Part shown: in pieces, positions 1 through 64,000 of the stretch | Layout: each line of letters begins with the position of its first letter | Numbering within the stretch: position 1 is the first letter of the stretch | Source of the DNA: Thalia democratica | Taxonomy: Eukaryota | Direction: 5' to 3' | Length of the DNA: 64,000 nucleotides | NCBI GenBank assembly: GCA_965202585.1 | Contig: OZ241831.1 | Location: 19,344,001 to 19,408,000, forward strand | Made by a program: the position numbers and the translations under genes | The notes under the pieces: generated by a model | Seen by the model: only the letters and a program-made list of their open reading frames with translations | Databases searched by the model: none | Told to the model about the DNA's origin: nothing

Positions 1-185
1 AGTCCGGTTTGCGAAATATTTTTATGGTAAACCTGGCTTGCTGGTTAGAAAATTTGCCCAACCCTAGTATAGGGCAAATAACTAACATATAGTCTGTGTA
101 GAATTTTATTCTAAAGTAATCTTTATAATTGCATTTTATAAAAATATTTCATATAGAAAAAGCTAAGTGCTTAACTTATACTTAC

Positions 186-3100
186 CTTGTGTATTCAGGT
201 GGACCTAGATACGCTAGCAACGATACCATTTTCTCGTACGGCTTTTTTCCTACTAACTTAGCACTCCTATGAAACAAAAATTACAGTTTCTAAGTTAATT
301 ATCAAGTATTACAACATAAGCGCTTTAGAGTAATAATTTAAAAACCTTTTTGAACTTTTTCAAAACAGAGTTTCTTTTCTGTAAACCGTTTGAAGTATAG
401 ATAAAACTTTACCTTTTTTTATCTAAGCTTAAACGAAATTAATTTAAGTTTTATTTATTAAATGCTTAGTATTTCATCAAGGAGTGATAGTTTATTTTAA
501 GATTGACTAAAGTGATATATAAATATATATAACTTTTATTTGAAAAAAATTTAAAAAATTTATTTAATCTAATACTTAAAAAAGCTTTTTAATGAACACA
601 ACATATACTGGTATACCTATTTTTAGCAAGAAAGTTTCCAATGTTGCTCTGCTCATTCCACAGAAGCCTATGCAGTGCAGTTATGTTACTGTCATCTACA
701 TACACTGGTTTGTGAGAAGTTGTCTCATTTGAAGCTGACTCGGATGTTGAAATTTGCACGAAAAACCTTGCATAATTCAAATAATTACGCCAAATACTTA
801 AATATGTGATATACTTAAAAATATGTAGATAACAAGTTTTTAAACAATTTCTTTAGATAACATCTCGCGTTCAGTTGACTTGTGTGCTATGTTGGTCGAA
901 TTTAAACTTTAAAACTGTTACAAAAACATTGAATTCAAGATAAAACTGTATAAAAAGGTACATGACATCAAGAAAAAAGAAGTACAATAAATATATTTAC
1001 ATAAAAACTATAAAATTTATCTATATTTTTAAAACTGCATGCAAATAAATTTAGTTTTATTAAAACAAAATACATCAAAATAACTGTAACAGGGAAAAAA
1101 GTATTCTAATCGTCATGAAATCACCTTATTCTTAAAAAATATTAAAGCAAAAATAAAAACTGACTGTTGGCAAGCGTCGAATCTTTTACTAACAAATTCA
1201 TTAAAATACTTCATATGCTCTTCTTTGGTGAAGATCATGTGGTTTGCAATTGTTTGCAAAATCTGTTTTTGTTTAAAAAAATAAATTAAAATAAATAGGA
1301 GAAAAGCACTTTAAGATAATTGGCAACTAAGGTTTATATTTTGTTTAACAAGGAGAAGTATGTCTTAAATATATGTTTTTCTTTTTTTCAATGTTTAAGT
1401 AGTATATCATAAAAGCTTATACTAAATACCATAGTAAGTTTACTGAATTACAAAAAAAGCTTTATGTACAGTTTTATTTTTGTAACACAATTAAACCAAG
1501 TTTTAGTACAACAAAAAGTTTTTTAAAGGATTTCCAATATTATGATTTACATGAATAAAAACAGCGAATACGTTTTTTCAATATTTGTAAAGTTGTTCAT
1601 GCAGCGATTAAAGTACAGGATTCAAAAAAGTATATGATAAAAAAACTTTATATGTTAACTAAAAAATATTTTTTTAATATTTTGATTTTTTCATAACTAA
1701 CAACTTCTTTTTCAAATTAAATGCACTTAGTAGATTACTTTAGTTTTTTTTATCGTTAACAGGAAACAATATTTTTCTAAAAAATTTACTGGTCCTGTAT
1801 TGAAAACAAACAAATTTAAATAAACTTAATTTTCAATTGAAACAACTACACACTGAACAAGGTACGAATTAAATAATTTTAGATATACTTTGACTATATA
1901 TTTATAAAAATAATTTATATTAAATGAAGAAATAAATACTAAGAAGCGCCTTCTTAATCAAATAACTTTTACAAATTTATACGTAAGACATAAATAAAAA
2001 AACTACATTTCAACGAGTAAAAAGAAAAGTTTTCAAATTTAAAGACTTAAAAAACCATAAAATTACCAATAAGTACATTTTAATTAGTGATGTACCGGAT
2101 CCGGACTTTTTTTTTCAAATTAGGATCCGGCCGGACCCGGATAGTTATTTCAAATTAGGATCCGGCTGGAACCGGATCTTTTTTCATATCAAGATCCGGC
2201 CGGATCCGGATATCAGACAAAAATGGCAATATCCGGCCGGATCCGGACCGGATCTAGAATATAAATATACTATATTTTATTTAGGGAAATTTAGGGTTTT
2301 TTTTTTGGAAATTTGCAAAAATCTAGGGATATCTAGGGATATGGGAACCTTGTAAAGTGAGAATAAACTAGCCTGAGTCAGAATAAGTTTTTAAAAACTG
2401 AAAAAAAAAACTTTAATCTAATAATAAGTAGAAAATCACAAATTATTCATTCAAAATCATCATCATGATCAAAATTAAGATCAGCTCAAACTCATTCAAA
2501 ATCTAAAAGAAAACTAGCCTGAGTTTTTCAAATAATCTTAAAACTAGCCTGAGTTTTTATAAAAAACTAAACTAGCCTGAGGCAGCCTAAGGTTTTCAAA
2601 AATTCCCAAAAATTTTCAAACTAGCAGGGTTGCCACTGTTTAAGTCAAAAAAAAAAACTAGCTTGAGTGAGTATAAAGTAGCCTGAGTCAGAATAAGTTT
2701 TTTAAAAATTGAAAAAAAAAACTTTAATCTAATAATCAGTAGAACAGCTAGCCATAAGGTTGACAATTTGATAGTAAAGTTTTTAATTTTACAACTTAGG
2801 TGAAGAGTTGCATTTCTGAAATGTTTATTTCATAATTTCATTTCACGTGTACAATATGAGCCAATCACGGTAGGTGTTTAATTTTAACTGACGAAAATGA
2901 CTCTTTATAATTTACACAGATTTTGTTTTTGAAAAAATACTTTTCTGTATGCTCTTTTATACTAACTAGATCCGAATCGGCCGGATCTCTATTAGGATTA
3001 TTCTTTTTTTTAAATCAAGATCCGGCCGGATCCGGATATCAGACATTATTTATTTATTATCCAATATTGTTTGAACTGATTAATTTCGTATAGATCTGCT

Positions 3101-6100
3101 CATACAAACGTAAAATTACTTTGCACATTCCCTTGTATCCACGCAGCAAGCCGGGTGGAAGCTTTTTATCGCACAGCCCATTTTCAAAGGGGTTGACAAT
3201 GGCGGGGTTGAGGAAGCGAAGGAAGATGGTGCTCGCTAGCGCTCCGGTGCCCTTGTCCGGAAATCTCTGTGAAACAACCTGGTACAAGCAGTGACACACG
3301 CTCTTCAGCTGCGGAGGAAATCTGATGACATTTTAGGTTTTAGTTTTCGAGTGTTAATGAAAATGTGAGATCATTGCAAGTTTAAAAAAAAAAGTTTTTC
3401 TATGTGTATTAAAACAGATTTCTGTTTTTTTTTTAATTTTAATTGTTTAAGGACTAAAGAATATAACTGCGTTGTTACTAAAAACATTTTACATTATTAA
3501 ATAAATATACAAATAATGTTATAAGTTAAAACTGGAATACGACCAATGTTTTAAAAATCTTTTAAAATATCAAACAGTTTTTATTTTAGTTATACTGTTT
3601 TTATGAAACGTACTTTGTTAGTATTAAGGTTTTAGTTCAAAATCAATTAGTTCTAAGTAGTACTTAAATAAATTTCATAAGCAACTTAACAAAGTATAAA
3701 ACTAGTTTTATTATTACAAGCACTACTTAAACTTTTAATAAAATTAAAAAAACTACTACAGTAAGTCGTTTTTCCAAACTAGACACAACAAAAAACTATG
3801 CTTGATGTACAACAGCAAATTTTCAGCGAAAAAAGCAAAGTTTTAGACAAAACTATTGAAATAAATTCCGTTAAAAACTTCAATTAACTTGTCAGTGGAT
3901 CTCATTATACAGGTGAAAAATCTGTCAGCAAGACGCTGCAGGTTGTTTCGGCATTCCTGCAAATTTGCACCTTCACTGCTCGTTCTTCGCTCGTCCACCT
4001 ACAATTATGACAACTTCAGTATTTTTGATTATTTTTTAAATTAAGTAAACTAGAAAAAAAAACTTTGGAAATGAAATAAACTAAATTCAACCGTAGCAAC
4101 TCAACTGCTCTTAATATAAAACACTTTAAATTATTTAAAAATACTGTTTTTACAGTTTTTTATGCTTTGTTTTCAAAATTTTTTCATTAATACAAACAAT
4201 CTAAAAGCTTGATTATTGTTCAATAGGTGAACAAAAGACAAAAAAAAACTTCAAAAAAATAAAACTGGAGTTTCAGCCGGCTGAAGTTGCTTTAGAAACA
4301 TGAAAAAGCGGATTAACTGGGCGCCATGCTTCGACTTTTTGCGATCCCGAACAAACTCCAAACAAACACAATTACGTGCGCGCGCGAGACAAAGCTTTTC
4401 GCTTCCCTTTCTCCCCAGCAAGTCAGATATCGTGTGCAGGCGGCAAGTAGGAAGTTATTTGCATAGGAGAGGTGGGGAGAAAGCGGCGCGCAGCTGGAAA
4501 ATTTAATGGCGAACTGGAATGGCATTGAAGCAATCAAGCACTTGTTTCCGCTTTGAATTAGTTCATTGCAAGCCACTCGAAACACATTTAATTATTCAAA
4601 AAAGAAAAACGATTCGACTACACACAATAATATACGACTGCTTTCTTTAAAGTATAACTATAATAAAACTCTTAAATAGCATTAAACATTTAACACACAT
4701 AAGGAAGAATTCGTTTAGGGTATAAAAATGTAAAATTGCTTAAAAAAAAGTTAAAACATGTTAATTTTAAACTTAAACAATTGACGATTTTTTTAACAGT
4801 TTTTAACATCTTTTACGATTGATGTTTTATTAGGAAACGTTTAATTAATTTAAAAATATATCAAAACAACCAAAAAAAATCGGATAAAACATGTACATAT
4901 AATCACTGATAAAAGATTGTAAGTATTCACTAAACAATTACAAAAAAAGTCTAACAACAAAAGCTTTTTTATGGTTTAAGTAAAGTAAACATGATTAGTA
5001 ACTAAACTGACCTCAAAGTTGAGACCTGATATTTCGGGGGTGAGAGACCAAGCGACCAGAGGTTCGAGCAAATTGTGCAGGTAGCTGGCCCCGTAAACTT
5101 TGAAACAAAAAGTGGTTATTTTGCTTGCAAGGGTGCTACCCCTAAACACAGTGTGAACACCTACGTCCTCAACCTGCGAAAATATTTGATTTAAAGTTAT
5201 GTGGTGTATGAAAGTTTTTTAAAAAGTTAAAAGAAAAGGCCTAGTAAGATAAAAAAATTAATAAAACAAGTTTTAAAACTTATTATAATTGAAACAGTTG
5301 GAAGACCAATAAATAAACTCAATTTACTGAACAATTGTGTTATGTTAAATTTAGTTTACTTTATTATGTTATCAAAAAGTATAACAACAACTGCATTCAG
5401 TACAGTAACAAACCTCTTTTGAAAACATATTCCACAACAAATGATACAGCAGATGTTTTGCATCAAACAAAATCACAAAAACGCGAGCTAATTCGTCCTG
5501 AATAATCAAGTTAAAGGCTAAAAAACAAGAAATCAAAAAAAGTTCAAAAATTTAAACTTTAATAAAGCTAATAATTTTTAAAACTATTACTTATATAAGA
5601 ACATTAGTATATATTTTTCCTAATCTTAACTTTTTGGCTTCGAAAACTCTATACATTGCTTTTTTTAAAGAGTTAAGCAATTTAAGCAAAAACTGAATAG
5701 CGATTATTACTAATGAAAAAATTAAAAATTACACATTTATTATAGAGTAAAAACTGATCAACTAATAGTTTAAAAGCAAGTTTAAATAGATTACCAACAG
5801 TATGAAATGCTCTATAACAAATATGAATCAAATATTAATTACCTGATTGTACATATGAACCACGTTCGCTAACGCGTTTGCAATAGGTAATTCCCCATTA
5901 TCACCGAGCATTGTGACTAGCTCCACCAAGCGCTGGAACCTGTAAGTTGTGATGGTCGAGTGCAAGGCATCGAAACAACTCATCCCTCCCACTTCCCCCT
6001 GACGCAGTATCCTTGTGAGCACCTCCAACAGTGCAGTGCGAGTCCTAATGTCCCGTTTGTATGTCAGACCTGAACCAAATTGGTTTTCAACACGAGTATT

Positions 6101-9100
6101 ATTTAAAGTGCGCACATATGCACAACATTGTGCCTTTTTTTATTTTGTGTAGAAAGCTTTATGTAGTTATTTAAAAAGTAAATAAACATTTTACCTTTTT
6201 CGTCAGCTTAGAAATACTTTTGTTATTATTAACTATGTAATTTTATTAGGTCTTATACCAATAAGCCTACTTAAATCATCAAAGTTCTTTTTTTTTTGTT
6301 CTAGTTTTTTTAATCAGATATTTTTTATTGATTTATTTAGTACAGCTTCTAAGAAGTCCGAAAACTACTGAGCAATAAAACGGACTCGATTAAATAATTT
6401 CAGTTTCTTTAAAAATATTTCGCTTAAAAACTTTTCACAAATTAGATTTGAAATGTATAAACTCAAATACAGAATTAACTAAAAGGTAATGGCTCAGTTT
6501 CAATCAAAACATCTATTTTACAGTTTAAAAAATTAGTCCTATCAAACAAAATTTACAAACTTAACGATTTATTGTAACTGAAATAAGTTGATATAGCCTA
6601 AACTAAGTATTATAAACTTAGAAAACAGCTGTAATAATAGATTTTTTATATTAAACTTAACTAGCCTTTTACAAACTACAAAACACAAGTATAATTTAAT
6701 TTCACTAAAAAATTAAACTTCAGTTCACTCTCCAGTCAAATTTATATTAAATACCAAGTATACAAACTACTCTTCATTGTTATCAGTTTACATAAACTCA
6801 AAATTTACTTGTGCAGTTCGGACTAGTTCAAACGGAAGTCTATCATTACAAAATTTATAAAACTCGATCAACAGAGAATTCAAAGCGCTTACTCATAGCG
6901 TGATCGATTCCGTGCTCGATATTCGAACTAAGCAGATTGCACAGCGTTGTCACGGTGAATTTTGCCGTTTTGCTGTCGTTTTTCACTTGTGTTTTGTGAG
7001 GCAGTAAGTTCATAAATATGGTGAAGTATCTATGTGTTTGTAAAAGTAATTGTTGCAATGTGAAGTTGCTCGAAAAATATAGATTCTTTACTTTCTAAAT
7101 ATTAGCTGTTTAGTCAGAAGCTAATACCAGTTTAATAATATAAAATAGCTTTATTAGATAAAAAAGTTAAAAACAAACTTAAAACAGATTTTATAGGAAA
7201 TAAAATATGTCAAGTTAGTATATAGTAAACACTTTTTCTATATTTCTAGGAAATAAAATAGGAAATTTATAGGAAATGAAAATGTTAAGCTAGTATATAG
7301 TAAACACATTTTCTATATTTCTACGAAAAATATAAAGCACTCTCAACTCACTAAAATATTACTACAGTCACATAAACTAGTCATAAAGTTAGTAAAAATA
7401 AAAAAAGTTAATAAAAAGTAATGTTTGACCTACATTTGGTTACGGTATTGATCTTTGATTAAATTCACATATTACATGTAAACAACATTAAAAATATATT
7501 GCATACTAAAAATAAAAATTCTGTCAGTGAAATTTTGTAGAAGTTTAGTTTTAACTTTTGAAAAGTTTTATTTAGACTCATTAAGTTACTCTTTTCTCAT
7601 TTTATTTATATTTTGGTACGTTATCAAATGATTAAACGGTAAATAAGAAAGAGTAAATTAAAATCGTCATCAAAACTTATTGGGTATAAAAACATCAGAT
7701 TTATTTTCTTTATTTATAAAAAATACCTTAAAGTCAAATGTACAGAAAAGACCTAAATATTTTAAGCTAATTTGAAGAAAGAAACAATAAAAACATTTAG
7801 TGGTTATTTTTATGTTTAGCTGTATTTAAAATAAATTTTATAAAACAAACTCTAAATATTACCAATTTTATTTGAAGTTTATATTTTCTAACTTCTTTGA
7901 GAAAGCTTATAACATAAACCATATTTTTATACATTAATTCTAGTTCTATTAAAAATATGGATAATAAGATTAAACAATAAATTTTTCTAAAAAATTTAAT
8001 TATATATTAATCAAAGGAGAAATAAGTAATTGTAATAACTTTCAATTATTTAGTTTCCTGCGAGGTTTGTGTTTTAAAATAATAGTTGTTTGTTTTTTAT
8101 ACAACAAACTTGCTAAATAATTGCTTCTTCATTTTAGAAAAGTCTCCACCATCAAAGTCATCAGGTTGTAGCGGCAAATTTTGAAGTAGGAGACTCAGTG
8201 TACGCACTAACGACTCTTCCGTTAACGTACTACAAATTAGTTTGTTAGTAAAAATTAATTGCGGATTATTTTAGTTTAGAAAGGCTTAAATACTTTAAAT
8301 TTAGCAACATATCTGATTTAGTAAGCTTAAAGCAATTTGCATTTTGTTACGTAAACCAAAACTATGAAGACAAAAAGATTTTGATTACATTGCTTCTTTA
8401 TTTACTTACTGCATTATATTTTTATCATTTTTATTATAATTTAGTTTTTATATGGGTTATTTTCTATGTAAACTACTGAAGAAAATAGCAAATTGTGTAT
8501 AATTTTTTGAATTGAGTTTTTTTTTTTTAGTAGACTTAAACATTCAAAACTCTCAAAAATAGGGTTAAACAAAAGAATTAATTTCTATTGGAAAGTAATA
8601 TAAAGACTAGCAAATTATATATAATTCAAATTGTCTTGAATTAAAACTAAGAAATTATTTTTAAAAATTAAATCCACATAATAAATTTTATAAGATCAAA
8701 AGTTAGATCTCCATCACTATTTCTAGCTGTTCTAAATCCAATCATCAATTTATTAAAAACTTTTAAATACAACTAAAAGTGCGTAAGACAATAATCATTA
8801 TTACAAGTACAACTAAATTTAGAAAGTAAAGACTTTCCTAATAAATTACGATTTATTACATATATTTCTAACAAACTTTTCAACTTCATCATTTTCACTT
8901 TGGTCATCCTCTTTAGTGTTTAACCAATTTACTAATATATCAACCAGCTTGTTCTTAAAACGAACTTCAGAAAGAAAGAAAAAGTTTTTCTTGTTTGTAA
9001 ACATCTATACAATTTTTTTAATGTAATTTACAGGGTTTAGTAAATTGATTTTTAAAACTGAAACCGTTGTTTAGAAGTTGTAAATAACTTAAAGCCAAGA

Positions 9101-12100
9101 ACAATATTTGAAAACTTATAATTTTAGCAAGAACCATTAGAAATTATATTGAATTAAACATAAATTAAATTTCTTTAATAAATATCAATGCTTTTATACC
9201 CATTATACTTCATTTCAAAGGTCAAAACCTAAATGTTTTATTTAAAACGTTCAATATTTAAAGGTCAAATCACATCGGAAAAACAAATTTTAATATAGCA
9301 TTTTTCTTTGTTTACGATTATCGGGCAGTTTCATTGTTGTTGAAAAGCTGGCTTAAAAACTTACTTATTAGCGTGACAGAAAAAAATTAAAAATTTTTTT
9401 CACAATATTTTAAAATAAAAACTGACAAATAATTGTTTAAATAACAAAGAATAATATCAATCAAAAATATTACTTACATGAAACAACATTTCACTGACTA
9501 AATACTTTGACTTCATTGTAATCTCACAAGGTTCCATAAGTCTTATGTACCTATAACATTAATAGTAAGGCCATCGTAAACAGTTCTTCAATGTTAAGTA
9601 TCAATATTGATTTATATATTTTTGTTTTTTTCGTAAAAATACTTTTAAGAATTTGCTGAAACATTTTAATAAGCAATGTACATTCAGGGTTACCAAATGG
9701 CTTTTGTAAATTTTTACCAGGTTTGAAAAATACAAGGTTTTTGGTCCCTTTTTTAGTATAGAATCAAAATTAAGCTTAAAAATGTCTTCAATAGTGTAAG
9801 AACATTGGAAAGATAGTGTAAACCTACCATAAATGCGTTTTTTAAAGAAGAAAAAATTATGATACAATTTTTTTTTTCTGTTTCATAGAATTTTTGTATC
9901 TAATCGAAATTTCGCTGCTTTATATGTAAAAACAGTTTAAAATTCAAGGTTTTCCAGTTTTTTTTTTGCCTAACTTGTCAAGTTCCAGGTTTTTCCATGA
10001 TTCCAGGGTTATTACTATACACTTTAGTATAACTTATAAAATAGCATAGCAAGTTACCTTACAATGTGAAGTATTAAACTTTCAATGCTGATTTCATTAA
10101 AGAAAATTTCCGCTGATTCCATGGAGTTCATAGAAATATTTTGCAAAATTATAACAGTATTTTGTACAAAGCGATCATTAAATCGATTTAATACAACCTG
10201 TAATGTTGAAATTTAATTAGAAGCTGTTATAGTTGAATTCAAGTTTTATATTTACTAAAGGTTTTGTAAACTTTATTCGTTTTTGTTAGTTTTATTTTTA
10301 TAGTTCTAATACAAAAAAAAAACAATAAAACAAAAATCCAAACTCAATAGTTAATGTCGGTATAAAATGTTTAGATAAAACAAAACTAAAACAATTTTTA
10401 ACTTTGTTGTCAAACACTGATTTTAACAGCATAAAAAATAATTGTACTTATGAATAAATTACAACTAAACATAAGTGTTCGTCGTGAACATTCTCATTAA
10501 AATACTAACTTCGTCTGCTGCATTATAGACATTTGTCTCAATAATTTCATTAAGTAGTGAAAATAAGCAAGGGTAGAGAGAGGGATGAATGTATTTTCCT
10601 AAAATCGATCTGTTAATTTATATTTTTATTTATTTACGACTACATTATTTTCATTATAAAACTTTTTTTTGCAAATATATCATTTAAGTTTTATGCTTCC
10701 ATAAGCTTAAAAATACAGTATTGTAAATTAATTAATTAAATTTATACAACAGTACAGAAAATGGCAACAACTAACACAATCATGTTAGTGAGGTCATTGG
10801 TTTTGCAGCCATTGTACATTTGGTGAATGAGACACCGCAGACACTTTACCACATTCTGGTACGAAGGTGAAGTTGCATTGTAGTCTACAAACGTGGGTCG
10901 GTTGATCGGGCAGCTTTTGTTGTGACGACTCGTTAGCACTGACGACGAGGTGAACTGCTGGTGGGTGCTTGATGATGTTGAACTCAGTTTTCCTCGAGTG
11001 TAGTTAACAAGGGTGGGAGGTCTAAGTTTAGTTCGACTGATTAATTCAAGAGTAAGTAATTTTGTTAAAGTTCACGCGTCAAAGTTTTCAAACTCAAGAG
11101 CTAAGACAAATATACTTTGTATGATCAGTTAGCTAGTTGTTTAGAAGTACTTTGCAAGTATTTGAGTTGAGAAATCAAAAGTTTGTGGTTTTTTAATCAA
11201 ATTAGCAAAAGTAGTTCCAAATAATTTTTTGTTAGAAATTTTACCCTAAAAACTTTTTCTTAAGAAAAATTCTGGTTATAAAATATATAAACTTGTTAAC
11301 GCCATAAGGAGGTATAACACATTTTTTTACGAAAATTAACTTTGGCTTTTATATGAAAGCTTTCAGTACAAACTACAAGCCAGTTTTTATAGAATTCAAA
11401 AAATAATTTAACTTTTGAAATATTTTATTTTTTGTAAAAAGTTTCCGGTACAAACGTATGGACCGCAAACTTTTCGGGGTCAATTTTCTCAGAAATTTTA
11501 AAAATCATAAAAAATCTATCTACTTCTTCATTTTCAAGCAACCTTCTTCAAATTTTCAGGATATGTTCTTTATATTAAAAGAAAAAAACTTTACTCATGA
11601 ATTTTAATAATTAAAAAAAAAACATATTATAAAAAAAAAAGTCTTTCTTTTTCAGAAAAAAAATTCTTTACAAAAATCTTTTTTAAGTCCAAAGTAAAGT
11701 TTTTTTATTATTGTACAAAGATTAGACTGTAAAAGTTTGAAGAAGATTGCTTAAAAATGTAGGAGATAGATTTTAAATAAAATAGTCTTTTTTCGCTGTT
11801 TTAGTTTTCCCTTCCTGTAGGGAACCTATTATGCAGCCCGACTTTGACTGGTTGTATCTCAAAAAACAATTCGAATTTTTTAAAACGCTAAAAAGCATCT
11901 TGAAGCCTAGAAACAACTCTTTAAAATAAGATCAACTTGTAAAAAAGATGGTTACCCCCCTATGGCCTTAAATTCTTTTAACGTTTGTTTTAAAAATTTG
12001 CTAATTTTTATCTTTAAAATACAATTACAAAAGACTTCAATCTTTCATTAACATTTCTTTCAATATAAAATACAAATGATATAATGTGTATTTAATCTTA

Positions 12101-15100
12101 CAATTCTAATTTTTTACTCCCAAGTTACTCTAAAAAAGTGTGATTCAAAAAAGAATAAATTTCTTATAGGACTGTTTATTTTAAACTATGTTAGAAATTT
12201 AGTTTATCAAAACATACTAACTCAGGTTTACTAAAATTAATACAGGCACCACTTAAAGAGCACAAATATTTACTCATCAGTTCCCATTCTTCAATGTCTT
12301 GCTGTTAAATTACAATAAATTTAAGTCTGTACATATAATAAACCAAAACGAAACAAATATTTTTAGATTTTTTATCAAGTAAAATTAAGTTGTTATGTTT
12401 TTAAAACGTTTTAATAATTGTGAATATAACATTTAACATTATTTTCTGCTGAAGTCTTTTATATTAACTATTGTTTTAAAAATTTAGACATAGTTATAAA
12501 ATTTAGACCTAAAAAAAAACTGATTTTATTTAACAAGCTACAAATAAGAACGCATGTTTGCTTGAGGAAATAAAGTTATTTTTGCACATTTTAAGTACGA
12601 CGCTAACTATAAATAAATATCTCATTCTCACGTGAGTCAACAAAGATTTTTTGTTGTTTTTGTTTTCTTGTTGACAGGAAGGAGAAGTTGTGTTTGCATC
12701 ATTCGAATCCCAACAAGCTGCAAACTTCCCATTAATCACAAAATTTGTTTTGCTCTCCCATTTTACACGCGTATTCTCCCATGCCTGTTACATAAAATAA
12801 AATCTTCCATTTTTATTGCTTTCCGTCGTTTAACAACCAGTACTATAAAACTGTTCTAACTTATTGTTACGTTGTCGACAAGTTTTATACTTCTACTTTA
12901 TAAGCAGTTCTTACTTAACAAAAACTGTAAAAATATTATGCAAAACTGTTATTTTATTAATACTTTATATTATTTAACGAAAAATTAAATTAAGTAAACT
13001 TTATTCAACTTGATTAGTCACAAAGTTTATAAGTTTAACTTTAAAGGTTCTTCAGAATTTACAAGAGACAATAAATAACTGAAACACAAATCTGAGATAG
13101 TATTAAAAAGCAAAATACTCACCATTAATTATGTTTAATCATTTATTAATACTTAACTATTACAGTATTAAGTTAGGTTTGGAAAAAATAACAACTTTTA
13201 AATACAACTAAAACTAAATTAAGCAGAAAAAATTAGATCTGAGCTAAATAAAACCTAACAAAACACAAAACGAAAATTAAGCAAACAAACTAATAAAGCA
13301 CACACATACGGAGATGAAAAGTAATCAAAAATAAGTGAACCTAAAAGTAAAATGTGGTCTTATAGATATCAGTTATCTTCTTATATTTAATTATTTTTGT
13401 GTACTGCTTCGGCAATAGCAAAATATTAACGAGAAAATAATTTGTTAATGTTTTAAAAGCTCAAAAAGCTATGACTATTATGCACTTACTTGGTACGTAG
13501 ACTGTGAAAATTTGTAAGTTTTGCGAAAAACAGAGAAAACTTGTTCATGATAGTTCTTGTCGACTTTGGTATGCGTCAGAGATCCGAGCATGTTGTATAT
13601 TTCATTTTCAGGGGGAAAACTACGGCCAGCAGCAAACTCATTGAAAGACCACCTGAATTTTATTTTAAAAAAATTGCTTTGAAAATAGAAACATGATTAA
13701 GGATTAAAATCATAAATGTTGTTAGTTTTTAGTGAGTTTAATCTATAATAACAAATAAGTAAAGTTACTATTTTTAAGTTTGATTTCTATTTAATTGAAA
13801 ACAAAATAAAACTAAAAAAATTAAACTTGTAGTTGAACAGTTTCTAAAATAACCTCAAAACAGCTTCTTCGTGTAAGTTAAGAAGGCAGGTTAAAGTCGA
13901 ATGCACAATCTCAACATCAGTGTGGTGTAACAGTTGCAACAATATGGTTTCAAGATTACCCTTAAGTATTCAACTTTTTAACAAATGATATACAAGTTTG
14001 TGAACGACTAAAGATTTTGTAAAATCAGTAGGAATGTAGGGTTTTATGTTAACAAACTTTTAGGAAACTCTTAACGCAACTATACAAACTCGAAAAATTA
14101 AAAAGGTTTAGATTTCATATGTTACTTAATTAATATACACATATATGTATCTAAAAGTGCGCTTATACACAATTTAAGTATTAGAAAATGACTTTATAAC
14201 TTGTAAATGAACAAAATTAGTTTTTTGTACACCTTAACTTTATACAATTTAGCCACAATTATTCTATAAAATTCTTTCAAAGATTCCTAAAGCTCTTTAA
14301 GAACTAAAAAAGATTTTATTTTTGCATAATTAAAATGTAAACTTAGGGTTTAAAAACTTAAACTGTGTTCAAACATTTTTATTTTGCTTAAAACTTATTA
14401 TTGTTTATTAAAAATAAGTTGATACTAAACTCGATTTTTATAATTTACACTTAAGATAAGAATGTGAAACCGTTTGACAACGGCCTTATTTTAAACGTAT
14501 GTAAGTGATGTTTAACAACGAAATAAAAAGGAAAATATTTTATGTATAACTTAAACAATGTACAAGAAATTTTAAATATAAAAGCCACAAAAACAGTAAC
14601 AATAACAAAAGTCAAAAAAACTAAATTGTAAAAACTAATCATGATTACAATAAAATAAATTAGGTGTAAATTTTTCCTTAAGACAAAAACCAATTTTAAC
14701 TCTTAAACGTCATAAATATTTGATTAGCTGTAAACATTTATGTTTGAACCGTTTAACAACATGATAAATTTTTACGCTTAACCAATTAGTTATAGTTTTT
14801 TTTTTTTATTAAACCAGTAAAGCATGATTTCTTAATTATATTTGTCAAACTACCCATGTTTTAATGATCTGCTCTGCGTTCTTGTTGATTGCATGAAAAA
14901 CGTTTGGATCTTGCTGAGCGCTAACAAACTCGAATCTGCACGCGATTATTCTGTGGAGCCAGTTCAGCGCGTGTCTGGCCACTTCTATCGAAATCTGATC
15001 GTTGTTCATGAAACAGTCGCAAAATTTTTCCACCACTTGAGTGCTGTGAATGTCAAGATTTTTGAAAGTTTAATTTTTTAAAACAAATTCAAATTGTAAA

Positions 15101-18100
15101 TATACTTTTTACATAAATCAACAAACAAAAACTTATAAGTTAATAACAATATTTTTAAGAATAAAAACGGTAACTTTAACAAGATTTTAATAAAACTTTA
15201 ACTTTTCTTAAAGTAATTCAATTGAGTAAAACTAGTTTTCAGTTCTAAAATGTATATATGCGAACTGATTTTATAACTATAATGATACAACTTGTACACA
15301 ATAGACTTCAAATTTATCAAAGTATGAAATTATTTAAATAACAAAACAATCTAACCTTATATCCCAGAAAACAAAGTAGAGGGAATCGGGGAACCACCTG
15401 GGGTTCATGTTTGGGTCGTGGAGGTGAAGGAGAGCGTCGAGGGAGTCGCAGCAGATTTGCAGGTTAAAAATTCCAGCTGATGACTTCAGCGTTACCAGCT
15501 CGAGAAGACCGTGAATGAACTCGCGCAATGCCAAATGCTTCTTCGCTCCCAAACTCGATAAACTCTAATTTCAAAGTAAAAAGATATACTACGAGGACGT
15601 ATTTATTTAATAATAAAAAAATATTACATATTTAGATTAAAAAAAAAAAAAATTGGGAAAAAAAAACGTTAAGTTAATAAAAATATTTTTGTATTTATTA
15701 ACAAGTAAGTGTGATCAAGTAGCACAACAATAAACAGTTTTTTTTGAATTATTAAATCCAACTTCATACAACTCACATGAAGGAATATATTAGGATCAGA
15801 GGAAACAAGAGTGACACAAAGTTGAAGGATATCTTTGTGACTTACATGCACTTCATCGTGACTTCTCTTTAAACTTGCATTCATCTTTTCTCTCAGGGAT
15901 TGCTGTAATTTGTGTTAGGAAAATATCAATACTTTTCGCCATTTTTTTTTAACAGGAATAAGTTACTGAGGCCGGCGGGCCTCAGTCAAAATTTTGTTTT
16001 AACTAATTTAGCATAATTTTTCTTTAAAAAATAATACATTATTAATTTAGTGTTATCTTAAAAAGATGATCTATCACCAATTTTTTTTGTTCAAAAAGTT
16101 TGATAAAAAATATGTTGTTTAAGCATATTAAAATTGTTTCTTTTTCGACCTACCGAACCTTGATTTATGATGTTTAATAAAAAATCAACATTAACAAAAT
16201 AAACAGATATGTAAAATAGTTATTAGATAAATTATTTTTGTCACCAATATTTTTTTCATAAACTAAATGAGTAATTACAAACACAAGCATTCAACCTGAT
16301 GACTTCTAGGTGACAAAATAGTATTATTTGACTTGACACAATCAAGAAATATTTTTCTCACGCAGGATCCCAGAGAGTACAAACTTGCAATGTGTGGCCA
16401 CCAAGTCAAACACGGCTGCAAATTACAATGCTTTTGTATTATGTAAAAAACTAGATTTTAATTATAAATACATTAAATAAAAGTAAATGTATATATAAAC
16501 ATCTTATTATGTCTACAATGTAATTTACAAAACCAACTTGGTTGCAAACACAATGAAGTGACTGGATAAGAGCAATCTTGTGGTGCAAGTTCGAGTTGGC
16601 AGATGCAAACTTGTCAATGATTGGTGAGTTTCCGTCGTGCTTAAACCTGAAAGAAGACACCAGACACTCGATTAGAATGTTTTGCTCGCAAGATCGCAAT
16701 ACTTGCCTTGATGATGTGTTCTCAAACAAATGTTCCTAAAAACATGTGGATATTGAATCAGATTTTGTATTTAAAGTTTTATGTAAACAAATAAAATTTA
16801 TAACAATATTTAATACAGGGTTGCCACTCGTTTTTTCAAAAAATTTTCCAGGTTTTTAAAACTACACATTTATGGGTCTATTTTTAGTTTAAAGTTAAAT
16901 TTAAGGTAAGAAACTGTGTTAATTAGTATAAAAACATTGAAAAGATACTGTTAAGCTACTTTAAGTATGCTTTTTAATAAAAATAAATTTTGATGATGAC
17001 AAATTTTTTTATTTATATGATAGATTTTTTGAGTTAAATTGAAATTTTACTACTGAAAATATGAAAATTGTTAAAATCAAAGTTTTTCCAGGTTATTTTG
17101 TGATTTTTGTTCAAAATTCCAGGCATTTCCAGGCTTTTTTCAAAATTTCTCAAATTCCAGGTTATTCCAGGTTTTTTTTTGCCTAAATTGTAAAATTCCA
17201 GCTAAAGTGGCAACCCTGTTAATGATAAAAATTTTGTTCTGTGAACAATTTTTAGAAAAAACAAGTGTACACTTAATTATAATATTACAAAAAATAAAAC
17301 GAACAAGTAAAATACTATTTTGATTTTGAATTAAAAGTTCAGTTACTGACATAACAACATAGTTATTAGAACGTTTTGAAATTTAACTGACCTGTAACTC
17401 ATTTAAGTAACTGTCAACAATCATGTGTATTGGGTAAAGTTTGGAGCTAGTCTTTGGAATAAAAGTAGCAGCTTTGAGCATTCTAGTGAGCGATTCTAAT
17501 GCAGAATCGTGCACACTTCTCGAACTTGAATTGTGCAAGCATTTTCTCAGTTGGGTGATGAAGTTAAGCTAAAGGAAATAAAGTAGTTATAATATTGGCT
17601 TTAATTTTCGTTAATTATGATAGACTTGGATGTAGATATTTAAAAGTTTTTCAAACTACCTTATTATTTTTAGAGCGATTGTTTTCTCCGTTTGATATAC
17701 TCGCCAATGCATCCTGTTAACAACTTTTAAATAAAAAACTGTAAAAGATTTAAATAAATATTTTTATAAGTGTTATCTAGAGCTAGTTTTTTGCTATACA
17801 AATTTTTATCTTGGATTAAAATATTTAATCGGTTTAAAACTTATTGTCTATAAAAAAAAAAGAATAAAAATATACTTCAATAAATTTACAGCTAAAATAT
17901 GAGTGAAAAACAACCGGATAAAAACATATAAGAATAGTTTGAAGTGGCCAGTAACAAGAAGCTTTTTTCTTAGAACCTTCCGTCATACTATCTAGTAATG
18001 AGAAAAGACGTTCGCACGATTTAGATAATTGTTTTGCATCGACAAGTACTTCACTCTCGCTCTTTATATTAATATGTTTTTATACTAGATTCATCATTAC

Positions 18101-21100
18101 AAAAAACTGATTAATAATTAAACGCAAGTTTTTTAAAGACTATGTTTTATCAGTTAGAGGAAAAAGCTTGTTTTTTTTTTGAAATATTTTAAACAGCAAA
18201 TTTTGAAAAAAATAAGTAAAATATTTTTTAATAACGTTATAATCTTTACACTACAGTAAGTAGGTTTCTCATTGGCCATAAATGAAACAAAAACAAAAGA
18301 GAAAATTGCCAATAGAAAATAATCATAAAACCTTATTAAAAACTGATTTGTATTAGAATCATTTTTTAAGGTACTCAGTATATACTTTATTGTATTTGAA
18401 AAAAAAATCAGTATTTGTTTTTAAATTAGATGCTTGCAATACCATAAAAAATATGTTACACAATAGAAAGATACTCTGAAAAAATACGTGCATGTATGTC
18501 AGCATGTTATGTATATGTCAGCAAACAAACCTGCGAGCCAGGAGTTGTTTGATTATTCTCATAAAGTTTGTAAAATGTGTGTAGTTCAGTAGTACTTGAA
18601 CAGAACCATCTCCATAAAGTCTAAAAAAATAAACTTGCTAAACTAAATGTTCTAAATTTTTTAATTGATCAAACTAAGCTATAACTTATTACAATGAGTT
18701 TTAACTACATACTTTGTCCAAACTTGCTGCTAAAGTTTGTTGTATTGATCTTCTCAGGTGATGAAAAATATTGACTATTTCTAAAAAAGTAAATACTCAT
18801 TGTATAAATGTAGTTGTTTAAAAAGTGTAACTATCTTCTAATATACCATTTTTGAATAAGTTTTAAATCTTTAATATTTAAACTTAAATAATACTGAGAA
18901 AATAAAATAAAAGTGTTATTTTTAAAATAGCTTTTTTTAGTAGGTTTTCAAAGTTATTACCAGAATACTTAACTAACTGTTTTATCAAACTGGTTCGATT
19001 TAATATGAAAATTAGTGGCGTTTGAAGTATAAGTTAAAACAATATAAAAAAAATAACTACCTTCAATAAGTATTTTTATTCTTTTTAGATCTAAATAAAT
19101 GTGTTGAATAAGCAACAAATCTGAACTATCAGCTGCTGATTCATCATTGCTTGGAGATGCTAGCTCTTTTATTCTGAAAATAAAACTATTGAAAACAGTT
19201 AAACACATTAGTACTACCAAAGATGTTTATAGTTTATTCAGGTTCTTAATCTGTTTTGACTTGTATTAATATAAATATAAATTACTTTTTGTATATTGTT
19301 TTTGTAAATTTTTATGTATGGTAAATCATTATCTTTATGTATAAATTAAATCAAATATAAATTAAAGTATTGCAACTAATATCTATTATTTTTAATGTTT
19401 ATTACGTTTCTCATTTTTAATTTATAAAATAAACAAATAGTTCATAACTTTTTAAAGTGTCTAGTTAATACAAACATTTTTCTAATATTAAATTTATTTT
19501 ATAAACTTACAACTTTGAAAAACGCATTATAATACTAGACTTATCATTTAAAAAACTTAGTTATTATCCAACCTTGAAAAAATTCTATTGAAGACAACTT
19601 GATAATTAATTTTGCTAATTTTGTAAAGAACGTTTGATGCTGATGCGTGTAAATTGAAAATAACTGGCTTATCTGGACATACTGGTTGCTGGAGAAACTG
19701 CAACATATATAGTTTTCAAGCGTTAACAAATTCAATAATTTTATTTTTGCATCTTAACTTAGTTTAAAATACTGAAACTATGAAGTTTCAAAATAATTTT
19801 TGTTGTTAAATGGAAACATTTCTGACCAACGAGAACGTTTAATGCAAGTCTTTAATAAATAACTTCTTACCTGGCATATTTCTGGTAGTAACTGTTTAGT
19901 CAAGACCTTGTCATCTGGCAATACTGAATCTACCTACAATAAAAAATAAACTGATTAAACTTAGTATACTTTTATTTTGCTAAAATCCATAATTTAAAAT
20001 AAATAAGCGTAAGTATAAAAACTCTTGGTAAAACAAAAAAGCGCATTCCGAAAATAACTTATGTAATACATGAGTCTAACATTTTTTATTAATTAAATAA
20101 ATGATATTGTATACAAATACTACCTTCTTTTTTTTTGTCAGTGAATATGTATAAAAAATAAGTACTGTGATCATAAGGTGATTATGAAAACTTTTTTCTA
20201 AAACTTAGGAATGAAAAAAAAAACAATATTATTAAAAACTTATTATACAAAAATAGATGTGCAATTTAAGTACCAAATGTCCGATATTTAATTCATTATA
20301 CAGTATACATGGATAAAAAAAACTATACAAAGCTTCAATTTATCAGCCTATACAAACAATCAAAACAAATCGAGAAAAGAAAAAACTTTTAATTTAATCT
20401 AATTAAACATATTAGAATCAAAAATTATTAAATAATTTCAGGTTTCAAATTCTAATTTTAAGAGTTAAAAGACTTTAAATGTGATAAGAAAGTTCTGATT
20501 TAAATACCAATATGAAAAAATATTTATATAGATTTTTCCATGGAAAACTAAAAAGTTTTGAAAAAAAAAGTTTACATTTTTGCTGCAGCTAGTATATTAT
20601 TTTATTCTTTTGAAATATTTAATAAATAAAATGATTACTAGTTAAAAAAATTAACATATGCTTAAACAGTATAGCCTTTCAATAGTTACTGTTATTAAAA
20701 AAAAGTTTTACTAGAATACTAAATTTATTTACGAAAGTATAAAAAACTTGTAAACGTAATGTTTAACTTCCCTTTATTTATTTTATCATTAAAAATTATA
20801 TATCTTTCTAAATAAATACATAATTAAAGTAAGCTATTCATGACTGCAAGAGAAAGACATGACTTTAGAAAAACTACTTTTTTTGTTTGTTAATTTTTAA
20901 AATTGTAAGAACAATTTTACTTCCTTTTTCTACTTATGAGTACTCAAAATTAATATACTTTACGTGTTATTTATATATAAGTTTTTTTATCATATTAGTT
21001 AAAACTGAGAAAGTATATAATAAACTAATTAAAAAAAAAACTATCATATTATGTACTTACCTGTATACACTTTACAAGGAGGTTTAAAACTGTCATTTGG

Positions 21101-22756
21101 CAATTGTACAAATTCAATTCTTGTTGCTCACCATAAATTCTCTAAATAAAAATCGTTTTAATTTTAGATTTATATTCAAATGTATAAGTATAAAACTTGT
21201 TGTAATTATGAGGAAAAAATAAAAAATAAGATGTAAACAACTTACCGTACTTGAAAGTTTTTTCAAACTGTTAGCAAGTCCATTAATAATATTGGAACAT
21301 TTGCTTTGACTTATATTTACTATGCATTCTTTTAAATTTTCCAAGTGTGATGACAAGCAAGGGTCTTGTGCAACAGAAAGTTCAAGCTGAAAAGTTTATT
21401 AAAATTTTAAGAATTAGTTAAACTAAAATAAAAATATATTCTAATCAATAATATTTTATAAAATACAATTTTTTATGTAAATACTTAAATTTAATATACA
21501 GTAAATCAAACAACAACAACTTTTTTATATTTTAATTGTATTATAACATAGTTACTGTTTTAAAATACCAACAGTGAGACTAATTATAACAAGTTATAAC
21601 TGAAAAAATTATGAAAAAAATATAGTATTTAATTTTAAAATACAAGCTAATTTTGAAATCTTCAAGTAAATTTAATAAAAATGGAAGTTTGTTGAAATAT
21701 AGTATATACTTTTTAAATATGAAATTTAAAATAACATTTTAAATAAATTTTAACAAAGTAAATATATGCATTTTGACTTTCATTATGTATAAAGTAAGTT
21801 TAAAGTTGCTAAACATTGTATATTACTATGCATGACAATTTTATAAATATATTGAAGCATTATTTTTATTAAGTCGGCTATAAAAAAAAGTAAATAAAAT
21901 TTATTCAATCATTAACAATAATCAATTTGTAAACTGAACTTAAAGTAAAGTTTTTATCAAAAATAAGTAAGCCTACAACCTTTCAATCAGACAGATTTTA
22001 CTTAGTTTTTTTTTAACTTATTAAATTTATCTTTTCAAATTTTTAGTACAATAGATCAGGGGTAAAGGTATAACAGATGGAAATACAAACTACTTCAGTA
22101 AACTTGTTTAAGGGTACTGGCTCACTAATTAAATAACTAACAATAAAAGGTTAACAAAATTTTGGGTAAGTGAGATAAAATATATTTAACTGTTTCTTTT
22201 TATTTGTTCAACTTTAGGGTCATTGTTTTCATTTTTGTGTTTATTGTATTTAGTTATTTAACTTTGAGGTCATTTGTACTTTGTTGTAATTAAAAAAAAA
22301 AAAACTGAAGTCTAATTTTGCAATGATAAAAGTTTTATATTTGAATAAGAATTGAAAATGTTTGTTTTTTTAATAAACAAAAGATCTCTTCTAAGTGTGT
22401 GTATAAGACTGAGACTGATTTTTTTGATGGTTCTAACCATTTTTTATTTTTGTTCTGAAATGTTACATAAATCACTGTAAAACAGTTATAAAATAATGGA
22501 AGTACACAAAGTAAATACAAATTGGTTTACCAAGTGTTTAATTAAAGATTTTTTTTATTTATACATACTTGTAAATTCTAATAAAAAATAATTAAATTAA
22601 TTTTACCAATCTTTTATAAAACAGGAGAGAAAAAAATTAAAACAAATGTAAACTAAGTATCATAAAAACTATGCTTTTTTAAAAGGTAAAACCTACATAT
22701 TTATCAAGCCTTGATAATACAACTGATATCCATTCCTTTGGACGTTGACATGACAT
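186..22756 (-). CDS. NF1: Neurofibromin (NF1 orthologue): N-terminal region through the RasGAP (GRD) domain, 3'-partial (continues off the left edge)
   Basis: 35 GT-AG exons in continuous phase, 4538 nt total: 22697-22756, 21246-21386, 21061-21141, 19871-19933, 19573-19697, 19061-19173, 18713-18780, 18531-18620, 17915-18061, 17660-17713, 17392-17568, 16538-16735, 16296-16415, 15777-15902, 15356-15564, 14854-15043, 13854-13960, 13490-13652, 12632-12784, 12222-12301, 10776-11036, 10510-10609, 10058-10197, 9478-9550, 8877-9004, 8110-8229, 6893-7029, 5843-6069, 5414-5497, 5012-5173, 3889-3998, 3120-3321, 1165-1262, 617-766, 186-266. The translation starts MSCQRPKEWISVVLSRLDKY (human MAAHRPVEWVQAVVSRFDEQ). 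It includes KQLLPEICQ, WPLQTIL, KYFTIFMNLL, RFQRLVELVTMLGDNGELPIANALANVV, DELARVFVILFDAKHLLYHLLWNMFSKE, the arginine finger FRGSTLASK, FLRFLNPAIV, KILQTIANH and LLAYLGPPE. Confidence 0.97.
2085..3045. mobile_element. Composite of nested MITE-like fragments in an NF1 intron (GATCCGGCCGGATCCGG-rich and AACTAGCCTGAG-rich repeats)
   Basis: Starts TAGTGATGTACCGGATCC. CCGGATCCGG palindromes repeat at 2094-2255 and 2968-3045 (shared tcaagatccggccggatccggatatcagaca). About 6 copies of (a)actagcctgag are present. A ~78-bp direct duplication lies at 2357-2433 / 2667-2744, with a cagggttgccact end at ~2626. Confidence 0.7.
7193..7323. repeat. Two diverged tandem copies of a ~55-bp unit
   Basis: ataggaaat.aaa..atgt.aag.tagtatatagtaaacac.ttttctatatttcta at 7193-7248 and 7269-7323. 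Confidence 0.8.
11300..11967. mobile_element. Non-autonomous DNA transposon (MITE) with TTAA target-site duplication, Kolobok-like ends
   Basis: TTAA on both flanks (11296-11299 and 11968-11971). Imperfect ~30-bp TIRs: cgccataaggaggtataacacattttttt versus the reverse complement ggccataggggggtaaccatctttttt. No ORF. The family assignment is an inference from TTAA plus the GG terminus. Confidence 0.65.
16816..17218. mobile_element. MITE with perfect 13-bp TIRs CAGGGTTGCCACT (hAT-like terminus)
   Basis: cagggttgccact at 16816-16828 and agtggcaaccctg at 17206-17218, with internal TTCCAGG repeats. A related partial copy lies at ~9686-10010 and related ends at ~2626 and ~55-66. No clean 8-bp TSD. 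Confidence 0.75.
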
Positions 22757-24201
22757 ACCACTTTTATTTTATAACATTAGTAGAGCTAATCAGGTTGTCT
22801 GGAAGAGTATTCCATTCATAAATTTTAAGCCACAGGTATTTACAACTTAAACACCTTAATGAAAACAATTGTAAGTTTTGCACTAATTTGGTTTTTATTT
22901 AAGAGTAAGTTAGAACATTGTTTGTCAAAACTAAAAAATGTACAAAAAAATCTACCATTAAACAGTTAAATAAAAATTTTCCATAGTGTTTGTTTTTAGA
23001 CTTTTATAAATAAATAATTTAAAAAATAATTTTATTGTTTATTTTATTTTTTTTACGTTCTCCTACAGGCCTTCATAAAAACAATACAACTTGAATACCT
23101 CGTTATACTTATATCGGGATGAGACCTCAAAATTTAGAGTTCGTAGTCAGTTATTATGTGACTTTTTAACAATCAACTTACCAAGAATGACTCCCTCCAA
23201 CTTAAATCCTATCGAAACTTTTTTCAATTTGGTTGACTAGTGGTCAAATGACGTAAGGGTCCTAATTACAGTTTTGAAAACTTTATTAGTTTATCGTTGT
23301 AAGATATTCAAACTAAGTTGTCGACCGATACATATTATAAAAACATGTTTTTTTTTCTTTTATTCAACTCCTATCCAAATTAGTTTCGCACTCTATTAGT
23401 TTTCATCCAGATACTTATTTTCTTAAGCTTCTTTATAGTATAAACATTCTAGTTTTAATATTTACACTTTATTTATCTCATATAAAATTTATATGTTACG
23501 AAAAGTTTAAAACAGTTTAACGAAAGTTTTTCCTCATTTAAGGATTTGATTTTACTTTAGCGGTTATACATTTTTGATAATCAATTGCAAATACATTGTT
23601 TAAAACCTCATAAAATGAATTTATATTTAGAAAGGTTGTTATAAATATTTCGTTTTTCTTGTTTTGAATTAAAAAAAAAAAAGTTTCGTTTTAATTACAA
23701 GTTCTAAACAGTTAAAGTATGTTAGAAATTAAACCTAAAGATACATTTCCAGCTATTTTACCAATTAATACACTTTTTTTTTTAATTTAAATAATAACTT
23801 TTTTCTTTTAAATTTAACTAAAATAAAATTCTAATATGTTTTAGTACCATTTTAAACATTTAAATGATTTGGATTTTGGATTACAAAATAGTGCTGAATT
23901 TCGTATGCAAAAAAATAAGACTGATTTTTTGTTGATCGGAATTAATTTTAAGCAAACTTATATTGAAAGAGAGGTAAATCTGGAGCATTTCTCATCCAAT
24001 TAATGTTTTTATCCGACTATTTCCTATTTGGAATTTTTTTTAAACCGATTTTTTTAATCTAACCAATTTTGTTAAAACTAATTTATAATGTAATTAAAGT
24101 TCCCACCAAAATCATTTTTAATTTAAAATTTTAGATTAAAATTTAACTTGTTTTGTTTGTAAGTAAAATTTTGTTCTTATTTAATTGTTTCATTACTATT
24201 T

Positions 24202-24292
24202 CCATGAGTGTTACATATCTTTTTAGATTTTTTCTTAAGCACTGGTCTTTGACCGAAAATTAGTTTGCATAATAAAGTCTTCAAAGAATAAA
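24202..24292 (+). repeat. Copy 1 of a ~95-bp repeat; hammerhead core disrupted
   Basis: Aligns with 24612-24705 (ccatga.tgttacata.ctttttagattt...taagcactg...gaccgaaa.ttagtttg...aagaataaa). It reads ctg-gtctttgaccgaaa, so the ACGAG part of the core is deleted. Confidence 0.85.
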
Positions 24293-24640
24293 GACATTAT
24301 TTCTACTCTAGTAGTTAGAATATCTTAATTTTTTTTTTTAAAACCAAAACATATAATATAAATAACTTTTATTTAAAAATATGTCCCTACCGGTTTTCTA
24401 TTCCTTTTCTAATAAATAACAATTCAAAATATTTTTATTGGATTGGTTCACAAAAAATTCTCAAATTTTAAAACAGTATTGAAACTCATCAAAAATTTGT
24501 TTTTTTAAACAAACAAAAATTATTTTGCTTTTTATGTAATAAACAAAAAGTTAAACGTGAGTACCTAGTAATTAAATAAATTAAAGTATTATGTGTTTTG
24601 GTTTTAAGAAACCATGACTGTTACATACCTTTTTAGATTT

Positions 24641-24686
24641 ATTTAAGCACTGACGAGGTTTTTGACCGAAACTTAGTTTGTAAAAT
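24641..24686 (+). ncRNA. Minimal type-I hammerhead-ribozyme-like motif (copy 2, within the repeat at 24612-24705)
   Basis: CTGACGA (24650-24656), stem II GGTT/TTT/GACC, GAAA (24668-24671), short helix III AC-TTA-GT, U at the cleavage position, and a weak helix I (gca/tgt). Confidence 0.6.
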
Positions 24687-24970
24687 AAATTCTTGAAAGA
24701 ATAAACTTATAAATTACAGTATATTAAATTTTATTTAGTTCAACGTAAATTTTTGATAGTTTTTGACAAATTTTGAGAATCTATGTTCTGTATTTATAAT
24801 AAGTCTTTATATGTTTAAAAAACAGTCAAAACTAAGTAATCGCTAAAATTTATTATATTTTTACTAAAACTATGTATACTTACAACATTTTTAAACAAAG
24901 AAGTGTAACTGAAATGAAAAAAATAATAATACCAAAGTTAATTGCTTATAAGAACAAAGTTTTATATCTA

Positions 24971-25135
24971 TTGTTTATTCAAAGACAAAAAAAGCGCTCA
25001 AAAAATTTAGTCTTAGGACCTGGTCCATAAAAAAACCTTTTGTTTATCGAGTCGTACACAACTTGGATATCTTTTAACGTCTTGTCCAGGACATACCTGA
25101 ACCAAAATAATAAATCAACCTAATGTAATGATTAT
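24971..25135. repeat. Dispersed repeat, copy A (upstream of NF1)
   Basis: Shares an identical 22-mer cttttaacgtcttgtccaggac (25071-25092 and 57581-57602) and flanking similarity (ttgtttatt..a.gacaaaaaaa, acctggt, agtcg.acac, acctaatgta) with 57482-57688. Confidence 0.8.
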
Positions 25136-25665
25136 AGCTTCGTCTAATGTATAATTACAAAAAATAAAATTTTCTAGTTAGAATGTCTTATGTGATAAAT
25201 AATCTGCGGTAAATACAAAAATAAACGGGAAATAACTTAGAGAGGAATTGTAAATCACTTGAGTGGGTATTGATATGATGGTAAATAATTTGGATAGAAA
25301 TTGGTCAAATAGGAAATATTCTGGATTTTAATTCAATGGATTTTTATTGACTTCACTGGATTAAAAACTAATTTGATGATTAAATGAGGGTTAAACGAGG
25401 AATATAAAGTAAAGTTGCTAAAGAAAGTGTATAAACGTGAACTTATTTGTGTACAAAATTTTTCGCAAGGAAAATAGTTTTGATCTGACGCTATATTTAA
25501 ATAAGAGTTATTCCAGATTAAAGAAGCTAGTGTATTACAAAATTCGTTATGTTAAAAACACGTTTAATTAAAAAAAGACTTATAACAATTAATATATGTA
25601 TATAAGTAAAAAAATAAAGTACAAATACACAAAAATAAAAATCTAAATTATTTATATTTTTTTAA

Positions 25666-26159
25666 GGTCGGAGTCACTTTTGCACAAGTGACATTTTTGC
25701 ATGAAGACACTTTTGCACAACGTAGTTTTTGCACGAGGGGTCGTTTTTGCACAAGCCACCTTTGCACGGATTGACATTTTAGCATAACCACTCACTTTTG
25801 CACACAACAATTCAGCACGGGTTTAAACTTAGTTTCAGGTAATTATTAAGCAGTTCCTCTTTTCGGCTTGGAGAACGGCTGGAAATGACTGTTACCCCTA
25901 ACCTTTACCCTTGGTCGATAAACAGTTCATTCTGCCGTCTTAGTGCGTGGCGGTTGACAATTGTAGCGGTGTTTAAACATGTCAATAGTGCAAAAATGAC
26001 GCTTTGTACAAAAGTGACTTCTTGCAAAAATAACGACTTGTGCAAAACTGACTAATCGTGCGAAATTGAATTTGTGCAAAACAGACTGCTCGTGCAAAAG
26101 TGACGCCGTGTAAAAGTGTCTTCGTGCAAAAGTGACATCATGCAAAACAGACATGTCCC
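25666..26159. mobile_element. Foldback-like element: long inverted arms built from ~16-bp TTTTGCAC subrepeats around a unique GC-rich core
   Basis: The left arm has repeated (g)acacttttgcac(a/g) units to ~25820. The right arm has repeated gtgcaaaa(g)tg(t)c units from ~25985. The unique core spans ~25850-25985. Confidence 0.8.
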
Positions 26160-27834
26160 AATTTTATCTAATACAGTTAATTACACCGTAATTAAAATTC
26201 TTAATTACACAGTGTAATTAAGAGTTTTAGATACAAAAAATTTTTATAATCAGTTTAAAAATAAAATAAACTTTATACAGCTTATACTGGTTTAAACGCC
26301 AAAATTTATATAAAAATAATTAATTAGGTTTTTTTTTACAGATTATTACACCCAATGCAGTGTTTCACTCTTACCTTAAACTACATTTATTTTTTGTTTT
26401 AATTAATTTAATTAACGATACCTTCCATTTATTTGTTCAGAAACTTTTTTCCAGATTACTTTAACAATTAATGATTTCTTATCATTTAATGCAAGAGTAA
26501 AACACTGTATTGTTTGTATTAATCTGTGAAAATAAAATGTAACTCGTCCCTTTCAAGCTACTTAAGTTCAGAACTTTCTGTTGTTTAATTTAAAGAAAAT
26601 TACAATGTAATAAAAATAATTAATGAATAAAAAAGTATTGACACATATACAGAATAAAACACTTTGTACAACCTTTAATTTTACTTTAATACTTTTTTTT
26701 TTGCAAACATTATTAGCTTAATAATCGAATCTTATAACTTAGTTTTTTTCAAGTGTAGTTTCAGTGTAGTTTACAACAGTTTCAAAATATACTCGAATAA
26801 ATGAAAAGTACTATTTTAGATAAAATTGTTAAATTTAAAAGTAGCTTCTTTATTTTCTAACATGTCATATTTGTTAATAAAAACTTTTGATTAGTTTTGA
26901 AAATAAAAAAATAATTTATATTCCATTACTACAATTTTGCTCTACAACTCCTCTGAAATTTTTGTTAATTTTTTTTTAATGTTAATAAATATTAATTTTA
27001 ACGTCTTTGAAACTGAACTTGACGAACGGTAAATAAGAACAAGTAATGAAAAATTTTATCGTATACAAAAAACTGTTGACAAAACAAAACGTATAAAATT
27101 ACATGCTAACTTTCATATTAAGGTCGTAATTTTAACAACATACTTAACGTATTTTTCTAAATGGATCCTAATAATAGATTTTTTTGTTAATCAATAAACT
27201 TTGAATGAAAAATAGTTTTGTAAAAGTTCTTTTATTTGATGGTTCTTTAATTCTAGTTAAGGAACATCTTACTACGACGTCTTTCTTTTTAATTTATTCA
27301 TTTTGGTATTGTTTTGTATGTTCTTAACTAAATATAATTAACTTTAAGTTTTCAAATTTTTTTTTTAAACACTTTAGTTTTAAAAACTAATTTTTTACCT
27401 TTAAAGAGTTACAATTAGAATTTTTTTTATTAAATGCTAGAAAACTTTTTTATATCGCAAAAATATTAACAGTATAAAACTTGTTTTAAGTTTTTTATAA
27501 CTAATATAATTAAATAGCATATTAAAGTTATTTTATTGTCAAAAATAACGCTTTGCTTAGTTTATTTTAGTAGCTATTTTCTACATTATTTATTAGGAAT
27601 AAAATCACAAAAAACCTAGAATATTACTAACACAAATTTTGAATTAAGTACAATTTAATACATCAATTTAAACAAAAAAAAACGCATTTAGAATGGGAGA
27701 AAACTTTGTTCACACGTGTTTATTTTCACACCGCTTGTTGTTTGTTGACATTTCATGCAGGTTACTGATTAACTGCAAGATGCAACTTATTGTAAAGACG
27801 TGTAGCACATCAAACACCTTGACCGACTACAATC

Positions 27835-30800
27835 ATGTCGAAGGAGGCATTGAAAATCGCTAATCTCGGTTCGACGTCTTTTTTCAAAAGACTGCCAACA
27901 AGAAAACCTCTTACTGATAAAGTAAGTAAACTGCTTGCTTATTTTATAGGAGATAAAACAACAAAAAAATTCTTTTGTTAAAATGAATTATGATTTTTGT
28001 AAACAAAATTATACCAAAACAAAAAACATTATTTTTAGTTCTATACAGTTGTTTTAAATTGTGAAAACATTTTTAGGTAAAAGCAGTTATACTTGACTGG
28101 AGCGGAACAACAGCTGATGCTCACGTCATTGCTCCTGCTATAAGTTTTTGCAAAGTTTTTGAAAAACATGGAGTTCCTATCACCATGGAGGAAGCTCGTC
28201 TTCCAATGGGTCTCAGGTTAAGTATATACAAAACGTTTTTAAACAAATATTTTTTGTTCAGGTTTATTTCTTGAAAATTATAAACAAACTTATTTTTTCT
28301 AAAAAAACATCCTTAAACTTACAGAAAACATTTTGTCATACATTAAAATACTATATAGTTTATTTTTGTTGAAAAAAAAATCTAGACCTTTTACATTGTT
28401 AGTTTTTGTTAAATCAACACGTATAAAAATGCTAACACTTTTAAAGTGTAAAAAGTATTTGACACATATCTTTAAAATAAACTAAGTGCAAGTAGACATC
28501 TTTATTTTTCTTCAACTGGATACAACTTTTAATAATAAAAATCCGAGTTCTAAAATAATTCGTTAATATAAATAATTTTATTTAGTTTGCTGTTTTATTG
28601 TATAGAATATTATATAGACTTATGGTAAAATAAAGTAATGAAGCTTAGTGGCATAGGTATTAATGATAACAGTAAAAGTTAAATTGTAAGTTTTAGAGAC
28701 TTAAAATTGCTCGTCGGACACACAAACAAAAAAATCAATTTTAGTTTATAGTTAGTTTTAGTTTGTATGATAAAGTTTTGTTCTGATTACCGCAATGTTA
28801 AAAATATTTGTAACTTGCTATGTAAATTTACAGCACTTTAAAAATATAAACCGCAACAACAATTTCTTGTTATATTTCCTCTATTAACTTTAAAGGAGTG
28901 TACAATTTGTATAAACTATTATTCTACGATAAATTTTCTTATCTTAAAAACCATATTGATAGCTTAAATTATGAAAGTATTGAGTTTTGTCTTTGGTAAA
29001 CTATAAGTTTGTTATGTTACAAAATACAAAGATAACTAGTGTTAAAGATAAAGTAGTGTAATATAAAAATATGCTTTAAATGAGTGTATTTAAAAGCAAT
29101 TAAAATCTATCTGTCCTTCAGTAATGACAACTTTGTGAAAAAATGTATAAATGAATCAAATTTTGTTATTACCTTGAACATTTAAGGTTACAACCAATGA
29201 AGTCTAAATTATATTATAATTTATTGATAAAACTTTGCTTCTTCACGTGTTTTTAAATTATAATAAAACAGTGTTTATTCAACTATCCGGACATGTTGGG
29301 CAAGATTTTTTGTAAACATGTCCGGATAAGTATTTTTCCGTATAAGTGTAAAAAACATTTTTTTTATAAAATAATATAAATACTGTATATTATGAAATGC
29401 ATAACAAATAATAAAAGCGTTATGTTAAAAATAAATAGTAATTATCAGTAATAGATAAAATATTTACAAATAGTAAAGCTAAGTTTCAGGTTTATTTATT
29501 TAATTTTTTTTAAGGTAGAAAAACATAAGACTTACTAACCCTCTGCAACGAAATACGTTTTTTGAGGGTCAAACAAGTAAAATTCATCGTTTGTTATTCC
29601 ACTTGTCCTAACTTTCAATTTATAAAAAGATTAATTTTTGTTAAATGAAAATTTTGAGTTAAATTTATCTTTAAATACAAAAAAAAAAAAAGAAAAATAT
29701 GTAAACCTATCTCTCTTAACAAAAAAAAAATCAGACATAAAGAAAACCGGAAAACTTTGACTAGTTTAAAAGTTTTTTTTCACATTTTATATTTTAGCAG
29801 AAAACTCACGAAATTTAATTAATTAAAAATTTTCTTAAACTTAAATATTTGTATCAGAACAAAAATTGTGTACTTAATAGTGAATTTAATTTGAAATATC
29901 TTTAAGACCGAAACTGTCCGGATAAGTGAGCGTCCGGATAAGTGAGTAAGCACTGTACTAGTATTATGTGTTATACAGTTAGTACATAATTAAACAAAAC
30001 TTTTTATCTAAATTAATAAAACAATTAAAACAAAAAACCTGTGACCAATTTAATTGTAGTATTAATCTGTTTGCAAATGTTATAACTTTTTTAAGTACCA
30101 TCTTTCACGAAATACAAAATTACTAAAGAAATAAAGTTTCATCCCGAAATTAGAAAATAAAATTTAGGAAAGACTTACACATTGGTAAAATTCTTCAGAT
30201 GAAGGATGTGAAAAAAAGATGGAAAGATGCAAAAGGAAAAGAACCAAATGAAAGCGATGTTGATAAAGTTTTTAAAGTTAGAAACTAGTTTTATGGTTAG
30301 CTACAAAACTATGCACAGCCAAAGAAATCTTAGATCCAAAAAGACAGCGTAAAGTATTTTATCGAAATTTTAGTAAATAAGCTAGTTCGGTTATCAAAAT
30401 TAAGTTCGTTTGATAATTAACTTTAACTTTTTAAAGTTCAATAACAGGTCTATTTTTTAAGTAGTTATAGTACGTTTTATGCTTCTTAGAGACTTTTTTA
30501 CTTATTTAACTTTGATAAATAAAAAAGTCTTTTTTTTACTATTAACTTTGAAAGTTTTGTTTAAATTATAATATAAAAAGATTAAAATATGCTAAGAAAT
30601 GTTTTCAAACTAGCTAAAACTACTTTTAACAAATTAAAATAAGAACAAATTAGTTTTGTTTTTATAAGTATCTTAATACAGGATTTTGTCCCTATGCAAC
30701 TTGATTGTTTGCCAGAGTATACAAAACTTATTCCAGGAGTTTCAGAAGCTATCAATTATCTTAAAAAAGAGCGAGGTATAAAAATTGGTACTTCGACCGG

Positions 30801-33800
30801 TTTTACTAAGGTTAATTTTAAGGCTGCAAATTTTTTTTTTGTTAGTTTGTATGCAACTTAAACTAAATGAGCAGTTTTTTTTTTATAATCTAATTATTTT
30901 GAAAAAAAAAACACCTCGAAAGTAAGTTAGTTTGTATAAAAGTTATATTCATGTATATATGTTCGTTACAATGTATTATCTGCATTATGCAAATTTCAGT
31001 GCCTTTTAGCTATTTTATTACAGAGTGTACAATAATTACGGTTTTATCAATTATTAGCGATGTTCAAATATCGAAATAAATAATACAAGACTAGAGAATA
31101 AGAATTAGCATGCTAAAAAATGCTGAAAACAGTTTAAATTGAAAAGTTATACTAGAATTTAAAGAAAACTTTACAAAAAAATTAATATTGACATTTTATT
31201 AAACTTATATAGTACAAATTTAAAAGGTTATGTCCGACATACTTCGAGAAGCGGGTGAACAACAGGGGTTGGTCCTGGACAGTGCGGTTGCAGGGGATGA
31301 AGTTGACAACAACATGGGTTTCAGACCGGCTCCTTTCATGCTGTACAAGAATTTAAACAACATGGGTGTTTTTCCAATTGAGTCTGTTGTCAAGGTAGTT
31401 TGTTTTATGTTAAAAATTAAAAAAAAAGGTAGAGTAATTTCCATAATTTGAGCAATACAGAACGTGTTATCTTTATGAAATAACTTGTTTAATTGAATGT
31501 AATGTTAGAAGACTATTTATATGAGAAACGGATTTATGCTTGAATAACTTGATTAAATATATAAACTTCGTTTAAAATATTTAATTATCAGAATATACAT
31601 ACTGTTTTAGAAAGAAGAAAATTAAAAACGATAAACCTAATAAGTTAAAAAAACATAAATAGTTTCTTTTTAGATATATTAATAAAAATTAAATAAATCT
31701 CTAGAAAGTTAATTTTTTCTTCTAGATAATTATTTCGGCAAAAGAGTATTTAAGATTTAGACATGTTAGAAAGCTTTAAAAAATATTTTTTATGTAAACA
31801 CCTAAACTTTACAGCATCTTCGTATATAATTTATCACATCTAAAAAAAGTATCTTTCCGGTAGTTTATGTTAAAAATTTATGTATTAAACACTTTACTTA
31901 CTTTTTTTTTCTTGTGCTTCAACGTTTAAAAAAGCAGAATGCTGGATCAAAACCTTCATTTCTACATACTTTTAATAAATAAAGGTGGATGACACAGCAG
32001 GAGGGGTTGGTGAAGGTTTGAGTGCAGGCTGTTGGTCGGTAGGTGTCGCTGCGTACTCAAACTACACGGACGTTAGTAGTTTGGAGGAGTGGGATTCTAT
32101 GAGTGAGGAGGAAAAAGAAAAAAGGAGGCAAATCTCAAGGTTAATGTTAAGAAATAGATACTCATAAAACCTAGTTAGATTAAAGATTTGTTGGTATCTT
32201 TTTTTTTTTTTCATTTTCTACTCTTGTGATTATACTAAATAAAGTAAACAACGCCTTATTTTAAAAAAAAACTATCTATTTGTACAATTTAATCATTTCA
32301 TGTAGATTAGTAGCATAAAGTATAATTTTTTATGTAAAAATTTTAAAAGATAAAATTCTTAAAAGTATATAAAACTGCCCAAAGTTAATCAATATAATTT
32401 AATTTATACTAGTGAAAGATAATACTTGATTGATTTATAACTGATAAAATAATTTTATATATTTATTATTAATTAGTTTTTATTAAATAAGCAGTAAACT
32501 ATGATCATAAATTTTTTTGAACTTAAATATACACTTATAAGTATATCAGTAAAATACCACATTATACATAACAATGGTATTAAACAAAAAACTTCATTCG
32601 TTTAAACAAAAAATAATACAAGCTTAAAAAAGTATTATGATATATTAATAGTAGATACATTCTGTTTAGTAATTGTTAACAGTTTTATCAACACGAAATG
32701 TATTTAAATAGTTTTATATTAATAAGCTTATTAATTATAACCGTCTTATTTTTAGCTTTTAACATATAAAATGCAAACGATAAAACAAATATTTTTATTG
32801 TGCACACTTTAAAACCTACTACTCAAGCTCACGAACCAACTTATTTAGTTAAATTTAGTCTACAATAATTTACGTTTACAATAAATCGATACATTTGTCT
32901 ATTTTAGTTTATGTTTAACCCTTTTGTTCATTTCACTATTGCCTTCCAAAGTAAAAGCACTCTCCAGGTAAAATACTGTTGTCTTATAGTGAAGAGAACA
33001 GGTTATTAAAATAAACTGATTCTCTTGACTTTTTTTAGTATAAATCTTACTATTTCACTATTTTTTGTCTTCAAGTTTATTTATACTAAACTAAGTATTT
33101 TATTTGTTCAGAGTCCATAGTTTATAAATATTAACTAGTTCAGAATTTAAATCCATAGTAGATTGTTTTTAATAGCTACTAATACTAATAAATAAAAAAT
33201 TGTTTAGTAAGAAATTTTTAATAAGATAAAAGTGTATATAGTTTTTAATAATGTTATATTTGATAATCAAGTAACATATCTGAATATCAGCACTTAGTCT
33301 CATATTATTGTCGAAACTTCTCTAGTTGTGATAAAAAACATTCTTCAATATTATTTTTTTTTTTTTTGCGTTATGAAACAGAACACATACTAATATAGAA
33401 CTTAAATTTTTACTTGTAAAATTAGGGTGTATAACACTTAAATTAATACTAAACTACTCTTAAAACCTTGCATTGTTTGTTTTTGTATATTAGAAGTAGT
33501 TTCAACAAAAAAATTTGCAAAACTTCTTTGTAAATTACTGATTATACGTCATTCGTAATTTAGGCATGACAGTACTAAAACTTCTAAATTGTAAACAAAA
33601 ACACGTCAATTATCTACATAAAAATAACTTTAAAAATAACCTTAAGAAATACTAACAATGGTAGTTGTAAATATAATTTTCATACTGTAATACAGCTTCA
33701 ATAAAAATTAAGTGCTTATTTTAAAAGTTGAATGTTTTGTGTAACAAAAAACAATAACTTCGGAACTAAACTTTAATTTAAACAGCTTAGAAAAAACTAT

Positions 33801-34020
33801 GTTTCCATAAATATCTATTTAAAAAAATGTAAAATAATTTAGTTTTTATAAAAATAACTTTAGCAAAAACTTTAAAATGAACAAAATTTTAAAAGTATTA
33901 AAATTTTGCAGAGAAAAGTTATTAGAAAGTAATGCACATTACGTAGTGGACAGTGTAGCTCAGTTGCCGCTTGTTATTGAAGATATTGAAACCCGAATGA
34001 AAAACGGAGAAAGACCTTAG
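27835..34020 (+). CDS. phnX: Phosphonoacetaldehyde hydrolase (phosphonatase, HAD superfamily), 298 aa, 7 exons
   Basis: Exons 27835-27921, 28077-28216, 30168-30276, 30682-30810, 31227-31394, 31985-32139 and 33912-34020 (TAG) are all GT-AG and in phase. Motifs: VKAVILDWSGTTAD (HAD motif I of the phosphonatase type, second Asp absent), EEARLPMGLRKDLH (Schiff-base Lys), KIGTSTGF, FRPAPFM, VVKVDDTAGGVGEGLSAGCWSVGV, and a C-terminal AHYVVDSVAQLPLVIEDIETRMKNGERP. Confidence 0.95.
29269..29955. mobile_element. Tc1/mariner-pogo-like MITE in phnX intron 2
   Basis: TIRs cagtgtttattcaactatccggac versus the reverse complement cagtgcttactcacttatccggac (4 mismatches in 24). TA follows the right end (29956-29957); the left flank is aa. 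Confidence 0.75.
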
Positions 34021-34087
34021 AAACTTTCAATTATATCAAACTTTTATAGACATTTTGATCAGTTTAAATTTCTCTTTTTCGTCAAGT

Positions 34088-34097
34088 AATAAATAAA
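34088..34097 (+). promoter_or_regulatory. Candidate polyadenylation signals of the phosphonatase gene
   Basis: Overlapping AATAAA at 34088-34093 and 34092-34097, ~70 nt after the stop. The motif is common in AT-rich DNA. Confidence 0.35.
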
Positions 34098-35652
34098 CGA
34101 TTTTTAAAATATTTAACTTTGCTTTCTAAATATTATTTATTACTTTTAAACAGTCAAAAATTTATGACTTTATATTTTAAACGAATGATTTTTTGTTTAA
34201 GATTTCAAATTCTTATAAATAAACAATGCTTCTTATTACATAAGTAAAATTTCCATTAAGTCAGAAAAACGTGATTTTTGATTTAAAGACTTTTCTGAAA
34301 TTTTACTGCCTAAAAATGCTTTTTATTTGAATCATTTTTTATTTAAAATCAGGTAATTAACATAAAAATCTATATTGGTTTGACAAAAGAACAACTTTCT
34401 ATTTATTTACTATAGAAAAAAAAAGTAGTTTCATGAAATTTTATTGGTTTAATTCGCAAGCAAATTTTAATAGAAACAACAATAACTTTATCAAAACCAA
34501 AAACGCAATTACAAAATAAAGAGCGAAACATTCAAAACATTTCTTGATTTATTTATACTATTAATTTTTTAAACTCTAAGTTTTATTAACTTGCTTAAAA
34601 TTTATTTTTGGAAAATACAGATTCAACTAAAACAAAAATCAAACATAGACATACAAATTTGTTTGGACAAAGTCGTTTTATATTAATTATTTAACACACC
34701 AAAAAATCATGTCATTTTTAAACGACAAAAAAATTTATGCAGTGATTTCACAAATTACATAGAAGCCATGCACTAGATGTTTTAAGGAAAACAAAGTAAA
34801 GGGTTGAGAGGACCAGTTTAAATGATTTATTTCGATTAAAAATTTACACGGCTATCGGCATTTACAGATAAAAAAACATTAAAATTTATGCTTATTAACC
34901 CCAAAAAAAATCAACTAACAAGCATAATTATAAATAAGCAAGTATGAAGTAAAATAGACATGTATTGGTATATAGGCAGTCTTTAACTATACTTAACAAA
35001 AAAAAATTAAACGACTTAAAAAATCAATCAATTTTTAGTTTAAAAATTCAAGGTATGTGAGAAAAAAGCGATAGATCTACCATTAACAATTGACGGTTCA
35101 GCCAAGCAAGTTTGAATGGAGCTCGTATTACTTTTTTTTTCTGCTGCGATGAGTAATTTGAATGCCAGTTCGCACACAGCAGGAAACCGAAGTAACTCGC
35201 AATGCAAAGTGATTTTTCACGACAATCAAAAAGCTGACGGGAGATTCAGCTGAAAAAGCTGACAGAAAAAAAAAAGCAGGACCACACGACAATAAAGTAG
35301 CACAAATAAAGTTACTTCACAAAATAAATTAAGTATCGAAACATAAAAAACGGGCTCAAAAATAAACTTATGTAAGCATCTGTTTTTCGCCTGTTGGTTT
35401 TAATAAGAAAATACTGCGGCATTTAAATGTACGAAAGCTGCAGCAACCGAAACCCGCATGATTCATTGGTATGACGTCACAACGTAAATTGCCGTTGTGA
35501 CGCGGGTGGGACGACATGTTGTCAGCGAAATGAGATAAGAAAAAGAAAGTTGGGAGCAAGAAGGTTCTTCCGCTTCCGTTTGCTGACCAGTGTTCGAAGC
35601 ATCAACATTTAAGGTGATGTTTTGCTCGTTATTTTCTCTTCGCGTTCAATTC

Positions 35653-38600
35653 TCAGGCCGTCGTGAGAGTTTCTTGCGATTCGTGCCTCTCGCCCTGGTT
35701 GCTGTTCTGCTCTGCAACTTTGTCATCGTTCAGTTCTTCCTCGATCACTCTTGGTATCTGAAAAATAAAAACTAAATTAGGTAAAACTTTATACGGAAAT
35801 AATAGTTTAATTTCACCACCACCATCGGACCCACGCTGAAACAAACGGTGAAGTTTTAATCAGCGACGCATGGGAATTAGCAATGAGCTCATCGAGCCAC
35901 TCAAGAGCTTATTGGACCGAAATTTCACACAACGAGCCTTTGTAGATCGCCCGCTTTCTGTTCAACACGAATGACAAAACGAGTTTTTTTTCTCATTTAT
36001 TGGAGCGTGAACGCGTTTTTCTATGGAGCCTACGAACGTCAGAAAACGACTTAAACATAAGGCAAGGCGCGCGAAGAGAAAAAAAAAGAAAAGAAAAAAA
36101 AAACGCTTCGGTATTCGCGCGTATGTAAAAGTGTGTGGGAAAATGTAGGTAAGGCTAAACAGAGGGCAATATTTCAATCTAGATGGGGTTTCGCGAGCAT
36201 GTGAACGAAATTGAACAAGGAATTTCAGTTGCGGTGGGAATTTGTGCAGTTTGATTGCTTTCACTTGAAACTTGCGCTCGTTTCCCACCAAGCCAATTTC
36301 TAAGCTTTCAATTTAATATTCTGTTCTCAGCTATTTGATCTTTAAACGCAAATAAGAAAAGCTCATTCTAGTTGAAAACAAACAATCGATTTGACAAAAA
36401 TTTTTAATGGTGGGCACAGTATATTTTGCTAAAAAATCATACTTCTGAATGTTTAGTTTAAAAAAAAGTATGCTCTTTATTCATAAATAACAACAAAACT
36501 TACTTTTTGAATTATTGAAGTCTGCGGTGCGGCTGAAATTGAAATTTTGCTTTGTTTCGCTGCTGGCTTCGCAGAAACAACTTTTGAAGACGAGTTACTT
36601 CGCAATCTCTTTCCAAGCGACGAAAATGAAGAAGCGGTTACTTCAACTTCAGGGGATTTCTCCTCCTTCATTCTGATATTTTGCTTCCTCATTTTGCGCG
36701 CCTCCTGTCTAATTCTGATCATTTCGCGCAACTTTTCCATTTTGCACCTTGTAGTTTGGTTCTCGTGATTCTTTCTGACTTGCTGATAAACTGTAAATAA
36801 AAATTAGAAATTGAATGAAACATGAAAAAAAAAGTTAAGCTCGCGAACAAAGTTAAAATAGTCACGAAGTCGTTTTGAAAGGCAGTGCTAGACTGGTGGG
36901 CTCCAGCACTTAGCTGAAAAATGCCAGTTAGTCAGAGGCTTGTAGCGAAAGCAAGTGGCGTGTGTCAGAGCGAATTGCGCACGTGATTAGCTTAATAACG
37001 AGCCTTTTAAATTTCCCATTAAGCGGCTGATGACTACCATGTGAAAAACTTTCGCATGAACAACGCAGCCCATTTCTCGAAACTGTGCGAAAGTTCACAT
37101 TTTCTGCTGATACACAAGTTTACGCGGCTTCATTGCAGCAGTAATAAACATTTTATGGGAAATTTTTATAAGTTTCTCACTTTGCAGCTACGGACGAAAA
37201 GCGAAACTTTTAAGTATTAAAGTTGATAACCAGCAATAAAATCGTAAATATTCACAAATATTAGGTTTAATGGGCTTTTGTTGTTAATTTTGAAAGCATT
37301 AAATTCTAAAAGAAAAAGTATTAGTTTAAGTTTGATTAAAAAACAATAATAGGTATAAAAACATCTCGTCTTAATATTTTATTTTATCAAAACAATTTAT
37401 TTAAAAAGGAGAAAAACTCACATGGAATGGCTTTTGAGGGTCTTCTGCCGTAATAACTGGAAAAATGAGGCACTTGGGAGAAAGGGTTCTTGAAGACGGA
37501 CCTTTGCGAGTATTTTCTGCTTACCGAGTTGAAAGGGGCAGAAGAAATTCCTCCCCCTGAAACCAACACTGTGAAGTTTTATTTACTACCATCTAAACAT
37601 GCCTTACTTTAAACTATTGATTATTTCCCACAGTTTATATCTAAACTTTGCTTATTAAGGTTGATTTTTTAATATAAGTACTTCTGTGAACAGTAGTGTT
37701 AAAAATATAAAAAGTACTAAAAATTCACAACTAAAAGCTTTAAAAATTATTTTCAGCGTACCAACCTGCTACTGCGTTGTAAGAAGTGGCAAAGGGCAGG
37801 TATTTTCTGCTGACATCAGCGTTTTTGTTGAGCGCAGGTGCGTTGTGATGACAGTCGTTTTGTGCTGCTCGCTTGCCGCTCTCCACCGTCACAGCTGCGT
37901 CCTGCAAAACCGAAATTTAATTTCAGTGAAAAATGAGGGCCACGGTGTGTAGGGGGTGACTCGGCGTAAGTGGCGTGTGAAAGAAAGGCGTGTGAGTTCA
38001 GGTGCTTGATGTTTGCACAAAAATATGTTATGTTACAATTTACTTCTAAACGGGCACGAAGGACCATTGAAGTATAATTGCATAATTTGTGTTTGGTGTA
38101 TTTATAGAATTCGTCTGCGAAAATCATCGAAATTTTAGCAAGTACAACAAAATAGATGAAACACAGCCAAAAATAACTTACGTAACCACTGTTTTCAAAA
38201 AAGAAAAAGATAGATTAATAATAAATTTAAATGGTAAATCTTTTTCCAAAAGTATAGTTTGATTGTTTTTGCCAGTGTAAAAAAGCCATAAAAAGTCTTT
38301 TGTACCTGCCAACAATAAGAAGCAAACAAGGACTACTTTGTCATATAACACACACACACGCTTACACAAGGAAGCATTATAATGACTGATACTTTCCTGT
38401 TATTTGCATTTCAATTGCTTTTTTAAGCTAAACGCACAAAGTGATTCAATGAACATAAAGCAATTTTTCATCTAGAAAGGATGCTCGTGATTTGAGCCGC
38501 TTTTTGAAGCGAAAGCCCACAGCTATAAAAGGAAAATTAGAAGCATAATGGCAAGCACACGAAGGAAACTAGTTATTTTAAGAGCTCTAAACGTGCACTT

Positions 38601-41600
38601 TGTTGAAACTTAAAATTCTAACTATGTTGAAAAATTCTAAAAGCTGAAAGCTTAGTCATGAAACAGTATTTTCTTAACAGCATTAAATGCAGACGGAAAA
38701 CATTTTCAAACTCTCAAGATACTTGGCCGTTAGAGCGGGCAGAAAAACATGTTTTTCTTTATGCTGCTTAAAAACCAATAAATTGAGGGTGCAGCTTGTG
38801 ATGACAAAAACTTGCTTGAAGTTTCGTTAGCAGCAAAGAAAAAAGCAAACAAACCAGCAAAGACCAACATAGTTTAGTTGTGTTTCAGCAGCCGTGTTTT
38901 GATTAATGCAACAGCTGCAAAAGTTCTACACCGCGTTTAAAATAAGCTTTCTAAGAAAAGAAGGAAACTAAATAAGCTGAATAATACTAAATAAATAAAC
39001 AATAAACTTTTACTTTGTTTTTATGTTCCTGCGACTGCTGACGCTCTAAAACAAGTAGGTAGAAATAAACAACGTAATATTAATGAACAATAAGTGACTA
39101 GGCAAGCATCAAATGAGCAACATAAACAAAAATAGCAGAAAAGATTATAAAAAACTATATTAAAATACAATCAAGTACAACTATTACACTGTAAGCTTGG
39201 TGCAAACAATTTTAAAGCTTTTTAAAACTTTCAGTGCGCATCATAAACCTTTACAGCGTTCGAACGGTTTTAAATTACCATGAGCTTTTGCTATGCAATG
39301 AAAAACAACTTCGACAAATTCTTTGCACGTAAATGAATGAAATTAACAGAAAAGTTTGCTATAAATAGCCCGTTTATAAGCATTAACATTATAATGCTTT
39401 AAAAGTTAAATTAGTTAAAAGTACGATAATACGAAACTAGACAGATAAAAATGCTTTAATTTCAGTATATTATGCTTTGTAAAAAAAAATAACAATGCAC
39501 GTTTTAGATTTAGGTATTTTGTATCATCATCAAGCATTCATCAAGCCGTAAAAAATGTATTACATACATTAGAACAACCGCAAAAGTAAAAACAAACTTT
39601 CATATGAAAAACAACGTAGTACAGTGACATATGCTTTTAGATAAGCTCATAAATCCATATGACAAAGCAACGCAGCATGCAGCCTCATACAGCAAAGGAT
39701 TCGTAATTACACATTGTTCCCTGCTCATGTATTGCCAATACAGGGCTGCTCGTATCGTTTGCATTGGTCAGACCTTCAGCGCAGAATAATTTTAGATTTC
39801 TTTCTTTATAGTTAGCTCAACATTTATTTGTAAGTTTATTTTTAAACTCTAAAAACAACAATGAGTCATGCTACAGCTTGTTTACATTTTAGCATTTATT
39901 AACAAATTTTGTAAAAATGCTTACAAACGCTCTTTTAAATAAAACCATTTAACGATAATTTAGCCCGACCTTGGTATTCTGCTGTTTTTAAACAAAGCAT
40001 GAAACAGAAACTGACAGCGCAAAATATCAACGAAGCCAACGAAATCCACCTAATTACAGAAGATTTTCAGCGCAGGCAAAAACAATGCAGGCTGGATAAT
40101 GAGCGTCGATAAAGAGGGCCAATCCCAAATACGTGATGCAGCGGCCTCGCCCCGAACGCTCCGGTTGCATTATTGCCTGGATGTAAGTCAAGATAATGCC
40201 TGGCTGTTTTCAAATGGGAGTTGGTTGGCACCGGTGACTCGAAGCAGCTCCATTGTTAAATCATGATAAGTGTAAGGAGAGGCCACAACAAGTTTGTTTT
40301 ACACACAACTTTATCTCATTATATCAGCAGCATGAGAATTTTTTTTCTTTTTTTTCTCAGGCAATAGACTGCTTGCTTAGCACTTTTTAACTTTACCATT
40401 GGAACAAAGCTTTTTTATTTATAAATGTTATCAAAAAAAAAATTTTGTTTTGAAAAGTTCCCATGGTTAAAAACAGCCAGAAAACATAGAATATTTGCAA
40501 ATTGCTAAAATTCATATGACTTTATGAAACTTTGTATCAAAAAAGCCTTTGCTCACTACTGGTTGGAGCACTCTTAAACTTTTGTATCAAAAAAGCCTTT
40601 GCTCACTACTGGTTGGAGCACTCTTAAACTTTGTATCAAAAAATTGCTAAAATTGAATTATAAGACAGAAAATATCTATTATTAGCTAACATAAACAGGA
40701 CTAACTTGGTCATTTGTTAAATATTAGAGTCAACGACAAAATAAACTACGAAGTTATCAAACTAAAAATAAAATGTGTTAATGCGCTATAATACACTTAA
40801 GCTTCCAAATAATTAATTTGATAAGTATAACTCAGTTGATAAAAATATTTTTCTCAAAATTAAGAGTACAGGACTTTGATCACGTTTTTTAGTTTTAATA
40901 CTTTAAGTAAAAATATTATAAATACGTAAATGACAAGGAGAAAACTAAAAAGCCTGAAGCCTACATTATACACAGTTGTACTTACAAAGCATTTAAAAAA
41001 AGTAACATCTTGTTGTTTTCAGTGAAATAACTTTCATAGAAACATTTTAAAAACAGTTCTTAAGCTTGTAAATCAAGCACGAGCTGAATAGTTTAATTAT
41101 AGTGGTCATTTATCAATAAAAGAAAATCCATTGCCGGATGTCAGTTTTATTACTGTTTTCATAGCTTTAAAATACTCATACACATTAAATTTTATTACAT
41201 AAATCACAACAAACCACGATGACAGCTTGGAAGGAAATGAATGTTTACATATGATTTAAACTGATCATCTGATGAGCAAAAAAAAACAGCAAAAAAACGG
41301 ATGATTCAAGTGAAAGTTTGTAAAACGAAATGATAACAAACAGTTATAAACTTAAATTTATTTACTAAAATCGAATTATTTACCTGTACTTGAGCAGATA
41401 ATATGTGTTTGGATTCAGTTTGTTTTATTAGCTGGTCTCTAATTGCTTGAGGTATTATTCCAGCATCTCCACTGCCCTAAAAAATTAAATTTGGTTATAT
41501 ATATATAACATAAACAGTATTAAAAACTTCTAAAAGTAGTTTCATTAAAAAAACTTCACAAAGTTGACAATAATCAATAACTCTTTTTTTTTAAGTATAC

Positions 41601-44600
41601 AGAAAGGGTTTATGTTGAAAACTGTCTTTAAAATAATTCTATCTTTTTAAGCAAACTAAGCGTTGGCCTTTGTAAAACACATGCGCAGCATTGAAATTGA
41701 TTTTCTGATAGTTTATCAGGAAGAACTACTCTGGATGCATAAAATATTTATAACTTTAGTACAAATTACAAGGACTGAGAAGAAGGAAAGTTAACCAAAA
41801 TTAAGAGCGACAGCGCAAATTTGGAACGGAGCTATAATTCTTCAAAGTAAACTTTGTTTGAAAAAAAGGATGAGTGTTTAATACGAAATTGTAAAAACAA
41901 CAGAGTATATTTGAACTTAAAGAACTTTTATATATCAAAAACCTCGTAAAAGTTCAAACATCTGTTTTCAAAGCTACAAACGTTATGCTTGGTTTGACCG
42001 AAGCTCCTTCATTTCTTAGTCAGTTCTGACGACAGAGGCAGCGAAATTTCGTCATTGTCGCATGAGAAAGATAACGAGTCGAGGTAAAGAGAGCGTTACA
42101 AGAGCGGGGAGTCATCGCTCAATTGTAAGATTCTCTCCGATTTAATGAAATGACGCATCGGCCGAATCGAGTCAGTTGTCGGCGGCCGGCCAAGTAAAAA
42201 ATCTTGCTTTGCGGATCTCAAACACAAAAAAAAGTTAATTTGGCTCCGAAATATATTTGTTCTTTTGCAGTGGCGCCGCCATTAAAGCAGCCTGTAACAT
42301 AATATCACTTTAACTCAGGTGTGAGCTCTTTAACGCTGCTTTGTTCGGAGCAGCACTCAGCACAAAGCGTCCTTGAGATTTTGTTTTAACTGCACAAGTG
42401 TACTCACAAAACTTCAAGTCTTCACAGACACTTAAAAAATATTGTGCCTTTTCAACTGTAATAAATTGTTGAAATAGAGTGTCTATTTAAAAATAAAGGT
42501 CAGCTTATTTAAACGAAGAAACGTAATTTAAAAATGTTCAGTCAGCAAGTTTAAATATAGACAATTATAAACGATTAAGTATATTCTAAAGTTAGCTCGG
42601 TGTGTTTCATTATTACACTATAATTGCTAAAACATGCAGCATGATTAATTCAGTCATTTCAGACACGATTAAAAAACAAATTTCAAAATTTATGTAAAAT
42701 TAAATAAAAAATTGATTAAATAACGGCTGTAAACAAGTTTAGGGGAATTGTATACTTATATGTAACATCAATATTAAATTACTAAGATGCAGCCAGATTA
42801 ATAAGTAACATAAAAGTATAAATATACTAACTTGGTACTGGTTAGTAGCGGATAGTAAGTCGTTAAGTATTTGTAAAATAGTTTGTGGGTCTCTTTTCGG
42901 TCTTCCTTGGGAATCTTGTATGTTTGGGTGAAGTGCACCTAGTTGTAAACCATTCATTAATTGTATTACTTAAAACTTATTGATAAGAAATAAAATAGTT
43001 ATCGACTTATTTTCCTCAGAGAAGTTACATTAAAACTAAATAATATTAAATAAAATAATGGTGAACAGAAAAAAAAAACTTATAATTATAGCATTTTTAG
43101 TCATTAAAAAAATATATATACATATCAAAATGTTTTAGTTAATATTTTAGTTTCAGCACAGACTTTATATAGTTACCATTGCTATTCCATTATTCTTTAT
43201 AAATTAAACATACAAATTAATGTGCATAAGATTGTTAAAAGTTTTAACATAAATTCAAAGAGGAATGATACTTCATAATGCATTTTAAATTGATGAAAAT
43301 GTATTCTGTTTTTTGTTATACTTTAATGTGTTTTTTCTCATAAATTAAGAATTACTTTGTACTTTTCAATATAAATCGACCTAAATTAATGTTTTCAATA
43401 GTTTGACGTTAAATAAAAGCCAACATTTTTTTACGAATCGTGGAGCTACTTTAAAAAGTAAAAAATAACAAGTATTTACCAGAAAAATCAATACAGCGTC
43501 TACAACGAAAGAAAAACGTTTAGTTTGTTTCGGCCTCACAAGAAAAACAAACGTGCATAATACCGAAGCGACGCGAGAGCAAAAGTTTATTTCGATTTAA
43601 CCGCACAAGCGAAAGATAATAACGAAATTCACACGACAAAACATCGGCAGACCACACAGGCGTTGCGCGCCGGAAACAACGGAAAGGCGCTAGCAGGCGA
43701 TGCCCCAAACAAGACATGCGGTCGCGAAAATCCTTGGGCAAACAGACGTTCGGCCAATAATACCAGCACAAAACAGTAGTCACGGAACAATGGCGAAAAA
43801 AACATTAAGGCAGCGCAATAATCACATATGCTGGCTGCGCTGTGCAAACACAAGGCTATTGATGAAAAGGATGGGCCGTGTGGTGTGTGTGAAATTAGGA
43901 TCGTAAAAGGACGTTTCGGTGAAATTCGCTGCAAACTAGACGCCTTGCATGGTGAGTAGCCCGAGGGCAGATTAATTTAAATATGTTTTTATGATATGAT
44001 AAAAAACTTACTAAATACTTACCATGACCGCCTTTTAGAGTTATTATTTTGTGATAAAACTACACGTTTTACAAAAATTAACCCAAGTATCTCTTCTTGC
44101 TTAAGAAGCAGTTTGGTTGTTTATATACTTAGGAGCGTTGAGATTTTAAAGGAAAATACCAACATAATCTATAGCCTATTTAACAAAAAAATTGTCTAAA
44201 AAAATAGGAAAAATTGGGAAAATGGATGTGGTGAAGTAATGTTTTTGACCTTATGTGACATAAATTATTTATACTTAACGAACTTATATTTATAAAAAGT
44301 TCATTGGTGTACTTTTATAGCAAAAAAGAATATCTAATGTAAATGATATAAACAAGATAAAACCATTGTTTGTTCAAAGAAATTTTCTATGTTTTTATAA
44401 AAATATACACAAAAAATATAGAGGTTTCCAACGAAATTAAAACTAATTAAATGTTAAAAATTACTATTTTTTCACAAAACAAAAATTACACATATTTACA
44501 ACCTAATTTAAATTAACTTGAACAAAATAAAAATAATGTGCAACATATTTATAGCTAGCCACAAAGAAAACACAAACATAAAATTAAAAAAAAACAGATT

Positions 44601-47600
44601 ACTAAACACATAAATGTTTTGCCTCGGTTGGTGTTTTTATTTATTATTCATTCAGCTAAAAAAAAACATACATACTATAAAAATTGACAAATTTAGCTTT
44701 CATTATATGTAGCAATCAAAACCAGTTGTTAAAAAAATTAATGAACATTAAAGAGGGAACAAACGTATTTGCAGAATTCAAAGCAACTTTCAGGTAGCAA
44801 CTCGCAGAAGCACAAATGTTCGATCAATGAGAGGCAGGACTGCGCGTAAATTATTGATGAAAACAAGCAGTTTGCTACAACCGGGATGGCAAATTGTATG
44901 ATGAAAAATGCCACTGTTGTTGGCTCTCGCGAACCTTCCCGGCGTTCAAATGAATGAAATTCTCTGGAAATAAAAGTGCAGCGGACATCTTTCGAAAAAC
45001 AGCAACCTTATCTTACCGCTTGCTCGATATTCTCACACTTAACTGATATATTTATTCGACCTTGGTGTTTCTTTACTTTTGTGTTTGCCGTTATCAGTCG
45101 ATGTTTTTGCGCGAATGCAATTTTTGACAGGTACACACGGCGAAACGTGGCAAGAAAAATTCAATTTATACTGTTCTTAAAGTTACAGAGCTGTAACTAT
45201 CACTCGTTTGAACACTGCTATTCGAATTTGTTTGACGTACTAAACAAAATTGGGTTTTAAAATTGTATGTAATTGCGCCATGTAGGTAACGATTTTCTAA
45301 CGCGTTGTGAACTTTAACGAAACCTCAGTTTATGACCGTCACATAATTATAAACTGATGCACAAAACAAGGCCAAATTTTACATAACTTGTTTGCATTGC
45401 AAACACGGCAACATTAAAGAGTTAGATACAAAAAAAAAACAGCCGAACATAAATTTTATTACTGAATTTCATGCGTGCTAAAGTAAATTGATTTCATAAA
45501 ATTCAAAAAAACGTTGGAGACAGACCTGAGAAAGTTCCCGAAAATATACCAGGTCCGTGAGATATGAAACTGTCAATACTGGCGCCGGGGACGTTACTGC
45601 TGCTTGCCTTTTGTTCGTTGTGACGTGTGTTGCGGCCTGAAGGGATGCCACTTGAAGATAATCGACTTTTCTGTGAGATATGTACAACTAATTTTAAAAC
45701 ATTTGAACTTAAAATTATGTTATAAACTAGCTCGTTTATACCTTTAAAAATTGATTTACTTGAAGAGAATATATCTTATACAAAAGTTTAAATATAAACA
45801 CAATTAAGTAAGTAAGTTAAAATTAAATAAACTGTCTAAATGCTGCATTTCTACTAAATTTAAAATAAAAGCATGAAAGACTTTTAATCGCTAAAAAGCA
45901 GAATTCTCAAACTTTGGAGCGTCGAGCAAATTTGTTTATACATAAGAACGACAGCAGTGCGGCTAAGAGAGCGCAAAGGGAGGCCGACAGAAAACCAAGA
46001 AAAAGAGTGACCTTTGCAGTCAAACGAGCTGTAGTCAGTTGAAACTCTTCGTTGAGATACTTGCGTGGAGATACTGCTAGTAATGAGAAAATAATGCCGG
46101 TCTGGCAGCGCGCATATAAGAGAGCAACTGTTTTCGAGTCAACTGGTAGAAATTGCATGCTGCTCTGTGCAGCTGAACGATTATCTAACGCTGTTTCGTT
46201 AAATGTTTGAATTACTACGTCACTAAAATTCATCATTTCTATTTTTTAAATATGTTAGTAATACTGGCTAAAATATGTTAGGAAACAGATTTTGTCAAAC
46301 TTAATTTCTAAGGGTGTTGAGTTTTTTAAAACCAAACAATTAAGTAACCCAGTGAGATATAATACTGTGTTTTAAATAATTTGAAAACGAAATACAAAAA
46401 GAACTTGATATCCGCCAAAAAACCGCGTAAGTAACGTGTGAAAGTTAACATAAATATTTCGTTCACTCCTTTAACTTTTTCACGCTTTTGAAAACTGTAA
46501 AGAAATATTCGTTAATAAGTCATTTAAAACTGTGAATGCGGATTAAAATCTTCTCAATTTCAGAAAAACGCCTACCTCTACTTGGTTTTTCAATGCATAT
46601 GGGTGTTATTTAGAAAATTTTATATCGTGGGTTGATTGCAGAGCAATAATCCAGGCAGATTTTTTTATTATAGTATAAGTATAAACTTTGCTATGTTCTA
46701 GATTATTTTGAAAGCGACTGTAATGTTTACGTTTATATACTACACGTTCAAGATAGTAGTATAAAAAGCTTATTAAACAATCTATTAAAAATTGTTTAAA
46801 AAAAAGTAAAACTATTTAAAGTAATTATAAATAACATTGTATAATTCTTGACAACTAACTTTGGAAGTTCTAGAAGAGCTGCTGCCGTCGCAGCTGTAAC
46901 TGGACTGATGCTTTGCAGCGTGAACGATGGAGGAAATTTCAGATGCCAGTTCAGGGCTGCTGTAGGCAACGCACTGCTGATGTGAGGAACACAACCTTTT
47001 CAACCGCTGCATCTGACGCACTATTTTCGAACCTGCTGGCAAATTTGATAAACATTACGCTTTTTTTTTGTAATATAAACAAATGCTCGAAACAATTTTT
47101 TTTGTATTTGTTTTCAAAGATTTACGAAAATATTTTTAGTTAAGCATTTGAAAGGAGCTTCGTTTTAAGCACTAAAAGTTGATTATTATCTATTTAGCGA
47201 CACTTTTAAAACAGCTTTATTGTACACAGAGCTAAGTTAAGTACAGTATAGTTACTAAACAGTTGCAAAAAGAATAACCACACATTTACTAATCACATTA
47301 AAAGTAGATAAACTACACTTAAAAACACAAAAAGCAAACGAGTTTTTTTCCTAAAACAAGTACAATTTTCAAATTTTAAGTTACTTAAACTAAAATTTAA
47401 CTTGAGATTTATCTTTAGTAAAAAGTTTCGTTTAAATATCAACTTGTCTTTTGTACGTGTTTGAAAGTAAACACTTGACACAAACATCCCTAAAAACGTC
47501 GCCGCAAAAGATTAAAAGCCACTCTTAAATTGATAAGCACCATTCGCTTATGTGAATATAAATTTGTACCCATCGTAAAAACTTTAGCATCACGCAGCCT

Positions 47601-50600
47601 TCTTTGTTCCAGCGGCGAACGTTGCCCTATTAATCTTTGAAACAGGCGAAAAGCTGTTGTTTGTGTTTACCAAACCGATAGACAATTACAAGCAACAGCT
47701 AGAGCATTAAATTAACTACCAGCAGTTTTTTTTTCCAACCCGAACGCAGCGTGCCTACCAACCAAACACGTAGCTTGTTTGCACAAAAGGCCGCTCCGAG
47801 CACGCATATACACTTTTTTAAAGGCAGACACGGTCGTTAGATAAACTTACTGGTAAACAGTCGCTTTGGCACGAGCTTGTCTAGAATTTTGATAAAGTTG
47901 AAGCATGACAACTTAACAGTTCGGGTAAAATTGAACAGTTTATTTTTGTTTTATGCCGAGTGGCGCTGCAAATTTTGAAATTATCACGCTGAAACGCGTG
48001 TGAATTATTCAAGAATTCATACTGCTGCGCATTTTTCATTCCCTTGCCAAACTCTCAATCTACATGTAAATTCAGAGGCAACCGAGTTGCCAATAGGAGT
48101 TCAGCGAGTAGAACTGATAAACTTATATGCAATCTTTGATAAAAACTATCGTATGTTGTGTAAAGAGCAGCACGTATAAAACGAATTGTTAAGCAATCAA
48201 CAAGTCAGCAGAAAAATTTAATTGATTAGTTTAGTTCAGTTTAAAATCTATATAATATAAAATGTGTTTTTAAGCAAAATGTGTTAAATTGCTGTATAGG
48301 CAACTACGTGTTGGATTTATAAGCAAGGTTATTATAATGCGTGCTTTAAAAGAAATAAAATTAATAAAAACAAGGAAGAGGTAATGACTAAATTATTTAT
48401 CAAAAAATCGTTTAAATAAGAAAATCGATAAAAATTTGCGTAATATTTCAACATTAAACAGAAGGTTTTTTGAAGCAAATTGATTATTTCAAACCAACTT
48501 AACCCAGTGTGTTCATTCAAATGTGTAATCACAAAAAGATCTTCCACAGACCTCGGATATTGGCATGCTGAGATAAGAAAACGCAAACTTTTTGTGAACC
48601 AAAGAACGCAAAAGAAAAGTTTTTAATTTCAAACACAGCCTGGAAATTTCGGTTAGCTGCTAGCGAAAAGCCGCAGCCGAAATTCAAAATCTTTCAACCT
48701 CGCAGTGGCGGCCTCGTTAAGCCTCATGCAAAACTCAGCTTGCCAATTAGCGCAGATAAAAAGCACATTTGGATGGATGGGTGGCATTTTAGAGGCGTCA
48801 TTATAGCCAAGTTCGTGGCACTTGAAGGGCTTGCCACTGCGTGCTGCATGCATAACGACGCCAACGAGCAAGCACTTGAGCACCTATACACTGCTGATTG
48901 ATGCAGAAAAAAACAAAAGCGACACGAAAATTGCTAATTATTTGCACTTTGAAATTTGTTTGTATAAAAGCTTGTGTTTGATGGAAAGGCGCTGCTTCGA
49001 CTTTGTATTAGAGACCAAGCCCACGGCAAAGCTTTTAATAAATCATGCTTTGGGCGCTCAACACCTGCGGTTGGCGTCGCCAAAAAAGCTTAGCATCAAA
49101 AATTGGCTTTTGCTGAATAGTTAGCACCTAACTTACAGATGCTAAAGCAAATATATTTGTTGATATTAAATCAATAAGATTTCATAAAGTTTAACTTAAA
49201 AATACTAATTTAAATTAACGTGTGGAACAAAATAAATTTAATCTTTGAAAAGCATATGTTCTGTTTGTAACATAACTTTTAACGTTATCAATCTCTAAAT
49301 AAAGTTTAATTCAAAGAAACAAACCAGAGCTAGAACTGGACTGAGATAGATACCCGACACCAGAAGCTACCCTGCTCGAACTTGATCTTCTTCCAGCTTT
49401 CATGCCCGAAGAAGATTTGCTGCTCTTTACTTTTTTGTTGTTAGCCGAGGCATTGGGTAGAGATGGTAAAACGTTCCTGTTCTTGTTGACTTGCTTGCCA
49501 GGAACACTTTGACTGGACGATTTCTTGGGAGATTTCACTATTTCGTGTTCGTAGGGCACGGTGGCAGTTATTGCTCTTTTCACCCGGGAATTTTGGCGGT
49601 TGTCGGGCAATTGCCTGGGCATGAAGTCGTACATGAACGGCTGCTGGTGGTGAAGTTGTAGGTTGGTGTGATCAATGAAAAGTTGCTGGTGGTTCTGATT
49701 AGCTGAGGAAGTTGGCATCTTGCTGTCTTTGCGGCGCTGTTGCATCTTCAGCAGAGTTTCTTGCGCCAACCAGTTCTTCTTGTGCTGACTGAAAAATAAA
49801 AAGCTGACTCAAAAACTACTTGAAATACGATTTTAAGCGTAATGAAACTTTAAAATGTATAACTTCTCTTTTCGAAATAATTTTAATTTTAAGAAAATGA
49901 TTTTAAAATGTGAACACAAAAAACACACGAGTAGGAAGCTCCAAGTGGAGATGAAGTAGTCGAATTGGTAATAAAAGGAAGAAGAGATGGAAAAGGAGGC
50001 ATTGTGCTTGCCGTGTTCAAAGAGGGAAAATTCAAGGAGGGATGTTGAAAATTTGTTGGTTTTGGCGGTAAATTTGTGGAAACTTTTGGTATTTTGCGCT
50101 TCACATCATTGTCACTTTGATGCTTTGATTGTAACTCTGAAATTTATTCATCTAAGAAAAATATACATAAAAATTTTTTTTACCAATACTTTATTTTAAT
50201 AATTGATTAGTTTAGTTTTATAGTTTAACAGGTCGAAGATATCAAAAAAAACCTTGATTAGGTTTAGGAATTTTCACAGGTTGTTTTTGAAAAGAAGTTG
50301 GAGTGACAGAAGTAACACGTTTTCGGTAGTTATTCGATTTAGCTGGTTCTTCTAATTGAAGCTGAACAAACATCATGTGATCACCAACACGAAGTGCTAG
50401 AGTCAACGGTGAACGTCCAGATAAAAAGTCATCAATCTAAAAAAATTAAAATAAAATATTTTAGTATGATTTTTCATTACAAATTATAATTAATAAGAAT
50501 TTTAAACTCTGGTTAACAATAGATTAAATTATAAACAAATTAAAACGTTAAAAGTTTACATTTTTTCAATGAAGTTAGCATAGATTAAAGTAAGTTATGA

Positions 50601-53503
50601 AAAACTATAATATTAGTCAAAAATTAATTAACTTTAAAATTAAATTAACAACAAATATATATTACAGAAAAAATAAATAAATTTTAAAATTTTACAACTA
50701 TGCAAATAAAAAATAAATTTCTTGAGCACAGATTAGTTTGCTTCATGTGATAATAACCAGAGACAAGCGACTGAAGGTACTTGAGTGGTAAGTAAGCCAG
50801 TACTAGTGAGCAGTTTTTACTACTCACACGGCGTGGCCTAGCGTGCCCAAGCCAAACACACAGCCATGAAAACTTATTAACCGCTCGTTCTTATGTTTAA
50901 ACGTTGTCACACTTTAAAGTGACTGGTGTTGATTTTAGTAATTATATTCAATTACTGCACGTTTAAACGCCAATTGCAAAGTGCGTGTATTGGCTAATAC
51001 GTGGTAATAATAACAGTTATGACACGCAATAGAGCACAAGTAAACTTTAAAAATAACATTATAAATAAGGACAATTTTTTTGTCAAAAGTTAAAGATAAA
51101 CACTTATAACAAATTAATTAATCTTAGTCCTAAACATTAATTAATATTTTTGACAGCAAAATAACTCAAACAATTTGCTGCAGAGAACGAGAAAACTTAA
51201 TTGATAGCAATGGGAGCGTTCAGCTCAAGCCTTAAAAATGTTGTTTTAAATCGAAACGAAATAATTTATGTGCCACTCTCCGGCAGCCACAACGCACATA
51301 ATTTGCAGCGCACACACAGCACACCTTTCCAACGACCCTTCCTGTTTGCCTCGCAACTATTCAACCGCGCTTTCAAACGCACTTTCTCAAAACACCGCGA
51401 AGCCGCCAACGGGAGTGTTTCGAGCAGATAATCTTTTGTCGAATAGAAAAACTCCATAAACAATCAACAAGTTCGTGACGCACACATTTCATGTTATATA
51501 TTAAGTGTTTGCTGAAAACTTGCTTTATGTACACGATATTTCAAACGTGCATGAGTATCAACTTTAAGACTTTTAAAATTTTAGCTGAATGGTGCAGAAA
51601 GGACTTCCTGGTACTTTTCATGTAGTCATTTAATTTTTCGTGGAGCAGTTACGTTTCTCCTTCCTTTTAAATTCATATATGAAATATATGACACACAATG
51701 ACATACGTAGGTGGAAAATTCATATTCAAAATAAACTACAATTGAAGTTGAAGCCGTGTACTTTTTCGATTGGTTTTACGTATAATAAAAATTAGAATAA
51801 ATACTTCGAGTTTCAGATTAAACATATAAGTAGTTTAATTTGAAAAAACTATCAAAATAATTTCATGTTTGCTTATTTTAACTCATCTAGAAGTCAATTT
51901 TCGAATAACATAGAAATAGTGTGTAACTTTTATTTTTTTAAATTTCACTACCAAGATTTTAAAGCTCGCCTAAAATTCAACCTCAGAACAAAGAACAAAA
52001 CATCGCCAGTTGATTAAAAGGAAGCGTCGCAGAGGCATAAAGAAAAGAAGCTTATGATTTCATGTGATGCTGGAAAAACCTAAAATGCAGTTCTTTGTTG
52101 TGAAACGTTGATTTTGACAGGCCAGGCGTGCATTGTTGTGCAGTGGGCAAAACAAGATGAAAAGTTTAAGGTTTGCCAGATCACAATTACTTCTTATCTT
52201 GAAAGCCTCGCAACACAAGTGCTTGAGTTATGTGAAACAAAACGAACGGCATCTGAAAAAGTCGGCCACAAGCATGCTACAAACTTACTTATCAAACACA
52301 ACTTCAAGAAACTTTATTTTAAATGTGTCTAGTAGATATCTATGCGGAGTATAAAGCTTAGTAATAAACTTGGTTACATAAACATGAATACTAACTGAAT
52401 TCAATAAAGAGATGTGTTTTAAAAATATTTCATAACGTATCTTATTTTAAGAAACACGGTAATATGGTAAGAAACAAACTAAAAATAAACAAATAATAAA
52501 ATATCCTGTAGAAACTAATTTTGTTAATTATTGTTATATTAAACGAAAGAAATTAGAAACCGTTTGATTAATTAAAAAAATAGTGCTGGCAAAATTCGGA
52601 ATATTGTAAAATAACTACAGGTGAGATTACAATTTTTCATAATTATATTACAAAAAAAGAATAAAAAGTCAATTATTATAAATGTTACAAAAGCTTTTAA
52701 TATTTAATAATTTTAAAATTCAAAAATAAGGCATTATGATTTTTTTTATTTAACTTGTTTTAAACAAGATTATAGATAACAACATAATTTTTAACATTTT
52801 ATAATTTTAACAATAAACACTAGTTTGAAAATTAGAATCAACTCAAAATATACTATGTAGAGCAACTGAAATGTATTAACCTGCTGATCAGATAAGCTTT
52901 CTATTGCGTTGATCACAGACTGCTGAGTTCCTTGAACAGTTGACTATTAAAAATATAACATAATTTAATTAAAAAGATGATTAAATGAAAATGTTTAAAA
53001 TTTTAAACTTTAATATGCAAAATTAACTTACAGAAAAACCACTTTCTATTGCAGGTAAGAGCCTCAATTCACTTCCTTCACTAACACCATTGTCCTCTAA
53101 CGTTCCATATGTTAAAACTCTGTAAAATAGTAAAGTATGAAACTTTGATGCTAAAAAATAATATCAAGTTGGTTAAAAAAACTATTTAAAACTAGTAGAT
53201 TAGAAAGAAAAAAAATTAACACTGTATTTTTAGTTCTTTTTAGACAAAAGCAATTTGTTAGAGAATACTAATAAAACAAGTGTTACAAGTGAATTTGTAA
53301 AAAAAAATAATTATTTACTTTTCTCTAAAAACTATTTTGAGCTTTTCTCCAGGCATTTGAAGGTGTCGAGCAATTTTTCTTCTTAGTTGAACAACAGTAT
53401 CTTCCTTCAAAACTTCTAACTGAAACTTACCACCAGTTGTTGGACTTATAACAACATTTACCTTTCTATTTGAATTGTATTCAGCATTTATTGACAAGTC
53501 CAT
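35653..53503 (-). CDS. MIDN: Midnolin orthologue (Ubl + Catch1/Catch2 + C-terminal helix), 760 aa, 14 exons
   Basis: Exons 53319-53503, 53032-53119, 52881-52943, 50253-50436, 49929-50136, 49325-49788, 46860-47035, 45526-45670, 42832-42938, 41384-41476, 38366-38396, 37422-37568, 36504-36790 and 35653-35757 total 2283 nt in phase. Ubl: [32 protein letters not shown]...[13 protein letters not shown]. Catch1: [43 protein letters not shown]. Catch2: [56 protein letters not shown]-terminal helix: [27 protein letters not shown]. The low-complexity linker exons (especially 38366-38396 and 37422-37568) are inferred from phase and splice signals and are less certain. Confidence 0.93.
40499..40654. repeat. 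~50-bp unit x2.3 flanked by a 14-bp direct repeat
   Basis: The unit aaactttgtatcaaaaaagcctttgctcactactggttggagcactctt is repeated from 40527. aaattgctaaaatt occurs at 40499-40512 and 40641-40654. Confidence 0.85.
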
Positions 53504-56500
53504 TTTAGCTAAGTTGTTTATAATGCTAAGTTTATATTTTAAATCCTAAAAAAATGGTAGACTACTAAAACATAAATAATTTATAAAGTACTTCATAAAA
53601 AATATTGCTCAAAGTTTTAATTAGTATAAATTTATTTTGCTATTTTTTGTTGAAAAAAATAAATGAATTTTTATGCTTTTAAAGCTATTTTTATACATTG
53701 TAATTTTTTGGTTTTAAAATTCGTGTATATTTTATAAACACAATTCGTATTAATAAAAAACTTAACTAATATACTGCAGGTTTTTTGTAATTTATAACTA
53801 AGATTTTGTGCAATATTTTCTGAATTATTAGAGTATATGTTACAATTTTAGTACTATTTACAACATTCATCATTATAACTGTTAAAAAATTATGATACTC
53901 AAAATAAATCTATTCATGCAAAAGTGAAAAAAAACTTTATACACATGGCTTCCTTTGGTTATAGAAAAACAATATTTATAGATGTTCCTCAAATTAAAAC
54001 CAATGTATAACGCTATTTGATAATATAATGCTAACAAATAAAAATATTTTAACTAGAAAAAAACAGAACTAAAGCACTTATAGGAAATTATTGTAAAAAC
54101 TAATTAAACAAAATCTAATTACAACTTTAATCAAATTTTCTAATTAGTTTGAAACAATTAATTTTCATAAATTAACTTACAAATTGCTTCATTTTTTATG
54201 TTAAGCAAAATTAAACTTTTGAAGCTAATTGTTTAGCTTAATTAAAGTATTTAGTATTATTCTAATTATCAACTTACTTAGTTTATACTAATTGTAAGTA
54301 AAAAAAGTGTTTACATCACCATATGATAAGATCAAAAAATACACATTTCAAATTTGAACAAAAACATTTTCTTGAAATAGTTGAAGAGTACTTTTGAAAA
54401 CTTGTCTTTTTTATTTTTGAAAAACGAAAAATACTTCAGAATATTACAAGAAATATACAACTTACATTAAATTCAAATCCTTAATTATCCAATGACATCA
54501 TGTTAATAATTGAAAATTTTAATTCAAGTTATTAAGATGTAAGTATAATTAATGTGTACTTAAAAGCAATTTTACTTAAATAAGTTATAAAAAAGCACAG
54601 AAAAAAACTGTTTACAAATAACTGACTAGCAAAATCCAATTAAAAATTTAAATAGAACTAAATAATGATCCAAATCATAAAAAATAATAAAATTTACTTA
54701 TTGGTTTTATGCAAAATATTTATTTCATTGGCACAACAGGAAGTCTTTAATTACAATATATGTTTTCTAAAAAGATAACTCTTTGAAATTATATTGTATT
54801 TCATGCTAGTAAACTTGCTTATTAATTAAGACAAAAAAACAGTTAAAACATTACTTATTTTACTTAAATACAAAACACAAAATAAATAGCTTATATTTAA
54901 GTGCATTTACTTTTTTTAATTACAGCAGTATTTAATTCTAACACTTAAATTTTTTGTAAGTAAATGTGCAAAACTATTTAAAATTAATAAGTCTAAATAT
55001 TTTGTTAAGTATTTTAGTCTTATCATTATAATGTTACAAGTACTACTTTAAAATTCAATGAAAAAAAATTGTATAGAAAACAAGTTTTCAGTTAGTTCAA
55101 TTATAATTATCGAGATTTAATTATTTAACTCTAAAGAAAAATTTAAATCAAAAAATATTAAATAATCATAACAAAATGTTATAATCAGCTAGTATTGTTT
55201 AAAAATAATAGACTACTTATAATAAAAATAAACTTGTCAAAGAATTAATAAATCATATACACTTTTCAAAATGAGTACACTAATTATAAAAAACTTGTAA
55301 CTAATAATAGGTCTATGTCATGCTTACAAACTATGTAAACACAAAACAACTGATAAATAAATTATTTATTACTTAGTTTTAAATATTCTATTAAACAATT
55401 GTATGGAACATTGTATTTTAAAAGTGTCTAAATAGAAAAACATTTACAATATTTTTTTGATAAATATTTTTATAATACTATAAAGCTTTATTAAGTCAAA
55501 AAAGCTGTTATGTAATAAATATAAATCTATAGTTAAATATTGAAGTAAAACTTAGAAGCATCAATTTAAAAAAAAGCTTACGCTAACCTAATCAGTTTGG
55601 TTAGTTAAAATAGAATATTATTCTGCAAAGTTAAGCATAACTTTTGAAGCTTTAATGTGTAAATTGAAGGCCATAATTTAATTTTATTATTTTCAAAAAT
55701 AAAAAACAATTTTATTATACTTTTTGATTTTTTTGGATTTATTTAAAATACAGTATACAAAAACTGATTAAACTTTAATGGTCAATGAATATTTAAACTT
55801 GGTAATAAAAACAAATCAACACAATTTATCTAAATTTCAAATTTAAGACCACATTTAAAAATTAAAGACTATGTAGTTAATATTTTAATAAAGTAAAATA
55901 ATTAAATATGCTATTGCAGCATAAATTTAAAACAAATATATTGAAAAATTAAAACAAGAACTTTGAAGAAATAAATTTAAAATTCTTGACTTATATAATT
56001 TTTTACAAAAATTTTACAGATAAAAATTTATTGATACACTAATTTATAAATTAATGTTTTATTTAATTAATAAGATTAATGAAACCCTTAGGTATAATAG
56101 ATATTTTATACAAATATAATACTTTAAACTGAAAAAAAATAATTTTTTACATAACATCAAAGACATTTAGCTTTTAATACTAAATGCTTGAGAATATTAA
56201 CAAAAATTCTTATCAAAAAATAAAAGCAAACTACCTGTATTTATACTATATAAACTACAACATCATTTAAGTACTTTAACAAACATACAAATAATTATTA
56301 AAAGCACAGTCATTAAAATATAACAACATAATGTTTTTTACATACAAAAAAAAATAACAATTAAAATAATTGACTAAAATTTCCTGTTAAAATAATAGTA
56401 GAAAATTACTTTATTTAAAAAACTTTTTGTTATATTTATAAAGTAATCTGTTTTTCAAAAATCTGTTTAATTGTCTTATAGTTTGACTGAAAACTAAAAA

Positions 56501-57481
56501 AAAAACAGTTTAACTACAATTCAAGCTAAAAACCATTTCGAAAAACTAAAAACAACTAATATTTTTTATTTTAATCAAATAATAATAGTCTTTAGTTTTA
56601 ATATTTTTGTTAAAAAAAAATCAACACTACAGGGTCTTTAAATTTTCTTTTCATGTTTTCAAATAACTTATACAATGATTGAAAACATTTATTTAAGTGG
56701 GAAATAACAGTTTATTTAAGTATATTTATAATTTACTTAATTTAAATTTTCTTAAATTAGCTATCAAAAATAAAAATGACAACAATAAGTTTTATAGGCA
56801 AAGTATGAGTAATATTCTAAAGTATTAATTGTAAAAAAAGTCTGTGTTTCCTAAAAAATGAACAAGCAACCATTTATAAAGTCACTTGGTATAAACTAGC
56901 TTGTAAAAATACTGAGAAACAACTTTTACCAAAACAAGCCAAGCATAACAAGTTTCATTATTGCAGATTTGCTTTAAAAGATATTTCTCCTATCCAAACT
57001 TAAAATTAAAATCTCATCAAACATATATGCAATTTTATATAAGTAAAAGTAAGTTTGTTCATCTAATCAATAGAAATTTATAAAATTATTCAAATAAATG
57101 TTTAGTTTATCTTAATGTTGGTTTTAGAATTTCGTAATGCTAATAACTAGCAAACAAAAGAGCTTTTTCAAAAAGTTAAATATTCTTAATAAATTTTATA
57201 AATAACACTTAAAAATTATATAAGAAATTTATAAATACCTAGTTCTACATGTTTTCAATTTTTATAAGTTATTTAAACAAATATCTACTTGGTTAAAAAC
57301 ATATTTAAAAGCTAACACAGCACTTTTTTTTTATATGTGTCGACCACCAGGTTTTGATCATGTAATGTTTAACTAAGAGAGTTTTCAAAGCCGTCATTGG
57401 GAAACCTACGCAAGCTATTAAAAAAAAACTGAAAAAAATAAATTATAGATAGCTGTAATTGTAAATGTTTGTAGTAACTTG

Positions 57482-57688
57482 TTGTTTATTGAACGACAAA
57501 AAAAACGTTCAAAATATTTGGTCTGAGAACCTGGTGCACGGAAAAAAACTTTCGGTTATTCAGTCGCACACTACGGATACCTTTTAACGTCTTGTCCAGG
57601 ACCTTTTAAAATTAAATATTAAAAGATAAATCACAACTGCCATCAAAGAAGTAAATTTTAGTTGTCAAAAAGACCTAATGTACGATTA
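57482..57688. repeat. Dispersed repeat, copy B (upstream of midnolin)
   Basis: Same orientation and shared core as 24971-25135. Confidence 0.8.
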
Positions 57689-58409
57689 AAAAAAACTTGA
57701 AGAGATGTATTTAAAATATATTAATGATCTAGTTCAATGTTTTCTTTTTGCGTCTAAAAGCATTTAAACTATAGTTAAAACATTTTTAGCTTTGTTGATT
57801 GTTTATATGATTAATGCTTATATTCTGATAAACTAATTTATTTGACATAAAAATTAAATTCATTAATGTACCTCTTATGTTATTTACAACCTGTGTCGAA
57901 GTTTACTATTTTGTGTTAATAAAAAAAGATGTTGAGTTTAAATTCAATGTCGTTATATACAAAAAAATCGATAGATTAGCGATGGGAACTCAGTTTCGAC
58001 TAGTTCTTAATTATAGTTTTGTTCGTTACGTTAAAGCCAAACGTTTCAAAAATGTATAAAAGTCTGTACCTTACTTTAAAAACGTAAATACGCTATAAGA
58101 ATTTTAATTAAAGCCTTATTTTTAAACCTCAATCATAACAAACATTTAGAGCTATAGGTTTAGTTTAGATTAGAGAATGCTAGATTGTTTATATGTACTT
58201 TTGCTACAAATGTATTATTGTTTACAGTTTTGAATTTACCTTAAACCAACACTTTCTTTATGTTGTTTATTTTGATTTATTTAGGAAAAGTTAAATTTAT
58301 TTTTGTGTTTATTATATCGTACCTTTGAAACTTGTTATTAAATTGTAGTAAAGTTTGTTTTTGTTTAACTGTATAGCGGACTTTAGATTTGAAATAAAAA
58401 TACAACTAA

Positions 58410-59740
58410 TAAAAAAGATGCTATTTTATCTGTGATACACCAAAAGAACACAAAAAATATTGCTTTTTAAACATTGATCTTTTGTATTTAGATGGAGTCG
58501 TTTTTTTTGGACAAGGCAAAGTTGGTAAGACCTATGTTAAACATAAACAAAAAACAGCTTACAGCTTACTTAAGAAGAAAAACTTATATTTAGTTTGTAA
58601 AGACGTTATTCTCGTCTGAGAAAAAAATATGTATTTATTTATTACATATAACATTTTGTTGGTTATTAGTCCATAAAATATCACAGACAGATTTAATAGA
58701 CCCGCATGTCTCTAAAGTTTTTAGTAAATGGATTTTAGGTGAAAACAATGAACCAAAAAAGAGTATTTTGTTCTTTAACAATAATTTGCAAAATAATCAA
58801 TAGTGCTTTAAATGTTTTAATAATAATAAGTCAGAATTATAATAAAAGAACAAACCTTTAACAATTCGACTGTACTAATTTTTTTATTCATAAAAACGTT
58901 TAAGTCAAAGATTTACAAAAAAACAAGTGGTATACAACTCAAGATTATAAAAATTTCTCTAGTATGCGTTTACATGACAACTCAAATTCGGACAATTAAA
59001 ATTCTTAAAAAAAAATATTTAAAAGACTATATCTCAAAAAATAATATAAATATAGAAAAAATAGAAATACACATGTAGATCTTATTAGTATCTACAAGTC
59101 AGTTTTTTTTTTGCAAAATCCTAAGTATTTTTTAAAATATTTGAAACTTTATAAAAATAACTATGTTTTTTACTTTATTAAAGCCATATCTCAAAAAATT
59201 ATTAATGTTTTGGGAAAAGAAAAAAAAGGCTTGTAGATATTACTAGGACCTACATATTTACTTTTTATATTTGACAAATACACATTACTTTTTTAGTTGT
59301 GACCCTTTCAATATTTTTTTAAGAATTTGAATTGTCGGGATTTAAATTGACCGAATTTGAATTGTCGTGAACCCATTAAATCTTGTTGTTTAAATATTTA
59401 TTTTATTGATTTTACGACTTTTGAAGGCAATTGTTTTAAAACTTTTATTGATATTTTAATTATTTTTAAGACAGTGTTTAGTTTTGGTGAGTTGAAATTT
59501 TACTCAAAATTATCATACAAAAGTCTAAATAATTTGTACATAACTATCTTATATATTTTTGTTTATTCTAACTCTTTTACTTCATTTAATATTTTTCACG
59601 CAAAATTAAATTTTCTTGTAAAACAACAATTCAACTTCCAATTCAACCGTTTTAAAAATTGTTTTAATAGTTTTTCGGTACATCATGTCTCATTAATTAT
59701 ATTAAAAAATACTGATATTAAAAATATCAAGATTAAATGA
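58410..59740 (+). pseudogene. Possible decayed NB-ARC/STAND P-loop ATPase fragment, interrupted by a MITE
   Basis: Motifs appear in the expected order on the plus strand: Walker A VVFFGQGKVGKT (GQGKVGKT at 58509-58532), a Walker B-like KWILGENNEPKKSILFFNN (SILFFNN at 58762-58782, Asp replaced by Asn), LSYKSL (~59510) and an MHD-like FSVHH (~59675). Stops and frameshifts intervene, and no GxPLA motif was found. This is pattern recognition only. Confidence 0.35.
58966..59374. mobile_element. MITE with ~55-65-bp imperfect TIRs
   Basis: The left end gcgtttacatgacaactcaaattcgg...acaattaaaattcttaaaaaaaaatatt matches the reverse complement of the right end gggttcacgacaattcaaattcgg...acaattcaaattcttaaaaaaaatatt. 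There are internal direct repeats (atatctcaaaaaat; tgtagat.tt.tag.a.ctaca). Confidence 0.7.
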
Positions 59741-61992
59741 TTTTGCTCACAAACTGACTAAAAATAATTAGCAGAGTCATTAAAGTAAGTTTTTCTGTTG
59801 CCAAAAGTTTTATATTTTATGAGTATAATAAGCATTTTTTAAATAGTTCATCTCATGTTTTTGATGTTCTCTGCTAGTTAATTTTTTCAGATAACCTATA
59901 ATCTATTTATAATCATTTTAAATTTTCTAAACTTCTGTTTTTAGATCCACTACCAGCTAGAAAGAAAAAAAAAATCTGTAAGTATCTTTCATGTCTTTTG
60001 TGCAAAATTTCTAGCTGTTTTTATTGTTAAACCACCTTATTTTCAGTTGATTTCAATTTGTTACCTGAACGTAAAGTCAAAGGTTACAAAACAGCCCTAA
60101 AGCTCATAGGATACACTAGAGGTAGAGTTGATTGACATGGCTTGATATATCCAGTCTAACTCAGTGTAAAACTAAAAGTAACTGTCCATTTTAGTTTTTA
60201 AGTTTGTTTACAGTGTTCTAATTAGTTGTCTCTGCGCTAAATGCTTTCTTTAAGACGTTAGAAGCCCGATTAAGTAACCTTATCGTAACTAAAAGGAACG
60301 CCGTTAGCGATATTGCAGCTATAAATTTTCAAAGTAAATATTATAGCATTTTGTTTATCAATGTCTACCAATTTAACTTAGAAGACAACTTATTACATTT
60401 GCTTATACACGACTTAAACTATACATGCACAACATCTTTTGCTTTTTATACAATCATTAAAACAAAACTCTTACTTTCTAGAAATGGCCTGTGTAAGTTC
60501 ATGTTGAACCACAGCTGCAGTTAAAATTTCTGATTCAGAGAAAATTTCAAAAGATTGTAGTTCTTAAGATATCTGTAGAGAACTTATCAAAGTTCAACTT
60601 AATTTTCCTAATTTTGCTTTCACTTTATATAATTAATTCTTCAATGGTCTTGAATACTTTCTTTTATCTCGAAAATAAGATTTCCACTTTTTTTTAAATA
60701 GGAGTCAGAATTTAAAAGATTTAAGCCATAACTTGTCTCTTTTATATAAAATATCTATAGTCTATACGAAAATCAAAAGTAAAAAGTGCTTTGGCCTTCT
60801 GTGGATATTAGTACGGCTGAGTTTTTACAATCATTATTCAGCAGTCCTGGCACATTTAAAGTATTCTCAGTTTAAGTTTTTATTCTGGACTATTAACTGT
60901 ATTTAATATTCATTGACCTTTGACTGAGATAGTCAACGATATTTCTTAAAAAGATAGTATTATATTTGTTATAAAACTATAAACTAAGAAAAGCAGAGTG
61001 AATTGGATTTTTGAACCGTACCACACTTGTATTGAAACTGAAGACCTACAATAAAATTAGTTATATTTAATAGTTATTTAAGTCGTAATAATAAATTTAA
61101 AAACCTCTAATGGCTCCGATTCCCTTAAATATTTTTAAAAATGATTAATAATATGTAAAAAAACAACTATTCTCTTGCCCATAACTTATGTTGATAGAAA
61201 ATTAAGAATGTGTTCATAAATAGAACCAGTAGCTTCCATACCTTTAAAAACTAGATCTATTGAAAATAAAGCTTTGCACACTGCACTATTTAGCACAATA
61301 TCTTTTACTATTAAGAAACAAATAGTTTTACATTTTGCTTATTTTTAGTTAAACAAACTATTCTTAAGAACTGTCTAAGCTACATTTTAAGTTCAAAATA
61401 AATCTGAGAAAATCCTTTTTTTTTTGAAATGAGTAAGTTTTGTAAAGTATTTTTTTTGTACACTACTGTGCACATATGTTTAGGTTGAGAAGCACTATGT
61501 TAAATGTCAAACTATTCGATTTTAATATGAAAAAAACTTTTGTTTGAATTTTATGTTTCAAAATCGTTTTCAAACATAGATTGAAAGTTAGATAAGTAGA
61601 AACTTTTTTTTTGCTTACAAAGCGCTTTAAGACGTTTGTTTAATATTTACTGTACTTTAATCTGATTATGTTTTTTTTTCCTCTATGTTAAACAATAATT
61701 ACAGAGAAACATATATCAGTTAAAAATCAAAACTATTGTGCAAAATTGTGTTATTAATGTATATTCAAACGAACTTGTTTCCTTAGGATCTGTATTAATT
61801 AACTATTAGCTAGTGTCTGTTAAACATTTATATTTATTCAATTAATGTTTAAATATGTGATTTTAGACAATTATGATTATTTTTAGTTTTTTCAAATCAT
61901 TTTAGCACCAATTGTAGAATTAATTTTAAAACATTTTATATAATTTTATATGTTTTGATCTTTCGAACTCTATTTGAATAAGATTTTTGATA

Positions 61993-62034
61993 TAATCACT
62001 GACGAGGTCTTTGACCGAAACTGAGTTTGCATTA
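61993..62034 (+). ncRNA. Minimal type-I hammerhead-ribozyme-like motif (copy 3, solo)
   Basis: CTGACGA (61999-62005), perfect stem II GGTC/TTT/GACC, GAAA (62017-62020), AC-TGA-GT, U at the cleavage position, and helix I taat-ca/tg(c)atta. The downstream flank aaaagtcttgatagaatcaaa matches the copies at 24.2 and 24.6 kb. Confidence 0.65.
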
Positions 62035-62680
62035 AAAAGTCTTGATAGAATCAAATGAATACATTCTATATAATTCAAATTTTCATTTATAATCAAAAGT
62101 ACCAGTTTCATATTGTTTTAAGGTTTTTTATCTGCTTACCAAACAGTTTTAATTTTTTAACATTTAAAATAAGATAATTTTGAAAGGTATTTTTATACAA
62201 CTTGTTTTTTAAGGCAAATTCCATATAAATACCTTTAAAAAGGTTAAAAATGTTTTTATTTCTTGATGTTTTTGAATACAGATTTTATTTGATAAACCTT
62301 ATTTTTATAATTGAAAAATAAAAATATCTATTTAAGATTTTACATTATTAAGTTAGCAATGCTATATTTAAAACGGTTTTTAAATTTTTATCTAATTTTA
62401 TCATTAAAATATTTAGTAGTTTAAAAGACTTCACAACTTCGAAATAAAATGTATTGACTAACTTATAAAAAAGTTTTTATTTAATAGTAATATTTGTTTG
62501 TAAAAGTTTATCAAAATATTTAACTAAGTAAGCGTAGTTTGTTCTTAGGACTTAACTTGTTTGGTAAAAGCTTTTTTATTAATATTTTTAATACATAATA
62601 CAGCCTAGTAGTTATAATGTAAACGGATAAATTAAAATTGGAAATATTTTTAGTACAAATAGTATTATTGATTAATATAC

Positions 62681-63103
62681 TTAAAAATAAAGTTCGTCCT
62701 CATATGAGTGTCTAGTGTCATTTTCAAGTTCTTCTGCTTCCTCTTCAGAAGCATACTCTACAGTTTCGTAATCATCGAACGGAACTAACAAAGAAATAGG
62801 TATACCTTTGGGTATTGAGCGCAGACGGTAAGGAGTGTCTAAATCTACTTCTTCTTTTCCCCTTCTGATTCTTATTAAACGATTCAGCAATTGAGCAATA
62901 AATGTTGGAATGTCTTTTGGTTGGTGAAAAAGGACTTCATGTGTAATAATTTGAAGCATGTCATTGAGCCCTTTAGGAGTGGTAGGTCTTACAACTCGTT
63001 TATACCCTGGTAACCTTAAACTGTCAATTTCGTGAGACCAATAACTTCTATCGATTTCTTTTTTTGGACATTCTTTTGCTGAAGATTCATTTTCATTAGA
63101 CAT
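62681..63103 (-). CDS. Single-exon 140-aa protein with an RIIa-type dimerization/docking (D/D) domain (Sp17/CABYR/ropporin-like) and an acidic tail
   Basis: ATG-initiated ORF. TPKGLNDMLQIITHEVLFHQPKDIPTFIAQLLNRL fits the PKA-RII D/D consensus (P.GL.ELL..LTREVLR.QP.DI..FAA.YF..L). The C-terminus is Glu/Asp-rich. Confidence 0.8.
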   Translation of the reverse strand: MSNENESSAKECPKKEIDRSYWSHEIDSLRLPGYKRVVRPTTPKGLNDMLQIITHEVLFHQPKDIPTFIAQLLNRLIRIRRGKEEVDLDTPYRLRSIPKGIPISLLVPFDDYETVEYASEEEAEELENDTRHSYEDELYF

Positions 63104-64000
63104 CCTTTTGTATTTAACTAAGTTTTGATAGATAATGAATCAATTTTAACAGATAGTTGTCCAACGAGATAAATCTATATGTTACGTCATATTCGTAAAG
63201 CTTTCAGTAAAATTATACTTCAAAAAGCTTCTTGTCTTAGTCACCAAAGTTATAAAATGAACAGAACAGTTCACTTAAAACATATAAATTCAGTTTTAAT
63301 GAAATTAAAGGATTATTTAATGCTGTTTAGTAAACTTAGTGTAAAGTTTTGTAAATAATCTTACCCAAGTGTAGTTTGTGCTTGATTTAATGTTGGATTA
63401 CTGGTTCAAAAAAAAAACCGGATAAAAGTGATTAAATATGTGAATTTGTTTAAAATACATTTTATATTAGTTTCTTAAAGCCCTCCGATGTAATAAGCTT
63501 GTCGATCATGTATAACTCTATGTTTTACATTAAAACTTTGTTTGTCTCAGTATTTTTCAACTTTGGTTTGTTTAGCAACATAACAATTGGTCGTTACTTA
63601 TTGATATATGTTTAATTTAGTTCATAAGATATATGTTTTAATTGAGTTTATACATTTTTTTTTATAATACTTTTATGAGATAATTAAAGTAAAGACTACC
63701 TTCTAAATTTGAATTAAACTTTCAGGAACCTTAAATATAAGATTAACATGTTTTTACTTGAGCAGAAAATAAAGTATTTAAATAGTAAGCTAAGAAAACT
63801 GTTCCAAGCAAGCTTAACTTAAAATATATTTTTTTTTTTTTGAGAAAATCAAAGAAAAAATTCTTCTTTTTTATGTTTGCAAATGTTGCTTGCTTTCTAT
63901 TATAACAGTTTTAGACTTGGACAAGTATTCAAAAAAAAGGGAAAAATTATATTTTAAAATAGAAGGAAATTTGTTGTTGTTAATATCATTAATGTTAAAA

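Follow-up and report, generated by a model that had tools for sequence, protein, structure and literature searches.

A sizeable part of the organic phosphorus in the sea is phosphonate, whose breakdown is regarded as microbial. The locus described here lies in a 64,000-nucleotide stretch of the Thalia democratica genome (the window) and raises the question of whether an animal can carry a working phosphonatase (phosphonoacetaldehyde hydrolase, PhnX), what such an enzyme would do, and where its gene came from. A recent review states that eukaryotic phosphonate metabolism is still cryptic (PMC10574752). Our analyses indicate that the window probably holds a functional tunicate nuclear gene for PhnX (EC 3.11.1.1), which together with PhnW would make up the two-step phosphonatase pathway, running in the degradative direction.

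The gene spans positions 27835-34020 of the plus strand and consists of seven exons and six introns, all of them GT-AG. Its coding sequence of 897 nt translates into 298 amino acids plus a stop and has a GC content of 41%, versus 22% in the introns. The exons and the two exons that flank the gene are as follows.

27835..27921, plus strand: exon 1, amino acids 1-29, with the ATG start and an N-terminal peptide conserved in tunicate orthologues
28077..28216, plus strand: exon 2, amino acids 30-75 and 2 nt, with HAD motif I and its nucleophile, Asp36 (28095-28097), and with the cap-domain PMGL loop
30168..30276, plus strand: exon 3, amino acids 76-112, with the Schiff-base Lys77 (30169-30171) and His80 (30178-30180)
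30682..30810, plus strand: exon 4, amino acids 113-155, with HAD motif II Thr151 (30796-30798) and Phe153
31227..31394, plus strand: exon 5, amino acids 156-211, with motif III Arg188 (31323-31325) and a two-residue insertion (NNMGFRP)
31985..32139, plus strand: exon 6, amino acids 212-262 and 2 nt, with motif IV Asp213/Asp214 (31988-31993)
33912..34020, plus strand: exon 7, amino acids 263-298, with the stop codon TAG at 34018-34020
3060-3299, minus strand: RasGAP exon, flanking PhnX
53318-53503, minus strand: ubiquitin-like exon, flanking PhnX

The preliminary description, made from the sequence, had named the neighboring genes NF1 and midnolin. The RasGAP and ubiquitin-like exons fit that proposal, but the exact names stay putative. 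In a microsynteny comparison with Ciona and Styela, neither the ubiquitin-like exon nor the other downstream open reading frames had a tblastn match in the fetched flanks.

Transcripts agree with the gene model. Three marine metatranscriptome samples yielded PhnX RNA contigs in which the exons are joined exactly at the predicted junctions, and the segments omitted are exactly 28217-30167, 30277-30681, 30811-31226, 31395-31984, and 32140-33911. A loose RNA end before 28077 consists of the final bases of exon 1; counted with the five exact skips, it brings the supported junctions to all six, and the complete 298-residue spliced reading frame first proposed from the DNA is confirmed. Furthermore, an RNA contig extends beyond 34030 into the 3' UTR, a DNA-like run (X5) retains the introns, and the differences between genome and RNA are all synonymous (7/7). 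Since this evidence consists of assembled contigs, it demonstrates splicing and transcription, not expression level or tissue. A search of protein representatives with exon 5 returned solely a fragment of 63 aa, from the window protein itself, and the full-length protein seems to be absent from protein collections. Protein-atlas entries supplied the family name and nothing further.

The window PhnX is a genuine, spliced, and transcribed nuclear animal gene, in line with the earlier argument against contamination. There is virtually no chance that it is a contaminant, a product of misassembly, or a dead relic, a reading that found no supporting point and is already refuted by the results: its six spliceosomal introns are covered by spliced RNA and match the host genome in AT content, its neighbors are animal genes, its position is 19.3 Mb along a large contig (C7), its intron positions are identical in two further tunicate genomes, and the variation seen in it is synonymous only.

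The family was assigned with TIGR01422 (NCBIfam), the model for phosphonoacetaldehyde hydrolase, PhnX, within the HAD superfamily. Exons 2-7 match profile positions 1-46, 48-83, 84-125, 128-178, 180-226, and 231-251, respectively, in a collinear arrangement covering 1-251, and exon 2 by itself scores 55 bits. Exons 2-6 each have TIGR01422 as their best family, and at the short exon 7 the related PcrP model scores slightly above it. The exon scores, which exclude split codons, sum to about 201 bits, whereas the curated cut-off of 220 applies to whole proteins; orthologues that are 66-75% identical reach 280-283 bits against this cut-off. Against a local HMM derived from bacterial PhnX, the window protein and these orthologues alike reach 411 bits. 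In the relatives scanned, the PhnX-like model TIGR03351 gave 54-70 bits versus 244-303 for TIGR01422.

A cap-domain lysine and histidine, Lys53 and His56 in the Bacillus cereus enzyme, are the traits that separate phosphonatase from HAD phosphatases. Residues D12/K53/H56/T126/R160/D186 of that enzyme, whose structures are PDB entries 1FEZ, 1RQL, and 1SWV, correspond to D36/K77/H80/T151/R188/D214 in the window protein. The motifs recognized at the outset are thereby placed: the nucleophile in DWSGTT is Asp36, the Schiff-base lysine of PMGLRK is Lys77, followed by His80 within PMGLRKDLH, and HAD motifs II-IV are kept as Thr151, Arg188, and Asp213/Asp214. Exon 2 aligns to B. cereus residues 6-51, with the PMGL loop aligned directly as far as Leu51 and the Lys and His then following at the same spacing. 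Asp12, Lys53, and His56 have been named as catalytic residues (PMC11203657).

Not all of the active site is conserved, and the protein could have drifted to another HAD activity (e.g., that of a phosphatase with a different substrate) with loss of C-P cleavage. In the active-site shell, the window protein has Phe153 for B. cereus Tyr128 and Val46 for Cys22, and position D+2 of motif I is Ser38 instead of Ala. However, Phe and Val are invariant at the first two sites throughout a 13-sequence alignment (A1), bacterial members included, so Tyr128 and Cys22 are not family-defining, and the two changes run through the whole clade, down to the bacterial members encoded beside phnW. Such a drift is improbable, considering also that the phosphonatase-specific Schiff-base Lys and His are retained, that the TIGR03351 scores of relatives are far below those of TIGR01422, and that the genome keeps a PhnW partner. 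The phosphonatase assignment thus holds, based on the collinear TIGR01422 match and the alignment of catalytic residues to B. cereus PhnX.

A genome search for an AEP (2-aminoethylphosphonate) transaminase, as suggested in the preliminary description, located a predicted PhnW gene on another contig, away from PhnX (C9:11017803-11030059). Six exon matches were found there, with PhnW models best for each, and for NF010006 the exon scores sum to about 312 bits versus a cut-off of 296. The locus has the SANKC PLP-lysine motif, an N-terminal TPGP exon, and a GT-AG solution at every junction, and this predicted gene is apparently multi-exon and intact. By comparison, phnW lies directly upstream in 43 of the 80 bacterial loci with the window's PhnX subtype, and no PhnW was found within 6 kb of PhnX on giant-virus contigs. 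An exon-by-exon six-frame search of this one assembly yielded neither a PEP mutase (TIGR02320, PF13714) nor a phosphonopyruvate decarboxylase, Ppd (TIGR03297), which favors catabolism over synthesis. Separately, a weak TIGR01422 match at C5:31034671, considered as a second PhnX, turned out to be an ordinary DxDG-type HAD phosphatase-like open reading frame.

If the tunicate enzyme works like the bacterial one, the aldehyde of phosphonoacetaldehyde would be bound as a Schiff base by cap-domain Lys77, Asp36 would then attack the phosphorus with Mg2+ held by Asp213/Asp214, breaking the C-P bond, and acetaldehyde would be released first and phosphate second. Together, PhnW and PhnX would convert 2-aminoethylphosphonate to phosphonoacetaldehyde and the latter to acetaldehyde and phosphate. 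The substrate is most likely phosphonate from filtered food, degraded rather than made. That the enzyme is active, that its substrate comes from the diet, and what role it plays physiologically are inferences; in the literature, no enzyme assay of any animal PhnX was found, nor any work on PhnX in Ciona, tunicates, or ascidians. The earlier idea that the animal itself recycles phosphonate is strengthened by the presence of the PhnW/PhnX pair in the genome, with catabolism of dietary AEP a probable part of it. If the pair is expressed and conserved in tunicates, abundant filter-feeding animals would be able to free phosphate from C-P compounds themselves.

The nearest named proteins, annotated as "phosphonoacetaldehyde hydrolase(-like)," belong to Ciona intestinalis, C. 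savignyi (H2YCL5), Styela clava, and Clavelina lepadiformis, and PhnX is common to all sampled sea squirts. The window protein is 66% identical to that of Styela over the full length and 71% identical to that of C. savignyi over 247 aa. It has the N-terminal peptide in common with the tunicate orthologues and differs from other tunicates in a four-residue stretch of exon 3, which they have and it does not. The window, Styela, and Ciona intestinalis agree in the position and phase of all six introns, so PhnX predates the divergence of these lineages. The tunicate database entries are automatic annotations, and no experimental work on them was found. The gene is not new in kind, and the novelty originally attributed to it was too high, since RefSeq and UniProt already contain annotated tunicate orthologues.

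Both ancient vertical inheritance and an old horizontal transfer had been considered as origins, to be separated by a phylogeny. Our tree is unrooted, draws on the best 120 matches per search, and has unnamed metatranscriptome contigs in most of its rows. In it, the tunicate PhnX clade (SH-aLRT 100) nests with Perkinsus, Plasmodiophora, Reticulomyxa, MMETSP/EukProt sequences, and giant-virus-like contigs, and a branch starred in the tree divides this tunicate/protist/giant-virus clade from the clade of bacteria and molluscs. The window PhnX groups with the protist and giant-virus enzymes, not with those of molluscs or bacteria. These results partly answer the question of origin, as they place the gene as old within tunicates and define its relatives.

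A gene of ancient eukaryotic ancestry that animals inherited vertically, with tunicates keeping it and most other animal lineages losing it, would agree with the position of tunicates inside a broad eukaryote-type clade and with the age of the six introns. However, this history requires many independent losses, none of the eight intron positions compared (0/8) is common to the window and Perkinsus, no fungal, choanoflagellate, or other animal sequences occur among the close matches listed (best 120 per search), and the mollusc copies fall in the bacterial clade. We consider it rather unlikely.

Instead, we lean slightly toward a transfer to the tunicate stem from a protist or its giant virus, after which the gene gained six introns and was retained, with molluscs acquiring a bacterial-type gene separately. 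This is suggested by the nested position of the tunicate clade and by the AU test, which rejected a single clade of tunicates and molluscs (p=0.003), a clade named after the tree had been seen. The two-residue insertion is limited to tunicates, protists, and giant-virus contigs, the 120 best relatives of the Styela protein include no animals other than tunicates, and contigs of giant-virus MAGs carry PhnX copies that are 54-66% identical. A comparable case, the coral PhnX, has been published as a candidate transfer from dinoflagellates (PMC4878875). On the other side stand the unrooted tree with its many unnamed contigs, the weak support inside the eukaryote clade (80-94), the post hoc choice of the AU-tested clade, and the use of the best 120 matches per search, by which other animals may be missed.

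Extending the transfer reading, we tentatively propose, at somewhat less than even confidence, that tunicates hold a complete AEP-degradation pair whose PhnX came from a protist/giant-virus pool before the sampled lineages split, and that molluscs (bacterial type) and corals (dinoflagellate type, PMC4878875) acquired theirs independently. If this were true, marine suspension feeders would have repeatedly become able to mine dietary phosphonates for phosphorus, with giant viruses as a possible carrier of PhnX. The split between tunicate and mollusc PhnX, together with the giant-virus copies, provides a tractable example of genes moving repeatedly into animals. Databases already cover the gene family, its chemistry, and even the tunicate orthologues, so the value of the present work lies in the comparative picture and in the assay to come.

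Among known systems, the coral gene, listed as a horizontal-transfer candidate from dinoflagellates, resembles ours as an animal PhnX with a proposed protist source (PMC4878875) but belongs to another phylum, and the window's trees contained no coral sequence. The PhnX of the molluscs Patella vulgata and Sinanodonta woodiana are likewise animal nuclear genes passing TIGR01422 (282 bits in Patella) and are 54-57% identical to the window protein. In contrast to the latter, they belong to the bacterial clade and do not have the two-residue insertion; the Patella gene is intronless, and that of Sinanodonta has one intron at a position unrelated to those of the window.

B. cereus PhnX has the same HAD core and helical cap, is collinear with the window protein over the whole length, and shares the nucleophile Asp, the PMGLxK Lys with a His three residues further along, and the Thr and Arg of motifs II and III, respectively. 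It differs at Tyr128, Cys22, and Ala14 (Phe153, Val46, and Ser38 in the window), in the motif IV Asp-Asp (G185D with D190G in the window), and in the 29-residue N-terminal extension, encoded on its own exon, and the six introns of the tunicate gene. The Achromobacter enzymes PhnX16 and PhnX19 are bacterial, operon-encoded, and glyphosate-induced, unlike the window's (PMC11203657). In them, 9 of the 12 B. cereus active-site residues are unchanged, the changes being at Cys22, Thr126, and Gly185 (PMC11203657); because Tyr128 is absent from these three sites, it appears to be kept. They nevertheless combine the same G185D and D190G metal motif with a non-Cys residue at position 22, as in the window, and they have been purified as active phosphonatases (PMC11203657).

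We consider it almost certain that the PhnX locus of Thalia democratica is a genuine, expressed PhnX orthologue. When the sequence from 27500 to 34400 was inspected and the seven exons were joined by script, an open frame of 897 nt (298 aa plus stop) was obtained, and each of the six introns runs from GT to AG. The spliced frame proposed in the preliminary description was thereby confirmed, together with RNA contigs carrying the predicted junctions, and both motifs it had named, DWSGTT and PMGLRK, were found in the ORF. GC content is 41% in the CDS, 22% in the introns and 27% in the entire window.

Script-assembled PhnX exons, with the matches of their translations to TIGR01422, the NCBIfam phosphonoacetaldehyde hydrolase equivalog model
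27835-27921, forward strand, exon 1
28077-28216, forward strand, exon 2; model positions 1-46, 55 bits
30168-30276, forward strand, exon 3; model positions 48-83, 28 bits
30682-30810, forward strand, exon 4; model positions 84-125, 36 bits
31227-31394, forward strand, exon 5; model positions 128-178, 30 bits
31985-32139, forward strand, exon 6; model positions 180-226, 40 bits
33912-34020, forward strand, exon 7; model positions 231-251, 11.5 bits

A sequencing-run search located PhnX sequence in four RNA runs of one marine metatranscriptome study, each containing 8-13% of the sampled words of a 6.3-kb stretch, roughly the exon share; DNA-like runs contain 92-95%. Three of the RNA runs and one DNA-like run were compared with 28040-34030. 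The RNA evidence, in the form of assembled contigs, consists of exons only, with introns left out at the predicted GT..AG boundaries, and one 913-nt RNA contig (X2) joins exons 2-7 unbroken. RNA letters overhanging before 28077 are the final bases of exon 1, so the RNA also supports removal of intron 1. In contrast to the RNA, the DNA-like run (X5) continues unbroken across the introns, with no exon joints. An odd-looking joint at 30272/30680 with an intervening "CA" resolves into the predicted junction and two synonymous changes; within the CDS, genome and RNA contigs show seven differences, every one of them synonymous, as purifying selection in a natural population would leave them. Separately, intron 2 contains a high-copy repeat at 29294-29945, probably a small transposon, with GTCCGGATAAGT motifs recurring in both orientations and a DNA-contig word depth of 1,900-28,000 versus about 100 in adjacent sequence.

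The exon translations were scanned one by one against NCBIfam and Pfam. TIGR01422 was the top family for exons 2-6, the related PcrP model scored slightly above it for the short exon 7, and Pfam gave just faint generic HAD matches on these short pieces. As stand-ins for a whole-protein score, full-length relatives 54-75% identical to the window protein (P0279, Styela, Patella and Perkinsus) reach 280-283 bits with TIGR01422, whose cut-off is 220, and the partial Ciona savignyi entry 244 bits. Furthermore, a local HMM made from 80 bacterial PhnX sequences gave the window protein 411 bits, compared with 410-419 for these relatives. The phosphonatase catalytic residues are Asp12, Lys53 and His56 (PMC11203657), and alignment of the exons with the solved Bacillus cereus enzyme showed them kept as Asp36, Lys77 and His80, along with Met73/Gly74 (B. 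cereus Met49/Gly50), Thr151 (Thr126), Arg188 (Arg160) and Asp214 (Asp186). Differences are seen at Ser38 (Ala14), Val46 (Cys22), Phe153 (Tyr128) and Asp213/Gly218 (Gly185/Asp190), the last giving an Asp-Asp form of motif IV. Every row of a 13-sequence alignment, bacterial members included, has Phe and Val at the positions of Phe153 and Val46, and the window protein has its motif IV arrangement in common with purified, active Achromobacter phosphonatases, which also show G185D and D190G (PMC11203657). Additionally, of 80 bacterial loci with PhnX of the same subtype, 43 have a PhnW (2-aminoethylphosphonate-pyruvate transaminase) homologue immediately upstream, the classic phosphonatase operon (PMC3266647); the subtype as a whole thus behaves like a true phosphonatase. 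The phosphonatase interpretation made at the outset is supported.

Across the genome, TIGR01422 matched only the window locus and, weakly, one site on another contig, which was rejected as a second PhnX; the site holds a 232-aa single-exon ORF of the ordinary HAD phosphatase-like kind, its motif I reading DMDGLL. PhnW models identified one multi-exon locus (C9:11020289-11030059), on a contig other than that of PhnX.

Loci recovered by model search
C5:31034446-31035144 (L004:1276-1974), rejected HAD ORF
C9:11017803-11030059 (L013, L014), predicted PhnW including the upstream exon

PhnW models were best for all six exon matches, whose NF010006 scores sum to about 312 bits against a cut-off of 296. 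The locus has the PLP-lysine motif SANKC, a further upstream exon at 11017803 bearing the N-terminal TPGP motif, and a GT-AG solution that keeps the frame at every junction, and the predicted gene appears intact. The same exon-level search that recovered the PhnX and PhnW exons yielded zero candidates in this one assembly for PEP mutase (TIGR02320, PF13714) and phosphonopyruvate decarboxylase (TIGR03297). On gene content, PhnX and PhnW without biosynthetic genes fit an animal that breaks down ingested 2-aminoethylphosphonate instead of making it, and it is likely that PhnX performs the canonical reaction together with PhnW on this dietary compound.

BLAST comparison with all fetched relatives placed three metatranscriptome contigs of about 1 kb closest (74-75% identity, full length), then Ciona savignyi H2YCL5 (71%, 247 aa), Styela clava "phosphonoacetaldehyde hydrolase-like" (66%, full length), Perkinsus (61%), Plasmodiophora (59%), Sinanodonta (57%) and Patella (54%); more than 50 listed bacterial MAG sequences share 54-61%. 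A search with the Styela protein added Ciona intestinalis (RefSeq "phosphonoacetaldehyde hydrolase-like") and Clavelina lepadiformis, with no non-tunicate animals among its best 120 matches. The window, Styela and Ciona genes agree in the position and phase of all six introns, so the intron-bearing gene is older than the divergence of the tunicate lineages sampled. Neither the eight introns of Perkinsus nor the single one of Sinanodonta shares a position with them, and Patella PhnX has no introns. The 29-residue exon 1 peptide is conserved throughout the tunicate orthologues, and like the common introns it agrees with a tunicate source for the window. In exon 3 (30240-30260), the window protein lacks four residues found in all other tunicate orthologues after a conserved Pro-Asn/Asp, and here its length is that of the protist and bacterial proteins.

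FastTree (146 rows) and IQ-TREE (LG+C20, quick search, 76 rows) gave concordant topologies, with the window protein inside a tunicate clade (SH-aLRT 100) nested among named protists (Perkinsus, Plasmodiophora, Reticulomyxa, MMETSP/EukProt), many metatranscriptome contigs and giant-virus-type contigs. Tunicates, protists and the giant-virus contig in the alignment share two inserted residues ahead of the motif III Arg, which the bacterial and mollusc rows lack. Both mollusc proteins group with bacterial sequences, across a starred branch from the tunicate/protist/virus clade, and hence have an origin separate from the tunicate gene; constraining tunicates and molluscs to one clade, a grouping chosen after the tree was seen, cost 89 log-likelihood units (AU p=0.003).

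PhnX loci of giant-virus-like contigs and molluscs
L097:6001-6912, giant-virus-like
L108:6001-6819, giant-virus-like
L109:3032-3850, giant-virus-like
L110-L113, giant-virus-like
L016:10001-10855, Patella vulgata, single exon
L102:8001-15725, Sinanodonta woodiana, one intron

The virus-like contigs also carry MutS, a Pox_A22-like resolvase, RING and TRAF proteins and many ORFans, and six of the eight viral PhnX loci in IMG/VR are labelled GVMAG. Their PhnX belongs to the window's subtype, the closer ones being 54-66% identical to the window protein, and no PhnW was found within 6 kb of it. In Perkinsus olseni (L101:460-3591), an EF-hand gene lies immediately upstream of PhnX, and the P. chesapeaki database protein P0288 is a 504-aa EF-hand-PhnX fusion, which could be a true fusion or a merged gene model. 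Because the trees are unrooted and their inner support is modest, we lean just slightly towards transfer from a protist/viral pool into the tunicate stem, and ancient vertical descent followed by many losses seems rather unlikely. Independently, a published study of corals counts PhnX among transfers from dinoflagellates to Anthozoa (PMC4878875).

Phosphonatase chemistry, fold and family are well known in bacteria. The Ciona, Styela and Clavelina orthologues are already named as PhnX in RefSeq and UniProt, and annotated copies exist in molluscs; in the library searched, we found no literature linking PhnX with tunicates, and a review from 2023 describes eukaryotic phosphonates as "cryptic" (PMC10574752). 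Since the family and the tunicate orthologues are already annotated and a candidate coral transfer is published, the locus represents a known type of gene, whose moderate comparative interest lies in at least two separate animal origins, the giant-virus copies and a PhnW partner retained without biosynthetic genes.
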